From Candidatus Marinacidobacterium sp. (GTDB lineage Bacteria; Acidobacteriota; Vicinamibacteria; Marinacidobacterales; Marinacidobacteraceae): a DNA stretch of 64,000 nt. The stretch covers positions 1,760,001 through 1,824,000 of the forward strand of contig OZ244852.1 of the NCBI GenBank assembly GCA_965220965.1. Reading direction: 5' to 3'. Shown piece after piece: positions 1 to 64,000 of the stretch (position 1 is the first letter of the stretch; each line of letters begins with the position of its first letter). A program made the position numbers and the translations under genes. The notes under the pieces are model-generated. The model did no database searches, was not told where the DNA came from, and saw only the letters and a list, made by a program, of their open reading frames with translations.

Positions 1-1
1 C

Positions 2-1390
2 GAGGCGGCGTGCGAGGAGCACGGCATCCGGGGAGAAGTGGACCGGATTCAGCCGGGGCCGGTGGTGACGACCTTCGAGTTCCGCCTCGGGGAAGGCGAG
101 ACCGTGAACAAGCTGCGGAATCGCCACGAAGAGCTGTGCATGGCGCTGAAGGCGCCGGCGATCCGGGTCGAGCGGGTGCCCGGCAAGGGAGTCGTGGGGG
201 TCGAGGTCCCGAACCCGGCGCCCTCGGTCGTGGGGCTCCGGGAGATTCTCGAGTCTCGGGAGTTCACCGGGAACACCGGCGCGCTGCCGGTGGCGATCGG
301 CCGGCTGGTGGACGGCCAGCCGCTGGTGAAGAACCTCGCGGACATGCCGCACCTGCTGATCGCCGGCGCCACCGGCGCGGGCAAGTCGGTCCAGATCAAC
401 ACGCTTCTGGTGTCGCTGCTCTTCCGCCAGTCCCCCGACGATCTGCGGCTCATCCTGATCGACCCGAAACGGGTGGAGCTGCGGCCCTACCGGAACCTGC
501 CGCACCTCCTGACGCCGCTCATTCTGGAGCCCGACCAGGCGAAGACCGTCCTCCTGCGCGCCTGCCGCGAGCTCGACCGCCGGACGCGGATCCTCGAGGA
601 GCACGGGGTCCGCAACATCGAGGGCTACAACCAGCAGATCCGGCGACTCCGGGAGGAGGCCGGCAAGGGACGGCGGCGGCGCAGGAACGCGGTGGAGGGG
701 GATCCCATTCCGCCGCCGATGCCGCGGCTCGTCATCGTGGTGGACGAACTGGCCGACCTGTTCATCCAGGCCCGCGCCGAGGTCACCCCGGCGATCCAGC
801 GCCTCCTGAGCCTGGGCCGGGCCGAGGGCATCCATCTGGTGCTGGCCACCCAGCGCCCCTCCACCGACATCGTGAGCGGGACGCTCAAGGCGAACCTCCC
901 CACCCGGATCGCCTTCCGGGTCGCGAGCTACGTGGATTCGCGGACGATCCTGGACCGGATCGGCGCGGAGAACCTGCTGGGCAAGGGCGACATGCTCGTC
1001 ATGCAGGCCGGGGCGGTGATGCCGCGGGCGCAGGGCGCCTTCGTGGACGAGCGCGAAGTGGGCCGGCTCGCGAAGTACTGGGAGAAGGCCGGCGAGCCGG
1101 TCTTCGATGAAGAGATGCTGCGCGAGGAAGAGCCGGCCCCGGCGGCGGGCGCCCGTCGGGGCGCAGCCGCCGCAGTGGCCGCCGGGGGAGGCGGCGGGTT
1201 CCGGGACGGCATGCTGCCGGCCGCGAAGGAGATCGTGGTGCGCGAGCAGAAGGCCTCCACCTCGATGCTCCAGACCGAGCTCGGCCTCGGCTACCAGCGG
1301 GCGCGGCGGATCGTGGCCGAGCTGGAGCGGCAGGGCGTCGTGGGACCGGCGCGGGGGGCGACGCCCCGGGAGGTTCTGGTCCAGCCATGA
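2..1390 (+). CDS. ftsK: DNA translocase FtsK (5' end outside window)
   Basis: PHLLIAGATGAGKS Walker A, LILIDPK, VIVVDELADL Walker B, GIHLVLATQRPS, SRTILD..GAENLLGKGDM, C-terminal gamma domain (ASTSMLQ..LGLGYQRA). Frame is open to the window edge. Confidence 0.96.
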   Translation, partial: EAACEEHGIRGEVDRIQPGPVVTTFEFRLGEGETVNKLRNRHEELCMALKAPAIRVERVPGKGVVGVEVPNPAPSVVGLREILESREFTGNTGALPVAIGRLVDGQPLVKNLADMPHLLIAGATGAGKSVQINTLLVSLLFRQSPDDLRLILIDPKRVELRPYRNLPHLLTPLILEPDQAKTVLLRACRELDRRTRILEEHGVRNIEGYNQQIRRLREEAGKGRRRRRNAVEGDPIPPPMPRLVIVVDELADLFIQARAEVTPAIQRLLSLGRAEGIHLVLATQRPSTDIVSGTLKANLPTRIAFRVASYVDSRTILDRIGAENLLGKGDMLVMQAGAVMPRAQGAFVDEREVGRLAKYWEKAGEPVFDEEMLREEEPAPAAGARRGAAAAVAAGGGGGFRDGMLPAAKEIVVREQKASTSMLQTELGLGYQRARRIVAELERQGVVGPARGATPREVLVQP

Positions 1391-3126
1391 GACTGCGCCA
1401 GATCGCCCGGACGGTCGCCATCGGAGCGCTCGGATTCGCGCTGCTCGGCGCGCCGGCGGCGGCGCAGAGCGCCCGGCAGCTCTACGAGCGGGCGAGGGAG
1501 GCGGAGACCCGGCTCCGGGGCTCGCAGGAGCGGGCGAGCGACCCGGCGGCGTGGACCAGCGTGGGCCGCGCCTACCGCGCGGTGGTCCTCTCCTGGCCGC
1601 GCAGCGGCTACTGCGACGACGCGCTCTGGTACGCCGGGGGCGTCTACCGGGACGCCGCCGAGCGGTTCCAGGACCGTTCCTTCGCGGTGCGGGGGGTGGA
1701 CGCCTACCGGCTGCTGAGCCGGGGGTATCCGGCGAGCAAGTGGGTCCCGAAGGCGCTCTACCAGCAGGTCCGGCTATCCGCGGGGCGGCTCGGGGACCGG
1801 GCGGGCGCGGAGCGCGCGCTGGCGGAGCTGCGGCGGCGGGCGCCGCGCGGCCCCGAGGCGCGGATGGCGGCGGCGGTGCTGGCGCCCGCCGAACCGGAGG
1901 TGGTCGCGACGCCAGCGCGGGAGCGGGCGGCGGCGCCAGCGGTCATCCGGAACATCCGGCACTGGGTCGGGGAATCCCACACCCGGGTCGTCATCGACAT
2001 GAGCGGGCGCACCGGGTCGACCGAGGGGCGGCTCTCGAACCCGGAGCGGGTGTACTTCGACCTCCAGGGGGCCGAGCTGGCCGAAGACCTGGCGACGCGC
2101 GAATTCCCGATCGAGGGCTCGCACCTGCGGCGGATCCGGCTGGGCGCCCACGACGAGGGGGTCGTCCGCGTCGTGCTCGACTTCTCGAGCGTGCGGGAGG
2201 TGACCTCGTTCTGGCTGCCCGATCCCTACCGGCTGGTCGTGGACATCCACGGCGCTCCCCGGACGGTCGTGGCGGAAGCCGAGCCCCAACCCCCGGAGGT
2301 GTCCGATCCGGAGTCTTCGGACGAGGCGCCGGAGGCGGCCGCCCCGGCGGCCGACGAGCCGGCCGCGGCCCGGCCCACGACCTCCGGCTACTCGCTCGCC
2401 CGGCAACTGGGGCTCCGGGTGAAGAAGATCGTCGTGGACCCCGGTCACGGCGGGCAGGACCCGGGCACCCGGGCGGGCAGCCTGCTGGAGAAGGACATCA
2501 CGCTGGACATCGGAATGCGGGTCCGGAAGCTCCTCGAAGAGCGGGGTTTCGACGTCGTGATGACCCGGGAGACCGACGTGTTCATCCCCCTCGAGCAGCG
2601 GGCCTTCCTCGCGAACGACGCCGGCGCCGACCTGTTCGTCTCGATCCACGTGAACGCCGCCCGGAACCGCAGCGCTCGGGGGCTTGAGACCTTCTACCTG
2701 AACCTGGCCACCTCGCCCGAGGCGGCCGAGGTCGCGGCGCGGGAAAACGCGTCGAACCAGGAGATCCGGGTCAGCGAGCTGCAGGATCTCCTGCCGCGCA
2801 TCCTGAACCACGAGCGCAAGGAGGAGTCGCGGGCCTTCGCCGAGGCGATGCAGGGGGCGCTGACCGAGGAGATCCTCGGCCATGAGGAACACCCCCACAA
2901 CCGGGGCGTGAAGACCGCCGGCTTCCACGTGCTGCTCGGCGCCCGGATGGCCGCCATCCTGGTCGAGGCGGGGTTCGTCTCGAACCGCGAAGAGGCGCGG
3001 CTGCTCCGCCGCGACGACCACCGGGAGAAGCTGGCGGCGGCGATCGCCGAAGGGGTGGCCCGCTACGCCGGCGAGCTCGGCCAGGAGCCGACCGCCACCG
3101 CCGACCGGTCGTCACCCGGCGAGTAA
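1387..3126 (+). CDS. N-acetylmuramoyl-L-alanine amidase with TPR-like and AMIN domains
   Basis: Signal peptide; two AMIN-like repeats (TRVVID..L.NPERVYFD; VRVVLD..LPDPYRLVVD); Amidase_3 motifs VDPGHGG.DPG, EK..TL, SIHVNA, LVEAGFVSN; ATGA overlap with ftsK. Confidence 0.93.
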   Translation: MRLRQIARTVAIGALGFALLGAPAAAQSARQLYERAREAETRLRGSQERASDPAAWTSVGRAYRAVVLSWPRSGYCDDALWYAGGVYRDAAERFQDRSFAVRGVDAYRLLSRGYPASKWVPKALYQQVRLSAGRLGDRAGAERALAELRRRAPRGPEARMAAAVLAPAEPEVVATPARERAAAPAVIRNIRHWVGESHTRVVIDMSGRTGSTEGRLSNPERVYFDLQGAELAEDLATREFPIEGSHLRRIRLGAHDEGVVRVVLDFSSVREVTSFWLPDPYRLVVDIHGAPRTVVAEAEPQPPEVSDPESSDEAPEAAAPAADEPAAARPTTSGYSLARQLGLRVKKIVVDPGHGGQDPGTRAGSLLEKDITLDIGMRVRKLLEERGFDVVMTRETDVFIPLEQRAFLANDAGADLFVSIHVNAARNRSARGLETFYLNLATSPEAAEVAARENASNQEIRVSELQDLLPRILNHERKEESRAFAEAMQGALTEEILGHEEHPHNRGVKTAGFHVLLGARMAAILVEAGFVSNREEARLLRRDDHREKLAAAIAEGVARYAGELGQEPTATADRSSPGE

Positions 3127-3132
3127 ACCGCC

Positions 3133-3164
3133 CGACCCCCGGGGCCCGAAGGCCCCCGGGGTCG
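3133..3164. terminator. GC-rich hairpin between convergent genes
   Basis: cgacccccggggcc-cgaa-ggcccccggggtcg near-perfect inverted repeat; no U-tract. Confidence 0.55.
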
Positions 3165-3205
3165 TCGGTAAGCGGCGCGAAAGGCCGCTCAGAAGTAAAA
3201 CGGGC

Positions 3206-6157
3206 TCAGAAGGTGAAGCGGAGTCCCAACTGGAACTCGCGCGGCGGATAGGCGGCGCCCGGGATCAGGAAGGAGCCCGAGGTGATGATGTCGCTGCCCA
3301 TCTGGTTGAAGTTGACCCGGTTCAGGGCGTTGAAGATGTCTCCCAGCACGGTGACTTCGTAGCGGTCCCCCATCGCCACCGCGTAGCGGAAGCTGAGATC
3401 CAGCTTGGCGAAGTCGGGCTCGGTGAGGCCGTTGATCTTCCCGTCGAAGTCCACGCTCTGGGCGATGTCGGAGTCCCGGTTTGCGGAGTAGCTGCCGGCG
3501 GGGGCCACGACCCGGCTGTCGTTGTCGGTGCGGTCGTTCGTCTCGAGCGTGTCCCGGGTGCCGCTCAGGTAGCGGAAGATGCCGGTGACGTAGAGCCCGG
3601 CGCTGTCGGACCACGAGGTCCCCGGAACCAGCCAGCTCCACGAGGTCACGAAGTTGTGCTTGCGGTACCAGGGCGAGGGGCGGTCCACGTTCTGCGGGGC
3701 GTTCATGTTGAGGCTGAGGGGCGCCCCGATGAGCTGGCCGGTGTCGAAGTTGTAGCCGCTCTCGGTGTAGGACTGGAACCGCGCCCCCGGCACGCCCCCG
3801 GCGTTCACGTTCCCGCTCTGCGAGGCGAGCGTGTAGGACGCGGTGAAGCTCATCCGGCCGATCGGGCTCTCGCTCATCCGCCGCCGCAGCGACATCTGGA
3901 GGCTCGTGTAGTCGCTTTCGCCTGCGTTGATGTAGGTCCAGATCGACCCGAAGTCCCGCACCTCGCCGTTCAGGATGCTGATGTTCGGGCGCGTTCCGAG
4001 CGAGCGGGAGAACGGGTTCAGTTCGACGCCCACGTTGACGTTCCGGTTCCGGGTGTGGATCACGTCCACGCCGAACGAGGTCGCCTCCGCGATCTCGTGC
4101 TGCACTCCCAGACTCAGGGTGTCGGCGTAGGGCGTGGTGCGGTCGGGATGGGGGACCGTCGGCTGGCTGTTCACGCCGCCGGTGTCGCCGCTCTCGAGAT
4201 CCGCCGCGATGAAGCTGCGAAGCCCGTTCAGCGTCGTGATGTTGTTCGCGTGGACCATGTCGTAGAACAACTGCGGGTCGTTGCCGCCGCTGGGGACCCG
4301 GGTCGTGAACCCGAACGGAAGCAGGGCGGCGTCGAAGTAGAAGTCCTCGTAGAACCCGAGCTGGAACCGCTCGAAGAAGCGGCCGAACCCGCCGCGGACC
4401 GCGGTGCGGCCCTCACCCGAGACGTCCCAGTTGAACCCGATCCGGGGGCCGATATTGTCGTTGTCGTCGGTCAGGTCCTCCTTGTCCCAGCGGACTCCGA
4501 GGTTCAGCGTCAGGTTCGCGCTGGGCTGCCAGTCGTCCTGGAAGAACACCCCCCAGACGTTGTTCCTCGGGACCGAGGCGTTCTCCCCCGAGGAGCCTCC
4601 CACCCGGATCACGAAGAAGTTGGGATAGGTCGAGAGGTCCTCGCGGTTCCAGGGAGCGTCCTCCTCGAAGACGAACTGCCCGTTCGCGGTGGAGGAGTTG
4701 TTCCGCTCCACCGAACGGCGGGAGAACTGGAAGCCCATGCGGATGTTGTGGTTGCCGAACCAGTCGGGCACGAACAGCGAGAACGTGTCGTCGATCTGGT
4801 ACGACTGGTTGACGCGGTGGGAGGCCACCGTGCTGGCGCCCTCGAGCACCGTGTCGCGCGACTGCGAGACATCGAGCGCGCGCTGCGCCTCGAAGGTCTG
4901 CCCGTTGCCATTGAACCCGGGGTTCGCGAAGGCCACGTCCTCCTCGGTGAAGGAGACCCGCAGGTTGTTGAAGCCGCGGTCCCCGACCACGCTGTCGAGC
5001 GAACCGATGATGCTGGTGTCCCAGTCCTGCTCCTCCCGGGAGGCCTCGAGCGTCGTGTTGCCGCCGATGATCTGGTTGTACTGCGGGGAGTACTCCTGGA
5101 GCCCCCGGACCGCCGCCTTGTGGTCGTCGTTGATCTGGTAGTCCAGCTTGATCATCGTGTTGCGAAGCAGGTTGTCCTCGGTGGTGGAGAACGAGAGCTC
5201 CGGCCGGGTCTCGAAGGTGCGGGCGACGCCCTCCTGCGGCGTGAGCCGCTCGAAGCTGCCGAAGAAGTGGAACCGGTCGCGCACGATCGGGCCTCCGATC
5301 ACGCCGCCGATCGACTGGAACCGGATGTCCGGCTGGTCCTGGTCGTTCCGCTCGGTGAAGAAGTTCTTCGCGTTCAGCGAAGCGTCCTGGCGGTAGTAGA
5401 AGCCGGTCCCCTGAATCTGGTTCGTCCCGCTCTTCGTGACCGCGTTGATCACGCCGCCCTGGGTGCGGCCGAACTCGGCGTCGAACTGGGTCGTCAGGAT
5501 CTGGAACTCCTGGACCGCTTCGATCGCGGTCCGCGTCTGGGCGCCGGCGGAGCCGCCGATCACGTCGTCATCGTTGTTCGCCCCGTCCACGTTGAACGAG
5601 TTGTTGTTGTTGTCCTGACCGTTCACGAAGATCGAGTCGGCGGCGGTGGAGGCGGTGGCCACGTTCGGGATCACGCCCGGGATCAGGCCGGCGAAGTCGA
5701 TGAAGCTCCGCGACTGCGTCGGCAGCGTGTCCATCGTCTCGGTCGTGACCGTGGACCCGATCTCCTTGGAGCTCACGTCCACCACCGGCGCCTCGGCGGT
5801 CACGACGACGGTCTCCTCGATGCCGCCCAGCTCCATCGTGATGTTGAGCGCCGCCTCCTGGCCGACGAGAAGCTGGATTCCGTCGCGGCGCGCCGTCCGG
5901 AACGAGGACAGGCTGAAGACGACGTCGTAGGGGCCGGGCTGCAGCCCGTTCAGGATGTAGCGGCCAGTGCCCGAAGTCGTCACCGAGCGGACGGCGCCGG
6001 TGTCGGCGTTCGTCGCCGTCACGGTGACGCCCGGCAGGGCCAGCCCGCCCGAGTCGACGACCGTGCCGCCGAGGCTCGCGCGGGCGAACTGCGCGGACGC
6101 CGACGCCGCCATCCCGAGCGTCGCCAGCCCCGCGATCAGAAGGGTCCGGATAAACAT
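3206..6157 (-). CDS. Oar-like TonB-dependent receptor with carboxypeptidase-regulatory N-domain
   Basis: Signal peptide MFIRTLL..ASA; GTVVDSGG.ALPGVTVT; EAVQEFQI.T..FDAEFGR..GGVINAVTKSGTN; FFQDDW..LTLNLGVRWD; C-terminal FQLGLRFTF. Start set at ATG 6157 (GGGAG upstream). Confidence 0.93.
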   Translation of the reverse strand: MFIRTLLIAGLATLGMAASASAQFARASLGGTVVDSGGLALPGVTVTATNADTGAVRSVTTSGTGRYILNGLQPGPYDVVFSLSSFRTARRDGIQLLVGQEAALNITMELGGIEETVVVTAEAPVVDVSSKEIGSTVTTETMDTLPTQSRSFIDFAGLIPGVIPNVATASTAADSIFVNGQDNNNNSFNVDGANNDDDVIGGSAGAQTRTAIEAVQEFQILTTQFDAEFGRTQGGVINAVTKSGTNQIQGTGFYYRQDASLNAKNFFTERNDQDQPDIRFQSIGGVIGGPIVRDRFHFFGSFERLTPQEGVARTFETRPELSFSTTEDNLLRNTMIKLDYQINDDHKAAVRGLQEYSPQYNQIIGGNTTLEASREEQDWDTSIIGSLDSVVGDRGFNNLRVSFTEEDVAFANPGFNGNGQTFEAQRALDVSQSRDTVLEGASTVASHRVNQSYQIDDTFSLFVPDWFGNHNIRMGFQFSRRSVERNNSSTANGQFVFEEDAPWNREDLSTYPNFFVIRVGGSSGENASVPRNNVWGVFFQDDWQPSANLTLNLGVRWDKEDLTDDNDNIGPRIGFNWDVSGEGRTAVRGGFGRFFERFQLGFYEDFYFDAALLPFGFTTRVPSGGNDPQLFYDMVHANNITTLNGLRSFIAADLESGDTGGVNSQPTVPHPDRTTPYADTLSLGVQHEIAEATSFGVDVIHTRNRNVNVGVELNPFSRSLGTRPNISILNGEVRDFGSIWTYINAGESDYTSLQMSLRRRMSESPIGRMSFTASYTLASQSGNVNAGGVPGARFQSYTESGYNFDTGQLIGAPLSLNMNAPQNVDRPSPWYRKHNFVTSWSWLVPGTSWSDSAGLYVTGIFRYLSGTRDTLETNDRTDNDSRVVAPAGSYSANRDSDIAQSVDFDGKINGLTEPDFAKLDLSFRYAVAMGDRYEVTVLGDIFNALNRVNFNQMGSDIITSGSFLIPGAAYPPREFQLGLRFTF

Positions 6158-6281
6158 GCGATCTCTCCCTGATATTGAGGGCCCACCCGCGCTTCGGCGG
6201 AGTGAACCGGGTTCCCACGAAACGGCCCCTAAGCTAACAAACTCCCCGCGAACCGACCCGAGGGAGATCCGGGCCCACCCG

Positions 6282-6354
<73 letters not shown>

Positions 6355-6413
6355 TGCGCTCCGGATCAGACGTTGCGCGACCCGGAAGTTTGGCACATCA
6401 GGCGATCATCCGA

Positions 6414-7454
6414 TCACTCCGCTTCGTCTTCCTCATCCGCGCCGGAAATGCCGAGCGCCTTCCGCACCCGGGCCTCGATCCCGGCGGCGAGCGGCTCGTC
6501 CGCGAGCAGGGTCTGGCGGGTCTTCTCGCGGCCCTGGCCGATCTGCTCGCCGTCGCAGGAGTACCACGCGCCGCTCTTCTCGATGATCCGGTGCTTCACC
6601 GCCAGATCGATCAGATCGCCCATCCGGGAGATCCCCTCGCCGTAGCGGACATCGAACTCCGACTGGCGGAACGGGGGCGCCACCTTGTTCTTCACGATCT
6701 TGACCCGGGTCCGGTTGCCCACCACCGCGTCACCTTCCTTCAGCGCGCCGATCCGCCGGATGTCCACACGCACCGAGGAGTAGAACTTGAGCGCCCGGCC
6801 TCCGGTGGTGGTCTCGGGGTTGCCGAACATGACGCCGATCTTCTCGCGCAACTGGTTGATGAAGACGAGGCAGGTCTCCGACTTGGAGACGATGCCGGTG
6901 AGTTTCCGGAGCGCCTTCGACATGAGCCGCGCCTGAAGCCCGACCTGGGCGTCGCCCATCTCGCCGTCGAGCTCGGCCCGCGGGACGAGGGCGGCGACCG
7001 AGTCCACGACCACGATGTCCACCGAGCCGCTCCGGACGAGGGTCTCGGTGATCTCGAGCGCCTGCTCGCCGTCGTCGGGCTGCGAGACGAGAAGCTCCTC
7101 GGTGTCCACGCCGAGCGCCCGCGAGTACTCCGGGTCGAGGGCGTGTTCGGCGTCCACGAAGGCGGCGACCCCGCCTCCGGCCTGCGCCTGGGCCACCACG
7201 TGGAGCGCGAGCGTCGTCTTCCCGGAGGACTCCGGACCGAAGACCTCGACGACGCGGCCGCGGGGGAAGCCGCCGACTCCGAGGGCGGCGTCCACCGAGA
7301 GCACCCCGGTGGGGATCGCCGACACGTTCAGCGCCGACGAGCCGAGTTTCATGATCGCGCCCCGGCCATGGTTCTTCTCGATCTGGCCGAGGGCGATCTC
7401 GAGGGCGCGGGCGCGGTGGTCCGGGCTGCGGTCGGTGCGGGGCTTTACGGGCAT
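6414..7454 (-). CDS. recA: Recombinase RecA
   Basis: [79 protein letters not shown]; ATG 7454 with AGGAG SD. Confidence 0.99.
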
Positions 7455-7602
7455 GGCGGGGAACTCCTGGGAGAAGGGGCCGCGAGGGATTCGGGCGCTT
7501 TCTCCCGGTAAGGACGGATTTCCGGAGGAAACGAACCACCGGACCTCTCCGCGCAGCGCACTTTGCGGAAAACTCCGGTTTCGGACGGGTGGAAGGAGAC
7601 GG

Positions 7603-8469
7603 TCAGGAGGCGGAGTAGTCGAAGAAGCCGCGGCCGGTCTTGCGGCCGAGCCGGCCGGCGTCCACCAGCCGGACGAGGAGCGGGCACGGACGGTAGCGAG
7701 GATCGCCGTAGCCCTCCTGGAGCACGCGCAGGATGTCCACCACGACATCGAGGCCGATCAGGTCGGCGAGCGCCAGCGGGCCCATGGGATGGCGCATCCC
7801 GAGCTGCATGATCCGGTCGATGTCCTCCGCGGTCCCGACGCCCTCCATGAGCGCGCCGGCGGCCTCGTTGATCATCGGGATCAGCACCCGGTTCGCCACG
7901 AAGCCGGGCGCGTCGTTCACCGCGCAGGGCGTCTTCCCGAGGCGCCGGGCGAGGTCCATCGTGGCCTCGAAGGTTTCATCCGAGGTGTCGAGGCCCCGGA
8001 TCACCTCGACCAGCTTCATGACCGGGACCGGGTTCATGAAGTGCATCCCGATGAAGCGGTCGGACCGGCCGGAGGCCGCCCCGAGGCGGGTGATCGATAT
8101 CGAGGAGGTGTTCGAGGCGAGGATCGCCGCCTCCGGCAGGCGGGGGGAAAGGTCGGCGTAGAGGGCGCGCTTGGCCGCCTCGTCCTCGACGATCGCCTCG
8201 ACGGCGAAGCCGGCGTCGGCGGCGGGCGCGAGGTCGGTCCCCGGCTGGATCCGGGCGAGCGCGGCCCCGGCGGCCGCTTCGTCGAGAACGCCCTTCTTCA
8301 CCTGGCGCCGGAGGTTCGTCCCGATGACCTTCATCCCTCGGGCGAGAAAGTCCTCGGAGAGGTCCACCAGCCGCACGTCGAAGCCGGAGGCGGCGAAGGC
8401 GTGGGCGATCCCGTTGCCCATCGTCCCGGCGCCGACGACGAGAACCGGCGGCCGGTCGGTGTCGCTCAT
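7603..8469 (-). CDS. hbd: 3-hydroxybutyryl-CoA dehydrogenase
   Basis: [71 protein letters not shown]. Confidence 0.93.
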
Positions 8470-9662
8470 GGTCCGGGGGATTCTCCCGCTTCCAGCGCGA
8501 GCGCGACGCCGTTTCCGCCGCCGAGGCAGAGGCTCGCGACGCCCCGGGCGATTCCCTCCCGGCGCATCGTGTGGACGAGGGTGACGAGCACCCGCGCCCC
8601 GCTCGCCCCGATCGGGTGGCCGAGAGCGACGGCGCCCCCGTTCGGGTTCACCCGGCCGGCGTCGAGGCCGAGCTCGCGGCGGACGGCGACCGCCTGCCCG
8701 GCGAAGGCCTCGTTCAACTCGAAACACCCCACCGAGGCGGCGCTCCATTCCAGCCGGTCGAGCAGCGCCCCGACCGCAGGGACCGGCGTCATCATGACCC
8801 ACTCGGGCTCGAGGCCGGAGACCGCCTGGCCCACCACCCGGGCGAGGCGGGGAAGGCGGTGGCGCCGCGCCGCCGCGTCGGACGCCACGACGAGCGCGGC
8901 GGCGCCGTCGCTGATCGAGGAGGCGTTTCCCGCCGTCACCCGGCCGTCCCGGCGAAACGCCGGGCGAAGTCCGGCGAGCGAGGTCTCCGAGGCGTCCGGA
9001 CGGATCGACTCGTCGCGCGCGACCGTTTCCGTCCCCCGGCGGGAGGCGACCTCCACCGGGAAGAGCTCGGCGTCGAAGCGCCCTTCGGCGGCGGCCGCGG
9101 CGGCGCGGCGATGGCTCTCGGCGGCGGCGGCGTCCATCTCCTCCCGGCTGACGGAGTACCGGTCGGCGACCCGCTCGGCGGTCTCGCCCATGTGGATGTC
9201 GTGGTAGGCGTCGGTGAGCCCGTCGCGGAGCATGGAATCGATCAGCGGAGCGTCGCCCATCCGCCTTCCGGTCCGAAGGCCCGGGACCAGGTGGACGGCG
9301 TTCGACATGGACTCCATGCCCCCGGCGACGACCACCTCGGCGTCGCCCGCGAGGATCGCCTGACGGGCGAGCATGACCGCCTTGAGGCCGGAGCCGCAGA
9401 CCTTGTTCACGGTGAAGGCGCCGACCCCGGACGGCAGCCCGGCGCCGAGCGCCGCCTGACGGGCGGGGTTCTGCCCCAGGCCGGCGCTCAGCACGTTCCC
9501 TAGGATGACCTCGTCCACCGCGCCCGGGTCGATTCCGGCGCGGGCCACCGCCTCCCGGACCGCGAGCGCGCCCAGCCGGGGCGCGGAGAGCGAAGACAGG
9601 CCCCCGAGATACCTGCCGATGGGCGTCCGGGCGGCGGCGGCGATCCAGACGGGAGGCGTCAT
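8466..9662 (-). CDS. Acetyl-CoA acetyltransferase (thiolase)
   Basis: [62 protein letters not shown]; overlaps hbd start. Confidence 0.95.
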
Positions 9663-9985
9663 GCGGGGGGCTTCGCTTCGCGCAGCCCGAAGACCACCGG
9701 GTTCACGACCGGGCGGATCCTGAGGACGGCCCGGGGGAGGCGGGCGGCGTTCAGCAGCTCGGTCCGGATTGTTGCGCGGCGCCGCCAGACGAGGCTCGCG
9801 GCCTCGTCGTCGCGGACGAGGATCGTCAGCGTCTCGCCGTCGAGCGAGCCCGGGCAGGCCACGCCCCGAACATCCTCGGGAACGACGGCCCACGCGTCCA
9901 GAAGCGTCGGCAGATCGAGCAGACGCCGCTGGAGGGCCCGAGGCAGGATGTCGTTGAGAGCATCGGCGATGCGGGTCGGAGGCAC
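9659..9985 (-). CDS. DciA/DUF721-like small protein
   Basis: 108 aa from GTG with GGGAG SD; pattern P..I...L..IL...W..V...V...A.P..L....LTILV resembles DUF721/DciA; 4-nt overlap with thiolase start. Confidence 0.55.
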
Positions 9986-10112
9986 GGCGGACTCCCGGGA
10001 CGGTACGCCAGCGCAAACGGGAGCTCGGCGCGACCCGGCGGCGGACCCCGCGCGCGGCGCCCCGGCTGGTATAGTCGCCAGCGTTCCACCAAACTGCTCC
10101 GGAGGGACGCCC

Positions 10113-10787
10113 ATGGCGAACACGAGGAATGCGAAAACGCCGCCCCCCGAGGAGGCGGCGGCCCTGAAGAAGGGTCCGGACCCGGAGAACGGCAGCGGTT
10201 TTTCGCGCCGCCAGTTCCTGCAGGGGAGCGCGGCGGCGGGAGCGGCCTCGGCCGGCCTGCTTCCCGGCTTCCTCGGGGAAGCCGAGGCGCAGGGCGAGCC
10301 CGGAGTCGCCGGGCCGGGCCCGGTCGATATGGCGTTTTCCGTCAACGGGAAGGCGTATGTCGCGACGCTCGAGCCCCGGGTGACGCTGCTCGACGCGCTC
10401 CGGAACCACCTGGACCTGACCGGCGCCAAGAAGGTTTGCGACCGCGGCACGTGCGGGGCCTGCACCGTGCTCCTCGATGGAGAGGCGGCCTACGCGTGCT
10501 CCGTGCTCGCGATCGAGGCCCAGGGCCAGGAAATCACGACCGTTGAGGGTCTGGGCTCGCCCGACAGCATGCATCCGCTGCAGCAGGCGTTCGTGGACCA
10601 CGACGCACAGCAGTGCGGCTTCTGCACCCCGGGATTCGTGGTGGCGAGCGCGGCGCTCCTCGCGCGCCATCCGAACCCCGACCAGGACACCGTCCACAAG
10701 GAGCTCGGCGGCAACCTGTGCCGCTGCGGCACCTACGCCGGCGTCCGGGCGGCGGTGGCGCAGGCCGGAGGAGGCAACCATGCCTGA
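10113..10787 (+). CDS. Tat-exported 2x[2Fe-2S] subunit of a xanthine dehydrogenase/aldehyde oxidoreductase family enzyme (PaoA/YagT-like)
   Basis: SRRQFLQ twin-arginine motif; C-DRGT-C-GA-C; QCGFCTPG; GNLCRCG. Confidence 0.93.
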
Positions 10788-12906
10788 GTACAACTGGCCA
10801 GCGGCTGCGGATCGCCGCCTCATCGGCTCCCGTCTGAGCCGGCTCGATGGCCCGGTCAAGGCGACCGGCCAGGCGAAGTACGCCTATGACAAGAACCGGC
10901 TGGGCATGCTGTGGGCCATCATGGTCCAGAGCCCGCACGCCCACGCCCGGATCACCGGGATCGACGTCTCGGCCGCCGAAGCGGTCCCGGGCGTCGTGAA
11001 GGTCCACATCATCCAGGACGTGGGAACCGAGATCCAGTGGGCGCACGACGAGATCGTGGCGGTCGCGGCGACCTCGGAAGAGGCGGCCCGCGACGGCGCC
11101 GCCGCGGTGAGAGTCGACTACGAGGTGCTGCCGCACTTCGTGAACGAACGCATGGTGGATGAGGCTCCGGACGCGCAGGAAGCGCAGGCGGAGACCACCG
11201 GCGATCCGGACGTGGCGCTCGCCTCGTCCGCCCACCAGTCGAACGACTCGTATCACGCCGCCCAGATCGCGCACTGCTCGCTGGAGTCCCACGGGCAGGT
11301 CGCCGAGTGGGAGGACGCCGAGAACGTGACCGTCTGGGCCTCGACCCAGGCGATCTCGGGCGTGGCCTCGCAGCTCGGGGAAGCCATTGGCATCCCGGCC
11401 TCGAACGTCCACGTCGAGACCCAGTACATGGGCGGCGGCTTCGGCAGCAAGTTCAGCGCGGACCGCTGGGGAGTCGTCGGCGTCGAGCTGTCGCGGATGA
11501 CCGGCCGGCCGGTCAAGCTGATGCTGGACCGCGACCAGGAGGTCAGCGTGGCGGGGGCCCGACCCTCGACCCACGCCGAGGTCACCGCCGGCGCCGACGC
11601 CGACGGCAATGTGGTCGCGTGGAAGTCGCGGAGCTGGGGTTCCGGCGGTCCGGCCGGCGCCGGCTCGCCTCCGATCCCCTACGTCTTCGAGTTCGCGAAC
11701 CAGACGCACGCCCACACCTCGGTGCCCACGAACACCGGGCCGGCGCGCGCCTGGCGGGCGCCGAACCACCCGCAGGCGTGCTTCGTGACGATGCGCGCGA
11801 TGGAGGATCTGGCGCACGCCGCCGGCATGGACCCGCTCGACTTCTTCCTGAAGAACATCGGGATGACGGGCGACCGGGCCGGCACCTACACCGAGGAGCT
11901 CGAGAAGGGCGCCGAGCTCATGGGCTGGCGCGACCGCTGGCGTCCCCGGGGCTCCGCGACCGGCACGGTGCGGAACGGCCTCGGCCTCGCGATCCACACC
12001 TGGGGCGGACGCGGACACCGGAGCAACTGCGAGGTCATCGCCTACCGCGACGGCCTGGTGGAGGCCCGGATCGGGAGCCAGGACCTCGGCACCGGGACCC
12101 GCACGGTCATCGGGATGGTGCTCGCCGAGACCTTCGGCCTCGGCATCGACGACGTGAAGGTCACGATGGGGCGCAGCGTCCTGCCGACCTCGGGCGCGTC
12201 GGGGGGCAGCACGACCGTGGGAGGCGTCAGCGGAGCGACAAGGCGGGCGGCGCTGAACGCAGCCGAGGCGGTGTTCGAGCGGATCGGCCCCCGACTGGGG
12301 ACCGACCCGATGAACCTGCGTCTCCGGGACGGGATGCTCCACTTCCAGGACGGATCGCAGTCCGCGATCCCGTGGAAGCAGGCGGCCGCGCTCATCGGAG
12401 TGAATCCGGTGACCGCCGCCGGAGCGAACCCCGGGCCGGGACAGCTCACCGACAGCGGCGTCGGCGGGATCCAGATGGCCGATGTCAGCGTCGACATGGA
12501 GACCGGCGTCGTCGGGATCAACCGGCTGGTCGCGGTCCAGGACTGCGGCCTGATCATCGACATGAAGACCGCCGAGAGCCAGGTCTACGGCGCGCTCATC
12601 ATGGGCGTGACCTACGCGCTGACCGAGGAGCGGGTCTTCGACCCGGTCACCGGCCGGATGCTGAACGCCGAGATGGAGTTCTACAAGCTGGCCGGGATCG
12701 CGGATGTGGGCGAGATGATCGTCCACATGATGACCGGCCCCGGATATGACGAACGCGGCGTGATCGGCCTGGGCGAACCGCCGGTCATCGCGCCGGGCGC
12801 GGCGATCGCGAACGCCGCCACGAACGCCGCCGGCGTCCCGATCAACGAGATGCCGATGACCCCCGAGCGGGTGCTCGCCGCGATCGGAGCGGGAGGGATG
12901 GCCTGA
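10780..12906 (+). CDS. Molybdopterin-binding large subunit, xanthine dehydrogenase family
   Basis: [49 protein letters not shown] (catalytic Glu), PMTPERV. Confidence 0.93.
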
Positions 12907-13862
12907 TGCGCGCCTTCGAGTACACGAGTCCGAAGACCGTCGCCGACGCGGTGGCGATGCTCGCCTCGGAGGGCGCGGTCGCGCTCGCCGGCGGGACGGA
13001 CCTCCTGAGCCTCATGAAAGACGGCGCCGCGGCGCCCTCGCGGCTGGTGAACCTGAAAGGGATCGGAGACCTCGAGGGGGCGCACCAGACCTCGGACGGG
13101 TTCCGGATCGGGGCCACCACCCGGCTGGCATCGCTCGAACAGAACCCGACGATCCGCGATTCGTTCCCGGCGGTCGCCCAGGCGATCGGAGGCGTCGGCA
13201 GCCGCCAGGTGGTCAACCTGCGCACGGTGGGCGGCGACCTCTGCCAGCGGCCCCGCTGCTGGTACTTCCGGGCCGGGTTCGGTTTGGTCCCGATGCACGA
13301 GGGCCAGTCCATGCCGAAGATCGGGGACAACCGGTACCACGCGATCTTCGGGAACTCGGGGAACGCCGCGTTCGTGAACACCTCGAGCCTCGCTCCGGCG
13401 CTCATCGCGCTTGGCGCGACGGTCACCGTCGCCGGACCAGGCGGCGAGCGCTCCATGGCGCTCTCCGAGCTCTACCGGACGCCGATGTCGTCGGACGAGA
13501 GCGAGTTCACGCTGGGGCCCGGCGAGATCGTCACCGCGGTGACGCTTCCCGATGACGGGATGGCGAGCGCCACCTACGGCGTCAAGAACCGCAAGGGGTT
13601 CGACTGGCCGCTGGTGAGCGCCTCGGTGGCGGTCGGGGGCGGATCGGCCCGCGTCGTCGTCGGGCATGTGGCGCCGACGCCGTGGACGAGTTCCGCGGCG
13701 GGGGCGGCCCTCGCCGGCGGGATTTCGGAGGCGAGCGCCGAGGCCGCGGGGAACGCGGCGGCGGAAGGGGCCACGCCCCTTTCCGGGAACGCCTACAAGG
13801 TGCAACTGACGCGGGTCGCGGTGAAGCGGGCCGCCATGGCCGCGATGGAGGGCCAGGGATGA
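12906..13862 (+). CDS. FAD-binding subunit, xanthine dehydrogenase family
   Basis: LAGGTDLL, RIGATT, TVGGDLCQRPRCWYFR, VAPTPW, PLSGNAYKV. Confidence 0.92.
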   Translation: MRAFEYTSPKTVADAVAMLASEGAVALAGGTDLLSLMKDGAAAPSRLVNLKGIGDLEGAHQTSDGFRIGATTRLASLEQNPTIRDSFPAVAQAIGGVGSRQVVNLRTVGGDLCQRPRCWYFRAGFGLVPMHEGQSMPKIGDNRYHAIFGNSGNAAFVNTSSLAPALIALGATVTVAGPGGERSMALSELYRTPMSSDESEFTLGPGEIVTAVTLPDDGMASATYGVKNRKGFDWPLVSASVAVGGGSARVVVGHVAPTPWTSSAAGAALAGGISEASAEAAGNAAAEGATPLSGNAYKVQLTRVAVKRAAMAAMEGQG

Positions 13863-14137
13863 TGGCCACGAAACCAGCCACAACCACGACCGCCGCGCCG
13901 GGCAGCGGAATGCCCGGGGCCGCCGGCCGCGCCGCGCTGTCGCTCTGCCACCGGCTCCGCTCCAAGGCCATGTACATGGACGTGGAGTACGACCCGACCA
14001 TCCCGGGCGGGGTTCCGGGAGACGGCTACTTCTGGTGCACGCACACGCAGAACTGCCTGGGTCCGGACGGCCGGGTGGCGACGAAGGACACCTGCAGCGA
14101 GGGCGCCGGGCGGTCCTGCTTCGAGCGGGCCTGGTAG
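13859..14137 (+). CDS. Small Cys-rich hypothetical protein (92 aa)
   Basis: ATGA-coupled to FAD subunit; C.RLRSK..FWC..TQNCLGPD..C..RSC; typical codon usage. Confidence 0.75.
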   Translation: MMATKPATTTTAAPGSGMPGAAGRAALSLCHRLRSKAMYMDVEYDPTIPGGVPGDGYFWCTHTQNCLGPDGRVATKDTCSEGAGRSCFERAW

Positions 14138-14251
14138 ACCCGCCGGCGCATCGCCGCCCCGGCGTCAGCGGGGCGGCTTCCTGTTAGACTGCGCTTTCTG
14201 GACGGCCCCGTTCGGTGGGCGAACGGATGGCCGCGCCGGTGGAGGTTCGCC

Positions 14252-14926
14252 ATGAAGTTCTCGCGCATCCTGACCGTCGCCCTGTTGGCGCTGCTCGTTT
14301 CGGCTGGCGGATTCGCCAGCGAGGCCGACACCTCGCTGTCGGGCCTGTATCTGGAGGCGAGGACCGCCGACGTGTACGCGGGGCACTGCTTCGCGAACAG
14401 CGAGGTGGGCCTGACCGGAAGCGAGGCCGTCCTCGCCTGGAACGTCTCCGAGGGGACCTACGAGGGCGTGGAGCTCGACGGCCTGTCGGTGGTGGCGGTC
14501 GTGAAGGCGCAGGCGACGCTGGGCGACCCCCATGCGGACCCCTATCCCGCCGACTCGGTCCTCATCGTTGACGACGCCGCGAACGCCGACCAGCGCGCCG
14601 CGCTCGTTTCGCTCGCCCGGGACATGGGCGGCGACCTGCTCGCGAACGTCCTCAATATCCAGGACGCGCCGGTGGCGGCGGACTTCGAGGGGCAGCCCGG
14701 CTTCGCGTCGCTGACCGCGGGTGAACTGGTCGAGGTGAAGACCCGCGCGATCACCCACAAGGACCACCTCTGCGGCAGCGAGTTCGTCTACTACCCGCCG
14801 CTGACGGAGGTCGCCGAGGCGATGCCCGCCTACACCGAAGCGCACGCGTTCCGGGGCGACGACTTCAACACGACGTGGAGCTGCCCGCTGAAGCGGAGCG
14901 CGTTCGTCGGCAGCTTCGTCCGCTGA
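14252..14926 (+). CDS. Secreted DUF1326-like protein
   Basis: GGAGG SD, signal peptide; G.YLEART.DVY.G.CFANSE, W.V.EG.Y.GV.LDGL.V, IVD..A...QR.AL. Confidence 0.7.
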   Translation: MKFSRILTVALLALLVSAGGFASEADTSLSGLYLEARTADVYAGHCFANSEVGLTGSEAVLAWNVSEGTYEGVELDGLSVVAVVKAQATLGDPHADPYPADSVLIVDDAANADQRAALVSLARDMGGDLLANVLNIQDAPVAADFEGQPGFASLTAGELVEVKTRAITHKDHLCGSEFVYYPPLTEVAEAMPAYTEAHAFRGDDFNTTWSCPLKRSAFVGSFVR

Positions 14927-14960
14927 GCGGTCGGAGCCCGGCCCGAAGGAGAGCCTGTCC

Positions 14961-15623
14961 GTGCGGATGACGTGCGTACGCGCGGCCGGCCTTTCGGCCA
15001 CGCTTTCGGTTGGCCTTTCGGTCGCGAGCCTCGCCCTCGCCGCCGACCAGCCCACCTTCGGTCCCGGGACATCGCCCCCGCCTGACGACCTGTCGGAGGA
15101 GATCCGCAGCGTCCTGAACCCCGAGGGTCTCGTCGTCACGCTGGCGTCGGGAACCACGATGGAGTTCTGGTTCCTCGCGGAGACGCCCGCGGGCGACTCC
15201 ACCCGACCCGGGGGCACGTTCCCGGAGCTCGGCGTCGGGACGCTCGTGGGGGCGGTCCGGACCGGCGGCTCCTGGACCGACTACAAGGGCAACCCCATCG
15301 AGCCCGGCGTCTTCACGCTCCGCTACGGCATGCGCCCGGAGGACGGGAACCACATGGGGGTCTCGATCCACCTCGACTTCGTGCTGCTCGTCCCGGCGGT
15401 CGAGGACCCGGCGGTCGAGGTCGGATGGGGCCAGGATGACCTGAACATCATGAGCTTCGCCGCCACCGGCATCGGCCACCCCGGCGTCATGAGCCTCGCG
15501 CCGAACTGGGAAGGGGTCAGCGAACCGACCATCTTCCAGGACGACGCCGAAGGCTGGGCGATCGCCTACGTCTGGGACGGGCTGACCCTCGGCTTCGTCG
15601 TGGAGGGCGAGGGCGAGCACTGA
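14961..15623 (+). CDS. Secreted conserved hypothetical protein
   Basis: AAGGAG SD, Ala-rich signal peptide; DYKG.PI.PGV.TLRYG..P.DGNHMGVS..DF motif. Confidence 0.75.
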   Translation: MRMTCVRAAGLSATLSVGLSVASLALAADQPTFGPGTSPPPDDLSEEIRSVLNPEGLVVTLASGTTMEFWFLAETPAGDSTRPGGTFPELGVGTLVGAVRTGGSWTDYKGNPIEPGVFTLRYGMRPEDGNHMGVSIHLDFVLLVPAVEDPAVEVGWGQDDLNIMSFAATGIGHPGVMSLAPNWEGVSEPTIFQDDAEGWAIAYVWDGLTLGFVVEGEGEH

Positions 15624-16324
15624 TCCCCGCCCCGGCTGGCGCGGCGGAACGGGAGACCTCGCCGGAGACCGACCGGGTCAAGGCTGCCGGTGTTCTGCTG
15701 AGCGCCGGCGCCTCCCGGCGGATGGGCCGGGTCAAGGCGCTCCTCCCGCACCCTGACGGATCGGGGCGCACGCTGATCCGCGCCGCCGCCGGGACGCTCC
15801 TCACGGCGGGTCTTCGGCCGCTCTTCGTCGTGCTCGGACACGCCCGCCGCGAGATCGCCCCGGAACTGCGCGGCCTGTCCGGGGTCGAGGTCGTCTCCAA
15901 CCCGGCGTGGGCCAGCGGCATGCTCTCGTCGGTCCGGGCCGGCGTGCGCGCGGCGAGCCGGGAGCGGGCCGGGTGGGCGCTCGTCGCGCCGGTGGACCAG
16001 CCCTTCGTTTCCGTCGGGCTGATCCACCGCCTGCTGGCGCGGGCCGCCGGAGAACCGACTCCGGTCGCGGTGGTCCCGGCGACCGAACGGCTCGAGCGCG
16101 CCGGGCGGTGGGGTCTCCCGGCGCTGCTCGGGGAGAGGCTCTTCCCTGAAGTGCTCGAAGCCCGAGGCGCCCCTCCCGACCCGGAGACCGGCCCCGACCC
16201 GGGGGCGCGCCGCCTCCTCGCGCGCCACCGGCGCGAGCTCGCGGTGATCCGGGCGGAGGCTTCCGAGCTGCTCGACCTGGACACGCCCCGGGACGCCGCG
16301 GCGGCCGCGGCGGCGGCCTCATGA
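15620..16324 (+). CDS. MocA/MobA-like NTP transferase (probable molybdenum cofactor cytidylyltransferase); probable CTG start
   Basis: GVLLSAGASRRMG..KALL lies upstream of the first ATG; NP.W..GMLSSV, VDQP, G.PAL, DLDTP.D. Confidence 0.82.
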   Translation: MIPAPAGAAERETSPETDRVKAAGVLLSAGASRRMGRVKALLPHPDGSGRTLIRAAAGTLLTAGLRPLFVVLGHARREIAPELRGLSGVEVVSNPAWASGMLSSVRAGVRAASRERAGWALVAPVDQPFVSVGLIHRLLARAAGEPTPVAVVPATERLERAGRWGLPALLGERLFPEVLEARGAPPDPETGPDPGARRLLARHRRELAVIRAEASELLDLDTPRDAAAAAAAAS

Positions 16325-17031
16325 CGCTACCCCTCGAGCCCTGGGTGGCGCTCGGGGCGAGCTACGCCTGGGTGACTCTGGTGGCGGTTCTGGCGGAGGC
16401 GCTCGGCCGCGCGGGCGCCCTCTCCCGGGAGGCCGCCCGCAAGGCGATCCACGTGGCGGTCGGGCTCTGGATCCTTCCGACGGTGTTCGTGTTCGCGGAC
16501 TGGCGGATCGCGATCCTGCCCCCGCTGACGTTCGTCGTCGTGAACTACCTGATCCACCGGTTCCGGCTCCTGCCGGCGATGGGGGACGACCCGGCGAACC
16601 TGGGAACGGTGTTCTTCCCGATGTCCTTCGCGGCGCTGCTGGCGCTGTTCTTCCGGCCGGGGACGCCGGGCGACCTGGCCTTCGTCGCGGTCGCCGGGGT
16701 CCTCGCGATGGCGCTCGGCGACGCCGCGGCGGCGGAGTTCGGCAAGCGCTACGGGACCCGCCGCTACACGATCCTCGGGCACTCCCGGACGATGGAAGGG
16801 AGCCTCGCGATGTGCCTGGTCACGGCCGCATCCGTCGCCCTCGTCCTGAACGCGATGGCGGGATTCGGCTGGCACCCGGCGGTGGCGTTCGGCCTCGTCA
16901 CCGGAACCGCCGCCGCCGGGATCGAGGCGGTCTGCCCGTTCGGCAGCGACAACCTCTTCGTCCCGCTCGGAACCGCCGGGCTGCTGTGGGCGCTGGTCGA
17001 GCTCAGCGGCGCGGCGCTCGGGGTGCGCTGA
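16321..17031 (+). CDS. Polyprenol kinase-like membrane protein (VTE5/SEC59, CTP-dependent)
   Basis: RK.IH...G, GD..AA..G...G, RT.EGS, IEA..P.GSDNL.VP; multiple TM segments. Confidence 0.85.
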   Translation: MTLPLEPWVALGASYAWVTLVAVLAEALGRAGALSREAARKAIHVAVGLWILPTVFVFADWRIAILPPLTFVVVNYLIHRFRLLPAMGDDPANLGTVFFPMSFAALLALFFRPGTPGDLAFVAVAGVLAMALGDAAAAEFGKRYGTRRYTILGHSRTMEGSLAMCLVTAASVALVLNAMAGFGWHPAVAFGLVTGTAAAGIEAVCPFGSDNLFVPLGTAGLLWALVELSGAALGVR

Positions 17032-17103
17032 GCGTCCCGGATGCCGCTTCTGACACCATAGCCGCCCGTTTCCCGCAGCGGGATCCGGAAGCAGGAGGCC
17101 CCC

Positions 17104-17967
17104 ATGAAACACCTCGCAGCGGTGTTCGCGCTGCTCTTCGCGGCGCCGCTCCCGGCGTTCGCCACCTGGTCGGTCATCGCGGTGGACCGCAACTCCGGGC
17201 AGGTCATCATCGCCTCTGCGACCTGCGTCCGTCAGTCGCGGTTTCCGCCCCGGCCGGCGCGCGACCTGATGGACATCCAGGCGGTCCTGGTCCCGGGCGT
17301 GGGCGTCGCCGCCTGCCAGGCGGGGGTGGACAACACCCGGGCGAACCAGATGCTGGTCTACCAGGAGATCTCGAAGGGAACGGACCCCGAGCGGATCATC
17401 GAGCTCCTGCGCGAACACGAGGACGCGAAGGACGAGCCGGCCATGGAGCGGCGCCAGTTCGGCATCGTGGACCTCCAGGGACGGAGCGCCGGCTTCAGCG
17501 GGTCCCGCAACGGCTCGGCCTCGCTCCACGTCGCCGGTCAGGTCGGCGACGACATCTTCTTCCAGGTGCAGGGCAACATCCTGTTCAGCGACCGGGTGGC
17601 CGAAGACGCCGCCCTCGCCTTCACCCGGGCGACCGGCACGCTCGCCGACCGGGTCATGGCCGCCATGGAGGGGGCCGACGCGGCCGGAGGCGACCGGCGC
17701 TGCACCTGCGAGGAGGAGCCGAAGCCCGCCGCCCCGTGCAGCGCCAAGACCTCGCACGTGGCCTACATCGCGATCGCCAACCGGGACGATGCGCCCGGGG
17801 TCTCGCACAACGACGGCGACTACTACGCCTACCTCGGGGCGACCGACGAGGACATCCAGCCGCACGAGGACGCCAACCCGGTCGTGACGCTGCGGATGCG
17901 CTACGACGCCTGGAAGAACGCCGGCAGCAAGCGGACGGGCATGCCCCCGTCGCTCTACCCCGAATGA
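17104..17967 (+). CDS. Secreted DUF1028-like Ntn-hydrolase-fold protein
   Basis: Signal AFA|TWSVIAVD..SG, PGVG..A.QA, RQFGIVD, QGNIL, LADRVMAAME...GGDRR. Confidence 0.82.
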   Translation: MKHLAAVFALLFAAPLPAFATWSVIAVDRNSGQVIIASATCVRQSRFPPRPARDLMDIQAVLVPGVGVAACQAGVDNTRANQMLVYQEISKGTDPERIIELLREHEDAKDEPAMERRQFGIVDLQGRSAGFSGSRNGSASLHVAGQVGDDIFFQVQGNILFSDRVAEDAALAFTRATGTLADRVMAAMEGADAAGGDRRCTCEEEPKPAAPCSAKTSHVAYIAIANRDDAPGVSHNDGDYYAYLGATDEDIQPHEDANPVVTLRMRYDAWKNAGSKRTGMPPSLYPE

Positions 17968-19400
17968 GGCGCTTCGGCCCGGCGCTGCTCGCGCTCCTCC
18001 TGGCCGCGCTCCCGCTGACGCACGCCGGCGCGCAGGGCGCTGACGACGGCCCCCACTGGCCGCGTTTCCGCGGCCCCGCGTCCAACCCGGTGGGCGCCCA
18101 TCCCGACCTGCCGATGAGCTGGTCCACCTCCGAGAACATCGAGTGGGCCGCCGAGATCCCCGGGGTCGGGTGGTCCTCCCCGGTCGTCTGGGGGAACCGG
18201 GTGTTCCTGACGACGGCGACGAGCCCCCAGGAGATGAAGGGGCCGTCGCTCGGGACCGATTTCTCGAACGACTACATCGCCGAGCTCCAGGCCGAAGGCC
18301 TTCCCCCGGAGGAGGTCAACCGGCGGCTCTACGCCCGCGACCGCGAGATGCCCGACGAGGTGGAGATCGCGCTCCGTCTGCTGTGCCTCGATCTCGAGAC
18401 CGGCGCCATCGTCTGGGACCGGACGGTCTACGAGGGCCGGCCGCTGGGAGGCCGGCACCGGAAGAACAGCTACGCGTCGGAGACGCCGGTCACCGACGGC
18501 GAGGTCGTGGTGGCCTACTTCACCCACCACGGGCTGTTCGCCTTCGACCTCGAGGGCGGCCCGCTCTGGGAGCGCCCGCTGGACGCCCGGCCGACGGTGC
18601 GCGACTTCGGGACCGGGGCGTCGCCGACGCTCCACGGAGACCGGATCTATCTCCTGAACGACAACGAGGAAGCGAGTTTCCTCGCCGCGTTCGACAAGCG
18701 GACCGGGGAGCCGGTGTGGAGCACCGACCGCGAGATCGAGATGCGGCGCAAGACCGGGTGGTCCACCCCGTTCGTGTGGGAGAACGGCCTGCGCAGCGAG
18801 ATCGTGACGAGCGGCCCGGGCGTGGTGACCAGCTACGACCTGTCCGGCGACGTGCTCTGGCGCCTCCACCGCAGCGGCGGCACGCCGATCCAGAGCCCCT
18901 TCGCCTGGGGCGGCTGGCTCTTTGTGGCGGCCGGGGCCACCGGCGGCCAGTACCGGCCGCTGGTCGCGATCCGGCCGGGCGGCTCGGGAGACATCACCCC
19001 GCCGGAAGGGGCCTCGACCAGCGAGCACGTCGTCTGGTACGACCGGATCGCCGGCGGAACCTACCTGCCCACGCCGGTGATCTACGACGGGGCGCTCTAC
19101 GTGCTCTACTCGCGGGGGATCTTCGCCCGCCACGATGTGGAGACCGGCGCGCGGGTCTACCGGTCGCGCATCGCGCCGGGGGCGGCGGCGTTCACCGCCT
19201 CGCCGTGGGCCTACGGCGGGGTCGTCTTCGCGCTGGGCGAGGAAGGAGACACCTACGTCATCGAGGCGGGACGCGATTACCGCCTGCTGGGCGTCAACCG
19301 GCTCGAGGACTGGGCGCTCGCCACTCCGGCCATCGTCGGCGACCGGCTGCTCATCCGCACCCGCAGCCGCCTCTTCTCGATCCGCGACACGGGCGACTGA
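17964..19400 (+). CDS. PQQ-like beta-propeller protein (secreted)
   Basis: WPRFRGP, GWSSPVVWG, ASETPVTDG, GTGASP, AFDK.TG..W, WSTP, FTASP, ATPAI. Confidence 0.88.
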   Translation: MRRFGPALLALLLAALPLTHAGAQGADDGPHWPRFRGPASNPVGAHPDLPMSWSTSENIEWAAEIPGVGWSSPVVWGNRVFLTTATSPQEMKGPSLGTDFSNDYIAELQAEGLPPEEVNRRLYARDREMPDEVEIALRLLCLDLETGAIVWDRTVYEGRPLGGRHRKNSYASETPVTDGEVVVAYFTHHGLFAFDLEGGPLWERPLDARPTVRDFGTGASPTLHGDRIYLLNDNEEASFLAAFDKRTGEPVWSTDREIEMRRKTGWSTPFVWENGLRSEIVTSGPGVVTSYDLSGDVLWRLHRSGGTPIQSPFAWGGWLFVAAGATGGQYRPLVAIRPGGSGDITPPEGASTSEHVVWYDRIAGGTYLPTPVIYDGALYVLYSRGIFARHDVETGARVYRSRIAPGAAAFTASPWAYGGVVFALGEEGDTYVIEAGRDYRLLGVNRLEDWALATPAIVGDRLLIRTRSRLFSIRDTGD

Positions 19401-19422
19401 GGCCGCGCGCGGCCGCGCGCGC

Positions 19423-20382
19423 TCACTCGATCCGCGGTCCTCCGGGCCCGGTCGGGCGGCGCGGCCGGGTCGCCACCGAAAGCGCCAGCGTGGCCTCCCG
19501 GCCGGCCGCCTCCGGAAAGCGCCACTCGGAGGCCATGGCGAGGATGCGGGGCGAGACCTCGGGGAGCGTCGTGGAGGCGATCTCGATCATCGCGGGACGG
19601 CCGCGGTCGTCGAGGAGCAGGCGCAGCTCGACTTCGCCCGCCGCCTCCGGCGCGAGCGAACTCTCGAGCGCGAGCAGGCGGGGGTCCCGGGGCGCTTCGA
19701 CGCGCGCCGGGGGAGTCGGATCCCGGGGCTCCGCCGGCCGGCTGACCGCGAGCACGAGCCAGATGGAGTGGTCGCGGAGATCCTCGTAGAGGCGCTCCCG
19801 CGCCGGGAGATCGGCTGCGTCGCGGAACCAGCTCAGATAGCGGCTGCGGCTCACCTCGAAGTAGCGGCCGCTGACGACCACGGTGCCGCCCGGCGCGACG
19901 GTCTCCTCGGCGGCCGCCGCCCACACCGCATCGCCGTCGCGGAGCAGCTCCAGCTCGATGCGCGCAGTGGGCGCCGCCTCCCCGTCCCCGGCGATGTCCC
20001 GGACGCGGATGCGGATGTCGCGGCGCCCATGTTCATGAACCGCCTCCCAGACGGAGGCGTCCGTCCCCGGCGGCCGCGTCAGGCGAACCGACAGAAGCTG
20101 CGCCAGAAAGCCCTCCGGGACCTGGCGGGCGAGGGTCGCGAGCCACTGCGACGGCTGGATGCGGGTTCCGTCGTTCGCGAGGCGGAAGGAGAGGCCCTCC
20201 ATCGGTTCGAAGTCGGAATTCAGGCGACGGACCTCGAAGACCCGGACCTCGGGCGCCGCGGCCTGGGCGGAAGCGAACGCCGGCGCGAGGAGCCCGGCGA
20301 ACACCGTGACGGGCAGCGAGGCGAACAGCGCAACGGGCAGGCTGCGAAGGAGCACGAAGAAGAAGTGTATGGGGGTGTTCAC
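19423..20382 (-). CDS. Hypothetical exported protein with C-terminal TonB-like domain (start uncertain)
   Basis: Hydrophobic N-terminus; C-terminal GEVELRLLLD..GR....I...WRF resembles TonB_C. Confidence 0.5.
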   Translation of the reverse strand: MNTPIHFFFVLLRSLPVALFASLPVTVFAGLLAPAFASAQAAAPEVRVFEVRRLNSDFEPMEGLSFRLANDGTRIQPSQWLATLARQVPEGFLAQLLSVRLTRPPGTDASVWEAVHEHGRRDIRIRVRDIAGDGEAAPTARIELELLRDGDAVWAAAAEETVAPGGTVVVSGRYFEVSRSRYLSWFRDAADLPARERLYEDLRDHSIWLVLAVSRPAEPRDPTPPARVEAPRDPRLLALESSLAPEAAGEVELRLLLDDRGRPAMIEIASTTLPEVSPRILAMASEWRFPEAAGREATLALSVATRPRRPTGPGGPRIE

Positions 20383-20399
20383 TGGGTAGGATCCGCCGG

Positions 20400-21704
20400 A
20401 TGTTCGAGCCCGTCCCCGGAACTGTCCACGACCACCTGCGCAAACACCTCATCACCGACGGGCTCGACCTCGTCCTGGATCTCGAAGAGAGCCGAGGCGC
20501 CTGGCTCGCGTGCCAGAAGTCGGGGCGCCGCTTCCTCGACTGCTTCACCTACTACGCCTCGAACCCGCTGGGGCACAACCACCCGGGACTCCTCGAGCCC
20601 GATTTCCTCGACCGGATCGGGCGGGTCGCCATCCACAACCCGTCGAACTCGGACTTCTACACCGTCGAGATGGCGCATTTCGTGGATGTCTTCTCCCGGG
20701 TCGCCATCCCGAAAGAGCTGCCCCACGCCTTCTTCATCGCCGGCGGCTCGGTCGCGGTGGAGAACGCCCTCAAGGTCGCGTTCGACTGGAAGGTGCGCAA
20801 GAACCTGGCGGCGGGCCGGGGGGAGCTGGGCGGGAAGATCATCCACTTCCGCGAGGCGTTCCACGGGCGCACCGGCTACGCGCTCTCGATCACGAACACC
20901 GAGCCGATGAAGGTCGCCCACTTTCCGAAGTTCGACTGGCCGAGGATCGAGAACCCGCGGATCCGGTATCCGGAAGCCGGGCGCCTCGCCGAGACCGAGG
21001 CGGCGGAGGCGCGGGCGCTCCAGGCCATCGAGGCGGCGCTCGACGAGAACCCGCACGACATCGCCGGGCTCATCATCGAGCCGATCCAGGGCGAAGGAGG
21101 CGACCACCACTTCCGCGGCGAGTTCCTCGCGGCGCTCCGCCGCCTCGCGGACGAGCGCGAATTCCTGCTGATCTTCGACGAGGTCCAGACCGGGATGGGC
21201 GTCACCGGCCGGATGTGGTGCTACGAACACTTCGGCGTCGCCCCCGATGTGCTGGCCTTCGGCAAGAAGGCGGGCGTCTGCGGCGTCCTCGCCGGCCCCC
21301 GGGTGGACGAGGTCCCCGACAACGTGTTCCGGATGTCGTCGCGGATCAACTCGACGTTCGGCGGAAGCCTGGTCGACATGGTGCGCTGCGGCCGGATCCT
21401 CGAGATCATGGAGCGGGACGACCTGATCGGGAACGCCGGGCGCGTGGGCGAGGCCCTGTTCGCCGGACTCCGCGAGCTGGCCTCGGAGGACGACCGCGTC
21501 ACGAATGTGCGCGGACGCGGTCTGCTGTGCGCCTTCGACCTGCCGGACGAGGAGGCGCGGGACGGCTTCCTGAAGCGCTCCTACGCGAACGACCTGCTGA
21601 TCCTGGGCTGCGGGCGGAGGACGGTCCGGTTCCGGCCCAGCCTGGCGTTCACCGAAGAGGAAACGGACCTGGCGCTGACGCTCGTCCGGAAGTCGCTGGC
21701 GTAG
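20400..21704 (+). CDS. lat: L-lysine 6-transaminase (class III aminotransferase)
   Basis: LDL..S.G, FLD.F..YAS..LG.NHP, AVENALK.AFDWK, AFHGRTGY, PKFDWP, EPIQGEGGD, DEVQTG, FGKK, RINSTFGG. Confidence 0.92.
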   Translation: MFEPVPGTVHDHLRKHLITDGLDLVLDLEESRGAWLACQKSGRRFLDCFTYYASNPLGHNHPGLLEPDFLDRIGRVAIHNPSNSDFYTVEMAHFVDVFSRVAIPKELPHAFFIAGGSVAVENALKVAFDWKVRKNLAAGRGELGGKIIHFREAFHGRTGYALSITNTEPMKVAHFPKFDWPRIENPRIRYPEAGRLAETEAAEARALQAIEAALDENPHDIAGLIIEPIQGEGGDHHFRGEFLAALRRLADEREFLLIFDEVQTGMGVTGRMWCYEHFGVAPDVLAFGKKAGVCGVLAGPRVDEVPDNVFRMSSRINSTFGGSLVDMVRCGRILEIMERDDLIGNAGRVGEALFAGLRELASEDDRVTNVRGRGLLCAFDLPDEEARDGFLKRSYANDLLILGCGRRTVRFRPSLAFTEEETDLALTLVRKSLA

Positions 21705-21710
21705 CTGGAC

Positions 21711-22052
21711 TCAGGCGTTCGGTTCCGGGCCGTTTGATGAAGCCGGGACGAGCACGTAGCGGTCCCGCTCCATCGCCTCGTGGAAGGACGGCGGGACACG
21801 CGCCCAGTCGTGCGCCTGGACGAAGAACGGGATCGTGGAATCGTGGAACTCGTCGTGAAGGCGCTGCAGGGCGTCGAGGGCGATCGGGCGGAGCGCCGGA
21901 CCGCGAAGGACGAGGTCGAGGTCGCTTCCCTGGTGGCTCCGGCCGGTGACGCGGCTTCCATAGGCCCACACCTCGACTCCCGGCAGGTTCTCCCGCAGGA
22001 TCTCGAGGACCCGCGCCCGGTGGCGGGGCAGCAGGTGAAGGCGGTCGGTCAC
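21711..22052 (-). CDS. Minimal nucleotidyltransferase (MNT) antitoxin
   Basis: YGSRVTGRSHQGSDLD = GSX10DXD; GTG start overlaps HEPN stop (GTGA). Confidence 0.88.
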   Translation of the reverse strand: MTDRLHLLPRHRARVLEILRENLPGVEVWAYGSRVTGRSHQGSDLDLVLRGPALRPIALDALQRLHDEFHDSTIPFFVQAHDWARVPPSFHEAMERDRYVLVPASSNGPEPNA

Positions 22053-22495
22053 GGCGAAGCGCTCAGCACGCCCTGAAGCGCCCGGGCGTCCGCGAGAAAC
22101 CGGGGCAGGCGCCGGATCGCCCACTCCGGGTAGACCTCTCCGTAATCGTGGGCGGTCGTGTCGAGGAGATCCCGGTACTCCAGCCAGCGTTCGCAGGCCC
22201 CCGCGTCAAGAACCAGGAACTGCGCCGCGGCGCGGAAGACATCCCGGAAGCTGAGCCGCTCCGCCTCGCCGTCCGAGGAGAACCACGCGCGCATGTGCTT
22301 CCGCAGCAGCATCCCCGAGAGCTCCAGGATCACTTCGAAGAGCCTGGTCGCCGCGGCCCGGTAGATGCGGTGGGCCATCTCACCGGGCTGGTGGTCAGCG
22401 AGCCCGGCGAGCGTCGCGTCCAGCTCATCGAGACGCCGCGTGAGGTGTTCCGTGGCGAGCGGAGGGCCAGCGGACGGCGGTTTCGCAGGGGACAC
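22049..22495 (-). CDS. HI0074-family HEPN protein (RX4H motif degenerate)
   Basis: YRAA...FE..LE.SG.LLRK, FRDVFR.AA, W.EYRD..D.TAHDYGE. Confidence 0.85.
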   Translation of the reverse strand: MSPAKPPSAGPPLATEHLTRRLDELDATLAGLADHQPGEMAHRIYRAAATRLFEVILELSGMLLRKHMRAWFSSDGEAERLSFRDVFRAAAQFLVLDAGACERWLEYRDLLDTTAHDYGEVYPEWAIRRLPRFLADARALQGVLSASP

Positions 22496-22635
22496 GGCGT
22501 GACGCCTCGCGCACAGCGTAGCGACAGCGACCAGGAATCTGTGGGGATCCGTTCGCCGGTTGCCGGAAGGGCTGCAAGTCTGGTAGAAAGATGGGTTCCG
22601 CTACCACACATTCCGCCCAGCAGGAGGCCTTCTTC

Positions 22636-24297
22636 GTGACGAAACTTCGGATCCGGTGTATCGGGGCTGCGACCGGCGTAGCCCTCGCCCTCGCAGCCGT
22701 CCCCGCGCTCGCCCAGTCGAGCGGACTCGGAACGGTCTCGTTCCCCAATTCGGGCGCTGAAGAGGCGCAGGCCGACTTCCTCGACGGGGTCCGCCTGCTC
22801 CACAGCTTCGAGTGGGAAGACGCCGCCGAGGCCTTCCAGCGCGCCCAGGCGATCGACCCCGACTTCGCGCTCGCCTACTGGGGCGAGGCGCTGAGCCACA
22901 CCGGCGGCCACCACTACCCGCCAGGCCAGGACATGTCGAAAGCCCGCGAGGCCCTGCTGAAGCTGGGCCAGACCCGCGCCGAGCGGGTCGCCAAGGCGCC
23001 CACCGACCGCGAGAAGCAGTACCTCGAGTCGGTCCACATCCTCTACGGCCCCGGCGACCTCCTCGAGCGGTCGGAAGGCTACGAGGCCGCGCTCGCGAAG
23101 CTCTCGGCCGACTACCCCGAGGACCTCGAGGCCGCCGCGTTCCATTCGCTGGCGCTCATGCGGACGAAGGTCCGCGGTCCGGAGAGCCGGCGGGTCGACA
23201 TGCGCGCCGGCGCCATCGCGCAGATGGTGTTCCGGGCCAACCCGGATCATCCGGGCGCGGCGCACTACGTGATCCACGCCTACGACGATCCGGTGCACGC
23301 CCCGATCGCCCTCTACGCGGCGCGGAAGTACTCCGACATCGCCCCGGCGGCGGTCCACGCGCTCCACATGCCCTCCCACATCTTCGTGCAGCACGGCATG
23401 TGGGACCACGTGCGGGAACTGAACGACCGGTCGTTCCAGGCTTCGGTGGACCGCGCCGAGCGCAAGGGGCTGTCCCCGATGCGCCGCTCGTACCACGCGC
23501 TCTACTGGATGCTCTACGCCTACCTGCAGGAGGGCCGCTACGACGAAGGACAGGAGGTCCTCGACGAGCTGAACGCCGTCGTGCAGAGCGACGAGACGCT
23601 CCGCTCGGTCCGCGAGACCTGGATGCGGATGGACGCGCTGAACACCGTCGAGACCCGGCGGTGGAAGCCGGCGCCGGTCGACGAGCTGGTCGCCGGACTC
23701 TCGGCCGAGGAGCCCTCGGTGGGGCACCGGACCGCGGGCGCGATGATCTACGCCCGCGGATCGAGCGCCGCCGCGACCGGCGACGTCGAGACCGCCGAGA
23801 AGGCCGCGAAGGGGCTCATGGAGCTCCACGAGATGCTCGCCGGCATGGAGAACCCCCGGGGCGCCGAGCAGGCGCTGGTGATGGCCCACGAGATGGCGGG
23901 CCTGCTGGCGCAGGCGCGCGGCGACCGCGACGGCGCGATCGCCGAGTTCCGCAAGGCGGTCGAGGTGGCCGAGAGCATGGAGCCGCCCTCGGGTCCTCCG
24001 GGCGAGTCTCCGATCGACTCCCCCATCCAGCCGGCGCACGAACTGCTGGGCGAGGCGCTGCTCGACGCCGGGGACGCGGAAGAGGCCCTTTCGGTCTTCG
24101 AGATGTCGCTGATGCGCACGGCGGGGCGTCCGCACTCGCTCTACGGGGCCGCCCGGGCGGCTTCCGCGGCCGGGAACGAGGACCTGGCGCGCGAGTACTA
24201 CGAGGACCTCGTCTCGATCCCGTACCGGGGACCGGACCTGCCGGGACTCGCCGACGCGCTGGAGGCCGTGCCGGCCGACGCGACCGAGCAGAACTAG
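22636..24297 (+). CDS. Secreted TPR-like protein with His-rich conserved core
   Basis: GTG with AGGAGG SD; signal peptide; LHSF.W..A..F..A..IDP.FALAYWG, HPGAAHYVIHAYD, HALHMPSHIF. Confidence 0.8.
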   Translation: MTKLRIRCIGAATGVALALAAVPALAQSSGLGTVSFPNSGAEEAQADFLDGVRLLHSFEWEDAAEAFQRAQAIDPDFALAYWGEALSHTGGHHYPPGQDMSKAREALLKLGQTRAERVAKAPTDREKQYLESVHILYGPGDLLERSEGYEAALAKLSADYPEDLEAAAFHSLALMRTKVRGPESRRVDMRAGAIAQMVFRANPDHPGAAHYVIHAYDDPVHAPIALYAARKYSDIAPAAVHALHMPSHIFVQHGMWDHVRELNDRSFQASVDRAERKGLSPMRRSYHALYWMLYAYLQEGRYDEGQEVLDELNAVVQSDETLRSVRETWMRMDALNTVETRRWKPAPVDELVAGLSAEEPSVGHRTAGAMIYARGSSAAATGDVETAEKAAKGLMELHEMLAGMENPRGAEQALVMAHEMAGLLAQARGDRDGAIAEFRKAVEVAESMEPPSGPPGESPIDSPIQPAHELLGEALLDAGDAEEALSVFEMSLMRTAGRPHSLYGAARAASAAGNEDLAREYYEDLVSIPYRGPDLPGLADALEAVPADATEQN

Positions 24298-24312
24298 TCC
24301 CCCTCCCCCGAA

Positions 24313-24341
24313 CGGGCGCCGGACCACCGGTCCGGCGCCCG
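24313..24341. terminator. Perfect 13-bp hairpin between convergent genes
   Basis: cgggcgccggacc-acc-ggtccggcgcccg. Confidence 0.6.
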
Positions 24342-24363
24342 GGGGCGCGCCCCCGCGCCGCCG

Positions 24364-25050
24364 CTACTCGTCCGACAGCAGGCCGGAGCGCATCAGGTAG
24401 TAGAGCAGCGTGAGGATGCCGGTGAGCGCCGCCGCGACATAGGTCATCGCGGCCGCGGTGAGCACCCGCTGGACGCCCTGGCGCTCATCCGGCGAGATCA
24501 GCGCCGTCTCCCAGACGAGCGCCTTGGCGCGCCGCGAGGCGTTCAGCTCCACCGGCAGCGTGACGACCTGGAACAGCACGACGAGCGAGAACAGGAGGAC
24601 GCCGAGCTGGACGAGCCCGAGGGCCCCGAACATGAGGCCGCCGAACAGGATGATCCAGGAGGCGCTCGAGGCGAAGGACGCCGGACGGGCGAGCATCTGC
24701 CGGATCAACAGCGGCTGGTAGCCGCCGTGGTGCTGGAGGGCGTGGCCAACCTCGTGGGCCGCCACCGCGACCGCTCCCACCGTCCGGCCGTGATAGACCT
24801 CGGGTGAGAGCCGGAGCGCCCGCACCCTCGGGTCGTAGTGGTCCGAGAGCGACCCGGGGTGCTCCTCGACCGGGATGTTCACCCCCTGCTGGCGCAGCAG
24901 GGCCTCCGCGGCCTCCCGGCCGCTGCGGCGGCTGCTCACCGGGACCTGGTTGTAGCGGTTGAAGGTCCGCTTCACCTTGAAGGTGGCCCAGAGCGTGAGG
25001 GCCAGACCGGGGGCGAGGATGATGAAGTAGAGGGGGTCGAAGAAGAACAT
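24364..25050 (-). CDS. Membrane zinc metallopeptidase (YugP / Zn_peptidase_2)
   Basis: LSDHYDP, VAAHEVGHALQ (HExxH), TLPVE.NAS.RA, L.AAA.TYVA. Confidence 0.92.
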   Translation of the reverse strand: MFFFDPLYFIILAPGLALTLWATFKVKRTFNRYNQVPVSSRRSGREAAEALLRQQGVNIPVEEHPGSLSDHYDPRVRALRLSPEVYHGRTVGAVAVAAHEVGHALQHHGGYQPLLIRQMLARPASFASSASWIILFGGLMFGALGLVQLGVLLFSLVVLFQVVTLPVELNASRRAKALVWETALISPDERQGVQRVLTAAAMTYVAAALTGILTLLYYLMRSGLLSDE

Positions 25051-25104
25051 GGCTCCCGTCGTCGCGATGAAGGCGCGTCAGATCCTGCAGGTATAACTCA
25101 GCGG

Positions 25105-26409
25105 ATGGACGAATTGTTTCCCGGCGGAACGCCCGGTCAAGCCGACGCGGCCGCTTCCCGGCCCCACGGAAGCCCGACAGGGATCGACGGCGAACGGCTG
25201 AAGGGCTCGCTGGTCCGGCTCTCGCGGTTCGGCGCGCACCCGGAGGGAGGGGCGAACCGGCTGGCCTTCTCGGAGGCCGACCTCGCCGCCCGGGCGTGGC
25301 TCATCTCCGAAATGGAGAGCGCCGGCCTCCGCGTCCGGACCGACGCCGCCGGCAACGTGTTCGGGCGGCGGGAGGGCCGCGAGCCGCTCCCGGTGATCCT
25401 CTTCGGGTCCCACCTCGACACCGTGCCGCGCGGCGGGCACTACGATGGGACGCTCGGCGTCCTCGGCGCGCTCGAGGTGCTGCGGTCGCTCGGCGAGGCG
25501 GGAGCGGAGACCCGCCATCCGCTCGAGATGGTCGTGTGGTGCGACGAGGAGGGCGCCCACTTCGGGAACGGGCTGTTCGGGAGCCGGGCCGCGACCTCGG
25601 GCGCTCCCGAGGCCGAACTCCACCGGACCGACGCCGAGGGGGCGAGCCTCGCCGACTGGATGGTCCGCTACCGGCTCGCCCCGAGGCGCCTGGGCGACGC
25701 CCTTCTCGACCCCCGGGGAGTGCGGGCAGTCGTCGAACTCCACGTGGAGCAGGGAGGACGGCTGGAGCGGGGGGAGGCGCGGATCGGCGTGGTGGACGGG
25801 ATCGTGGGGATCCACCGGTTCGAGGCGCGGGTGGACGGGGTCCAGAACCACGCCGGGACGACCCCGATGGCGGAGCGCCGGGACGCGCTGCTCACCGCGG
25901 CGCGGCTCATCGTGGCGGCGCACGAGGAGATCCGGCGCCTCCCCGGGGACCAGGTGGGGAACGTGGGGCAGGTCTCGGTGAGCCCCGACGCCGCGAACGT
26001 CGTGCCGGGTCTCGTCCGGTTCCCCATCGAGCTCCGCGACCTGGATCACGCGGTGGTGGACGGGATCGTGGGGCGGATCCGCGAACGCGGGGCGGCGCTC
26101 TTCCGGGAGACCGGCTGCGCGGTGGAGATCACCCGGACGCTGGAGGAGCCGGCGGCGTGGATGGACCCGGGGCTGCGCGAGATCGCGGCGCGGCAGGCGC
26201 GGGCGATGGGGCACGAGCCGGTCTCGCTGCCCAGCCGCGCGGGCCACGACGCGCAGAACACCGCGCGCCACGGGATCCCGACCGCGATGGTGTTCGTTCC
26301 GAGCCGGGACGGCGTCAGCCACGCGCCGGAGGAATGGACCTCGTGGGAGGACTGCGCCCTCGGCGCCGACCTGCTGCGGCGGGTCGTGCTGGCGATCGAC
26401 CGGGGGTAG
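25105..26409 (+). CDS. M20 Zn-hydrolase (allantoate amidohydrolase/carbamoylase family)
   Basis: GSHLDTV..GG.YDG.LGV, DEEG, ELHVEQG, NHAGTTPM, AGHDA, SH.PEE. Confidence 0.92.
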   Translation: MDELFPGGTPGQADAAASRPHGSPTGIDGERLKGSLVRLSRFGAHPEGGANRLAFSEADLAARAWLISEMESAGLRVRTDAAGNVFGRREGREPLPVILFGSHLDTVPRGGHYDGTLGVLGALEVLRSLGEAGAETRHPLEMVVWCDEEGAHFGNGLFGSRAATSGAPEAELHRTDAEGASLADWMVRYRLAPRRLGDALLDPRGVRAVVELHVEQGGRLERGEARIGVVDGIVGIHRFEARVDGVQNHAGTTPMAERRDALLTAARLIVAAHEEIRRLPGDQVGNVGQVSVSPDAANVVPGLVRFPIELRDLDHAVVDGIVGRIRERGAALFRETGCAVEITRTLEEPAAWMDPGLREIAARQARAMGHEPVSLPSRAGHDAQNTARHGIPTAMVFVPSRDGVSHAPEEWTSWEDCALGADLLRRVVLAIDRG

Positions 26410-26432
26410 CCGCCAAGGACGGAACCGGGCCG

Positions 26433-26487
26433 GACCGGAAGTCCCCGACCGGAGTCCCCCGACCGGAGGTCCCCCGACCGGAGGTCC
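26433..26487. repeat. Short tandem repeat, 4 x 14-15 bp
   Basis: gaccggaagtcccc / gaccggagtccccc / gaccggaggtccccc / gaccggaggtcc. Confidence 0.8.
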
Positions 26488-26489
26488 GG

Positions 26490-27563
26490 TCAGCCTCCCG
26501 GGTCCGCCTCGATCGGCGTCGAGAGCGTTCCGATCCCCTCGATCTCGATGTGGACCGTCTGGCCGGGGCTCAGGAACTCGGGAGGGGTCCGGGCCGACCC
26601 CACCCCGTCGGGCGTCCCGGTGGCGATCACGTCGCCGGGATGGAGGGTCATGATCTCGCTGGCGTAGGAGACCAGGTGCGCCGCCGACCAGATCATGTCG
26701 ACGGTGGAGCCGTCCTGGACCACCCGGTCGTCGATCCGGGTCCGGATCGCGAGCGCCTGCGGGTCGGGCAGGAAGGCGCGCGGGGTCACGAACGGTCCCA
26801 TCGGGGCGGCGCGGTCGCCGCTCTTGCCGGAGAACCAGTCGGGTCCGGGGAACATCGGGTCGCCCCGGAACCGGCCCCCGCGGTCGCTCACGTCAAAGAC
26901 CACCGTGTAGCCGAACACGTGGTCGAGGGCTTCCTCCAGAGACACCCGGTAGGCCGTCTTTCCGATCACCACGCCGAGCTCGCCCTCCCAGTCGATCCGT
27001 TCGCGCCCCGGCGGGATCCGGTAGGCCTCGCCGGGGCCGATGATCGAGGAGCGGGGCGACTTGGCGAACAGGTAGGGGAAGTCGCGGTCGGGGTCGATGT
27101 CCCGCTGGACGTCCATCTCGGCGGCGTGCGAGCGGTAGTTGGCGGCGGCCGCCAGCAGGTTCGCCGGGTAGAGCAGCGGCGCGGCGAGGCGGTGGGGTTC
27201 GACCCGGAACCGGAGGCCGGCCTCCCGTCCGTCCAGATGATTCGCGATCCGGTTCAGCCGCTGAACCGCCTCCTCGCCGGCGGCGATGACCCCGATGGCG
27301 CCCGACCCGAACCCGAAGGGCGCCATGCCGGTCTCTCCCGCCACCAGGGCGTCGGCGGCCTCGAGGTCGAGGATCTCCTCTCCGACGACGATCGCCGGCC
27401 GGGGCGCGCCGTCGCCGGCGTCGGAGGCCCGGTAGGTCGCGAGCCGCCAGGGGGTCTCCGGGTCGGCCGACGGGACGGGCCCGGCGGCGGGCGGCCCGCA
27501 GGCCGCGAGCGCGACCAGCGCAGCGAGACAGAACACCAGGGTGATTTCGGATCGGGACCGCAT
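26490..27563 (-). CDS. Fumarylacetoacetate hydrolase family protein with lipoprotein signal
   Basis: LAAC lipobox; ANYRSHA.E, DWEGELGVVIG, DVSDR, GKS.D..PMGP, L.PGDVIATGTP.GVG. Confidence 0.9.
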   Translation of the reverse strand: MRSRSEITLVFCLAALVALAACGPPAAGPVPSADPETPWRLATYRASDAGDGAPRPAIVVGEEILDLEAADALVAGETGMAPFGFGSGAIGVIAAGEEAVQRLNRIANHLDGREAGLRFRVEPHRLAAPLLYPANLLAAAANYRSHAAEMDVQRDIDPDRDFPYLFAKSPRSSIIGPGEAYRIPPGRERIDWEGELGVVIGKTAYRVSLEEALDHVFGYTVVFDVSDRGGRFRGDPMFPGPDWFSGKSGDRAAPMGPFVTPRAFLPDPQALAIRTRIDDRVVQDGSTVDMIWSAAHLVSYASEIMTLHPGDVIATGTPDGVGSARTPPEFLSPGQTVHIEIEGIGTLSTPIEADPGG

Positions 27564-27635
27564 GGCGGATAGCCTACGGGATCCCTTCGCATTCCGCCCC
27601 GGCCTCGGCCGAAGCGCATCCATGGGAGTCAGTTC

Positions 27636-28022
27636 ATGCGCCTCCTCCTCGTCCTCCTGATCGGCCTCGTCGTGGGCGCCGCGTTCGGCGCCCGCCTCGG
27701 CAGCGGCCAGGAGACCCCCGAACGGACCCGCCGGATCCCGCAGTTCGAGAACGAGCATCTCCGGGTCTGGAAGACCATCATCCTGCCGAACCAGCCGCTC
27801 TCGATGCACCGGCACGAGAACGGACGGGCCGTCGTCGCGCTCAAGGGCGGGACTCTGCACGTCGTCTACGAGGACGGCCGGGAGAAGGAGATGGTGTGGG
27901 AGTCCGGCAGCGCCTACTGGCTCGACAGGGATCCGCCGGGCGAACTCCACGGCGACGTGAACCGGGGCGACGAGCCCATCGAGGTCATCGTGGTCGAGCT
28001 GCAGTCGCAGCCCGGCGGCTGA
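27636..28022 (+). CDS. Secreted cupin-domain protein
   Basis: FENE..RVW...I.P.....MHRH, LH.D.N.G..PIEV..VEL; N-terminal hydrophobic segment. Confidence 0.8.
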   Translation: MRLLLVLLIGLVVGAAFGARLGSGQETPERTRRIPQFENEHLRVWKTIILPNQPLSMHRHENGRAVVALKGGTLHVVYEDGREKEMVWESGSAYWLDRDPPGELHGDVNRGDEPIEVIVVELQSQPGG

Positions 28023-28045
28023 GCGGACGGGCCCCTCGGCCCCTC

Positions 28046-29728
28046 TCAGCGGGGGCGCCGGACCGCGGTCCGGGCGTCGGGAGCGGGCGCCGCATGGGTC
28101 GTGGTCGTCCCGTCGGGCCAGCGGACGCTGAGCCCGGTCGGGACCGCGCCCTCCGGCACCCCGAAATGGGCGATGGGTTCGCTCGCCGAGAGGTAGCCCG
28201 CTTCCGGGTTCAGCGCCCGGACGAGGGTCCGCGATTCCCCCCGGGCCGTCAACTCGAGCAGGACGACCGCGCCCGGCGCGGAACGGCCCCGGTCGAGGGG
28301 TTCCACGATGAGCCACGAACCGCGCCGGGGCGTGCGGTTCTCAAAGAGACGAACCGGGCCTCCCACTTCGGTCGCGACGAGGTCGAGGTCGCCGTCGCCG
28401 TCGAGGTCGCCGGTGAGGAGGCTGCGGCCGACGACCGCGCTCGTGGTGAGGCCCTCGATATCGACCGACTCGAAACTCCCGGCGCCGTCGCCGAGGAAGG
28501 CCTGCGCCGGCTCGGCGTAGTCCGCGAGACCCGGTGAGAGGGCGACGCCGGCGTCGCGGGCCACCGCGCCGTTCAGCATGAGGAGATCGAGGTCGCCATC
28601 GAGCTCGATGTCGAGGAACCGGACCCCGAAACCGGTCCGGGGGAGGCTGGGCAGCGCGAGGCCGCTCGCCGGCGTCGCATCGAGGAACCCCATGCCGTCG
28701 TTCCGGTAGAGCGTGTTCGTCTGGGAGCGGAGGTGAGTCAGGAAGAGGTCCAGATCGGCGTCGCCGTCCACATCGCCGAGGACGACCCCCATTCCGGCCT
28801 CCGCCCTTCCCTGCCCGTTCAGCGCGGCGCCCAGGAAGAGCGCGGCGTCGGCGAACGTCCCGTCCGGCCGCTGCTCCCAGAGCAGGTTCGGCTCGCCGTC
28901 GTTCGCCACGTAGAAGTCGAGGCGCCCGTCGCCGGTGAAGTCGTGGCAGAGGACCCCGAGCGCCGGCCGGCGCTCGGCGAGGATCCCGGCGGCGCCGGAG
29001 ACATCCTCGAAGGTTCCGTCCCCGAGGTTCCGGTAGAGCGCGTCCCGCTCGTAGGGGAGGCTCTGCGGCGAGCAGAAGTCCGGCTCGCCGGCGGCGTTGA
29101 CGCACTCCTTCCCGTCCGGGTCCACCAGGTATCCCCCCACGTAGAGGTCCAGGTTCCCGTCGCCGTCGAAATCGCAGAAGGCCGAGGACGTGGACCAGCG
29201 GTCCCCCGCGAGGCCGGCGTCGGCCCGGACGAAGCGCCCGTCCTCGCCGAGATAGAGCCAGTCCTCGCCGTGGTTCGCCACGAAGACATCGGGGTCCCCG
29301 TCCCCGTCCGCATCCCCCACCGCGACCCCGACGCCGTAGCCGGCGTCGGCGAGCCCGCTCGCTTCGGTGGCGTCCCGCCAGGAACCGTCCGGCGCCTGCA
29401 GGAACAGCCGGTTCGCCGGCGCATCGGGGGCTGGTCCGCCCACCCGCTGGTGGGGAAGCGGCCCGGACTGGATCAGGTAGAGATCGAGCGCCCCATCGCC
29501 GTTGGCGTCGAAGAGCGCGGCCCCCGCCCCCATGATCGCGGCGACCGGATAGCCGGCCAGGTCTCCGGGATCGTGGACGAAACGAACCCCGGACTCCGCG
29601 GTGATGTCCTCGAAGACCGGTTGGGACTCCGCCCCCCGCCCCGTCAGGGCGGCCGACGCCGCGACGAGCGCGACCGCGATCCGAAGCGCCGGACCTGGCT
29701 GTGGCGCAGTCCTCGGCGCGGCCCTCAT
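28046..29728 (-). CDS. CRTAC1-family protein (FG-GAP/VCBS repeats + ASPIC/UnbV)
   Basis: Repeated D.DGDG.LDLY motifs, LYRN.G.G.F.D, GMGV..GD.DGD, C-terminal GYLS..E...HFG and VRWPDG. Confidence 0.92.
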   Translation of the reverse strand: MRAAPRTAPQPGPALRIAVALVAASAALTGRGAESQPVFEDITAESGVRFVHDPGDLAGYPVAAIMGAGAALFDANGDGALDLYLIQSGPLPHQRVGGPAPDAPANRLFLQAPDGSWRDATEASGLADAGYGVGVAVGDADGDGDPDVFVANHGEDWLYLGEDGRFVRADAGLAGDRWSTSSAFCDFDGDGNLDLYVGGYLVDPDGKECVNAAGEPDFCSPQSLPYERDALYRNLGDGTFEDVSGAAGILAERRPALGVLCHDFTGDGRLDFYVANDGEPNLLWEQRPDGTFADAALFLGAALNGQGRAEAGMGVVLGDVDGDADLDLFLTHLRSQTNTLYRNDGMGFLDATPASGLALPSLPRTGFGVRFLDIELDGDLDLLMLNGAVARDAGVALSPGLADYAEPAQAFLGDGAGSFESVDIEGLTTSAVVGRSLLTGDLDGDGDLDLVATEVGGPVRLFENRTPRRGSWLIVEPLDRGRSAPGAVVLLELTARGESRTLVRALNPEAGYLSASEPIAHFGVPEGAVPTGLSVRWPDGTTTTHAAPAPDARTAVRRPR

Positions 29729-30996
29729 CGCCCGGGTTCCGGCCGCTGCGCCCGCAGCGCGGTCAGGAACGCCTCCGGCGGTTCCGAGCCGAGTCGCCGC
29801 GCCTCGGCCACCGCCTCCCACGCCTCCTCGAAGCGCCCCAGCTCGGCGAGCGCGGCCGCGGTCAGCACGAAGGTCCCCCCGTCCTCCGGGTCGAGGCGCG
29901 AGGCGGTCTCGAGCGATCTCAGCCCCGCCTCCACCCGGCCCTGGCGGAGCAGCGCGTCCCCGAGCGCCGCATGGCCCCCCGCCTCCCCGGGCTGCGCTTC
30001 GGTGGCCCGCCGGAAGTGGAACTCGGCGGCGGGCAGGTCGCCCTCGCGCAGCGCGAGCGCCCCGAGGCCGAAGCGCGCGAGCGGCTGGTCCGGGTCGAGG
30101 GCGACGGCGTCCAGGTAGAGCGGGGCCGCCTCCTCCGGCCGGCCTCTCGCGTCGAGAACGGCGGCGAGACCGGCGAGGACGCCGGCGTCCTGCGGCCGCA
30201 ACTGGCGGAGGTCCCGGTAGAGCGGCTCCGCCTCGGCGAGGCGGCCCGCCTCCCGGGCGGCGCGCGCCCGTTCCAGCAGGCGCGGGGAGGAGATGTCCCG
30301 CGCCAGCATCCGGAAGTGGATCGGGTCCTCGACCGCCGGCAGCGCATCCGCCGGCCCTCCCGACAGCGAGCTTGCTCGCTCGCGGTCTCCGGAGGCGTAG
30401 AGCGCCTGCGCCAGCGCGGCCCGGACCGCCCCGGCCCCGGGGTCCGCTTCGAGCGCCGCCTCCAGCAGCGGAACCGCCTCGTTCGGCCGCCCGGCGGCGA
30501 TCCGGAGCGAGCCGAGGCGGAGCCGCGCCAGGGCGGAAGCGGGCTCGAGCTCGAGGGCGCGGTCGAACGCGGCCTCGGCGCCCCCCGGATCGGCGAGCTC
30601 GGCGCGAACCTCCCCGAGGAGCAACCAGGCCGGGGCGTAGCCCGGCCGCGCCGCCACGCCGCGTTCGAGGGCGGCGGCGGCCTCGGCGGGGGCGGTGGTC
30701 CGGATCGCGTGCGCGAGCAGGTAGAGCGCGGTGAGCCGGGTCGGGTCGTCGGCTTCCAGCAGACGGTCGGCTTCGCGGTAACTCACCGCGGCCTCGGCGT
30801 TCCGGCCGTGGGCGTGGAGCGCCTCGGCGTACTCGAGCCACCGGTAAGCGTCCTCGGGCCGCTCCCGCACCGCGGCCGCGCGCTCCTCGAGCAGCGCCGC
30901 CACCTGCGGCTCCATCGCCCCGGTGTCCGGGAGCGGCGGATCCACCTGGACGCCGCCGAGCGCGAGGACGAGGGTCAGGACAGCGAAGGCGGGCAC
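29725..30996 (-). CDS. Exported TPR protein
   Basis: Tandem TPR helices (A..A.E.EP..A.A.L.LG); GTG start with hydrophobic signal; ATGA-coupled to CRTAC1 gene. Confidence 0.85.
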   Translation of the reverse strand: MPAFAVLTLVLALGGVQVDPPLPDTGAMEPQVAALLEERAAAVRERPEDAYRWLEYAEALHAHGRNAEAAVSYREADRLLEADDPTRLTALYLLAHAIRTTAPAEAAAALERGVAARPGYAPAWLLLGEVRAELADPGGAEAAFDRALELEPASALARLRLGSLRIAAGRPNEAVPLLEAALEADPGAGAVRAALAQALYASGDRERASSLSGGPADALPAVEDPIHFRMLARDISSPRLLERARAAREAGRLAEAEPLYRDLRQLRPQDAGVLAGLAAVLDARGRPEEAAPLYLDAVALDPDQPLARFGLGALALREGDLPAAEFHFRRATEAQPGEAGGHAALGDALLRQGRVEAGLRSLETASRLDPEDGGTFVLTAAALAELGRFEEAWEAVAEARRLGSEPPEAFLTALRAQRPEPGR

Positions 30997-31099
30997 GGAC
31001 GCTCCGGCGCGGGGGGTCCCGCGCGGATCACGGCATCGTACCGACCCCGGTTGCCCCGGCCGCGGCGGAGACCATCCGCGGTACATTGCGGGTCCAGCG

Positions 31100-33208
31100 A
31101 TGGAACGAGTCCCCCCGGCCGCCGGACGGCGCAGGGGCGCGTGGCTCCTCGCCCTGGCGGTCGCCGCGGCGGCGGCCGGAGCGGTGGCGGCGCAGCGCGA
31201 GGGCGCGTCGTTTCCGGCGTCGCCCGACGGGCTCGAGCTCCTCGGCTGGCCGGACGGGGCGTCCGGGTTCGCGGGGTCCGATACCTGCGCGGCCTGCCAC
31301 GGAGGGATCGCGGCCGCCCAGGACGAGCACCCGATGGCGCGGACCGCGGCGGCGCTGACCGGGGAGACGCTGGACCTCTACTTCCCGGCGGAGCGGCTGG
31401 CGCTACCGGTCCGCTGGCGGAGCGACGGCGAAGGGCGCGCCGCCTACGCCCGGGTCGACGGCGGGGTCGAACTCCGGGGGGACGGAGACGACCCGGGCGC
31501 TTCCGTTCACGCGATCTTCGGGTCGGGGCTTCGCGGCGAGACCCCCGTTCACTTCCCCGGAGACGGCGCCATGCGCGAGCTCCGGGTGTCGTGGTCCGAG
31601 GGGCTCGGAAGCTGGATCGAGACCCCGGGCTCCGAGGGCGACCGCGACGCCCTGGGCGACCTCGACCCGCCGGAGGCGACGGCGGACTGCGTGGGCTGCC
31701 ACGCCACCGCGATCCGCTGGGAGGGCGGCGCGCCGGCGGCGGAGGGCTCCGAATGGGGCGTCCGCTGCGAGCGCTGTCACGGCCCCGGCCGGCCGCATGC
31801 GGCCCGGTGGGCCACCGGGACCGGGGGCGAGGTCTTCAACCCCGGGGATCTTCCGCCCGCCGCCCAGGTTCGCTTCTGCGGCCAGTGCCACCGCCTGCCG
31901 AGCGACATCGAGCCGCTCGAGATCCTCCGCCGGGACCGCGCGCTGGCGCGCCACGCCGGGGCCAGCCTCATGATGAGCGCGTGTTTCCGGGAGTCGCCGC
32001 CGGAGAGTGCGCTCTCGTGCCTCTCGTGCCACGACGCGCACGAACACGAGCTCGGCGCCAGCGCTGGCGGGAGCGTGGCGGAGCGGAGCCGGGCGGCCTG
32101 CCTTGGCTGCCACGCCGATCCGGCGGCAGCCCACCGCTACGAGCGGGTGACGACGGCGTCCGACTGTCTGGCCTGCCACCTGCCCCGCCAGGAGGAGGTG
32201 TTCCCGGGGGCGGCCTTCACCGATCACTGGATCCGCGTCCGGGGCGCGCCGCCGGCTCCCGGTTCGCCGGTCGCGGAGGCCGAGATCGCCTGGCTCGAGC
32301 TGCTCTACCGGAACGCGCTCTCCGAGCCGCAGCGGCCGCGCAACGAGGCGCGGCTCGCCATCGGTCTGGGGGAGCTGCTCCAGGCGCAGGGCCTCAGGGA
32401 TTCGGCCATCGCTTCGATCCGGCGGGGTCTCGACCGTGATCCCGGCTACGGGCGGCTCCTGAAGGCGGCGGCGATCCTCCGTGAGGAGGGTGAGGCCCCG
32501 CTCGCCATCACGGCGCTCGAGCGCGCGGCGGCGATGGATCCGGAGGCGGCTCAGGCGCACTTCGATCTCGGGGACCTTCGCCTGGCGAACGGGGACGCCG
32601 GGGGAGCGGTCCGCTCGCTGGAGCGGGCGCGCGAGCTCCGCCCGGCGTCCGCGCTCGTCCTCGCCCGGCTGGGCGCGGCCCACCGCGCCAGCGGAGACTC
32701 CGAGGCGGCGCTGGAGGCCGGGCTCGCCGCGGTCGAACGGACGGCGGCCGCTCCGGCGGACGCCGCCTCACCGGACGCCGCGCTCGAGGCGTGGCTGGAA
32801 CTGGGCATCACCCACCGCGCCCGACGGGAGACCGCCCCGGCGGCCGAGGCGCTGCGCAACGCGCTCCAGCGGAGTCCCGACTGGCCGCCGGTCCTCGACG
32901 CGCTGGCAAGGCTCCTCGCGCTGGACCCCGACGAGTCCCTCCGGGACCTTCCCGAGGCCATCCGCCTCGCGGAACGGCTCGCCGGCTTCTCCGGCTACCA
33001 GGAACCCGCGTCGCTCGACCTGCTGGCGGCGGTTCACGCCGCCGCCGGCGACTTCGAGCTGGCGGTGCGGGCTGCGGAGCTCGCGCTGGCGCAGCTTGCT
33101 GCCGAAGGGGTAGCGAGCGCGCTGGCCGAGGGCCTCCGGGACCGGCTTGCGCTCTACAGGAACGGCCAGGCCTTCGTGGAGCCCCCGCCGGTCCTGCGGC
33201 TGCGGTAG
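31100..33208 (+). CDS. Multiheme c-type cytochrome (7 CxxCH) fused to TPR domain
   Basis: CAACH, CVGCH, CERCH(GPG), CGQCH, CLSCH, CLGCH, CLACH, plus SACF and TDHWIR; C-terminal TPRs. Confidence 0.9.
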   Translation: MERVPPAAGRRRGAWLLALAVAAAAAGAVAAQREGASFPASPDGLELLGWPDGASGFAGSDTCAACHGGIAAAQDEHPMARTAAALTGETLDLYFPAERLALPVRWRSDGEGRAAYARVDGGVELRGDGDDPGASVHAIFGSGLRGETPVHFPGDGAMRELRVSWSEGLGSWIETPGSEGDRDALGDLDPPEATADCVGCHATAIRWEGGAPAAEGSEWGVRCERCHGPGRPHAARWATGTGGEVFNPGDLPPAAQVRFCGQCHRLPSDIEPLEILRRDRALARHAGASLMMSACFRESPPESALSCLSCHDAHEHELGASAGGSVAERSRAACLGCHADPAAAHRYERVTTASDCLACHLPRQEEVFPGAAFTDHWIRVRGAPPAPGSPVAEAEIAWLELLYRNALSEPQRPRNEARLAIGLGELLQAQGLRDSAIASIRRGLDRDPGYGRLLKAAAILREEGEAPLAITALERAAAMDPEAAQAHFDLGDLRLANGDAGGAVRSLERARELRPASALVLARLGAAHRASGDSEAALEAGLAAVERTAAAPADAASPDAALEAWLELGITHRARRETAPAAEALRNALQRSPDWPPVLDALARLLALDPDESLRDLPEAIRLAERLAGFSGYQEPASLDLLAAVHAAAGDFELAVRAAELALAQLAAEGVASALAEGLRDRLALYRNGQAFVEPPPVLRLR

Positions 33209-33314
33209 CCGCCCAACAGACCGTCAGGCGCGAGCGGGCGCCGGCCGTGGCGCGCCGCGAATGCGTCGCCACGCGTGGCGATCAACGGCGTGCCGGACGG
33301 ACCCCGCGTCGCCC

Positions 33315-33351
33315 AAACAAAAAGGCGGCCGGCCCCGAGGGGCCGGCCGCC
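33315..33351 (-). terminator. Rho-independent terminator of TonB receptor gene
   Basis: GGCGGCCGGCCC-CTCG-GGGCCGGCCGCC-TTTTTGTTT on the minus strand. Confidence 0.88.
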
Positions 33352-33373
33352 AGGGTTGGCGAAGAAGGATCGC

Positions 33374-36300
33374 CTAGAAGGTGACCTTCGTCATGAACTG
33401 GAGCGTGCGGGGGAAGCCGCCGCTGCCAGTGATCTCGCCGAAGTTGCTGTTGCCGAAGATGGTCCGGGGGCCGTTCCAGTTGGGCTGGTTGAAGAGGTTG
33501 ATCATCTCGAACCGGAGCGTGAGGTTCGCATCCGAGAAGATGTTCGTGGACTTCTCCAGCGATACATCCCAGTTCTGGAGAGCCGGAGTCCGGACCACGT
33601 CCGTGGTGTGCGGCGCCGAGCTGAGCACAAGCCCGTCGAGCTGCGTCACGGAACCGGCCTGCAGGTAGTTCTCATGGTTGCCCGAGGGGTTGCCGCCGCC
33701 GGTCACGTTGGCGTTCGTGGGCCGCTGGTGGTCATAGCCGTAGGAACTCAGAGGGTTGCTGCTCTGCTTGATCGTCAGCGGGAAACCGGTCCGCAGGATC
33801 GTCATGGTGGACAACGCCCAGCCGCTGAAGATCGGGTTGTCGCCCGGGGTCCGCAGCGTGAAGCTGATGTTCACCTGGTGCGGCGTGTGGATCCGCGACA
33901 GGCCGTAGTCCGCGTCCAGGACCGGGCAGATCCCGGTGGAGCAGGCCTCCGGCGTGTTGTAGATCACGCTCTCTTCATCGGAAACCCGGGTGTTGCTCTC
34001 GTAGATGTTGTCCTGGTGATTCGTGAACGTGTAGTTGATCCGGGCGCCCCAGTTGTCGCGGAAGCGCTTTTCGAACTCGAGACGCATCGAGTGGTAGAGC
34101 GACTTGCCGGCGCTGGCGTGCCGCGCGAACACGTTCCGGAAATGAGGGTACGGGCGAAGCAACTGACCCAGCGGGAGGGTCTCGGCGTTCGCGAGCGGAC
34201 CGAAGTCGGAATGTCCGTAGAACGGGTTCGGGTACTGCTCGTTCAGGCGGTCTCCCAGCGACAGGTAGGAGTCCGGAAGCTGGTTGATGTTGATGACCGA
34301 GTTGTTCGTGCCGCCGATGGGCAGGTCCACGCCCTGGCTGCCGACATATCCGGCCTTGACCACCAGGTCGGTTCCGATGTCGCGCTGGAAGTCGAGCGAC
34401 CACTTGTGGATGTAGGGCGACTGGCGGAACTGGTCATTGAAGTAGACGGTGTCGCCGATGTTCTGAAGGCGGCCTTCCGTATTCCCTACGGGGTCGTCCA
34501 CACCGTTCGGGAACGGGTTCGAGGCGGTCGCGGCCGGGGGCGTGATCCCGTCGAGGCTCGTCGAGAGCCCGGTTACGGCGGTGAAGCCATAGGTCCCGAG
34601 GTTCGAAGCGCTCGTCCCTCCCGGAATGGCGTACGGGGCCCAGAAGACGGCGTAGCCGCCACGGATCACGCTCTCGGGGCTCAGGGTGTAGGCGAAGCCG
34701 AGGCGGGGTCCCAGCTTGATCGAGGGAGGATCCCACTGGTGGGTCGGGTTGTCGCCCACGCCGGCGTACATCAGGCCGCCGCGCAGCGGGAAGCCGGGGA
34801 GCGTGCCCTCGAGGCTCGGATCCAGCGTCGGCTGGATCGGGAACGGGTTCTCGCGGTCCCAGCCCACGGCGAAGCCGTTCTCCTCCTCCATGAGGCCGGT
34901 CTCGTGCTCGAGCCGCAGCCCCAGGTTCAGGACCAGGTTCTCGCTCGGACGCCAGTCATCCTGGATGAAGCCGCCGAAGTAGTCGATGTAGACATCGGCC
35001 GGATCGGCGATCGTGACCTGTCCGCTGTCGGGGATCCCGAGCAGGAGGTCCGCCAGCGCGCTTCCGGAGGCGGAGTCCGGCGCGGTCGGGTTCGGTCCGC
35101 GAGTGAAGCTCCGATCGAAGCCGATCTGCAGGCCATTCGAAAAGGCCACGGCGTGAAGCCCCATGCGACGCCACTGGACGCCGTACTTCAGCGTGTGGTT
35201 TCCGACGAACTGCGAGTAGGTTCCGGCGACCTCCTGCGAGGTCCACTGGACGTCGTTGTTCGACCAGGAACCGTGGGTGGTCCCCCCGTCCCCGAACTCG
35301 GAGATCGAGACCGACGGGAACTGCCCCTCGTACCCCGGCTGGGCGTAGAGGGCGTCCACGAAGCCGCCCTGGAAGCCCAGACCCCGGTAGTCCTCCGCTC
35401 CGAAGGCCGGGTTCGAGTTGGAGTCGTTGAAGTAGGTCTGGCCGTAGCGCAGCGTCAGGACCGAGGCGTCTCCGGTCAGGAAGGTGTTGTTGAACGCGAC
35501 CGCGTGAACGTCCCGACCCAGGAGGGCGGCGCCGATGCCGTAGGCGGGGGATTCGTCGGCGTTCAGCAGATCCTTGTAGTGGCTGAAGGCGGGCTCGGAG
35601 GACGTGTAGTAGAGGTAGGTCAGCGAGCTCTGCCACGAATCGGAGAAGGTGTGGCTGATGTTCCCGGTGGCCTGGAGCGCCTCGGTGATCTGGACTCCGG
35701 AAGCGGCGATGTCGCCGCCGGGTCCGAGGTTCGTCAGAAGCTGCGCGAGCGACGAACCCACCGGGTCGATCATGCTCGAGGGGATCCGGTTCCCGGCGAA
35801 GGGCCTCCGGTTGCCGTTCGCGTCGAGGTCGTAGGGGTTGTAGATCGTGACGCCGCTCTGCGAGAAGTCGCCCGCGGCCTCGGCGGCCGTCGGCAGCGTG
35901 ATCGTCGTGTTCGACGCCTGGTGGTCGGCGTATCCCTCGGCGGAGACCCAGAAGAACGTCCGATCCTCGAGGATCGGCCCGCCGAACGAACCGCCATAGA
36001 GGCCGTACGGCCGATCCGGGATGTCGTCCGCCGTCAGGCTGCCTTCATCGATGTCCACCTGCGTGTGGTAGTAGTACTCGCGGAACCAGCCGCCAAGCTG
36101 CGAGGGGCGGATCTGGTAGAGGCCGCTCCCCGCCCAGTTGTTCGTTCCGGTGCGGTGGATCACGTTGAAGACGCCGCCGCCGGTCCGGCCCATCTCGGCG
36201 TCGTAGGTGTTGACCTGGACCTTCATTTCCTGGACCGCCTCGAAGACCGGGATGATCACGGTGCGGTTCCGGAGGTCGGTCGTGGAGACGCCATCCACGG

Positions 36301-36886
36301 TGTAGTTGTTCCCGCGGAGCGGCCCGCCGCCCAGCGAGAGCAGCGAGGAGTTCGTCTGGTCCGACTGCTTCACCCAGAACGGGTCGCCGGTGTGGACCAC
36401 GTTCGGAGTGCCCACCGACATGATGAAGACGTTCCGTCCCGGGGTGGGAAGGACTTCGAGCTGGGCCCGGTCCACCGCAGTGGCCACCGAGGCCGTCGCG
36501 GTCTCGATCAGCGGGCTCTCCGCCGTGACCGTGACCGTCTCTTCGATGCCGCCGACGTTGAGCACGAGGTCAACGACCAGCGCTGAAGAAACTCCGACCA
36601 GGAAGCCTTCGTTCACCGAGGGAGCGAACCCGCTCAGCTCGGCGCGCACCGTGTAGGTGGCGGGCTGGACGTTGGCGAAGACGTACTCGCCAACGGCGTT
36701 CGTAACGGAACTCCGGGAAACCCCGGTGCCCTCGTTCGCCAGCGTCACCGTGACGCCGGGAAGGACGCCGCCGTCGGCGTCCCGGATGATGCCGCGGACG
36801 CTGCCCTGGAAGGTCTGGGCAAAGGCGCCCGACGCGACCCCCAGGACGGCCAGCACCGCGACCGTTCTAGTCAACAGAGACCTCAT
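33374..36886 (-). CDS. Oar-like TonB-dependent receptor
   Basis: AGGAGG SD, signal AFA|Q; EAVQEMKVQVNTYDAEMGRTGGGV.N, FIQDDWR..L.LNLGLR, GPRLGFAY, C-terminal PRTLQFMTKVTF. Confidence 0.94.
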   Translation of the reverse strand: MRSLLTRTVAVLAVLGVASGAFAQTFQGSVRGIIRDADGGVLPGVTVTLANEGTGVSRSSVTNAVGEYVFANVQPATYTVRAELSGFAPSVNEGFLVGVSSALVVDLVLNVGGIEETVTVTAESPLIETATASVATAVDRAQLEVLPTPGRNVFIMSVGTPNVVHTGDPFWVKQSDQTNSSLLSLGGGPLRGNNYTVDGVSTTDLRNRTVIIPVFEAVQEMKVQVNTYDAEMGRTGGGVFNVIHRTGTNNWAGSGLYQIRPSQLGGWFREYYYHTQVDIDEGSLTADDIPDRPYGLYGGSFGGPILEDRTFFWVSAEGYADHQASNTTITLPTAAEAAGDFSQSGVTIYNPYDLDANGNRRPFAGNRIPSSMIDPVGSSLAQLLTNLGPGGDIAASGVQITEALQATGNISHTFSDSWQSSLTYLYYTSSEPAFSHYKDLLNADESPAYGIGAALLGRDVHAVAFNNTFLTGDASVLTLRYGQTYFNDSNSNPAFGAEDYRGLGFQGGFVDALYAQPGYEGQFPSVSISEFGDGGTTHGSWSNNDVQWTSQEVAGTYSQFVGNHTLKYGVQWRRMGLHAVAFSNGLQIGFDRSFTRGPNPTAPDSASGSALADLLLGIPDSGQVTIADPADVYIDYFGGFIQDDWRPSENLVLNLGLRLEHETGLMEEENGFAVGWDRENPFPIQPTLDPSLEGTLPGFPLRGGLMYAGVGDNPTHQWDPPSIKLGPRLGFAYTLSPESVIRGGYAVFWAPYAIPGGTSASNLGTYGFTAVTGLSTSLDGITPPAATASNPFPNGVDDPVGNTEGRLQNIGDTVYFNDQFRQSPYIHKWSLDFQRDIGTDLVVKAGYVGSQGVDLPIGGTNNSVININQLPDSYLSLGDRLNEQYPNPFYGHSDFGPLANAETLPLGQLLRPYPHFRNVFARHASAGKSLYHSMRLEFEKRFRDNWGARINYTFTNHQDNIYESNTRVSDEESVIYNTPEACSTGICPVLDADYGLSRIHTPHQVNISFTLRTPGDNPIFSGWALSTMTILRTGFPLTIKQSSNPLSSYGYDHQRPTNANVTGGGNPSGNHENYLQAGSVTQLDGLVLSSAPHTTDVVRTPALQNWDVSLEKSTNIFSDANLTLRFEMINLFNQPNWNGPRTIFGNSNFGEITGSGGFPRTLQFMTKVTF

Positions 36887-37055
36887 GAGCTCCTCCTGAT
36901 TCGGATGAGGACAGTTTGGGCGGGACGCGCCATGCGTCCCTCGGCCTCCCGGAGCGCGCCGGAAAGCGGCGAAACCACCGGTTCGTGGCCGTGTAGGAAG
37001 GGGCGGACGATATCACAGTCCGGGTGGAGCGATGACATGTCCTGCGGGGGCTACA

Positions 37056-37071
37056 GGCAAGTTGCGCACCG
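37056..37071 (-). promoter_or_regulatory. Candidate sigma54 -24/-12 promoter
   Basis: CGGTGCGCAACTTGCC = GG-N10-GC with TTGC, oriented towards the TonB receptor gene. Confidence 0.5.
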
Positions 37072-37099
37072 TCGGGGCACAGCCCCCTCCAGGAGCACT

Positions 37100-37112
37100 T
37101 AAGTGATTGACT
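37100..37112 (-). promoter_or_regulatory. Candidate IHF site
   Basis: AGTCAATCACTTA vs WATCAANNNNTTR (1 mismatch), within an AT-rich patch. Confidence 0.5.
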
Positions 37113-37156
37113 CAAAGGATTTAAGCCACATCGCTCGGGAGAGACTCTCACGGCCA

Positions 37157-37175
37157 CCGGAATTCGGAATTCCGG
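37157..37175. repeat. Perfect palindrome, candidate operator or UAS
   Basis: ccggaattc-g-gaattccgg. Confidence 0.6.
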
Positions 37176-37268
37176 ATTCGATCCGGCGACACCGAGGGCC
37201 AGGCGCTCCCGACGACGGCTCGCCTCGGGGAGGCGGGACGTAGGATCGGACCGGCGGGAACCCATCGC

Positions 37269-37796
37269 ATGCAACCGGACGGCGCACACGTCACTCCCAG
37301 AGGCCGGTACCGGACGCCCTCCGAGGTCTGCCCGCCCCCCCGGGAGCGACCGGCGCTCGATCTGGAGGCGCGCTGTCCCCCGGAGGCGATGGCCAGGCTT
37401 CGCCGGCTGGAGATCGCCAGCACGCACCGGTGCCTGGTCGCCGACCGGCGCGGGCTTTCCCGGGACGGCGTCACGTTTCTCGGCCGCCTCATGGGGCTCG
37501 GACCCCGCGCCGATACGCTCGAGGCGCTCGACCTGTTCGGGGAGGCGCCGTTCCGGGTGACGCTCCACCACGTCCACCCCGGCGCGATGAGCCCGATGCT
37601 GTGGAACTACTGGCATCTGCGGCTTCACGGCGAGCCGCCCCGGCGGCCGGCTCCAACGGTGATCACCGAGATGAAGGCGGCGGGCGCGCTCCCGCCGTCC
37701 ACCCCCGAGCCGCCGGCGCCGCAGTGGCCGCCGCGCGGCGGACGGACGAAGCCGGACTACGGCAGGTGTCTGTGGCGGTTCAGGCGATCCACCTGA
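37269..37796 (+). CDS. Hypothetical protein, putative partner of AbiEii-like NTase (start uncertain; alternative 37389)
   Basis: LM.LG...D......G...FR..L....PG.MSP..WNYWH.RL motif; overlaps the downstream NTase gene. Confidence 0.6.
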   Translation: MQPDGAHVTPRGRYRTPSEVCPPPRERPALDLEARCPPEAMARLRRLEIASTHRCLVADRRGLSRDGVTFLGRLMGLGPRADTLEALDLFGEAPFRVTLHHVHPGAMSPMLWNYWHLRLHGEPPRRPAPTVITEMKAAGALPPSTPEPPAPQWPPRGGRTKPDYGRCLWRFRRST

Positions 37797-38479
37797 GCCG
37801 CCTCCCGAAGGCGCAGCGGACGATCTTCCCGCTACTCGGGTGGAGCCGGGAGGCGTTCGTGCTCTACGGGGGAACGGCCTGCGCCCTCCACCTCGGCCAC
37901 CGCGCATCGGTCGACTTCGATCTGTTCTCGGCCGATGGCCTCGATGAGGCCGGCAAACGGCGGATCGTCGAGGAGATGGAATCGGGAGGCGCCGTCCGGA
38001 TCACGCAGGACGAAGAATCCACGCTGCAGGTCGAAGTGGCCACGGGCGACTCGGCCGTCCTGATCTCCTTCTTCGGCGGCATCGGTTTCCCGCGGCTCGC
38101 CCCCCCGGTGGCGGCGCCGGTCGGCCCCCGGATCGCTTCCCGGCTGGACCTGGCCGGGCTCAAGCTGGCGATGGTCTATGCCCGCCACGAGGAAAACGAC
38201 GCGGCGGATCTCGCGGCGCTGCTGGACGCCGGGGTCTCGCTCGATGAGGCGGCCGGGGCGATGCTTCAACACTACGGCGAGGAGGACCCGATCCGGACTG
38301 CCGTCACCGCGATGAGCTGGCTCGATGGCCGCAGCCCTTCCCCCCAGAACGCGCTCACCGAGGCCCGCCGCCTGACGCTGCGCCGGGCGGTGGCGGCGTG
38401 GGGAAACCGGATCCCGAAGCTCCCGGTGGACCACCCGAGCCTGAGCGCCCCTGGCTACGACCCGGCTGCGCTCGCCTGA
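37766..38479 (+). CDS. AbiEii/AbiGii-family nucleotidyltransferase
   Basis: FVLYGGTACALHLGHRASVDFDLFS, ISFFGG, AS.LDLAGLK, R....D..D. Confidence 0.88.
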   Translation: MSVAVQAIHLSRLPKAQRTIFPLLGWSREAFVLYGGTACALHLGHRASVDFDLFSADGLDEAGKRRIVEEMESGGAVRITQDEESTLQVEVATGDSAVLISFFGGIGFPRLAPPVAAPVGPRIASRLDLAGLKLAMVYARHEENDAADLAALLDAGVSLDEAAGAMLQHYGEEDPIRTAVTAMSWLDGRSPSPQNALTEARRLTLRRAVAAWGNRIPKLPVDHPSLSAPGYDPAALA

Positions 38480-38505
38480 GCCGCGCGCGGATCCCGGCCC
38501 GGCCC

Positions 38506-39672
38506 CTACGCCGCCGGCATCGCGCCGAAGAAGTCGGCGTGGCCGGCGAGGATCCGCTCCTCGGCCTCCCGGTTCGGTTCGAGCGACCAGACATCCCGCT
38601 CGCGGGTCCCGCCGAGGAGGATGCCGTCAGCGCGGGGCATCATGTAGAGCCCGCCGGCGAGGGTGATGTAGCGGATCTCCGGCTGGGGGAGCAGGACGGT
38701 GAGCTGTCCCTTGAGCGGAACGAGCCCCTCGTCCCCGGTGAGGGCGCGGGCGCCGATTCCGGTGCAGTTCACGATCCGCCGCTCGGGAAGCGAGGCCACC
38801 TCGTCCAGCGAGCCGAAGTCGCGGATCCGGAGCGACCCCCCCGCGATGAGGAAGTCGCGGAGCACCGCCTCCAGATAGACAGGCGGCTCGATCATCATGC
38901 TCTGGAACTGGCGCGCGTAGCGCGCCGGGAACGGGTGGGTTCCGGGAGCGAAGTCGCGCGCCTCGGGAAAGAGATCGGCCAACGTCTCCGGCCCCACGGA
39001 TCCGCCGAACGGCGCATCGCTCACCGGGTAGTTCGGGAGCCAGCGGATGCCGTAACGGGTTCCGACCATGTCCTGGAAGATGCGGTAGGCGATCCGGGCG
39101 GCGCGCTGGAACCGGCCCTGGAACTCCTCCGTCGCGACGCGGGCGTCAGCGACCGAGAACGGCGACCACTGCGCGCACGCCACGTTCGATGTGGTCTCCG
39201 GCGGCAGGTCCTTCGCGTAGATCGTGACCCCGGCGCCGCGGCGCTGGAGCAGCCGGGCGGTCGCAAGGCCGACCGCGCCGCAACCGATCACCGCGGCGCG
39301 GGCGGGCGGAGGTTCGTCACCCAGAAGCTCCTCCACCGCCAGCCAGGCGGTCCCCCACGAGAGCGTCACGCCGCCCCCGCCGTGGCCGTAGTTGTGGACC
39401 AGGATCCGGCCGCCGCCGAGGTCCTCGCGCTCCACCCGGAACCCCGCCGGGCGATAGGGGCGCAGGCCCACCACCGTGCGGATCACCCGGTCGCGCGACA
39501 CCCGGACGCGGGGGAGACGGAACGCCGGCTCCGCCGGGGCCGGCGGGGCGGGCGCCGGACGGGCGGAACAGCCGGCGAGCGCCGCGGCGCCGAGCCCGGC
39601 GGCGGAGCCCAGCAGCGCGCGCCGCGAGAGCGGCGAGCCGGGGCGGACCAGAGTGGGGGTGGGCGGCGTCAG
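38506..39672 (-). CDS. D-amino acid oxidase-like FAD enzyme with Tat-lipoprotein signal; probable CTG start
   Basis: SRRALLG..LAGC; VGLRP, HNYGHGGGGVTLSWG, VIGCGAVG, TTSNVA, IVNCTG.GA, GQL. Confidence 0.88.
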   Translation of the reverse strand: MTPPTPTLVRPGSPLSRRALLGSAAGLGAAALAGCSARPAPAPPAPAEPAFRLPRVRVSRDRVIRTVVGLRPYRPAGFRVEREDLGGGRILVHNYGHGGGGVTLSWGTAWLAVEELLGDEPPPARAAVIGCGAVGLATARLLQRRGAGVTIYAKDLPPETTSNVACAQWSPFSVADARVATEEFQGRFQRAARIAYRIFQDMVGTRYGIRWLPNYPVSDAPFGGSVGPETLADLFPEARDFAPGTHPFPARYARQFQSMMIEPPVYLEAVLRDFLIAGGSLRIRDFGSLDEVASLPERRIVNCTGIGARALTGDEGLVPLKGQLTVLLPQPEIRYITLAGGLYMMPRADGILLGGTRERDVWSLEPNREAEERILAGHADFFGAMPAA

Positions 39673-39759
39673 GACAACCTCCGGAAGGGCTCCGTATACT
39701 AGGGGCGTCGGCGCAGCGGCGACCCGGGCGACGGGCCGCCCCGCCGCAAGGAGGTCAGG

Positions 39760-40485
39760 ATGGATCGCAGGATGTTCCTCAAGGCGTCGGCCGCGGTGAG
39801 CGCCGCCGGCATCGTGGGTGTGAACGACCGGGCCGAAGCGCTCGAGCACGAGATGATGCACATGCTCGACGCGCCGGAGCGTCCGCCGCTCCGCGGCGCC
39901 GACGACGAGGAGCCGCTCTCGGTGATGCCGGAGAAGCCCACGCTGGTGGACTTCTTCGAGCACCGGTTCGCGCCGGCGTCCCACGTGCTCCAGAGCGCCG
40001 CCCGCGCCCAGAAGCACGGGATGAGCGAGGAGATCATCCTCGCCTGCCTGCTCCACGACCTGTCGGTGATGAACCTGATCCGCGCCGACCACGGGTGGTG
40101 GGGCGCTCAGTTGATCGAGCCCTACGTCCCGGAACGGGTGTCCTGGGCCATCCGCTACCACCAGGCGCTCCGGTTCTTCCCGGATCCCTCGGTGGGCTAC
40201 GAGTACCCCGAGATGTACGTCCGGATGTTCGGGGCCGACCACGAGCCGGAGCCGTACATCAAGGCGGCCTACGAGTTCGCGCGGAACCACAAGTGGTACA
40301 TGGACGCCCGGTCGATCACGATGCACGACGACTACAGCTTCGATCCGGACGCCAAGGTCTCGATCGAGCCGTTCATCGACATCATCGGGCGGCACTTCCG
40401 CCAGCCGAAGGAAGGCCTCGGCAACGACAACAGCCCCTCCGCCCACATGTGGCGGACGATGATCAACCCCCGGCGGCGCCTGTAG
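39760..40485 (+). CDS. Tat-signal HD-domain protein (PhnZ/MIOX-like)
   Basis: DRRMFLK; H.LQSA..A, CLLHD, DH...GA.LIEPY, IRYH, DD. Confidence 0.8.
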   Translation: MDRRMFLKASAAVSAAGIVGVNDRAEALEHEMMHMLDAPERPPLRGADDEEPLSVMPEKPTLVDFFEHRFAPASHVLQSAARAQKHGMSEEIILACLLHDLSVMNLIRADHGWWGAQLIEPYVPERVSWAIRYHQALRFFPDPSVGYEYPEMYVRMFGADHEPEPYIKAAYEFARNHKWYMDARSITMHDDYSFDPDAKVSIEPFIDIIGRHFRQPKEGLGNDNSPSAHMWRTMINPRRRL

Positions 40486-40508
40486 TTCCGGACGCGCGCG
40501 AGGGCGCA

Positions 40509-41003
40509 ATGCGGCGAAGAACCCTGCTGGCGGCCTGCGCCGTCGCGTTGTCCGCCGCCGGATGTTCGGCGGCGCTGAACCTGGGCTCGTGGCGACCCGC
40601 GGCGCCGCTACCGGTCCACATCTACTCGACGGAGACCGAAGACGCCGACGCGGCGGCGATGCTCGCGCTCGCCGAGGAGGAGGTGAAGGGCCGGGTGGCG
40701 CGCCGGGACCGGTGGTTCCGGGTCGTGGAGGACCGGACCGAGGCCGCGGTCGTGCTTCGCCTCACGCGCTACTCCGTCGAGCGGTTGCGACCCCAGCAGA
40801 ACGACGGGAACAGCGAGACGATCCGCACGCACTTCGTGGACGCGCTCGCGACCATCGGCGACGCGCGCCAGCGGATCACCGGGATCGACTCCAGGGAGGT
40901 CAACTTCGACCGGCTGGAGTACGCGGCGAGCCAGCTCGTGGATGAGCTCGAGCGGTTCTGCCGGGAGAACCAGGCGCTGCTGGGCCCCGCGCCGAGCGGG
41001 TAG
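40509..41003 (+). CDS. Hypothetical lipoprotein
   Basis: MRRR..hydrophobic..AAGC lipobox; GAGGG SD. Confidence 0.7.
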   Translation: MRRRTLLAACAVALSAAGCSAALNLGSWRPAAPLPVHIYSTETEDADAAAMLALAEEEVKGRVARRDRWFRVVEDRTEAAVVLRLTRYSVERLRPQQNDGNSETIRTHFVDALATIGDARQRITGIDSREVNFDRLEYAASQLVDELERFCRENQALLGPAPSG

Positions 41004-41057
41004 ACCAGCCGGCGAGGAAGACCTCCGCGCCGTCCCCGCGCCGTTGGCGGCGGCCGC

Positions 41058-42359
41058 TTAACGGGCGCGCGCCCGCCGGTGGATCGGGAAGTAGAGGACC
41101 GCTCCCAGCAGCGCGGTGCCGAGGCCGAGGACCGACTCGGCCGGACGCTCGAGGAGCGTGTAGCCGAGCGCCCAGGCGCTCATCGCGAGGAAGAGGACCG
41201 GGATCAGCGGGTGGAGCGGAGTCCGGAACCGGCCGGGGACCGCGCCGGCGACCCGCCCGCGTCGCAGCCGGAAGACCCCGGCGACGGTGGCCGCGGTCAT
41301 CAGGTTCAGCGTGAATCCGGCGTAGAGCAGGACCTGCTCGAAGGTCCCCGAGTAGAGAAGCACCAGGATGATCACGAGTTGGAGCGCGAGCGCGCGGCGG
41401 GGGACGCCGCCGGCCTCGCTCTTCCCGAGCGGGCGGAGGAGCGCCTCGTCCTCGCCCATGGCGCGGACGACCCGCGGTCCGAGGAAGACCATCGCGCTCA
41501 CGGTGGATGCCAGCACCAGCGCCAGCAGCGCCGACATGACCCGCCCGCCGAGGTTCCCGAAGACGCGCTCCGCCGCGAGGTAGCCCACCTCGATCACCCC
41601 GTCCAGCTCGGGCATCGGAACCGCCCGCAGGATCACCAGATTCACGACGAAATAGAGCACCGTGACCAGTAGCGTCCCGCCCACGAGGGCGCGGGCGAGC
41701 CGCTCGGGGCGCAGCATGTCCCCGACGATGTAGGCGGCGGCGTTCCAGCCGGTGTAGGCGTAGGAGACAAAGACCAGCGAGACCGCGAAGCCCGGGCTCA
41801 GGACGAGCGCGAAGTCGCCGGTCCGGGGCGTCAGCGGGGCGGAGACCGCGGGCGCGAAGAAGCCGGCGACGCAGAATCCGGCGACCAGGACGATCTTGGC
41901 GGCGGTGAGCAGGTCGTTCACCCCGCTGCCCCAACGCACCGAGGCGGCGTGGACGCCGGTGAAGAGCAGGACGACCGCCGCCGCGGCGTGGGTCACCGGG
42001 AGGCCGGGGACCAGCGGCGACAGATAGGCCGCCATCGCCATCGCCGCGAGCGCGGTGGGCGCCGCGAACCCGACGGTCGAGGAGACGAACCCGGCGGCGA
42101 ACCCGGCGGCCGGGTGGAGCGTCCGGCGGAGCAGCGCGTACTCCCCGCCGGAGCGGGGAAGCGCCGAGCCGAGTTCCCCGTAGACCAGCGCCCCGGCGAG
42201 CGCCACGAGGCCGCCCACCACCCACAGGAGAAGGACCGGGAAGCCCGATGGGACGGCGGCGACCTGGAACCCGAGCGAGGTGAAGACCCCGGTCCCGATC
42301 ATGTTCGCGACCACGAAGAGGGCCGCGGTCCGGGTGGCGATCCGCGCCCCCGGGGTCAT
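41058..42359 (-). CDS. APC-family amino acid permease
   Basis: VANMIGTGVF, Y.ELG.ALPRSGGEY, YAYTGWN, GPRV..AM.ED; about 12 TMs. Confidence 0.93.
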   Translation of the reverse strand: MTPGARIATRTAALFVVANMIGTGVFTSLGFQVAAVPSGFPVLLLWVVGGLVALAGALVYGELGSALPRSGGEYALLRRTLHPAAGFAAGFVSSTVGFAAPTALAAMAMAAYLSPLVPGLPVTHAAAAVVLLFTGVHAASVRWGSGVNDLLTAAKIVLVAGFCVAGFFAPAVSAPLTPRTGDFALVLSPGFAVSLVFVSYAYTGWNAAAYIVGDMLRPERLARALVGGTLLVTVLYFVVNLVILRAVPMPELDGVIEVGYLAAERVFGNLGGRVMSALLALVLASTVSAMVFLGPRVVRAMGEDEALLRPLGKSEAGGVPRRALALQLVIILVLLYSGTFEQVLLYAGFTLNLMTAATVAGVFRLRRGRVAGAVPGRFRTPLHPLIPVLFLAMSAWALGYTLLERPAESVLGLGTALLGAVLYFPIHRRARAR

Positions 42360-42408
42360 GACGCCTCCTCCGGCCGGGCGCCGCCGCCGGCCACCGAAGA
42401 CAGGGGGG

Positions 42409-42885
42409 CTACGGAGCGGTGCGCGCCGCGATCATGTCGATCTCGAGGAGGGCCCCCAGCGGGATCGCCGCCACCGCGACCGTGGTGCGCGCCGGAGGGA
42501 TCGCGCCCTCGGGGAAGTAGGACGCGTAGACCTCGTTCATCGCCGCGAAGTCGTTCACGTCGGCGAGGAAGACGCCGGTGCGGACGACATCCCCGAACCC
42601 GAGCCCCGCCTCCTCGAGCAGCGCCTGGAGGTTCTGCATGACCTGGTGGGTCTGCTCGGCGATGCCGCCTTCAACGAGGCCGCCCCCCGCCGGATCGAGC
42701 GCGATCTGTCCGGCGAGGAAGACGAGCCCGCCCACGTCGACTCCCGCCGAGTAGGGGCCGACCGGCGGGATCTGCCCGCTCAGCCGGACCCTCTCCGGCA
42801 TCGCCGGCTCGGCCGGGGGCGGCGGAGGCGGGGGAGCGCAGGCGGCGGCGAGGACGAGGAGCGCGGCGGGCAGCGAGCGACGCAT
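42409..42885 (-). CDS. RidA-family protein with lipoprotein signal
   Basis: MRRSL..AAAC and Pro linker; GPYS, VFLAGQI, F.AMNEVY..YF, PARTTV, EID. Confidence 0.9.
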   Translation of the reverse strand: MRRSLPAALLVLAAACAPPPPPPPAEPAMPERVRLSGQIPPVGPYSAGVDVGGLVFLAGQIALDPAGGGLVEGGIAEQTHQVMQNLQALLEEAGLGFGDVVRTGVFLADVNDFAAMNEVYASYFPEGAIPPARTTVAVAAIPLGALLEIDMIAARTAP

Positions 42886-42955
42886 GGGAAGAGCCTCCGG
42901 GGGATGGAATGGGGAGCGCCGGATGGTACCCGGCGGCCGGACGTAGGATGGCGGC

Positions 42956-43480
42956 ATGTGGACGCATCCGAAGCCCGGCGAAGCGCCGAACTACTACCTG
43001 GGGGCGGCGCGGCTCGTCCCCGAAGGCGACCTTCCCGGCGCGGCGGTGGCCGAGATGGCGACGCTGCGGTCGCGGCTCGCCGGGCTGGGCGAGGAAGACG
43101 CGAACACCGGCTACGCGCCCGGCAAGTGGTCGGTGAAGGAGGTCGTCGGGCACCTCGCCGACGTCGAGCGGCTCTTCGCCTTCCGGATGCTCCATGTGGC
43201 CCGCCGGGATCCGGCGCCGCTTCCGGCGATGGACCAGGACCAGTGGGCGGAAGCGGCGCGGCACGCCGACCGCAGCCTCGGGTCACTCCTCGATGAGCTG
43301 GACACGGTGCGGGCGGCGACGGTGAGCCTGCTGTCAACGCTCGACGAGGCGGCGCTCGACGCCGCCGGGGAGGCCAGCGGCAACCGGGTTACGGTGCGGG
43401 CGATGGCGTGGTTCGCTGTGGGGCACGCGATCCACCACCGAAGGATCCTCGAAAAGCGCTACCCGGGCGTCGGCGGCTGA
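42956..43480 (+). CDS. DinB-family protein
   Basis: YAPGKWSVKEVVGHL.D.ER, GH..HH metal motif. Confidence 0.9.
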   Translation: MWTHPKPGEAPNYYLGAARLVPEGDLPGAAVAEMATLRSRLAGLGEEDANTGYAPGKWSVKEVVGHLADVERLFAFRMLHVARRDPAPLPAMDQDQWAEAARHADRSLGSLLDELDTVRAATVSLLSTLDEAALDAAGEASGNRVTVRAMAWFAVGHAIHHRRILEKRYPGVGG

Positions 43481-44708
43481 CCCCCCGGGCCCGCCCGAGA
43501 AACAGCGCGGCGGCGACCGCCAGGCTCCCCAGCAGCGCGGCGGCGCCTGCCACCGCCCCGAACCCGAGGCGGTTCATCAGCAGACCGGAAGCGACGCTGG
43601 CGAGCGCCGCGACCGACCAGTTCAGCGAGTCGGCGCGCCCCTGCCGGCGAACCTTGACGGGGGTGTTCGGGCCTCGGGCGAGCAGCGCGCTCGCCGCCAC
43701 GAACCCGAAACACCAGCCGAGGCCCAGCAGGTAGAGGGCGAACCCCATGAGCGCCCCGGCCTCGAGCGGCGCGACCGCGCCGAGGATCCCGGACGCGGTG
43801 AGCAGCAGGCCGCCCACCGCGATCATCGCGCGCTCGCCGAACCGATCCGAGAGCACGCCCACCAGCGGCGAGAGCAGGAACATCCCGAGGGTGTGCGCGC
43901 CCATGATCGCGCCCAGTCCGGTCAGCGTCCCGCCCGCCGCGACGACCTGCACCGGCGTCATCGTCATCATGACCATCATCGCGGCGTGGGCCGAGACCAT
44001 GCCGACGACCCCCAGCGCGATCTCGCCCGGGGGCGGCCCGTCATCCGGCGCCGCCGGCTCGCCGGACGCGGCGGGGGGTGGAAGCGACGCTGACGCCGGT
44101 CCGAAGGCGCGCCGGACGCGGAGCGCGCGGCTCGCGAGGAAGAGGACCGCGACCGAGGCGTAGAGCGCCGCCGAGACCAGATACGTCAGGCCGATGGCGC
44201 TGTCCCCCACCGAAGCGGCGAGGCGCTCGATCCAGGAGAAGACGAAGGGCGCCGCGAAGCTGGCGGCGACCGCCGCCCAGACCACCAGCCCGACCGCGCG
44301 TCCCCGGCGGTGCGGCGGGACGAGCAGCGCGGCGGCGTAGCGGACCAGGTGGTAGGCGGCGTAGCCGGCGCCGAGAAGCAGGCAGCTCAGGACGAAGGGG
44401 CCGAAGGCCTCGCGGCCGGCGAAGACGGAGGCCCCCACGCAGGCGAGCGCGGTGACCGCGAAGCCGAGCGCCAGCGCCGGGATCCGGCCGATGCGGGGGA
44501 TGAGCCAGGAGAGCGCCGGCGCGCCGAAGGCGACGCCGACGATCAGCGAGGCGTTCGGAACGCCGATCCAGGCCGAGCCGGAGAGGAACCGCTCGGCGAG
44601 GACCGGAGTGACGGTGATGACCAGCAGGTAGGCGGTCGATCCGAGCACCGCCCCCAGCAGGAGGACGCCGAGCGCGCGGGAGGGCCGGGGGCGGGCGGCG
44701 CGAACCAC
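43389..44708 (-). CDS. MFS transporter
   Basis: About 12 TMs; RYAAA...P..RGRA; M.MTP; H.LGMF..SP..G.LSDRFG. Confidence 0.88.
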   Translation of the reverse strand: MVRAARPRPSRALGVLLLGAVLGSTAYLLVITVTPVLAERFLSGSAWIGVPNASLIVGVAFGAPALSWLIPRIGRIPALALGFAVTALACVGASVFAGREAFGPFVLSCLLLGAGYAAYHLVRYAAALLVPPHRRGRAVGLVVWAAVAASFAAPFVFSWIERLAASVGDSAIGLTYLVSAALYASVAVLFLASRALRVRRAFGPASASLPPPAASGEPAAPDDGPPPGEIALGVVGMVSAHAAMMVMMTMTPVQVVAAGGTLTGLGAIMGAHTLGMFLLSPLVGVLSDRFGERAMIAVGGLLLTASGILGAVAPLEAGALMGFALYLLGLGWCFGFVAASALLARGPNTPVKVRRQGRADSLNWSVAALASVASGLLMNRLGFGAVAGAAALLGSLAVAAALFLGRARGVSRRRPGSAFRGSFGGGSRAPQRTTPSPAP

Positions 44709-44714
44709 GGGCGC

Positions 44715-45853
44715 TCAGTTGCCGGCGGTCAGCAGGCGCTGGAGGCCGGCGAGCGCGCGGCGCGCCTCGGGAGCGAGCGGAGCGCCATCGCCGAGGGCGC
44801 GGCGGTCCTCCTCGCCGAGCCCGAACTCGGCGGCGATGGCGCGGAACTCGGACACGACGTCGTCGTTCGGGTCGGCGCGCCAGGCGCCCGGGACGAGGCG
44901 CAGCTCGTGGAGCGGAGGAGCGCCCCCGCCCTGACCCGTTCCGGAGACCGCTCCGCCGGAGGCCGCCTGGACCCGGTCGCGGTAGGCCAGCACCTCGGGG
45001 AGCACCCAGTCGTCGAGGGTTCCGACGACCTCGATGACCGGGATCCGGAGTTCGGCGGAGAGCGCGGGAAGCTCGGGGGTGGGGTTCGCGTTCACCGCGT
45101 CGTGGAAGGGCCAGAATGCGCCGCCCTCGGCGGGGACGCCGGCGGCTTCGGCGTAGGCGGCGAAGCCGGCCTCCGATGCGCCGCGGTCCTCCGCAAGCGC
45201 AAGCCGGGCGGCCTGGCGGCGAACCGCGCCCGCCGGGTCGCCCAGCGTGGCGGAGACCAGCACCGCCCCCGCGAAGATCTCGTCCTCGGCCACCGCCGCC
45301 TGGCGGGCGATGCCGCCGCCCTCGCCGTAACCGAACAGGATCACCCGGTCGGGGTCGCGCGCTAGACGCGGGCGAATCTGGTCGAACATGAGCCGGGCGA
45401 AGGCCTCGGTGAGGCGAAGCGCGCCCCCGGCGTCCCCGAGCCCGGCGCGGTCGAAGCTGGCCCACGCGAAGCCCTCGTCGAGCGCCCACCAGCCGATGAG
45501 GTCGTCGAGCCCGGTCTCTCCGGCGCCGAGTTCGGCCCCGTCCTCGCCCCGGCGGATCCCGCCCACCCCACGGTGCGCGCCGATGACCAGCGTCCCGTTC
45601 CAGTCGGGGGGCCGCAGCGGGTGGCGGAGCACGAAGCGGCGGGGGGGTTCGCCGGGGGGCAGCGCCCGGCCGGGGGGCACCGAGGCGACGATGCCCTGCA
45701 CGGTGAGGGCGTCGCCGTAGGCGCGGCCCGGGAGCAGGGTCTCGCGCCCTCCGTGGATGTAGAGGTGGAGCCGGGCGTCGCACCCGGTCAGGAGGACGAG
45801 GAAGGCCGGGAGGAGCAGACCCGGCCACCCGCTGCGAGCCGGCGCCCGGGCAC
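44715..45853 (-). CDS. Putative lipoprotein with alpha/beta-hydrolase-like fold; start unresolved (possible frameshift near 45829)
   Basis: Frame extends upstream of GTG 45701 to WPGLLLPAFLVLLTGC (lipobox); P.DWNG.LVI..H, LFGYGEGG, PVI.VVGTLD. Confidence 0.6.
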
Positions 45854-46114
45854 AAAAAAGCCCCGGGACCCCTGCTGGGCCATCCGGCCGCTCCGCGGCG
45901 CGAGACCCGAGCGGCCGACGGAGAAACCGCCGACGCCGCTCCGGGAGGGTTCCGCCGCCGCCTGGAATCGTGGTCAGGGTCCCGGGAACTCGTCCGTTCT
46001 TTCCGGACCCGGGGGGAGTGGGAAGGACCTCAATCCCCCGCCCCGGGTCCGTAAGCGAAGTCGTCCGGCGGAGCCATGTTTCCGACCTCCTTGCGGGCTG
46101 CGGGCTGCGTTGGT
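45854..46114 (-). ncRNA. Candidate structured leader/small RNA ending in a U6 tract
   Basis: Hairpin 46051-46004; ~125-nt rod 45986-45861 closed by CCCGGGACCC/GGGUCCCGGG and followed by U6; G-U pairs favour the minus strand. Confidence 0.55.
46030..46077 (-). CDS. 15-aa small ORF / leader peptide MAPPDDFAYGPGAGD
   Basis: Perfect SD AAGGAGGT 7 nt upstream of ATG; lies downstream of a near-consensus promoter. Confidence 0.55.
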   Translation of the reverse strand: MAPPDDFAYGPGAGD

Positions 46115-46120
46115 GAGTTC

Positions 46121-46149
46121 GTTATACAGCGGTGCGGGCGGCGGGTCAA
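46121..46149 (-). promoter_or_regulatory. Sigma70-type promoter
   Basis: TTGACC-N17-TATAAC. Confidence 0.7.
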
Positions 46150-46171
46150 GTGGCGCCGCCGGACCGCGCCG

Positions 46172-48013
46172 TCACTCCAGCGAACCGTGGACGACCTCGC
46201 CCGAAACAAGCGTGGCGAGGACCCGCTCGCGCATCGTGAAGAGGAGGTCGGGGTCCTCCTCGAGCGCGTCGAGCGAGGGGAGGTCGAGCACCACGAGGTC
46301 GGCCAGCTTGCCGGGTTCGAGGCTGCCGCGCTCCTCGTCATCGTGGGTCAGCCAGGCGCCGTTCCAGGTGTAGGAGCGAAGCGCCTCCGCGACGGTCACG
46401 GTCTCCTCTTCGCCCCAGGAGACGCCGGACTTCTGGTCCTTGCGGGTGAGCAGCGCGAAGAAGCCCATCCACGGGTCGTGGGTGGTGACCCCGTAGTCGG
46501 AGCCCGAGGCCATGATGACGCCGCTGCGCATGTAGGTGCGGAAGGGCTGGAGGCGGGCCATCCGCTCGGGCCCCGAGTTCGCCGCAAAGGAGAAGCCCTG
46601 CTGCCAGTTGAACACCGGGTTGGTGGCGGCGACGATGCCGTAGCGGGCCATGTCCTCGAGGACCCGGGTCTTCGGCTCGATGGGGAAGTAGGCGTGGATC
46701 ACGCTCCAGCGGAGGTCGGGGATCTCGCCGGTCTCCTCCGTCATCTCGTCGAGCAGCTTCATGTAGAGGTCCACCGCCTGGCGCATCGCCTGGTCCCCGC
46801 AACTGTGGGTGTGGAGATCCCAGCCGTGGGCGCGGATCGCCCGGTACTGCGCCTCGCGCACTCCGTAGTCGCGCACGACCGGGTTCCCGAGGTTCTGCTC
46901 GCCCTCGAGTTCGTCCCAGAGGTGGAACGGCTCGGACATCCAGGCGCTCCTGGTCCCCACGCCGCCGTCCCCGTAGACCTTGACGCCCCGCCAGCGGAGG
47001 AACGGGTCGCCCAGGTTGTTCACCTTGATCCCGTCGAGATGCCCGGCGATGTCCTCCGGCGGGTGGGTGTTGAAGGTCCCCTCGTAGACCGCCGCGATCC
47101 GCAGGCGAAGGAGGCCGCGGTTCGCCGCCTCCTGGTAGACGCGCATGTGGTGGCCCATCCGGGAGGAGGGGTCCACGATCGCGGTCACGCCCAGCGAGAG
47201 CAGTTCGGCGATCCCGAGGCGGACGCTCTCCACCTCGTCCTCGAAGTCCTCCGGCGGCGGCCGCTCGGTGACGAGGCGGGAGCCGCGGGCCCCGAGGAAG
47301 ACCCCGGTGGGGATCTCGCGGGTCACCCGCTCGCCGTCGAGCAGGACCTCGCGCGGCGCGCGCTGGATCTGGTCCTCGAAGGTGAAGTCGTCCGGATCCT
47401 CGAGCCACCACCCGGGCCAGGTGGAGGCGTCGTCATCCTCGATCCCCATCCGGCGGAACACCTCGGTGTTCACCGCGACGCCGCGGTAGACCCGGTAGAG
47501 CGCGACCGGGTTGCCGGGCGCCACCTCGTCGAGCTGCCAGCGGGTGACCATCGCCGGGTACTTGAACTGGTCCCAGCGCCGGCCGACGATCCACTCGTTC
47601 CGGACGGTCTCCGGCTCCCGCTCGCGCTGCTCCAGCCGGGCCCGGACGGCTTCCACGATGTCCTCGGCGGTCTCGGCGTAGCTGAGCTCGACGCCCCGGG
47701 TGATGTCGTTGCCGAGCGGCAGGAAGTGGATGTGGGAGTCCTGGAGCCCGGGGATGATCGTCTTCCCGGCGAGGTCCACGGTCCTCGTGTTCGGTCCGGC
47801 GAGCGCCGCCATCTCCGCGCCCGAGCCCACGCCCACGATCCGGTCGTCCTTGATCGCCAGCGCTTCCGCCAGCGAGTCCCCGGCGTCCACCGTCCGGACC
47901 TCGGCGCCGGTCAGGATGAGGTCCGGCTCCGGATACCACTGGGCCGCCGCCAGCGGGGGGAGGCCGGCGAGCGCGAGAAGGACGAGACAGGCCGCAGCGA
48001 GAGTTCGGGACAT
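46172..48013 (-). CDS. Secreted YtcJ-like amidohydrolase (Amidohydro_3)
   Basis: Signal peptide; IPGLQDSHIH, K..GDG..G.R.A, H.CGD, IHA, GSDY, GSLEPGKLADLVVL. Confidence 0.9.
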   Translation of the reverse strand: MSRTLAAACLVLLALAGLPPLAAAQWYPEPDLILTGAEVRTVDAGDSLAEALAIKDDRIVGVGSGAEMAALAGPNTRTVDLAGKTIIPGLQDSHIHFLPLGNDITRGVELSYAETAEDIVEAVRARLEQREREPETVRNEWIVGRRWDQFKYPAMVTRWQLDEVAPGNPVALYRVYRGVAVNTEVFRRMGIEDDDASTWPGWWLEDPDDFTFEDQIQRAPREVLLDGERVTREIPTGVFLGARGSRLVTERPPPEDFEDEVESVRLGIAELLSLGVTAIVDPSSRMGHHMRVYQEAANRGLLRLRIAAVYEGTFNTHPPEDIAGHLDGIKVNNLGDPFLRWRGVKVYGDGGVGTRSAWMSEPFHLWDELEGEQNLGNPVVRDYGVREAQYRAIRAHGWDLHTHSCGDQAMRQAVDLYMKLLDEMTEETGEIPDLRWSVIHAYFPIEPKTRVLEDMARYGIVAATNPVFNWQQGFSFAANSGPERMARLQPFRTYMRSGVIMASGSDYGVTTHDPWMGFFALLTRKDQKSGVSWGEEETVTVAEALRSYTWNGAWLTHDDEERGSLEPGKLADLVVLDLPSLDALEEDPDLLFTMRERVLATLVSGEVVHGSLE

Positions 48014-48122
48014 GGCGGTTCCGATGGTACCGGCCCGGCGGGGTTGCCGGACGGGGCTGGCGCGTGGCTCACGCGGGGCCTCGCGATACCCTGCCCCTCC
48101 GTCAGGAAACGGAGGAGTCTCC

Positions 48123-49856
48123 ATGCGCCATCGAATCCACCTGCCGCTCGTTCCGCTCGCCGTCGCCCTGCTCGCCGGGTGCGGCGCCACCGGGCCGGAC
48201 ATCGGCGGCCCCGCCGACCTCGTGCTCCTCGGAGGGCGGGTCGTGACCGTCGACCCGGCCCACCCCGAAGCCGAGGCGGTCGCGGTGAAGGACGGGCTGG
48301 TCGCGGCGCTCGGGACGACCGCCGAGATCCGCCAGACCGTGGGGCCGGAGACCGAGGTCATCGAACTGGAGGGCCGTCTCGCCATCCCCGGGTTCATCGA
48401 AGGGCACGGCCATTTCCTCGGCGTCGGCAACGCCCAGATGATCCTGAAGCTGGGTGAATCGGAGAACTGGAACCGGATCGTCGACCAGGTCGCCGAAGCG
48501 GTGGCGGAGGCGGCGCCGGGAACCTGGATCGAGGGCCGCGGCTGGCACCAGGAGAAGTGGGACGAGGTTCCGGGGGGAGCGGTCGAGGGGCTGCCGCACC
48601 ACCTCGGGCTCTCCGAGATCTCCCCCGAGAACCCGGTCTTGCTGCGCCACGCCAGCGGGCACGCCGCGTTCGCGAACGCGCTGGCGATGGAGCTCGCCGG
48701 CATCGACCGGAGCACGCCGGATCCACCCGGCGGGACGATCGTGCGGGACGCCGACGGGCGGGCGACCGGGGCGCTCCGGGAGACCGCGCAGGGCCTGGTG
48801 GCGCGCGCCCGCGACCGGGCGATGGCGGAGCGGAGCCCCGAAGAGCAGCGGGCGGAGCTGGAGCTCATGGTGAAGCTCGCGGCGGAGGAGTCCCTCGCCA
48901 AGGGGGTGACCAGCTTCCAGGACGCCGGCTCCTCGTTCGCCTCGATCGACCTCTTCCGCGAGATGGCGGAGGAGGGGCGCCTCCCCATCCGGCTCTATGT
49001 CATGGTGCGGGGCGAGTCGCACGAGGACATGGACGCCCGCCTCGGCGACTACTTCCTCGACAACCACGCGGACGGCTTCCTGACCGTCCGGTCCATCAAG
49101 ACGGTGGTGGACGGCGCGCTCGGGGCCCACGGCGCGTGGCTGCTCGAGCCCTACGACGACATGCCGTCGAGCGAGGGGCTGGTGCTCCAGCCGGTCGAGG
49201 ACATCGAGGAGACGGCGCGCATCGGCGTGCGGCACGGGTTCCAGGTGAACACCCACGCGATCGGGGACCGCGGCAACCGGGAGGTGCTCGATCTCTACGA
49301 GCGGGTCTTCGAGGAGGCCGGCGTCTCGGGCCATGACCTCAGGTTCCGGATCGAGCACGCCCAGCACATCCACCCGGACGACATCCCCCGGTTCGGCCAG
49401 ATCGGGGTGATCGCCTCGATGCAGGCGGTCCACGCCACCTCGGACGGGCCGTGGGTTCCGGAGAAGCTGGGCGACTGGCGGGCGGAGACCGGCGCCTACG
49501 TCTGGCGCTCGCTCCTCGACAGCGGCGCGGTGGTGACGAACGGGACGGACGCCCCGGTCGAGGACGTGGACCCGATCGCGAGCTACCACGCGACGGTGAC
49601 GCGGGAACTGAACGATGGAACCCGGTTCTACCCGGAACAGGCGATGACCCGGGAGGAGGCGCTCCACTCCTACACGATGGCCAACGCGTTCGCGGCGTTC
49701 GAGGAGGGCGTGAAGGGCAGCCTGACCCCGGGCAAGTACGCCGACATCGTGGTCCTGACGAAGGACATCCTGAGCGTCCCGGAAGACGAGATCCTCCAGG
49801 CCCGCCCCGCGCTCACCATCGTGGCCGGGGAAGTCGTCCACCGGCTGGAGGAATAG
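48123..49856 (+). CDS. YtcJ-like amidohydrolase lipoprotein
   Basis: LAGC lipobox; [48 protein letters not shown]. Confidence 0.92.
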
Positions 49857-49887
49857 ACCCCGGCGCCCCCGGCGGAAACGGGGCGCC
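49818..49887 (+). repeat. Left copy of direct repeat (3' end of amidohydrolase + hairpin)
   Basis: 49818-49857 matches 51990-52029 at 38/40; followed by ggcgcccc..ggggcgcc hairpin present in both copies. Confidence 0.9.
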
Positions 49888-49949
49888 CCGGAGTCGCCGG
49901 CAGGTCAGGCGCCCTTCCTGCTTTCCTGCTGGATTGTGGGGAGGTTCCG

Positions 49950-51218
49950 ATGAAGCAGCGCCCTGCGAGGCCTCCGGTTGCGGAAAGACGTCCCGACGTC
50001 TATTGTGGCGACCTCTTTGGCGACGAGCCGAACCGCGTGACGCAACTGAAGCACTCTCCGGGTCGCGTGCGCGACGCGATCGTCGCCTGCCTCGGCGCAG
50101 CGCTGGGCGAACTCAGCGTCTCGGACATCCGGCGGTTGGTCACGGCCCGGATCGGCGATGTTCCGGCGTCCTCGGTGCGCTCCTATCTGAGACTGCGTCC
50201 GGACATGTTCGAACGAACGCAGCATGGCCGTTACCGGCTCAGGTCGGATCCGGTGGCGGCCCCGGACCATGTCGGGGCGGCATCGGACCCGAAGCGGGAA
50301 CCGGTGTTCGTGCGGAACGGCGCGGCGCTCTACCGCGATGACTGCCTCGAGTGGCTGAAGCGCCGCGAGCCGGACAGCATCCACGCCGTCGTCACCGATC
50401 CGCCCTACGGTCTCGTGGAGTACTCGGCGGTCGAACAGCGCAAGATGCGGTCCGGCCGGGGAGGGGTCTGGCGGATTCCTCCGTCCTTCGACGGGCACGC
50501 GCGATCACCCGTCCCGCGCTTCACGACGCTGCGCGCGCGCGATCTCGCACAGATGCGGGAGTTCTTCGAACGCTTCGGACGGGCGTTATCCCCCGTTCTG
50601 GTTCCGGGCGCTCATGTCTTTGTCGCCTCGAATCCGCTCGTGTCCCACATCGTCGCATCGGGACTGGCGGCGGCGGGACTGGAGAGCCGGGGGATGATCG
50701 TCCGGCTTGTGATGACCATGCGGGGCGGTGACCGTCCCAAGAACGCCCATGAGGAGTTCTCCGATGTCACGGTCATGCCGCGCTCCATGGCCGAGCCCTG
50801 GCTGCTGTTCCGCCGCCCGCTGGAAGGACGGGTCCAGGACAACCTGCGCAAGTGGGGCGTAGGGGGCCTCCGACGGCCATCGGCGCGCCGGCCCTTCGGA
50901 GACGTGATCCCGTCGCACCCGACGCGGCCGCCGGAGCGGCGTCTGGCGCCCCATCCATCGCTGAAGCCACAGGCGTTTCTTCGCCAGGTGGTGCGCGCCG
51001 CGCTGCCCTTCGGGCGGGGCGTCGTCCTGGATCCCTTCGCCGGATCCGGGTCAACCCTCGCCGCCGCCAGTCATCTCGGGTACCGGAGCATCGGCGTCGA
51101 GCTCTCGCCCGAGTACGCCGGGATGGCCTCGACGTCACTGCCGAAGCTGGAGGCGATCAGGTGTCCAGATACACCCGGCTCTGGCGGAGCTTCCGAATGC
51201 CCTGTCTGTGGAGCGTAG
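49950..51218 (+). CDS. N4/N6 DNA methyltransferase (beta-class order) with N-terminal HTH-like region
   Basis: VVTDPPY (motif IV) precedes HPSLKP and VLDPFAGSGST (motif I); N-terminal LSVSDIRR..VPASSVRSYL. Confidence 0.92.
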   Translation: MKQRPARPPVAERRPDVYCGDLFGDEPNRVTQLKHSPGRVRDAIVACLGAALGELSVSDIRRLVTARIGDVPASSVRSYLRLRPDMFERTQHGRYRLRSDPVAAPDHVGAASDPKREPVFVRNGAALYRDDCLEWLKRREPDSIHAVVTDPPYGLVEYSAVEQRKMRSGRGGVWRIPPSFDGHARSPVPRFTTLRARDLAQMREFFERFGRALSPVLVPGAHVFVASNPLVSHIVASGLAAAGLESRGMIVRLVMTMRGGDRPKNAHEEFSDVTVMPRSMAEPWLLFRRPLEGRVQDNLRKWGVGGLRRPSARRPFGDVIPSHPTRPPERRLAPHPSLKPQAFLRQVVRAALPFGRGVVLDPFAGSGSTLAAASHLGYRSIGVELSPEYAGMASTSLPKLEAIRCPDTPGSGGASECPVCGA

Positions 51219-51762
51219 CCGTGCGCGTCCCGAGTTCACCACGCGGATTCCGCCGGAAGTCGTCCACGGTGACGCGGCCGAGATAGATCTCGGTGAATCG
51301 CATGGGCGCGCGGGCGGCCGCGGGCTCGGTGTCGTTGTCCACCGCGTAGACGAACACGCACATCCACTGTTCGCGCGCGCCGTGCGTGTCGACGGCGCCG
51401 CCGGGCTTCCGCGTGCTCTTGATCTCGACCCCCTCGTCTCCCGCCTTGACCGCGTCATCGGGGTAGCGACCCTGGACGATCAGATCCGGATGTCCGTTGT
51501 GGTGCCGATTTTCCACGAGCACGCGTGAGTGCCGCGCCATGCTCGCGGTAACCATGTCGGAAACGAGCCCCGACATCGCCGCGGGCCTCAGCATGTCATC
51601 GAGGCGCTTGAGGCCCTTCGCCGACAGGTGGGTGTTCACGTCGAAGAAGAAGTCGTAGATGTCCTGCATGACCAGCCCGAAGTCTTCCAGCCGGAGCATG
51701 TAGAGCAGCTCGGCGTCGGGATGGAATTTCGACGGATCGGGCGTCTGGCGGACGATGGGCAT
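51157..51762 (-). CDS. Putative type II restriction endonuclease, PD-(D/E)XK
   Basis: HPDLI...GVEIKST; convergent with MTase, 62-bp 3' overlap. Confidence 0.75.
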   Translation of the reverse strand: MPIVRQTPDPSKFHPDAELLYMLRLEDFGLVMQDIYDFFFDVNTHLSAKGLKRLDDMLRPAAMSGLVSDMVTASMARHSRVLVENRHHNGHPDLIVQGRYPDDAVKAGDEGVEIKSTRKPGGAVDTHGAREQWMCVFVYAVDNDTEPAAARAPMRFTEIYLGRVTVDDFRRNPRGELGTRTATLHRQGIRKLRQSRVYLDT

Positions 51763-51989
51763 CGGAGGAACGGAATCGCGCCACGGGGGCGCGCCCGCCG
51801 CTGGGCAGGAGCCGGGCTGCGGTCAGGCGGGGAACGACATGCCTGGCCTTGCGCCGGCTGTTCGCGGCGCCTGGCGCTGCGCCCCGGCAGGCCAGTCTAC
51901 CGGGGAAGCCAACCGCGCCGGGGGGCCCGGCGAAGCCGGTGAACCAACCGGAGACCGGGTCGGTTCAGGCCGGGCGATCCACGGAACGG

Positions 51990-52063
51990 ATCGTGGCCGG
52001 GGAGGTCGTCCACCGGCTGGACGAATAGATTCTGACGGCGCCCCACAGCGGGAGCGGGGCGCC
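51990..52063 (+). repeat. Right copy of direct repeat
   Basis: atcgtggccggggaggtcgtccaccggctggacgaataga (encodes [12 protein letters not shown]) plus the same hairpin. Confidence 0.9.
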
Positions 52064-52270
52064 GGGGCGCGCCGGAGGTGCGGCGCGGGCGCGCCGCATA
52101 GCAGCCTGCTGACAAAGTCACGCGGCCCGGTTCTCCTGTAGGGGCCCTCGCTCACGCGCCTTGTCGGACGGGCGCCTCACCGCCAGTTCTCCCGGTGGGG
52201 CCTCGGCGCTGCATGGGACTATTTCTACAGGCTGCCAATTTTCCGCCGGGCGGATAGCATCCCGCGGCCT

Positions 52271-53113
52271 ATGCGGCTCGCCACCTTGCGCACGCCGGGG
52301 CCGGAGACGGTTCTGGCGGAGATTTCCCCCGACGGAACCCGCTACCGGCTCCTCGGCAGCCCCGGAGACGCCCTCGCCGACCGGCTCGGACGGATCCCGC
52401 CGCCGGGCGACGCGTGGGACGGCGAGGTCGCCGGGCGTCGCTTCGCCCCGGTGATTCCGCGTCCCGGCGCCATCTGGTGCGTGGGGCTGAACTACGAGGA
52501 CCACCGGAAGGAGACCGGAAGGGCGAAGGCGGCCTGGCCGACGCTCTTCACCCGGTTCCCGGTGTGTCTCGTCGGCGCCGGGGAGCCGCTCGTCCGTCCC
52601 GCCGCCTCGCCTCAGCTCGACTTCGAGGGGGAGCTCGCGGTCATCATCGGGAAGCGGGGCCGGCACATCCCCGAAGAGCGGGCGCTGGAGCACGTCGCCG
52701 GCTACGCCTGCTTCAACGACGCCTCGGTGCGCGACTTCCAGTCGCACAGCAGTCAGTTCGGGCCGGGAAAGAACTTCCACCGGACCGGAGCGTTCGGGCC
52801 CTGGCTGGTGACCGCCGACGAGGTTCCCGACCCGCAGGCCCTCGAGATCCGGACGCGGGTCAACGGAGAGGTCATGCAGGAGAGCCACACCTCGCTCATG
52901 ACCTGGAGCATTCGGGAGCTGATCGCCTACCTGTCGCGGTTCACGCCGTTGCTGCCGGGGGACGTCATCTCCACCGGGACTCCCTCCGGAGTGGGCGTTG
53001 CGCGGGACCCGCAGGTGTTCCTGAAACCGGGAGACGTCGTGGAAGTCGAGGTCTCCTCGGTGGGACTCCTGCGGAACAGCGTCGTCGACGAAGAAGAAGC
53101 CGGGGCCGCATGA
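52271..53113 (+). CDS. Fumarylacetoacetate hydrolase family protein
   Basis: CVGLNY.DH..E, DFEGELAV, ND.SVRD.Q, GKNF..TG.FGP, L.PGDVISTGTPSGVG. Confidence 0.93.
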   Translation: MRLATLRTPGPETVLAEISPDGTRYRLLGSPGDALADRLGRIPPPGDAWDGEVAGRRFAPVIPRPGAIWCVGLNYEDHRKETGRAKAAWPTLFTRFPVCLVGAGEPLVRPAASPQLDFEGELAVIIGKRGRHIPEERALEHVAGYACFNDASVRDFQSHSSQFGPGKNFHRTGAFGPWLVTADEVPDPQALEIRTRVNGEVMQESHTSLMTWSIRELIAYLSRFTPLLPGDVISTGTPSGVGVARDPQVFLKPGDVVEVEVSSVGLLRNSVVDEEEAGAA

Positions 53114-54105
53114 CCGGACGCCGGCTTCGCGCGCACCTCGCGACCGATCCCGGATCGCCCTGGTACTACCGGCTCGACCGGGAGCGGTTCGAGGCGGAGG
53201 GACGCCGGTTCCCGGACGCGATGGCCCGGATCCTCCCGAGCTGGTCGGACAGCGACGAGGGCTTCGTCGAGGGAGTGCGGGATGCGGAGGTCCTCATCGG
53301 GTGGAAGTTCCCGAAGAACGACCTGGCGTCCCGGGCGCCGAAGCTGCGCTGGATCCAGCTCATCGGCGCAGGCGTGGACCACCTCTACCCGCTCGACTGG
53401 CTGCCGCCCGGGGTGAAACTGGCGAACGCCAGCGGCGTCCACACCGGCAAGTCTTTCGAGTACGTGCTCATGGCGCTCATCGCGCTGAATGGCCGCCTTC
53501 CGGAGCTCATCGCCCACCAGCGCCGGCGGGCGTGGAAGAAGATCCAGACCGGAACGCTTCCCGGCCGGACCGCGCTCGTCGTCGGTCTCGGCGCGGTCGG
53601 AACCGGGGCGGCGCGGGCGGCGAAGACGCTCGGGATGCATGTGCTGGGGGTGCGTCGAAGCCGGCGGCGCCACCGGTTCGTGGACGAACTATTCCGGCCG
53701 GACGAACTCCACCGGGCGCTTCCGCGAGCCGATCACGTGGTGCTCGCCGCGCCGCTCACCGGGGAGACGCGCGAGGTGCTCGGCGAGGCCGAGATCGCCC
53801 TCCTTCCCGAGGGGGCCGGGGTGATCAACCTGGGACGGGGGGGACTGATCCACCAGGGCGCGCTAGAGGCGGCGCTCGCGAGCGGCCGGGTCGGGGGAGC
53901 GTTCCTCGACGTGGCGTCGCCGGAGCCGCTCCCGCCGACCAGCACGCTCTGGGACGCCCCGAACCTGATCCTGACGCCGCATGTGGGCGCCGACGACATC
54001 CGGAACTACGTACCCCTCGTCCTGCGGATCGCGCTGGAGAACATCTCGCGGGACCTCGCCGGGCGCCCGCTGCGCAACGTGGTGAAGCCGGAACTGGGTT
54101 ACTGA
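53110..54105 (+). CDS. D-2-hydroxyacid dehydrogenase
   Basis: WIQ..GAGVD, VVGLGAVG, PLT.ET, NLGRG, LDV..PEPLP, TPH; ATGA-coupled. Confidence 0.9.
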   Translation: MTGRRLRAHLATDPGSPWYYRLDRERFEAEGRRFPDAMARILPSWSDSDEGFVEGVRDAEVLIGWKFPKNDLASRAPKLRWIQLIGAGVDHLYPLDWLPPGVKLANASGVHTGKSFEYVLMALIALNGRLPELIAHQRRRAWKKIQTGTLPGRTALVVGLGAVGTGAARAAKTLGMHVLGVRRSRRRHRFVDELFRPDELHRALPRADHVVLAAPLTGETREVLGEAEIALLPEGAGVINLGRGGLIHQGALEAALASGRVGGAFLDVASPEPLPPTSTLWDAPNLILTPHVGADDIRNYVPLVLRIALENISRDLAGRPLRNVVKPELGY

Positions 54106-54152
54106 CCAGCCGCCCGTTGGCGCGGGCGCCCCGTCCCGGAGACAATCGGGGC

Positions 54153-55928
54153 ATGAAGAACGACGAACGACGCGGCGCGCTCCCGATGGACATCCCGCCG
54201 CCCGGGCCCGACCGGCTCGGGTGGAACCGAAGGCGGTTCCTGACCGGGCTCTCGGGGGTGGGGCTCGGGGGCACGCTGCTCCCGGGAGTGCTCACCGCCT
54301 GCGCCGGCGACGCCGGCGAAATCACCGTCTCCATGCTGCGCGAGGCGCAGGAGCTCGCCGGGCTCGATCTGGGCGACGAGGAGCTCGGCAAGGTCGCCGA
54401 GCGGCTCAACGGGGAGGGGAGCCTCCGGGAGGCGTTCGAGGGGCTCCGCGAGCCCGAACTCCATAACCACACCCCTCCGTCGTTCGTCTTCCATCCCCTG
54501 CCCCCCGGGAAGGCGATGCCCGAGCTCACCGGCGGGATGGCGCCCTCCCGTCCCGAGGTGGAGCGGCCCTCGTCGGAGACCGACCTGGCCTTCCTGCCGG
54601 TGACGCATCTGGCCCGGCTCGTCGAGACCCGCCAGGTGTCGTCGATGGAGCTCACCGAGCTCTACCTGGCGCGGCTCGAGCGCTTCGACCCCGAGCTCCA
54701 CTGCGTCGTCAACCTGACGCCGGACATCGCCCGCCGGCAGGCCGAGCAGGCGGACGCCGAGATCGCGGCGGGCAACTACCGGGGTCCGCTCCACGGGATC
54801 CCGTGGGGCGCCAAGGACCTGCTCGCCGTCCGCGGGACGAAGACGACGTGGGGCGCCTCGCCGTACCGGGAGCAGGAGATCGACGAGGACTCCACCGTCT
54901 ACCGGAAGCTCACCGAGGCGGGGGCGGTGCTGGTGGCCAAGCTGACGATGGGCGCGCTGGCGTCCGGCGACCGCTGGTTCGGGGGCCGCACGAGGAACCC
55001 CTGGAACACCGAGCAGGGGTCGAGCGGGTCCTCCGCCGGGCCGGGGTCGGCCACCGCCGCCGGGCTCGTCGGGTTCTCCATCGGAACCGAGACCCGCGGC
55101 TCGATCATCTCGCCCTCGACCCGGAACGGGATCAGCGGGCACCGGCCCACCTTCGGCCGGGTGAGCCGGGCGGGCGCGATGGCGCTTTCGTGGACGATGG
55201 ACAAGATCGGCCCGATGTGCCGCAGCGCCGAGGACTGCGCGCTGGTCTTCGAGGCGATCCGGGGCGCCGATGGTCTGGACCGGGCGGTCCAGGACCCGCC
55301 GTTCCTCTGGGACGCGGCGGCCGATCCGGCGGCGCTCCGCGTCGGCTACCACCGGGCCTTCGTCGAGGACGAGATCGAGGACGACCCGGAGGACGCCGAG
55401 GGGACCGCGCAGCGCCGGGCGAACCAGGCGAACACCCGCGCCGCCATCGAGGCGCTCGAGGCCGCCGGGATCACCATCCGGCCCTTCGAGCTGCCCGACT
55501 TCGGGATCGGGTCGCTCGGGTTCGTGCTGACCACCGAGTCAGCCGCGGCGTTCGACGCGCTCACCCGGAGCGGCGACGACCGGATGATGCGGGAGCCGCC
55601 GGAGGAGAGCCGCTGGCCCGACACCTTCCGGGTCCAGCGGTTCGCGCCGGCGGTGGAGTACATCCAGGCGATGCGGCAGCGGACCCGGATCATGACCGAG
55701 TTCGATGCGGCGCTCGGGGACCTGGACCTCTTCATCGGATCCAGCCTCGGCCTCACGAACCTGACCGGGCACCCCGAGGTCGCGGTCCCGAACGGCTACC
55801 ACGAGGGATCGCCGACCAGCCTGCGGTTCACCGGGAAGCTCTACGGCGACACCGAGGTGCTGACCATGGCGCACGCCTACCAGCAGGTCACCGACTTCCA
55901 CCTGCGGCGACCGCCGGTCGGCGGGTAG
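54153..55928 (+). CDS. Amidase-signature enzyme with Tat (possibly Tat-lipoprotein) signal
   Basis: NRRRFL..LTAC; PLHGIPWGAKD, GSSGSSAG, IGTETRGSI.SP, SWTMDKIGP, TNLTGHP. Confidence 0.92.
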   Translation: MKNDERRGALPMDIPPPGPDRLGWNRRRFLTGLSGVGLGGTLLPGVLTACAGDAGEITVSMLREAQELAGLDLGDEELGKVAERLNGEGSLREAFEGLREPELHNHTPPSFVFHPLPPGKAMPELTGGMAPSRPEVERPSSETDLAFLPVTHLARLVETRQVSSMELTELYLARLERFDPELHCVVNLTPDIARRQAEQADAEIAAGNYRGPLHGIPWGAKDLLAVRGTKTTWGASPYREQEIDEDSTVYRKLTEAGAVLVAKLTMGALASGDRWFGGRTRNPWNTEQGSSGSSAGPGSATAAGLVGFSIGTETRGSIISPSTRNGISGHRPTFGRVSRAGAMALSWTMDKIGPMCRSAEDCALVFEAIRGADGLDRAVQDPPFLWDAAADPAALRVGYHRAFVEDEIEDDPEDAEGTAQRRANQANTRAAIEALEAAGITIRPFELPDFGIGSLGFVLTTESAAAFDALTRSGDDRMMREPPEESRWPDTFRVQRFAPAVEYIQAMRQRTRIMTEFDAALGDLDLFIGSSLGLTNLTGHPEVAVPNGYHEGSPTSLRFTGKLYGDTEVLTMAHAYQQVTDFHLRRPPVGG

Positions 55929-55963
55929 AACCCGGTCGGGCGCATCGGCGGCGCCAGGAACCC

Positions 55964-55986
55964 CGGGGGGCGAGCTTCGCCCCCCG
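55964..55986. terminator. Hairpin between convergent genes
   Basis: cggggggcga-gct-tcgccccccg. Confidence 0.55.
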
Positions 55987-56009
55987 TCCCGGCGGTCAGC
56001 CGCCCCGGG

Positions 56010-57335
56010 CTACATGTAGCGGGTCGGGTTCGCGGCGATCCGGCGGACGCTCGCGATCAGCGCGTCCACCTCGTGCGGCATGTTGTAGATGTGGGTCGAG
56101 GCGCGGACCGCGTTCAGGTTCCCGGTGCTCATCGTGCGGATGAAGACCCGGTCCTCCTCGAGGATCGCCTGCTGCAGGTTCTCCATCGGAATGTCGCCCA
56201 CCGAGAAGAGCGTGAGCCCGGCGGCGAGCTCGTTCCCCATCGAGGTCCAGAGCTTGACGCCGGGGATGTCGTTCAGGCCGTCCTTGAGCCGGCCCGCCAG
56301 CGACCGCACCCTCGCCTCGATGACGTCCTTGCCGATCACGTTCTGGAACTCCATCGACTTGACGAGGGCGAACTGGCTGGGAACGTGGCGCTGCCCGGTG
56401 TTCTCGTACTTCCGGGAGTCCTCGCGGAACCGCCGCTCGCCGTCTTCGCGGTAGGTCCCGGCCCCGATGAGCGGCCAGATGTCGCCCATCGTGTCCCGGC
56501 GGATGAAGGAGACGCCGGTGCCGGTGCCCGCCATGAGCCACTTCTGGCCGGCGCCGGCGTAGTGGTGGCAGGCCAGCTCGCGCATGTCGAGCGAGACCAT
56601 CCCGAGCGGATGCGCGCCGTCCACCGTGAGGTAGAGGTTGTGGCGGCCGCACAGCTCGGCGAGCTCGCGGACCGGCATCTGGAGCCCGGTGACGTAGGTC
56701 ATGTGGCTCACCATGATGGCCCGGGTGCGGGGGCCGATCGCGTCCTCGTAGATCGAGACGATCTGGTCCACGCTCTCCGGGGGAACCGGGATGTCCACCC
56801 ACTTGATCTCGACGCCGTAGCGCTCCCGGGCGTGGATGTAGGGCTCGATGCCGCCGTTGTGCTCGTGGGTGCACATCAGCACCTCGTCGCCCTCCCGCCA
56901 GTCGAGGCCGCGGCCGAAGATGTTCATCCCCTCGGTCGTGCTGCGGGTGTAGGAGACCTCGTCCGGTTCGGCGCCGATGAACTCCGCGACGATGGCGCGG
57001 CGCTCGTGGAGCTCGTCCCGCCGGTAGCCGTTCGTGGGATCGACCTGGATCTCGGCGTAGATCCGGGCCTCTTCGTCGGCGACCACCCGGGGCGTCGGGC
57101 CGAGGGTGCCGTTGTTCATGAACGCCATCCCGTCGACCACATTGAACTGGGAGCGCACTCTCCACCAGTAGTCCTCACCGGGGTTCGCCGGGGGCGTCAG
57201 GTCGGCGAGCGGGAGCGGCGGGACCGACCGCTGGACCACCGCGGCGGCGAGGCCCGGGGGGAGCGCCACCGCCCCGAAGGCGGCGGCCGAGGCGCCGAGA
57301 AAGCGGCGGCGGGAAAACAGCGACGGATCCGTCAC
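56010..57335 (-). CDS. Tat-exported class V PLP enzyme (isopenicillin-N epimerase / desulfurase-like)
   Basis: SRRRFLG; NNGTLG, TRSTTEG, EH, SH....TG, VDGAH, GQKWL (PLP Lys), R.STH.YN. Confidence 0.88.
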   Translation of the reverse strand: MTDPSLFSRRRFLGASAAAFGAVALPPGLAAAVVQRSVPPLPLADLTPPANPGEDYWWRVRSQFNVVDGMAFMNNGTLGPTPRVVADEEARIYAEIQVDPTNGYRRDELHERRAIVAEFIGAEPDEVSYTRSTTEGMNIFGRGLDWREGDEVLMCTHEHNGGIEPYIHARERYGVEIKWVDIPVPPESVDQIVSIYEDAIGPRTRAIMVSHMTYVTGLQMPVRELAELCGRHNLYLTVDGAHPLGMVSLDMRELACHHYAGAGQKWLMAGTGTGVSFIRRDTMGDIWPLIGAGTYREDGERRFREDSRKYENTGQRHVPSQFALVKSMEFQNVIGKDVIEARVRSLAGRLKDGLNDIPGVKLWTSMGNELAAGLTLFSVGDIPMENLQQAILEEDRVFIRTMSTGNLNAVRASTHIYNMPHEVDALIASVRRIAANPTRYM

Positions 57336-57522
57336 GGGAGAGCTCCTTGCCCCGCTGGAGGAACGCCGTCCCGGCGCTGTCCCGCGTCGGGGACGGATCC
57401 GGGCCCTCGGAGAGTCCGGCGCGCGTCCAGCCGGAATCGGCTGACGCTACCGGACTCCGGGCTCCGGTTCAACCGGCGCCCCCGCCGGTGCGGCGAAGAC
57501 GCTTCACGGATAATCCCGCACG

Positions 57523-58689
57523 ATGTCCGATGAGCCCACGACGATCCTGGTCGTTGATGACGAGCCCGACCTCGAAGTCCTGATCCGCCAGCGTTTCCGG
57601 AGACGGATCCGCCGGGGCGAGATGGCGTTCCTCTTCGCCCAGGACGGCGTGCAGGCCCTCGAGACGCTCGAGCGTCATGAGGAAGTCGAACTCATCATGA
57701 CGGACATCAACATGCCCCGGATGGACGGGCTGACGCTCCTGAACGAGCTGAAGGAGGCGAAGCCGAGGATCCGGGCGGTCGTGGTCTCCGCTTACGGGGA
57801 CATGCGGAACATCCGCACTGCGATGAACCGGGGGGCCTTCGACTTCGTGACGAAGCCGATCGACTTCCAGGATCTGGAGCTCACGATCGACAAGACGATG
57901 ACCCACCTGGCGGCGATGCGGGACGCGCTGAGCCAGCGGGCGCAGCTCCTCGCGCTTCACGAGGAGCTGCGGGTCGCGCGGAACATGCAGATGTCGATCC
58001 TCCCGAGGCAGTTTCCGTCGGCGGGCGACTCGGAGGTCCACGCGGTCATGACCCCGGCGCGCGATGTCGGCGGCGACTTCTACGACGTGTTCCGCCTCCC
58101 GGAAGACCGGCTGGGAGTCGTCATGGCCGATGTGTCGGGCAAGGGGGTCCCGGCGGCGCTGTTCATGATGGTGAGCCGCACGCTGGTCAAGGGACACGCG
58201 GTGAGCGCGCTCTCCCCGGCCGAGACCCTCACCGGGATCAACCGGCTGCTCGGGGAGGACAACGAACAGGCGATGTTCGTGACGCTCCTCTTCGGCGTCC
58301 TGGACGCGAAGACCGGCGTTTTCCGCTACGCGAACGCCGGACACTGTCCTCCGATCCTGGTCCGGCCCGGCGCCGAGCCAACCGAACTCCCCACGACGCC
58401 GGGCATCGCCCTCGGCGTCGTTCCCGAGATGCAGTACGTCGAGGCGAAGGCCCAGCTCGAGCCCGGCGACCGCCTGTTCCTCTACACCGACGGCGTCTCC
58501 GAGGCGGAAGGGCCGGATCAGGAGCTCTTCGAGGAGGGGCGCCTGAAGGCCGCCCTCGCCGGGGTCTCGGACCGGAGCCCCGAGGAGATCAACAACGCGG
58601 TTCTGGAGAGCGTGCGGTCGTTCACGAAGGGCGTGAGCCAGTCGGACGACATCACCTGCCTCACGCTCACCTACGGAGGTCCTTCGTGA
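57523..58689 (+). CDS. Receiver + PP2C (SpoIIE/RsbU-like) phosphatase
   Basis: ILVVDDE, TDINMP.MDG, KP; VGGDFYD, ADVSGKG, NAGH, YTDGV.E, SDDIT. Confidence 0.94.
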   Translation: MSDEPTTILVVDDEPDLEVLIRQRFRRRIRRGEMAFLFAQDGVQALETLERHEEVELIMTDINMPRMDGLTLLNELKEAKPRIRAVVVSAYGDMRNIRTAMNRGAFDFVTKPIDFQDLELTIDKTMTHLAAMRDALSQRAQLLALHEELRVARNMQMSILPRQFPSAGDSEVHAVMTPARDVGGDFYDVFRLPEDRLGVVMADVSGKGVPAALFMMVSRTLVKGHAVSALSPAETLTGINRLLGEDNEQAMFVTLLFGVLDAKTGVFRYANAGHCPPILVRPGAEPTELPTTPGIALGVVPEMQYVEAKAQLEPGDRLFLYTDGVSEAEGPDQELFEEGRLKAALAGVSDRSPEEINNAVLESVRSFTKGVSQSDDITCLTLTYGGPS

Positions 58690-59882
58690 CGACCGCCGCG
58701 CGGCGCCGGATGCGGACGGGGGCCTGGCGTCTCGCCACGCTCTTCGCGATCGCCGCGGTCGCCGCCGCGGCCCAGGAAGAGACCGGGCCGACGCCGGGGG
58801 TCACCGGCGACCGGATCCGGTTCGGGCAGTCGGCGGCGCTGAGCGGCCCGGCCGCCGAGCTGGGCCGGGGGATGCAGTTGGGGATCCAGGCGGCGTTCGC
58901 CGAGGTCAACGCTGCGGGAGGCGTCCACGGCAGGTCGCTCGAGCTCGTCTCGCTGGACGACGGGTACGAACCCGAGGCGGCGCTCGAGAACACCCGCGCG
59001 CTGCTGCGGGAAGAGGAAGTGTTCGCGCTCATCGGCGCGGTGGGGACCCCGACCTCGCGCGCGGCGGCGCCGATCGCCACCAGCGAGCGGGTCCCCTACA
59101 TCGGGCCGTTCACCGGCGCCGAGTTCCTCCGGGATCCGGCGGCAACTCCGACCGCGGTCAACGTCCGCGCCTCCTACTACCAGGAGACCGACGCCATGGT
59201 CGAGCGGCTCCAGCGCGACCTCGGGATCAACCGGATCGCCGTGCTCCACCAGGACGACTCCTACGGCAACGCCGGCCTCAGCGGCGTCCAGCGGGCGCTC
59301 GCGCGGCGCGGTCTGGAACTCACCGGACGCGCCTCCTACCAGCGAAACACGACCGCGGTGAAGACCGCGCTTCTCCAGTTGCGGCGGGTGCGTCCTGACG
59401 CGGTGATCATCATCGGCGCCTATCGGCCGGTGGGCGCCTTCGTGCGGTGGGCTCGCAAGATCGGCTTCGACCCGGTGATGATCAACATCTCCTTCGTGGG
59501 CGCCGACGCCCTCGCCGCCGACCTCGGCGCCGGGGGCGAAGGCGTCTTCGTCACCCAGGTGGTGCCGTTCCCGACGAACGATGCGCTCCCGGTCGTCCGC
59601 CGCTTCCGGGCGGCGCTGCGGGAGGTGGATCCGAGGGCGCGGGCGAGCCTGGTGGCGCTCGAGGGATACGTGGTCGGGCGGCTGACCGCCGAGGTGGTGG
59701 AAGCCGCCGGACGCGATCTCACCCGGCCCGGCTTCCTCGCGGCGCTGGCCACGCTCGAGCGGGTGGACCTCGGCGGGTTCACGCTCGGTTACGGGCCCGA
59801 GGACACCCAGGGATCCGACCGGGTGTTCTGGACCCGCATCGACCAGTTCGGCCGGCTCGTCCCGGTGAGCAGCCTGCGCTGA
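58686..59882 (+). CDS. Periplasmic substrate-binding protein (LivJ-like)
   Basis: GV....I.FGQS..LSGP, N..GGVHGR, DDGYEP, VGTPT, VRASY..E, DD.YG. Confidence 0.9.
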   Translation: MTTAARRRMRTGAWRLATLFAIAAVAAAAQEETGPTPGVTGDRIRFGQSAALSGPAAELGRGMQLGIQAAFAEVNAAGGVHGRSLELVSLDDGYEPEAALENTRALLREEEVFALIGAVGTPTSRAAAPIATSERVPYIGPFTGAEFLRDPAATPTAVNVRASYYQETDAMVERLQRDLGINRIAVLHQDDSYGNAGLSGVQRALARRGLELTGRASYQRNTTAVKTALLQLRRVRPDAVIIIGAYRPVGAFVRWARKIGFDPVMINISFVGADALAADLGAGGEGVFVTQVVPFPTNDALPVVRRFRAALREVDPRARASLVALEGYVVGRLTAEVVEAAGRDLTRPGFLAALATLERVDLGGFTLGYGPEDTQGSDRVFWTRIDQFGRLVPVSSLR

Positions 59883-59889
59883 TCGACCC

Positions 59890-62199
59890 ATGGGCTCCAC
59901 GAGCGACGACGAGCGCCTGAAGGGCGGCCCGGCGGACGACGCCCCGGCGCCGGAAACAGAGGCGGCCGCGCCGCCCGGACCCCCTCGAAAGTCGGGTCTC
60001 CGCGCCACCCTGGCGGGGCGCCTCCACCAGCTCGCCGCGCGGCTCGCCGCGCGGGTCGAGGGACAGCGCTGGAGCCTGAAGCTCCAGATCGGGGCGGGTC
60101 TCGGCGTCGCGGTCGGGTTCTCGGTGGCGGCGAGCGTCGCGGCGCTGATCGCGTTCTTCCAGGTCGGAACCCTCCAGCGGCGGATCAACACCGAGCATGT
60201 GCCGGCGCTCACCAACGCGGTGCAGATTGGCCAGCTCGCCGCCAATCTGGCCGGGAGCGCCCCGCGCGTGGTGGCCGCGGCGCGGAACCGGCGCCTCGCC
60301 GACGACTCCGGATCCGACGTGACCCCGCTCTCCGGAAGCGCCGAGGTGGACCTCCTCGAGGACGCCGCCCGGATCATCGAGCTCTCGTCCTCGCTCGAAT
60401 CCACCGAGCGGAGCGAGGGCCTCCAGCAGTTCTCCTCGGATCTGGCGGGGAACCTGCGCGCCATCCAGGTCTCGGTGGACTCGGCGGTCGCCATGGCGGA
60501 CCGGCTCGACGCGATCCAGGCGGAGGCGGTGGCGGGGCTCACCGTGCTGAACGAGCGGGTGGCGCCGGCGCTCGACGACCAGATCTTCTACATGGCCACC
60601 GGCCTCCGGGAGCTGACCGACTCGCCGGCGGCGGTCGCGCTGCGCGGCTCGGAGGCGGAGGTGATCCGGTACGAGGCGCTCAGCACGATCTGGTCGCGGG
60701 GCAACCTCGCGGTCAGCCTGCTGACCGACGTGGCGACGCAGGACGATCTGGAACTGGTGGAGACACTCGAGGAGCGATTCCGCGCCGCGGTGAACGGGGC
60801 GGCGCTGGCGCTGGCCTCGCTCGGCCCCCGGGCGCCTCCCGATGTCGGCGACACGCTCGCCGCGCTCCGCGAACTGGGAGTGGGGGAACAGGGCGCGTTC
60901 GATACGTCCCGCCAGTATCTGGGCGAACTCCGGAACCAGCTCACCTACCTCGTCCGGAACGAGGAGATCACCGGGTCGCTCGAAACCGCGGTGTCGGCGC
61001 TCACCGTCGGCCTGGAGGTCGAGGCGCTCGAAGCCACGAACGCCTCGGAAGCGGCGCTCTCGCTGGGTCGCGGCCTGCTGGTGATCCTGAACGTCGTCGG
61101 CCTCGGGGTCGCCGGCCTCGTCCTCTGGCTGTTCGTGGCCCGCCTCCTGATCCCCCGGCTCACGCGCCTCTCGCAGGCCATGCGGCGCATGGCGCAGGGC
61201 AACCTGGAGACCCAGATCGAGGTCCACGGGAAGGACGAGGTGGCCGAAATGGCGCAGGCGCTGGAGGTCTTCCGGCGCCACGCGATCGAGGTGCAGCGGC
61301 TCAATCTGGTGGAGCAGCTCCTCGCCCGGGTGGAGAAACAGAAGGGGGAGCTGGAAGCGACGCTCGAGGACCTGCAGCGGGCGCAGGACCAGATCGTCAT
61401 GCAGGAAAAGCTGGCGTCGCTCGGGCAGTTGACGGCGGGGATCGCCCACGAGATCAAGAACCCGCTGAACTTCGTGAACAACTTCGCCGAGGTCTCGAAC
61501 TCGCTGCTCGAGGACCTCCAGGCCGAGCTGGACGACGTCGCGAAGGCGCTGCCGGAGGAATCCCGGGAGGAGATCGCGGCCATCCGCAAGGATCTTGGCG
61601 GGAACCTGGAACGGATCGTCCACCACGGGAAGCGGGCGAGCTCCATCGTCTACGGGATGCTCGAACACGCCCGCAAGGAAGGCGGAGAGAAGCGGCCCAC
61701 CGCGATCAACCCGATGATCGAAGAGTTCATCGCGCTCGCGTTCCACTCGATGCGCGCCGCCGACAACACCTTCCAGATGACGATCACCAAGGACCTCCAG
61801 CCGGAAGTCGGCGAGATCGAAGGGGTTCCCCAGGACCTCTCGCGGGTCTTCCTGAACATCGTCACGAACGCCTGCCAGGCGACGCTCGAGAAGCAGCGCG
61901 CCCCGGAGACGCCGAAGGACTACGAGCCAACGCTGGAAGTCTCCAGCCGGCGGGACAACGGACGGGTCGAGGTCCGGATCCGCGACAACGGCCCGGGCAT
62001 CCCGGAGGAGAACGTGAAGAAGATCTTCGAGCCGTTCTTCACGACGAAGGACGCGAACCAGGGCACCGGCCTCGGGCTCTCGCTCGCGCACGATGTGGTT
62101 CGGGCCCACGGCGGGAGCCTCGAGGTGCAGTCGAAGGCGGGCGAGGGAACCGAGTTCGTGGTGAACCTGCCGGTCCGGTCCTCGGCGGCGGCGGCCTGA
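59890..62199 (+). CDS. Membrane sensor histidine kinase with HAMP domain
   Basis: 2 TMs around a long helical periplasmic domain; HAMP (DEV.EMA); LGQLTAGIAHEIKNPLN; N box; DNGPGI; IFEPFFTTK; GTGLGL. Confidence 0.95.
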   Translation: MGSTSDDERLKGGPADDAPAPETEAAAPPGPPRKSGLRATLAGRLHQLAARLAARVEGQRWSLKLQIGAGLGVAVGFSVAASVAALIAFFQVGTLQRRINTEHVPALTNAVQIGQLAANLAGSAPRVVAAARNRRLADDSGSDVTPLSGSAEVDLLEDAARIIELSSSLESTERSEGLQQFSSDLAGNLRAIQVSVDSAVAMADRLDAIQAEAVAGLTVLNERVAPALDDQIFYMATGLRELTDSPAAVALRGSEAEVIRYEALSTIWSRGNLAVSLLTDVATQDDLELVETLEERFRAAVNGAALALASLGPRAPPDVGDTLAALRELGVGEQGAFDTSRQYLGELRNQLTYLVRNEEITGSLETAVSALTVGLEVEALEATNASEAALSLGRGLLVILNVVGLGVAGLVLWLFVARLLIPRLTRLSQAMRRMAQGNLETQIEVHGKDEVAEMAQALEVFRRHAIEVQRLNLVEQLLARVEKQKGELEATLEDLQRAQDQIVMQEKLASLGQLTAGIAHEIKNPLNFVNNFAEVSNSLLEDLQAELDDVAKALPEESREEIAAIRKDLGGNLERIVHHGKRASSIVYGMLEHARKEGGEKRPTAINPMIEEFIALAFHSMRAADNTFQMTITKDLQPEVGEIEGVPQDLSRVFLNIVTNACQATLEKQRAPETPKDYEPTLEVSSRRDNGRVEVRIRDNGPGIPEENVKKIFEPFFTTKDANQGTGLGLSLAHDVVRAHGGSLEVQSKAGEGTEFVVNLPVRSSAAAA

Positions 62200-62252
62200 A
62201 GACCCCGGGGCGATGACGGAGCGCCCGGTCATCACGTGACGGACCGCGCCTG

Positions 62253-62591
62253 ATGCGAACCGTCGTCGCCGTCGCCCTCCTCGCGTTCCAGATCGTCATG
62301 GTCGGGTACGCGCGCTTCGTCCCATCCCGCTACTTCTGCTGGGCGCCGATGGACTCCCAGAACCTCTACTCGATCACCGTGGTCATCGGGGACCGCGCGC
62401 TGAGCCCCGCGGAAATCGGGGCCCGCTACCGGCAGCCGGCGGAGGGCGGCAACTGGCAGGCGATCCAGCACGTGCTCGACAAGGTCCGGCAGTACGAAGC
62501 GACCTACGGACTCGGTGACGGCGCCCGGGTCACGGTCGTCTACACCGTCAACGGCGGACCGGAGGAGACCTGGGTCTGGCCGCCTCCATGA
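62253..62591 (+). CDS. Small membrane-anchored hypothetical protein
   Basis: N-terminal TM; RYFCWAP; QYEATYG; ATGA-coupled to the next gene. Confidence 0.7.
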   Translation: MRTVVAVALLAFQIVMVGYARFVPSRYFCWAPMDSQNLYSITVVIGDRALSPAEIGARYRQPAEGGNWQAIQHVLDKVRQYEATYGLGDGARVTVVYTVNGGPEETWVWPPP

Positions 62592-63754
62592 AGCCCTCGT
62601 GGAATCCGCTCCGGCTGAGCGGCGGGCCGCTGCCCGTCCCGGTCCTGCTGGCGGCCAAGCTGCTCGTCGTCACGATGCTGGCGACCGGCCATGTGGGGAC
62701 CCTGCCGGATCCGTTCCTTCCGTTCCTGCCGGTCTTCGACCGGATCGGAGCGCCGGAGGGGTTCCGGGCGGCGCTGCAGATCCTGTTCCTCCTCGGGTCC
62801 GCCGCCCTGCTCCTGAATCGCCGCGTCCGGCTCGCGTCCCTGGTGGTGGGCGCGACGATCCTCGTCGGCATCGCCGCTTCCCGGATCTACTGGGCCAACA
62901 ACACCTTCTTCTGCGGAGCGATCCTGACGCTCATCGGACTCCATTCCTCCGAGCGGTCGGTGTGGCTCCTGCGGGTTCAGGTCGCGCTGATCTACTTCGG
63001 CGCCGGGCTCAACAAGTTGCTCGACCCCGACTGGCTCTCGGGGCGGTTCTTCGAGCACTGGACCTTCGTCAACCTCGGGCACGATCTCTACATGCGGGCG
63101 GCGGCCCTGCTGCCGCCGATGGCGCTCTCGACGTTCATGGGCTGGGCGACGATCGCCACCGAGCTGAGCCTCGCCGCCGGATTCGCCGTGCAGCGCCTCT
63201 GGCCGCTCGCGATCTGGCTGGGCATCCTCTTCCATGCGGCGATGACCGTCTTCAGCGGCATCACCTTCGTGCTGTTCTTCTATGTCGCGCCCGCCGCCTA
63301 CCTGGCGTTCGCCCGCTGGCCCCGGACGACCATGGAAGTCATCTACGACGGCGACTGCGGGATCTGCGCGAAGACGAAGCGGTGGTTCGAAGCCCTCGAC
63401 CTCGAGGGCGCGTTCCGCTGGACCGCCCACCAGAGCGGCGTCTGCGAACGGCTGGGGATCCCGATCGGCGCGGCCCGGGCGCGCCTTCAGCTCGTCGTGG
63501 GCGAGGACGGGCCGGTCGCCGAGGGCTTCCGCGCCTTCAAGCTGATGCTGCTCTACAACCCGCTGACGTATTTCGTCATGCTGGGGATCCTGCTGAGCCT
63601 GCACGAGGGGCCGGCGTGGGCCAGAAACCTCGCGACCCTCGGGATGATCGCGTTCTTCTTTCCGGCGTTCGACCGGATCGGCCAGGCGGTCTACGACCTG
63701 GTGGCCCGCAACCGGCATCGCGCCGGCGCCTCGCCGACCTGCGCGGTCGACTAA
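62588..63754 (+). CDS. HTTM-like membrane protein fused to DCC1-like (DUF393) thiol-disulfide domain
   Basis: Q...IYFGAGLNKL..DWLSG, E, G..FH; C-terminal YDGDCGIC...Y.LVARNR. Confidence 0.8.
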   Translation: MKPSWNPLRLSGGPLPVPVLLAAKLLVVTMLATGHVGTLPDPFLPFLPVFDRIGAPEGFRAALQILFLLGSAALLLNRRVRLASLVVGATILVGIAASRIYWANNTFFCGAILTLIGLHSSERSVWLLRVQVALIYFGAGLNKLLDPDWLSGRFFEHWTFVNLGHDLYMRAAALLPPMALSTFMGWATIATELSLAAGFAVQRLWPLAIWLGILFHAAMTVFSGITFVLFFYVAPAAYLAFARWPRTTMEVIYDGDCGICAKTKRWFEALDLEGAFRWTAHQSGVCERLGIPIGAARARLQLVVGEDGPVAEGFRAFKLMLLYNPLTYFVMLGILLSLHEGPAWARNLATLGMIAFFFPAFDRIGQAVYDLVARNRHRAGASPTCAVD

Positions 63755-63784
63755 GCGCCGGGAGACGCCGGGTGGAAGCCCCGA

Positions 63785-64000
63785 TCAGAAGCGGGGCGAC
63801 GTCAGGACGACGTCCGCGCGGGCCCAGGCGCGGAGGAACCGCCGCTGGACGCGCTCGGCCTCGGCCATCTTCCCCTGGGCGCGAAGCGACTCGAGCAGGC
63901 CGAAGAGCGACCAGCCGTTCTCGGGCCAGTCGCTGAGATCCTCGCGGAAGGCCACCTCGGCGTGGTCGGCCTTCCCGGCCTCCAGCAGGACCGCCCCGAG
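63785..64000 (-). CDS. C-terminal fragment of a TPR-like protein (start outside window)
   Basis: LGAVLLEAG..AE..FREDL..PENGWSLFGL..AWARADV.L.SPRF*. Confidence 0.8.
   Translation of the reverse strand, partial: LGAVLLEAGKADHAEVAFREDLSDWPENGWSLFGLLESLRAQGKMAEAERVQRRFLRAWARADVVLTSPRF

Follow-up and report, generated by a model that had tools for sequence, protein, structure and literature searches.

A conserved 5′ leader with a Pro-Pro-Asp small open reading frame, probably a ribosome-dependent attenuator, precedes a lipoprotein–MFS operon in a family of Vicinamibacteria

A promoter of the sigma-70 type, a 15-codon ORF with a strong SD and four complementary segments (seg1 to seg4) lie at positions 46149-45851 on the minus strand of the window, the whole 64,000-nucleotide stretch analyzed here. 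We conclude that this element is the 5′ leader, acting in cis, of the lipoprotein operon that follows it, because it abuts the lipoprotein gene and its seg3:seg4 helix buries the start region of that gene. It is probably a ribosome-dependent attenuator of a previously undescribed family, with both a translational and a transcriptional output, gated by an N-terminal PPD(D/E) peptide. Transcription of the leader, its translation and its control signal are what we infer. A sequence-only reading made earlier had listed these features, and all of them were recovered on the minus strand where it had placed them. Its view of them as a separate, hidden transcription unit had to be given up, since at every one of the 27 loci the element adjoins the lipoprotein gene, whose SD or AUG is held in the 3′ helix.

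Of the 28 genomes of one Vicinamibacteria family, 27 carry the element immediately 5′ of the same lipoprotein gene. The sole family genome without it (G041) is represented by an assembly that is 66% complete and from which the lipoprotein gene is absent too. The covariance model scored 124-271 bits in the relatives vs at most 15 bits elsewhere in the genome of the window, and no match above 20 bits was obtained in 27 other genomes of the order; matches scoring 12-21 bits in this genome and in G037 and G060 were taken as noise. It is present in a single copy per genome and never away from the lipoprotein gene (27/27 loci). By comparing the noncoding DNA of the element with that of relatives by BLAST, 67-78% identity was observed across seven genera. 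Twelve syntenic BLAST loci were kept, and many non-syntenic matches of 21-50 nt with E values of 1e-3 to 1e-2 were treated as chance. A pattern scan of the genome contigs returned 24 stretches, 14 of them true, 11 of which were loci already collected; L024, L025, L026, L030, L031, L034, L035, L038, L039 and L044 lay by coincidence in coding regions of other taxa and were excluded. At Rfam gathering thresholds, the only match in the whole window was a tRNA at 6282-6354. With E ≤ 10, the region 45500-46500 gave seven sub-threshold matches to miRNA and sRNA models, at 14-24 bits vs thresholds of 55-91, and the element matched none of the Rfam models for the Mg sensor, 6S, known leaders or riboswitches. 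A literature search found no description of such an element either, in agreement with the earlier suggestion that it is undescribed.

The promoter (46121-46149, minus strand) consists of a -35 hexamer TTGACC at 46149-46144, a 17-nt spacer and a -10 hexamer TATAAC at 46126-46121. The pattern TTGAC[ACT]-N17-TA[CTA]AA[ACT], searched as a regular expression, occurs at the same place in 25 of the 27 family genomes and is degenerate in the other two. From the sequence, the transcript start is predicted near 46114. A generic promoter and terminator scan of 44500-47500 called nothing. Its silence on the element is explained by its rules, which require T at the last (sixth) -10 position and a terminator loop of 3-8 nt; the loop of the helix P3 described below is a three-way junction, which such a standard scan does not find.

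The leader SD AAGGAGGT (46085-46092, minus strand) was read from the sequence, and GGRGGTYGRR followed by ATG is present in all 27 genomes. The leader ORF MAPPDDFAYGPGAGD* (46030-46077, minus strand) begins with the ATG at 46077 and ends with the TGA at 46032-46030, in the apical loop of hairpin P1. The peptide proposed in the sequence-only reading is conserved: M-x-A-P-P-D is kept in 27/27 genomes with third-position variation, and the codons of the invariant Pro-Pro-Asp are at 46071-46063. Synonymous codons were observed for Thr at codon 2 (ACC/ACT/ACA), Ala (GCA/GCT/GCG) and Phe (TTT/TTC), and in genus g1 the ORF is shorter by exactly one codon. On this pattern of substitution, the small ORF is very probably translated. 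The ORF is 15-21 aa long in eight genomes and 18-42 aa long in 19. In the eight genomes of the short group, the stop falls between seg1 and seg2. Of the 19 in the long group, 17 share the same UGA/UAG just past seg3, and the remaining two, G014 and G021, have a stop two codons beyond it; this stop position holds despite a 42-nt deletion in G003, the loss of P1 in G004 and other changes of length. N-terminal Pro-Pro-Asp(Asp/Glu) peptides are of the kind that needs EF-P and is able to destabilize ribosomes, and an efp gene is present in the genome to which the window belongs. A stalling-type signal (PP-D, EF-P or ribosome destabilization), in line with the earlier suggestion of ribosome stalling, fits the invariant PPD. 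A trp-type codon run in seg1 is absent; there are two Pro codons and one or two Asp/Glu codons, ending 16 nt before seg1. Furthermore, Asp, Glu or Pro occupies four of the six residues after Met in 25 of the 27 leaders, which is the four-of-six cut-off for D/E/P after Met given in the part of the report available to us (bioRxiv 10.1101/2021.02.02.429294); G011 (TAPPDN) and G004 (NAPPDQ) have three of six.

Several helical regions were assigned in the minus-strand RNA. In the MFE fold, the hairpin P0 (46053-46092) pairs the leader SD (46092-46083) with codons 5-8 (46063-46053); its seven core pairs are 92.5% paired over the 27 genomes, with zero compensatory changes. In P1 (46004-46051), seg1 CGGACCCGGGG (46051-46041) pairs with seg2 CCCCGGGTCCG (46014-46004) below a variable apex. 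Both sides have changed in eight of the 11 pairs of its outer helix, where 87% of cells are paired; G003 has lost the apex and G004 lacks the entire hairpin. The conserved linker GGACGAG and seg3 CCCGGGACCC (45986-45977) follow at 45976-45995, where the 5′ strand of P3 occupies 45991-45976. The stretch 45854-45872 contains seg4 GGGGTCCCGGGG (45872-45861), the 3′ strand of P3 (45872-45858) and a T6 tract at 45859-45854. P3, that is seg3:seg4, is 98% paired, with six of its 15 pairs changed on both sides, and it is present in 27/27 full-length RNA folds. The approximately 104 nt between seg3 and seg4 had been described as a rod; instead they form a long and a short hairpin, so that P3 closes a three-way junction. 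Its interior (45873-45975) comprises the joint GACCAC, the long hairpin Pa (45966-45892) and the short hairpin Pe (45891-45874), the loop of which contains an ATG at 45883-45881. The junction is kept in 27/27 genomes at a size of about 60-140 nt, with Pa, Pc, Pd and Pe 76-95% paired and some of their pairs compensatory, and Pa, at its shortest about 17 nt (G007), reaches about 85 nt. The joints are partly conserved as YGAYCA, (G)AUGAG and GA(A)GGG. A reading of the GAUGAG joint as part of a hammerhead or another ribozyme was rejected, as there is no Rfam match and the core does not fit.

Over the whole element, 66 pairs are 90.7% paired vs 86.9 ± 0.3% in shuffles, and 24 pairs have changed on both sides vs 12.5 ± 2.2 in shuffles (0 of 500), a significance that is overstated because all 27 instances are kin, members of one mutually related family. 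Slid-alignment controls were 38-55% paired, and the G-U pairs are compatible with the minus strand alone. Both seg1:seg2 and seg3:seg4 covary, and the structure is kept with compensatory changes in the 26 other genomes. Chance was weighed against these results. The window has a G+C content of 71.5% and contains 109 CCCGGG, and the single-sequence MFE of the element is not unusual vs shuffles (z = -1.08), so self-complementary CCCGGG might mimic hairpins in an ordinary spacer. We regard this as hardly credible, considering that CCCGGG occurs five times in 221 nt vs 0.38 expected at the density of the window, the densest cluster in the 64 kb, and considering also the noncoding identity across genera, the compensatory changes and the gap between the covariance-model scores in relatives and those elsewhere in the own genome.

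It is also conceivable, but improbable, that the junction closed by seg3:seg4 is a riboswitch-like domain for a ligand or protein, with the small ORF in a secondary role; binding would stabilize P3, transcription would terminate and the lipoprotein start would be masked. The presence of the junction in every genome, its covarying helices and its partly conserved joints agree with such a domain. However, no Rfam family was matched even at E ≤ 10, and the invariant alignment columns are mostly in G-C helices or the leader ORF rather than in the joints, whose conserved letters are explained by the leader stop codon and the AUG-AGG start of the lipoprotein gene. The wide variation of Pa also speaks against it, and the invariant SD-ATG-PPD would be left unexplained. 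An aptamer role for the large loop, raised in the sequence-only reading, has little support.

The same reading had seen in seg3:seg4 a terminator. The 15-pair stem and the U-run of most members agree with it; at least four U within 8 nt after P3 were counted in 22/27 genomes. On the other side, the U-tract is weak or absent (0-3 U) in 5/27, so termination cannot be the universal output; G015 and G011, both short-ORF genomes, are without it. Very unlikely in our judgment is a terminated transcript of about 260 nt that functions mainly as a trans-acting or dual-function small RNA, like rnTrpL of Sinorhizobium. The strong promoter, the terminator-like end of most members and the precedent of attenuator-derived sRNAs, in the part of the literature available (PMC6614838), would allow it, but there is one copy per genome, always at the lipoprotein gene, whose SD or start codon sits inside, and the U-tract is weak or missing in five members. 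The suggestion that the large loop is an independent ncRNA was rejected.

The lipoprotein–MFS pair downstream of the element is real. The lipoprotein gene (mature part 44715-45782, minus strand) encodes an alpha/beta-hydrolase-like protein, for which Pfam and NCBIfam gave alpha/beta-hydrolase matches only, all of them sub-threshold, and a PDB profile search gave no match below E = 0.13. Protein-atlas matches (score 0.91-0.92, 151-165 shared features) are leads only, and the AlphaFold model was too poor for a fold search because its mean pLDDT was 44.5. The MFS transporter gene (43389-44708, minus strand; MFS_1, E = 1.2e-17) begins 6 nt past the lipoprotein stop and is downstream in 24 of the 27 loci; its product is below every NCBIfam cut-off, and the general MFS_1 model was the only match. 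An amidohydrolase gene is found upstream in 21/27 loci.

In the window, the start region of the lipoprotein gene (45780-45853, minus strand) contains a GTG at 45853-45851 in frame 2, a CTG at 45818-45816 in the frame of the lipobox, and the lipobox L-T-G-C, whose Cys codon is 45782-45780. No ATG, GTG or TTG was found in the lipobox frame of this gene in the window genome. A -1 frameshift site was considered here and set aside, as no slippery heptamer was seen. The seg3:seg4 helix buries the ribosome-binding region of the lipoprotein gene, and in 19/27 genomes the start codon too, so that seg4 is the SD or the early codons of this gene in addition to its terminator-like role. Holding the start or SD of the regulated gene in the 3:4 helix is a feature of the erm/cat/cmlA type, and it is present here. 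Two arrangements were observed. In seven genomes (G002, G004, both of g4 and three of the four of g6), the 3′ end of seg4 reads GGGAG/GGGGC with an in-frame ATG/GTG 5-10 nt on; in G001 the lipoprotein ATG is about 20 nt past seg4. In 19/27 genomes, an AUG in the junction shares the reading frame of the lipobox Cys, with no stop in between, and in G020, G009 and G022 it is the sole canonical in-frame start. In g2, the seg4-to-Cys distance takes seven lengths, each of which equals 2 mod 3. On reading the sequence, no SD was seen upstream of the junction AUG.

The alternative pairing seg2:seg3, put forward earlier as part of a 1:2/2:3/3:4 logic of the trp type, received moderate support. It is 90.6% paired vs 86.9 ± 0.7% in shuffles (0 of 500), with slid controls at 64-75%; four of its pairs have changed on both sides vs 2.9 in shuffles, which is not significant (112 of 500). 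The structures predicted for the window sequence include the 1:2 and 3:4 pairings. When seg1 was masked in the fold, seg2:seg3 was predicted in 17/26 genomes and not in 9/26, the latter including three short-ORF g6 genomes, in which the model needs the pairing most. In the folding simulations, P1 dominates before seg4 is synthesized in 25/26 genomes. The second Pro codon is spaced 16 nt from P1 in 25/26 genomes, and with a simulated ribosome at PPD (mask -12 to +14) P1 stays intact in 24/26. This argues against a trp- or erm-style mechanism in which the stall melts seg1. P3 is far stronger than seg2:seg3, which means that the switch must be kinetic in short-ORF genomes, although two of these, G015 and G011, have no U-tract.

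We hypothesize that the promoter gives rise to a leader of about 260 nt, in which the well-placed SD would drive the small ORF, and that M-x-A-P-P-D-(D/E) would act as a hard-to-translate cluster of a diprolyl and acidic residues right after the start. P3 may have a double role as a terminator-like stem and as a mask over the lipoprotein translation start, which would be either a start codon 5-10 nt beyond an SD in seg4 or an AUG enclosed by the junction. A ribosome that gets past PPD would melt P1, and seg2 would be free to capture seg3 during transcription of the junction; in the 19 genomes with the ORF stop right after seg3, the translating ribosome would melt seg3 itself. With P3 unformed or opened, transcription would continue and the lipoprotein start would be exposed. 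On the contrary, a stall or drop-off at PPD, 16 nt before P1, would let P1 and P3 form and the operon would be off. It would mean that expression reports the capacity of the cell to translate N-terminal PPD(D/E), which may depend on EF-P activity, ribosome stability or Mg2+, and prolyl-tRNA. The direction of control, with read-through as the ON state, is suggested solely by the geometry and the folding simulations.

The opposite direction, resembling trp, erm or MgtL, appears unlikely to us, yet it is the most serious of the competitors: a stall or abortion at PPD would favor seg2:seg3 or another open form and turn the operon on, and smooth translation to the stop would allow seg1:seg2 and seg3:seg4 to reform and turn it off. 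The eight short-ORF genomes have their stop between seg1 and seg2, as in trpL, some covariation occurs in seg2:seg3, and early abortion in MgtL turns mgtA on, according to the available part of the report (bioRxiv 10.1101/2021.02.02.429294). Against it, PPD lies 16 nt upstream of P1 and the parked ribosome spares P1 in nearly all genomes. In addition, the leader ORF traverses seg3 in 19 genomes, so smooth translation must open P3 there, not permit it, and seg1 and seg2 are entirely absent from G004.

An extension of the proposed read-through mechanism was considered for the 17 genomes of g2, g3 and g7. In these, the leader stop lies on the 5′ side of the junction (two codons on in G014 and G021), and the SD-less lipoprotein AUG lies in the same junction, 0-1 nt after Pa. 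The leader could then work as a ‘caged start codon’ device with termination-reinitiation as its readout, a speculative idea to which we give little credence. Once past the PPD(D/E) gate, a ribosome would open P3 and reach the leader stop at the junction; after termination there, either the ribosome or its 30S subunit would initiate again on the far side of the base of Pa, with that hairpin still folded. If true, bacteria would have an equivalent of ribosome shunting, and the operon would directly gauge EF-P activity or Mg2+-dependent ribosome stability.

To our knowledge, most leader-peptide attenuators on record come from Proteobacteria, Firmicutes and Actinobacteria, and regulation at the RNA level is hardly documented in Acidobacteriota, with uncultured Vicinamibacteria the least covered. 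The element unites three usually separate features: a PPD(D/E) peptide, an alternative hairpin pair and a long-range, junction-closing helix, which may be at once a terminator stem and a cage over the start of the next gene. If confirmed, it would represent a second, unrelated lineage of ‘hard-to-translate leader’ sensors of the mgtL/mgtQ type and a compact natural part, about 260 nt long, with which to study the conversion of ribosome progress to RNA refolding across distances of 100 nt. Together, the 27 natural variants provide a ready mutational series, with the ORF short or long, P1 and the U-run present or missing, and two positions of the start codon.

Among known systems, upstream translation opens a distant helix hiding the next start in MS2 coat-replicase and rpmI-rplT, where it is a full upstream gene that is translated; here it is a dedicated sensor ORF of 15-42 codons, the N-terminus of which is conserved and hard to translate. 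In attenuators of the trpL type, a codon run for the amino acid of the operon lies in seg1 and 3:4 is an intrinsic terminator. The element shares with them a leader ORF preceded by an SD, the 1:2 and 3:4 pairings, with 2:3 as a moderately supported candidate, and, in most members, a U-run after 3:4. It differs in that neither a cognate codon run nor a biosynthetic operon is present, the candidate pause site precedes seg1, a three-way junction of 100 nt takes the place of the 3:4 loop, the downstream start is masked by 3:4 and the U-run is not universal. In the erm/cat/cmlA type, drug-dependent arrest of the ribosome occurs in seg1 and a resistance gene is downstream. The element recalls ermC, cmlA and fexA in its leader peptide, in a 3:4 helix that takes in the regulated gene's SD and start, and in the MFS gene of its operon, whereas the first regulated gene here is that of the lipoprotein, PPD lies outside seg1, and the element is a core syntenic feature of the whole family in which a drug signal or resistance role is not evident.

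The leader of mgtA has Rho loading as its output. In the element, the output would instead be a hairpin with a U-run and a masked start, and the direction is likely opposite; it has no Rfam match, Mg sensor included, and the genes downstream are for a lipoprotein and an MFS protein rather than for a Mg2+ pump. As far as the accessible part of the account goes, EPDP at the N-terminus of MgtL causes translation to abort and serves to sense Mg2+ (bioRxiv 10.1101/2021.02.02.429294). The MgtL/mgtA leader of E. coli and Salmonella, again judged from the portions of the sources at hand, is similar in having a cluster of D/E/P after Met (EPDP vs APPD(D/E) here) and a small ORF within a leader that is long and structured and can take one of several alternative folds. 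The mgtQ of Salmonella mgtC-mgtB, in the part of its description available, is a very short ORF over region 1 of alternative stem-loops whose translation frees the mgtB RBS from an inhibitory stem-loop via 1:2/2:3, with Asp, Glu and Pro codons tuning the ribosome and a dependence on Asp/Glu codons (PMC8092293). It has eight codons, is intergenic within its operon and controls a Mg2+ transporter; as described there, it has neither a three-way junction nor a terminator-like U-run (PMC8092293), and it shows no sequence similarity to the element. The masked start of the element, unlike that of mgtQ as far as described there, may sit in a junction about 100 nt from the partner strand. In logic, the element is akin to the mgtL/mgtQ group, without being one of its members.

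In the window, the leader element occupies the minus-strand spacer between the Amidohydro_3 gene (end 46172) and the lipoprotein gene, and all the parts that the sequence-only reading had claimed for it were located by reading that strand. The putative promoter has a -35 box TTGACC (46149-46144) and, after 17 nt, a -10 box TATAAC (46126-46121). A Shine-Dalgarno (SD) sequence, AAGGAGGT (46092-46085), precedes the small leader ORF, which extends from ATG 46077 to TGA 46030 with the conceptual translation MAPPDDFAYGPGAGD. The four complementary segments are seg1 (46051-46041), seg2 (46014-46004), seg3 (45986-45977), and seg4 (45872-45861), followed by a T6 run (45859-45854) with GTG 45853 directly after it. 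RNAfold paired seg1 with seg2 (P1) and seg3 with seg4, which with outer pairs make up helix P3. Between seg3 and seg4 lie 104 nt that had been described as a rod; instead, they fold as a long (Pa, 45966-45892) and a short hairpin (Pe, 45891-45874), giving a three-way junction closed by P3. The fold energy of the window's leader is unremarkable by itself (z = -1.08). The self-complementary word CCCGGG occurs 109 times in the window (71.5% G+C), and its densest cluster, 5 copies in 221 nt vs 0.38 expected, is in the leader. A consensus promoter/terminator scan of the region made no calls, owing to the scan's own rules. At Rfam gathering thresholds, the sole match in the window was a tRNA elsewhere, and at E <= 10 the leader region gave only seven sub-threshold matches, all to miRNA/sRNA models. 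BLAST against the 3.25-Mb source genome returned one full copy and one 44-nt fragment-like match, and R1, a covariance model of the element (265 positions, 62 pairs), scored 171 bits at the locus and at most 15.4 bits everywhere else. Thus, a known Rfam family and a dispersed repeat, the two identities that would have spoken against the earlier reading, are both removed. DNA contigs from the runs of two studies, one possibly the window's source, were identical over 45500-46300.

The element is kept in synteny among relatives, and the conservation expected of it was borne out in the window's family (genera g1-g7), a single family of MAG-derived genomes from which all the comparative evidence comes. 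The lipoprotein gene is present as a single copy in 27 of 28 family genomes and in 7/7 genera; it was not found in G041, a genome 66% complete. In all 27 gene-bearing genomes the element lies directly 5' of this gene, and R1 found exactly one copy in each (124-271 bits). No convincing copy was found with R1 in the 27 non-family genomes of the order (1/8 in family f2, counting G033, which is flagged as unpublished, and 0/19 in family f3; the sole f2 scorer, G037, had two 20-bit matches) or in a sample of 150 more genomes of the phylum, among which G060 alone gave two matches of 20-21 bits. When one genome per prokaryotic species was scanned for an exact pattern, 24 stretches were returned; 14 were copies of the element, each from a MAG record with Acidobacteria, Acidobacteriota or Vicinamibacteria in its title, and the other 10, inside coding sequence from other taxa, were discarded as coincidences. 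Relatives of the lipoprotein beyond the family are all distant (38-44% identity) and occur in 5/19 f3 and 0/8 f2 genomes. The upstream amidohydrolase is present in 21/27 loci and the downstream MFS gene in 24/27, so the travelling partner of the element is the lipoprotein gene and not the neighbours.

The first gene of the operon, encoding this lipoprotein (44715-45782, minus), is 67-78% identical across the family, and the second encodes an MFS transporter. Domain matches of the lipoprotein to alpha/beta-hydrolases were sub-threshold only: Hydrolase_4 hits were obtained with 9 of 19 members (best E = 1.8e-5), the only member with a score shown falling short of the cut-off, and every NCBIfam match was far under its cut-off. 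Its protein-atlas neighbours were alpha/beta-hydrolase clusters (0.91-0.92), and its structure model (pLDDT 44.5) was too poor for use. The nucleophile-elbow position reads G-[YF]-[GAR]-[EQA]-G-G-G, without serine, in 27/27 orthologues, and the protein may lack catalytic activity or rely on a different nucleophile. A second Amidohydro_3-like ORF of 718 aa (47700-49856, plus), divergent from the adjoining first, has its own lipoprotein-like signal (…LLAGC…).

The small leader ORF looks translated. An SD-N5-6-ATG arrangement was found in 27/27 genomes, and the peptide, whose conservation had been proposed as a check, keeps the N-terminus M-x-A-P-P-D-(D/E/N/Q) in all of them, with an invariant Pro-Pro-Asp (PPD). 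The substitutions are of coding type: codon 2 is ACC (11), ACT (5), ACA (2), AAC (3), AGC (2) or GCA (1), Ala is GCA (22), GCT (2) or GCG (2), Phe is TTT (14) or TTC (7), Pro is CCA once, and Asp is GAT once. In genus g1 the ORF is short by exactly one codon. Past residue 8 the peptides diverge into two classes. The short class (8 genomes of g1, g5, and g6; 15-21 codons) stops in the P1 apical loop, and the long class (19 genomes of g2, g3, g4, and g7; 18-42 codons) ends in 17 of 19 cases at the same UGA/UAG immediately 3' of seg3. In G014 and G021, a 1-nt seg3 deletion moves the end two codons on, to the next UGA, and the long frame stays intact despite a 42-nt P1-apex deletion (G003) and the total absence of P1 (G004). 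The tips of P1 (g2, g6) and of Pe (g1, g3) share a recurrent CUGAA/UGAA loop. Leader ORFs of g1, g5, and most of g6 stop at a UGA in the P1 apical loop, which is out of frame in g2. The neighbouring amidohydrolase (46172-47950, minus) contains ...RPPPEDFEDE..., akin to the leader's APPDDF, and the amidohydrolase gene of G003 (locus L005, position 264) holds the exact word CCGCCGGACGAC; this likeness is probably a coincidence.

Covariation was assessed on A2, in which the 27 leaders were aligned with plain MAFFT and without fitting to the structure, using 66 pairs derived from one g2 sequence. The paired share of cells was 90.7%, compared with 86.9 ± 0.3 after column shuffling and 38-55% with slid partners, and 24 pairs changed on both sides vs 12.5 ± 2.2 (0/500 shuffles). 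Because the sequences are kin, these shuffle counts overstate significance, and the slid controls and pair-type counts are safer guides. P3 (seg3:seg4 with four outer pairs) is 98% paired, 6/15 of its pairs being compensatory, and it occurs as GGGACCC/GGGUCCC, GGAACCC/GGGUUCC, GGGGUCC/GGACCCC, GGAGUCC/GGACUCC, GGGAUCC/GGAUCCC, and GAGGUCC/GGACCUC. In the outer P1 helix, 8/11 pairs are compensatory; the junction hairpins are 76-95% paired, and the frequent G-U pairs are compatible with the minus strand only. P0, a hairpin that would sequester the SD, has a pairing rate of 92.5% with one-sided changes only and is therefore no more than a candidate. For seg2:seg3, pairing was 90.6% vs 86.9 ± 0.7 shuffled and 64-75% slid, with 12 compensatory cells (0/500 shuffles). 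Of the mutually exclusive hairpins claimed earlier, seg1:seg2 and seg3:seg4 covary, but seg2:seg3 has just 4 compensatory pairs (112/500 shuffles).

In the frame of the lipobox cysteine, the translation initiation region of every genome is predicted to lie within P3 and the junction. A conserved AUG at the Pa/Pe joint, in the motif AUGAGG (AUGAGA in G019), is in frame with Cys without a stop in 19/27 genomes (15/15 g2, G008, G006, G013, and G004), and in G020, G009, and G022 it is the only canonical in-frame start. An in-frame ATG/GTG lies 5-10 nt past seg4 in G002, G004, both g4 genomes, and three of four g6 genomes, and an ATG about 20 nt past it in G001; the purine-rich 3' end of seg4 (GGGAG/GGGGC) may act as SD for these starts. 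The g2 distances from seg4 to Cys (62, 68, 80, 95, 104, 131, and 248 nt) are all 2 mod 3, as they should be if seg4 and the U-run are read as codons (…G-T-P-G-L-F…). A U-run of at least 4 U in the 8 nt past the helix occurs in 22/27 genomes, the exceptions having 0 (G015), 2 (G011) or 3 (G001, G010, G005). Since enclosure is universal and the U-run is not, start masking would be the common denominator, with termination an added output in most members.

Several irregularities were seen around this start. Its codon is shifted within the family (loci L046-L072, A2 columns 237-299), being the junction AUG in 19 genomes and elsewhere an ATG/GTG just past seg4, and the word NTGTACG past seg4 keeps its nucleotides while its reading frame differs between genera. 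For the window's gene, no canonical start lies in the lipobox frame (45780-45883, minus): ATG 45883 and GTG 45853 share one frame stopped by TGA 45790-45788, and the L-T-G-C frame (Cys 45782-45780) has no ATG/GTG/TTG between 46121 and 45701, only CTG 45818. The same sequence is present in contigs of two studies; a CTG start, a translational frameshift or an N-terminally broken gene is possible. Several g2 genomes carry, at varied sites near the locus, copies of a ~185-nt dispersed repeat that are 84-86% identical, lie in both orientations, and look like a small mobile element: L005:1661-1900 (G003, between seg4 and lipobox, open in frame), L011/L049 (G017), L063/L084/L029 (G042, in tandem), and L062/L082 (G021). 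Tandem repeats lie upstream of the element in G002 (L003:264-900), and in G010 (L071) about 800 nt of repetitive Pro/Arg-rich sequence, in frame with the lipoprotein N-terminus, separate start codon and lipobox.

In folding simulations, P3 formed in full-length RNA of 27/27 leaders (12.9-14.9 of 15 pairs), and P1 was dominant before seg4 synthesis in 25/26. The second Pro codon is 16 nt from the first P1 pair in 25/26 (15 nt in G008), and with a ribosome simulated at this codon in the P site (mask -12 to +14), P1 stayed intact in 24/26. A ribosome that stalls at PPD or is lost there would therefore stand at the base of P1 and leave it closed; P1 would form first, P3 next, and the operon would be off. 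A ribosome past PPD would open seg1. Masking seg1 gave at least 5 seg2:seg3 pairs in 17/26 simulations and fewer in G001, G003, G022, G024, G015, G011, G013, G010, and G005. We hypothesize that in short-ORF genomes the freed seg2 takes seg3 during the ~100 nt of transcription ahead of seg4, a route that must be kinetic, given how much stronger P3 is than seg2:seg3. Such a route fits a co-transcriptional, terminator-type decision but sits uneasily with G015 and G011, whose leaders are without a U-run. In long-ORF genomes the ribosome itself would unwind seg3 and terminate on it, and both routes would leave seg4 and the lipoprotein start free. The element is fairly likely to be a ribosome-dependent cis-leader in which read-through means ON; the same ribosome-dependent leader with the opposite direction of control appears improbable.

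No description was found in the open-access library searched for leaders, uORFs, riboswitches or RNA motifs of Vicinamibacteria/Acidobacteria, which is not proof of absence. The leader peptide starts with a D/E/P cluster directly after Met and has a diprolyl motif followed by Asp. Diprolyl-Asp ranks with the sequence contexts that most need EF-P, which is encoded in the window's genome (241.6 bits vs cut-off 185.8). In E. coli MgtL, translation is aborted within six residues by the EPDP that follows Met; the effect is sensitive to Mg2+ and used for sensing, and D/E/P at 4 of 6 residues served as screening criterion (bioRxiv 10.1101/2021.02.02.429294). By our count, this pattern is present in 25/27 leaders. 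Salmonella mgtQ is a uORF that frees the mgtB RBS from an inhibitory stem-loop via 1:2/2:3 alternatives, depending on its Asp/Glu codons (PMC8092293). EF-P loss uncouples translation from transcription, and polyproline mRNAs terminate more at intrinsic terminators (PMC5021804). The element would resemble these systems in its working and is a member of none. It has no Rfam match, its downstream genes are different, and its own mark is the long-range helix with a three-way junction predicted to cage the start.
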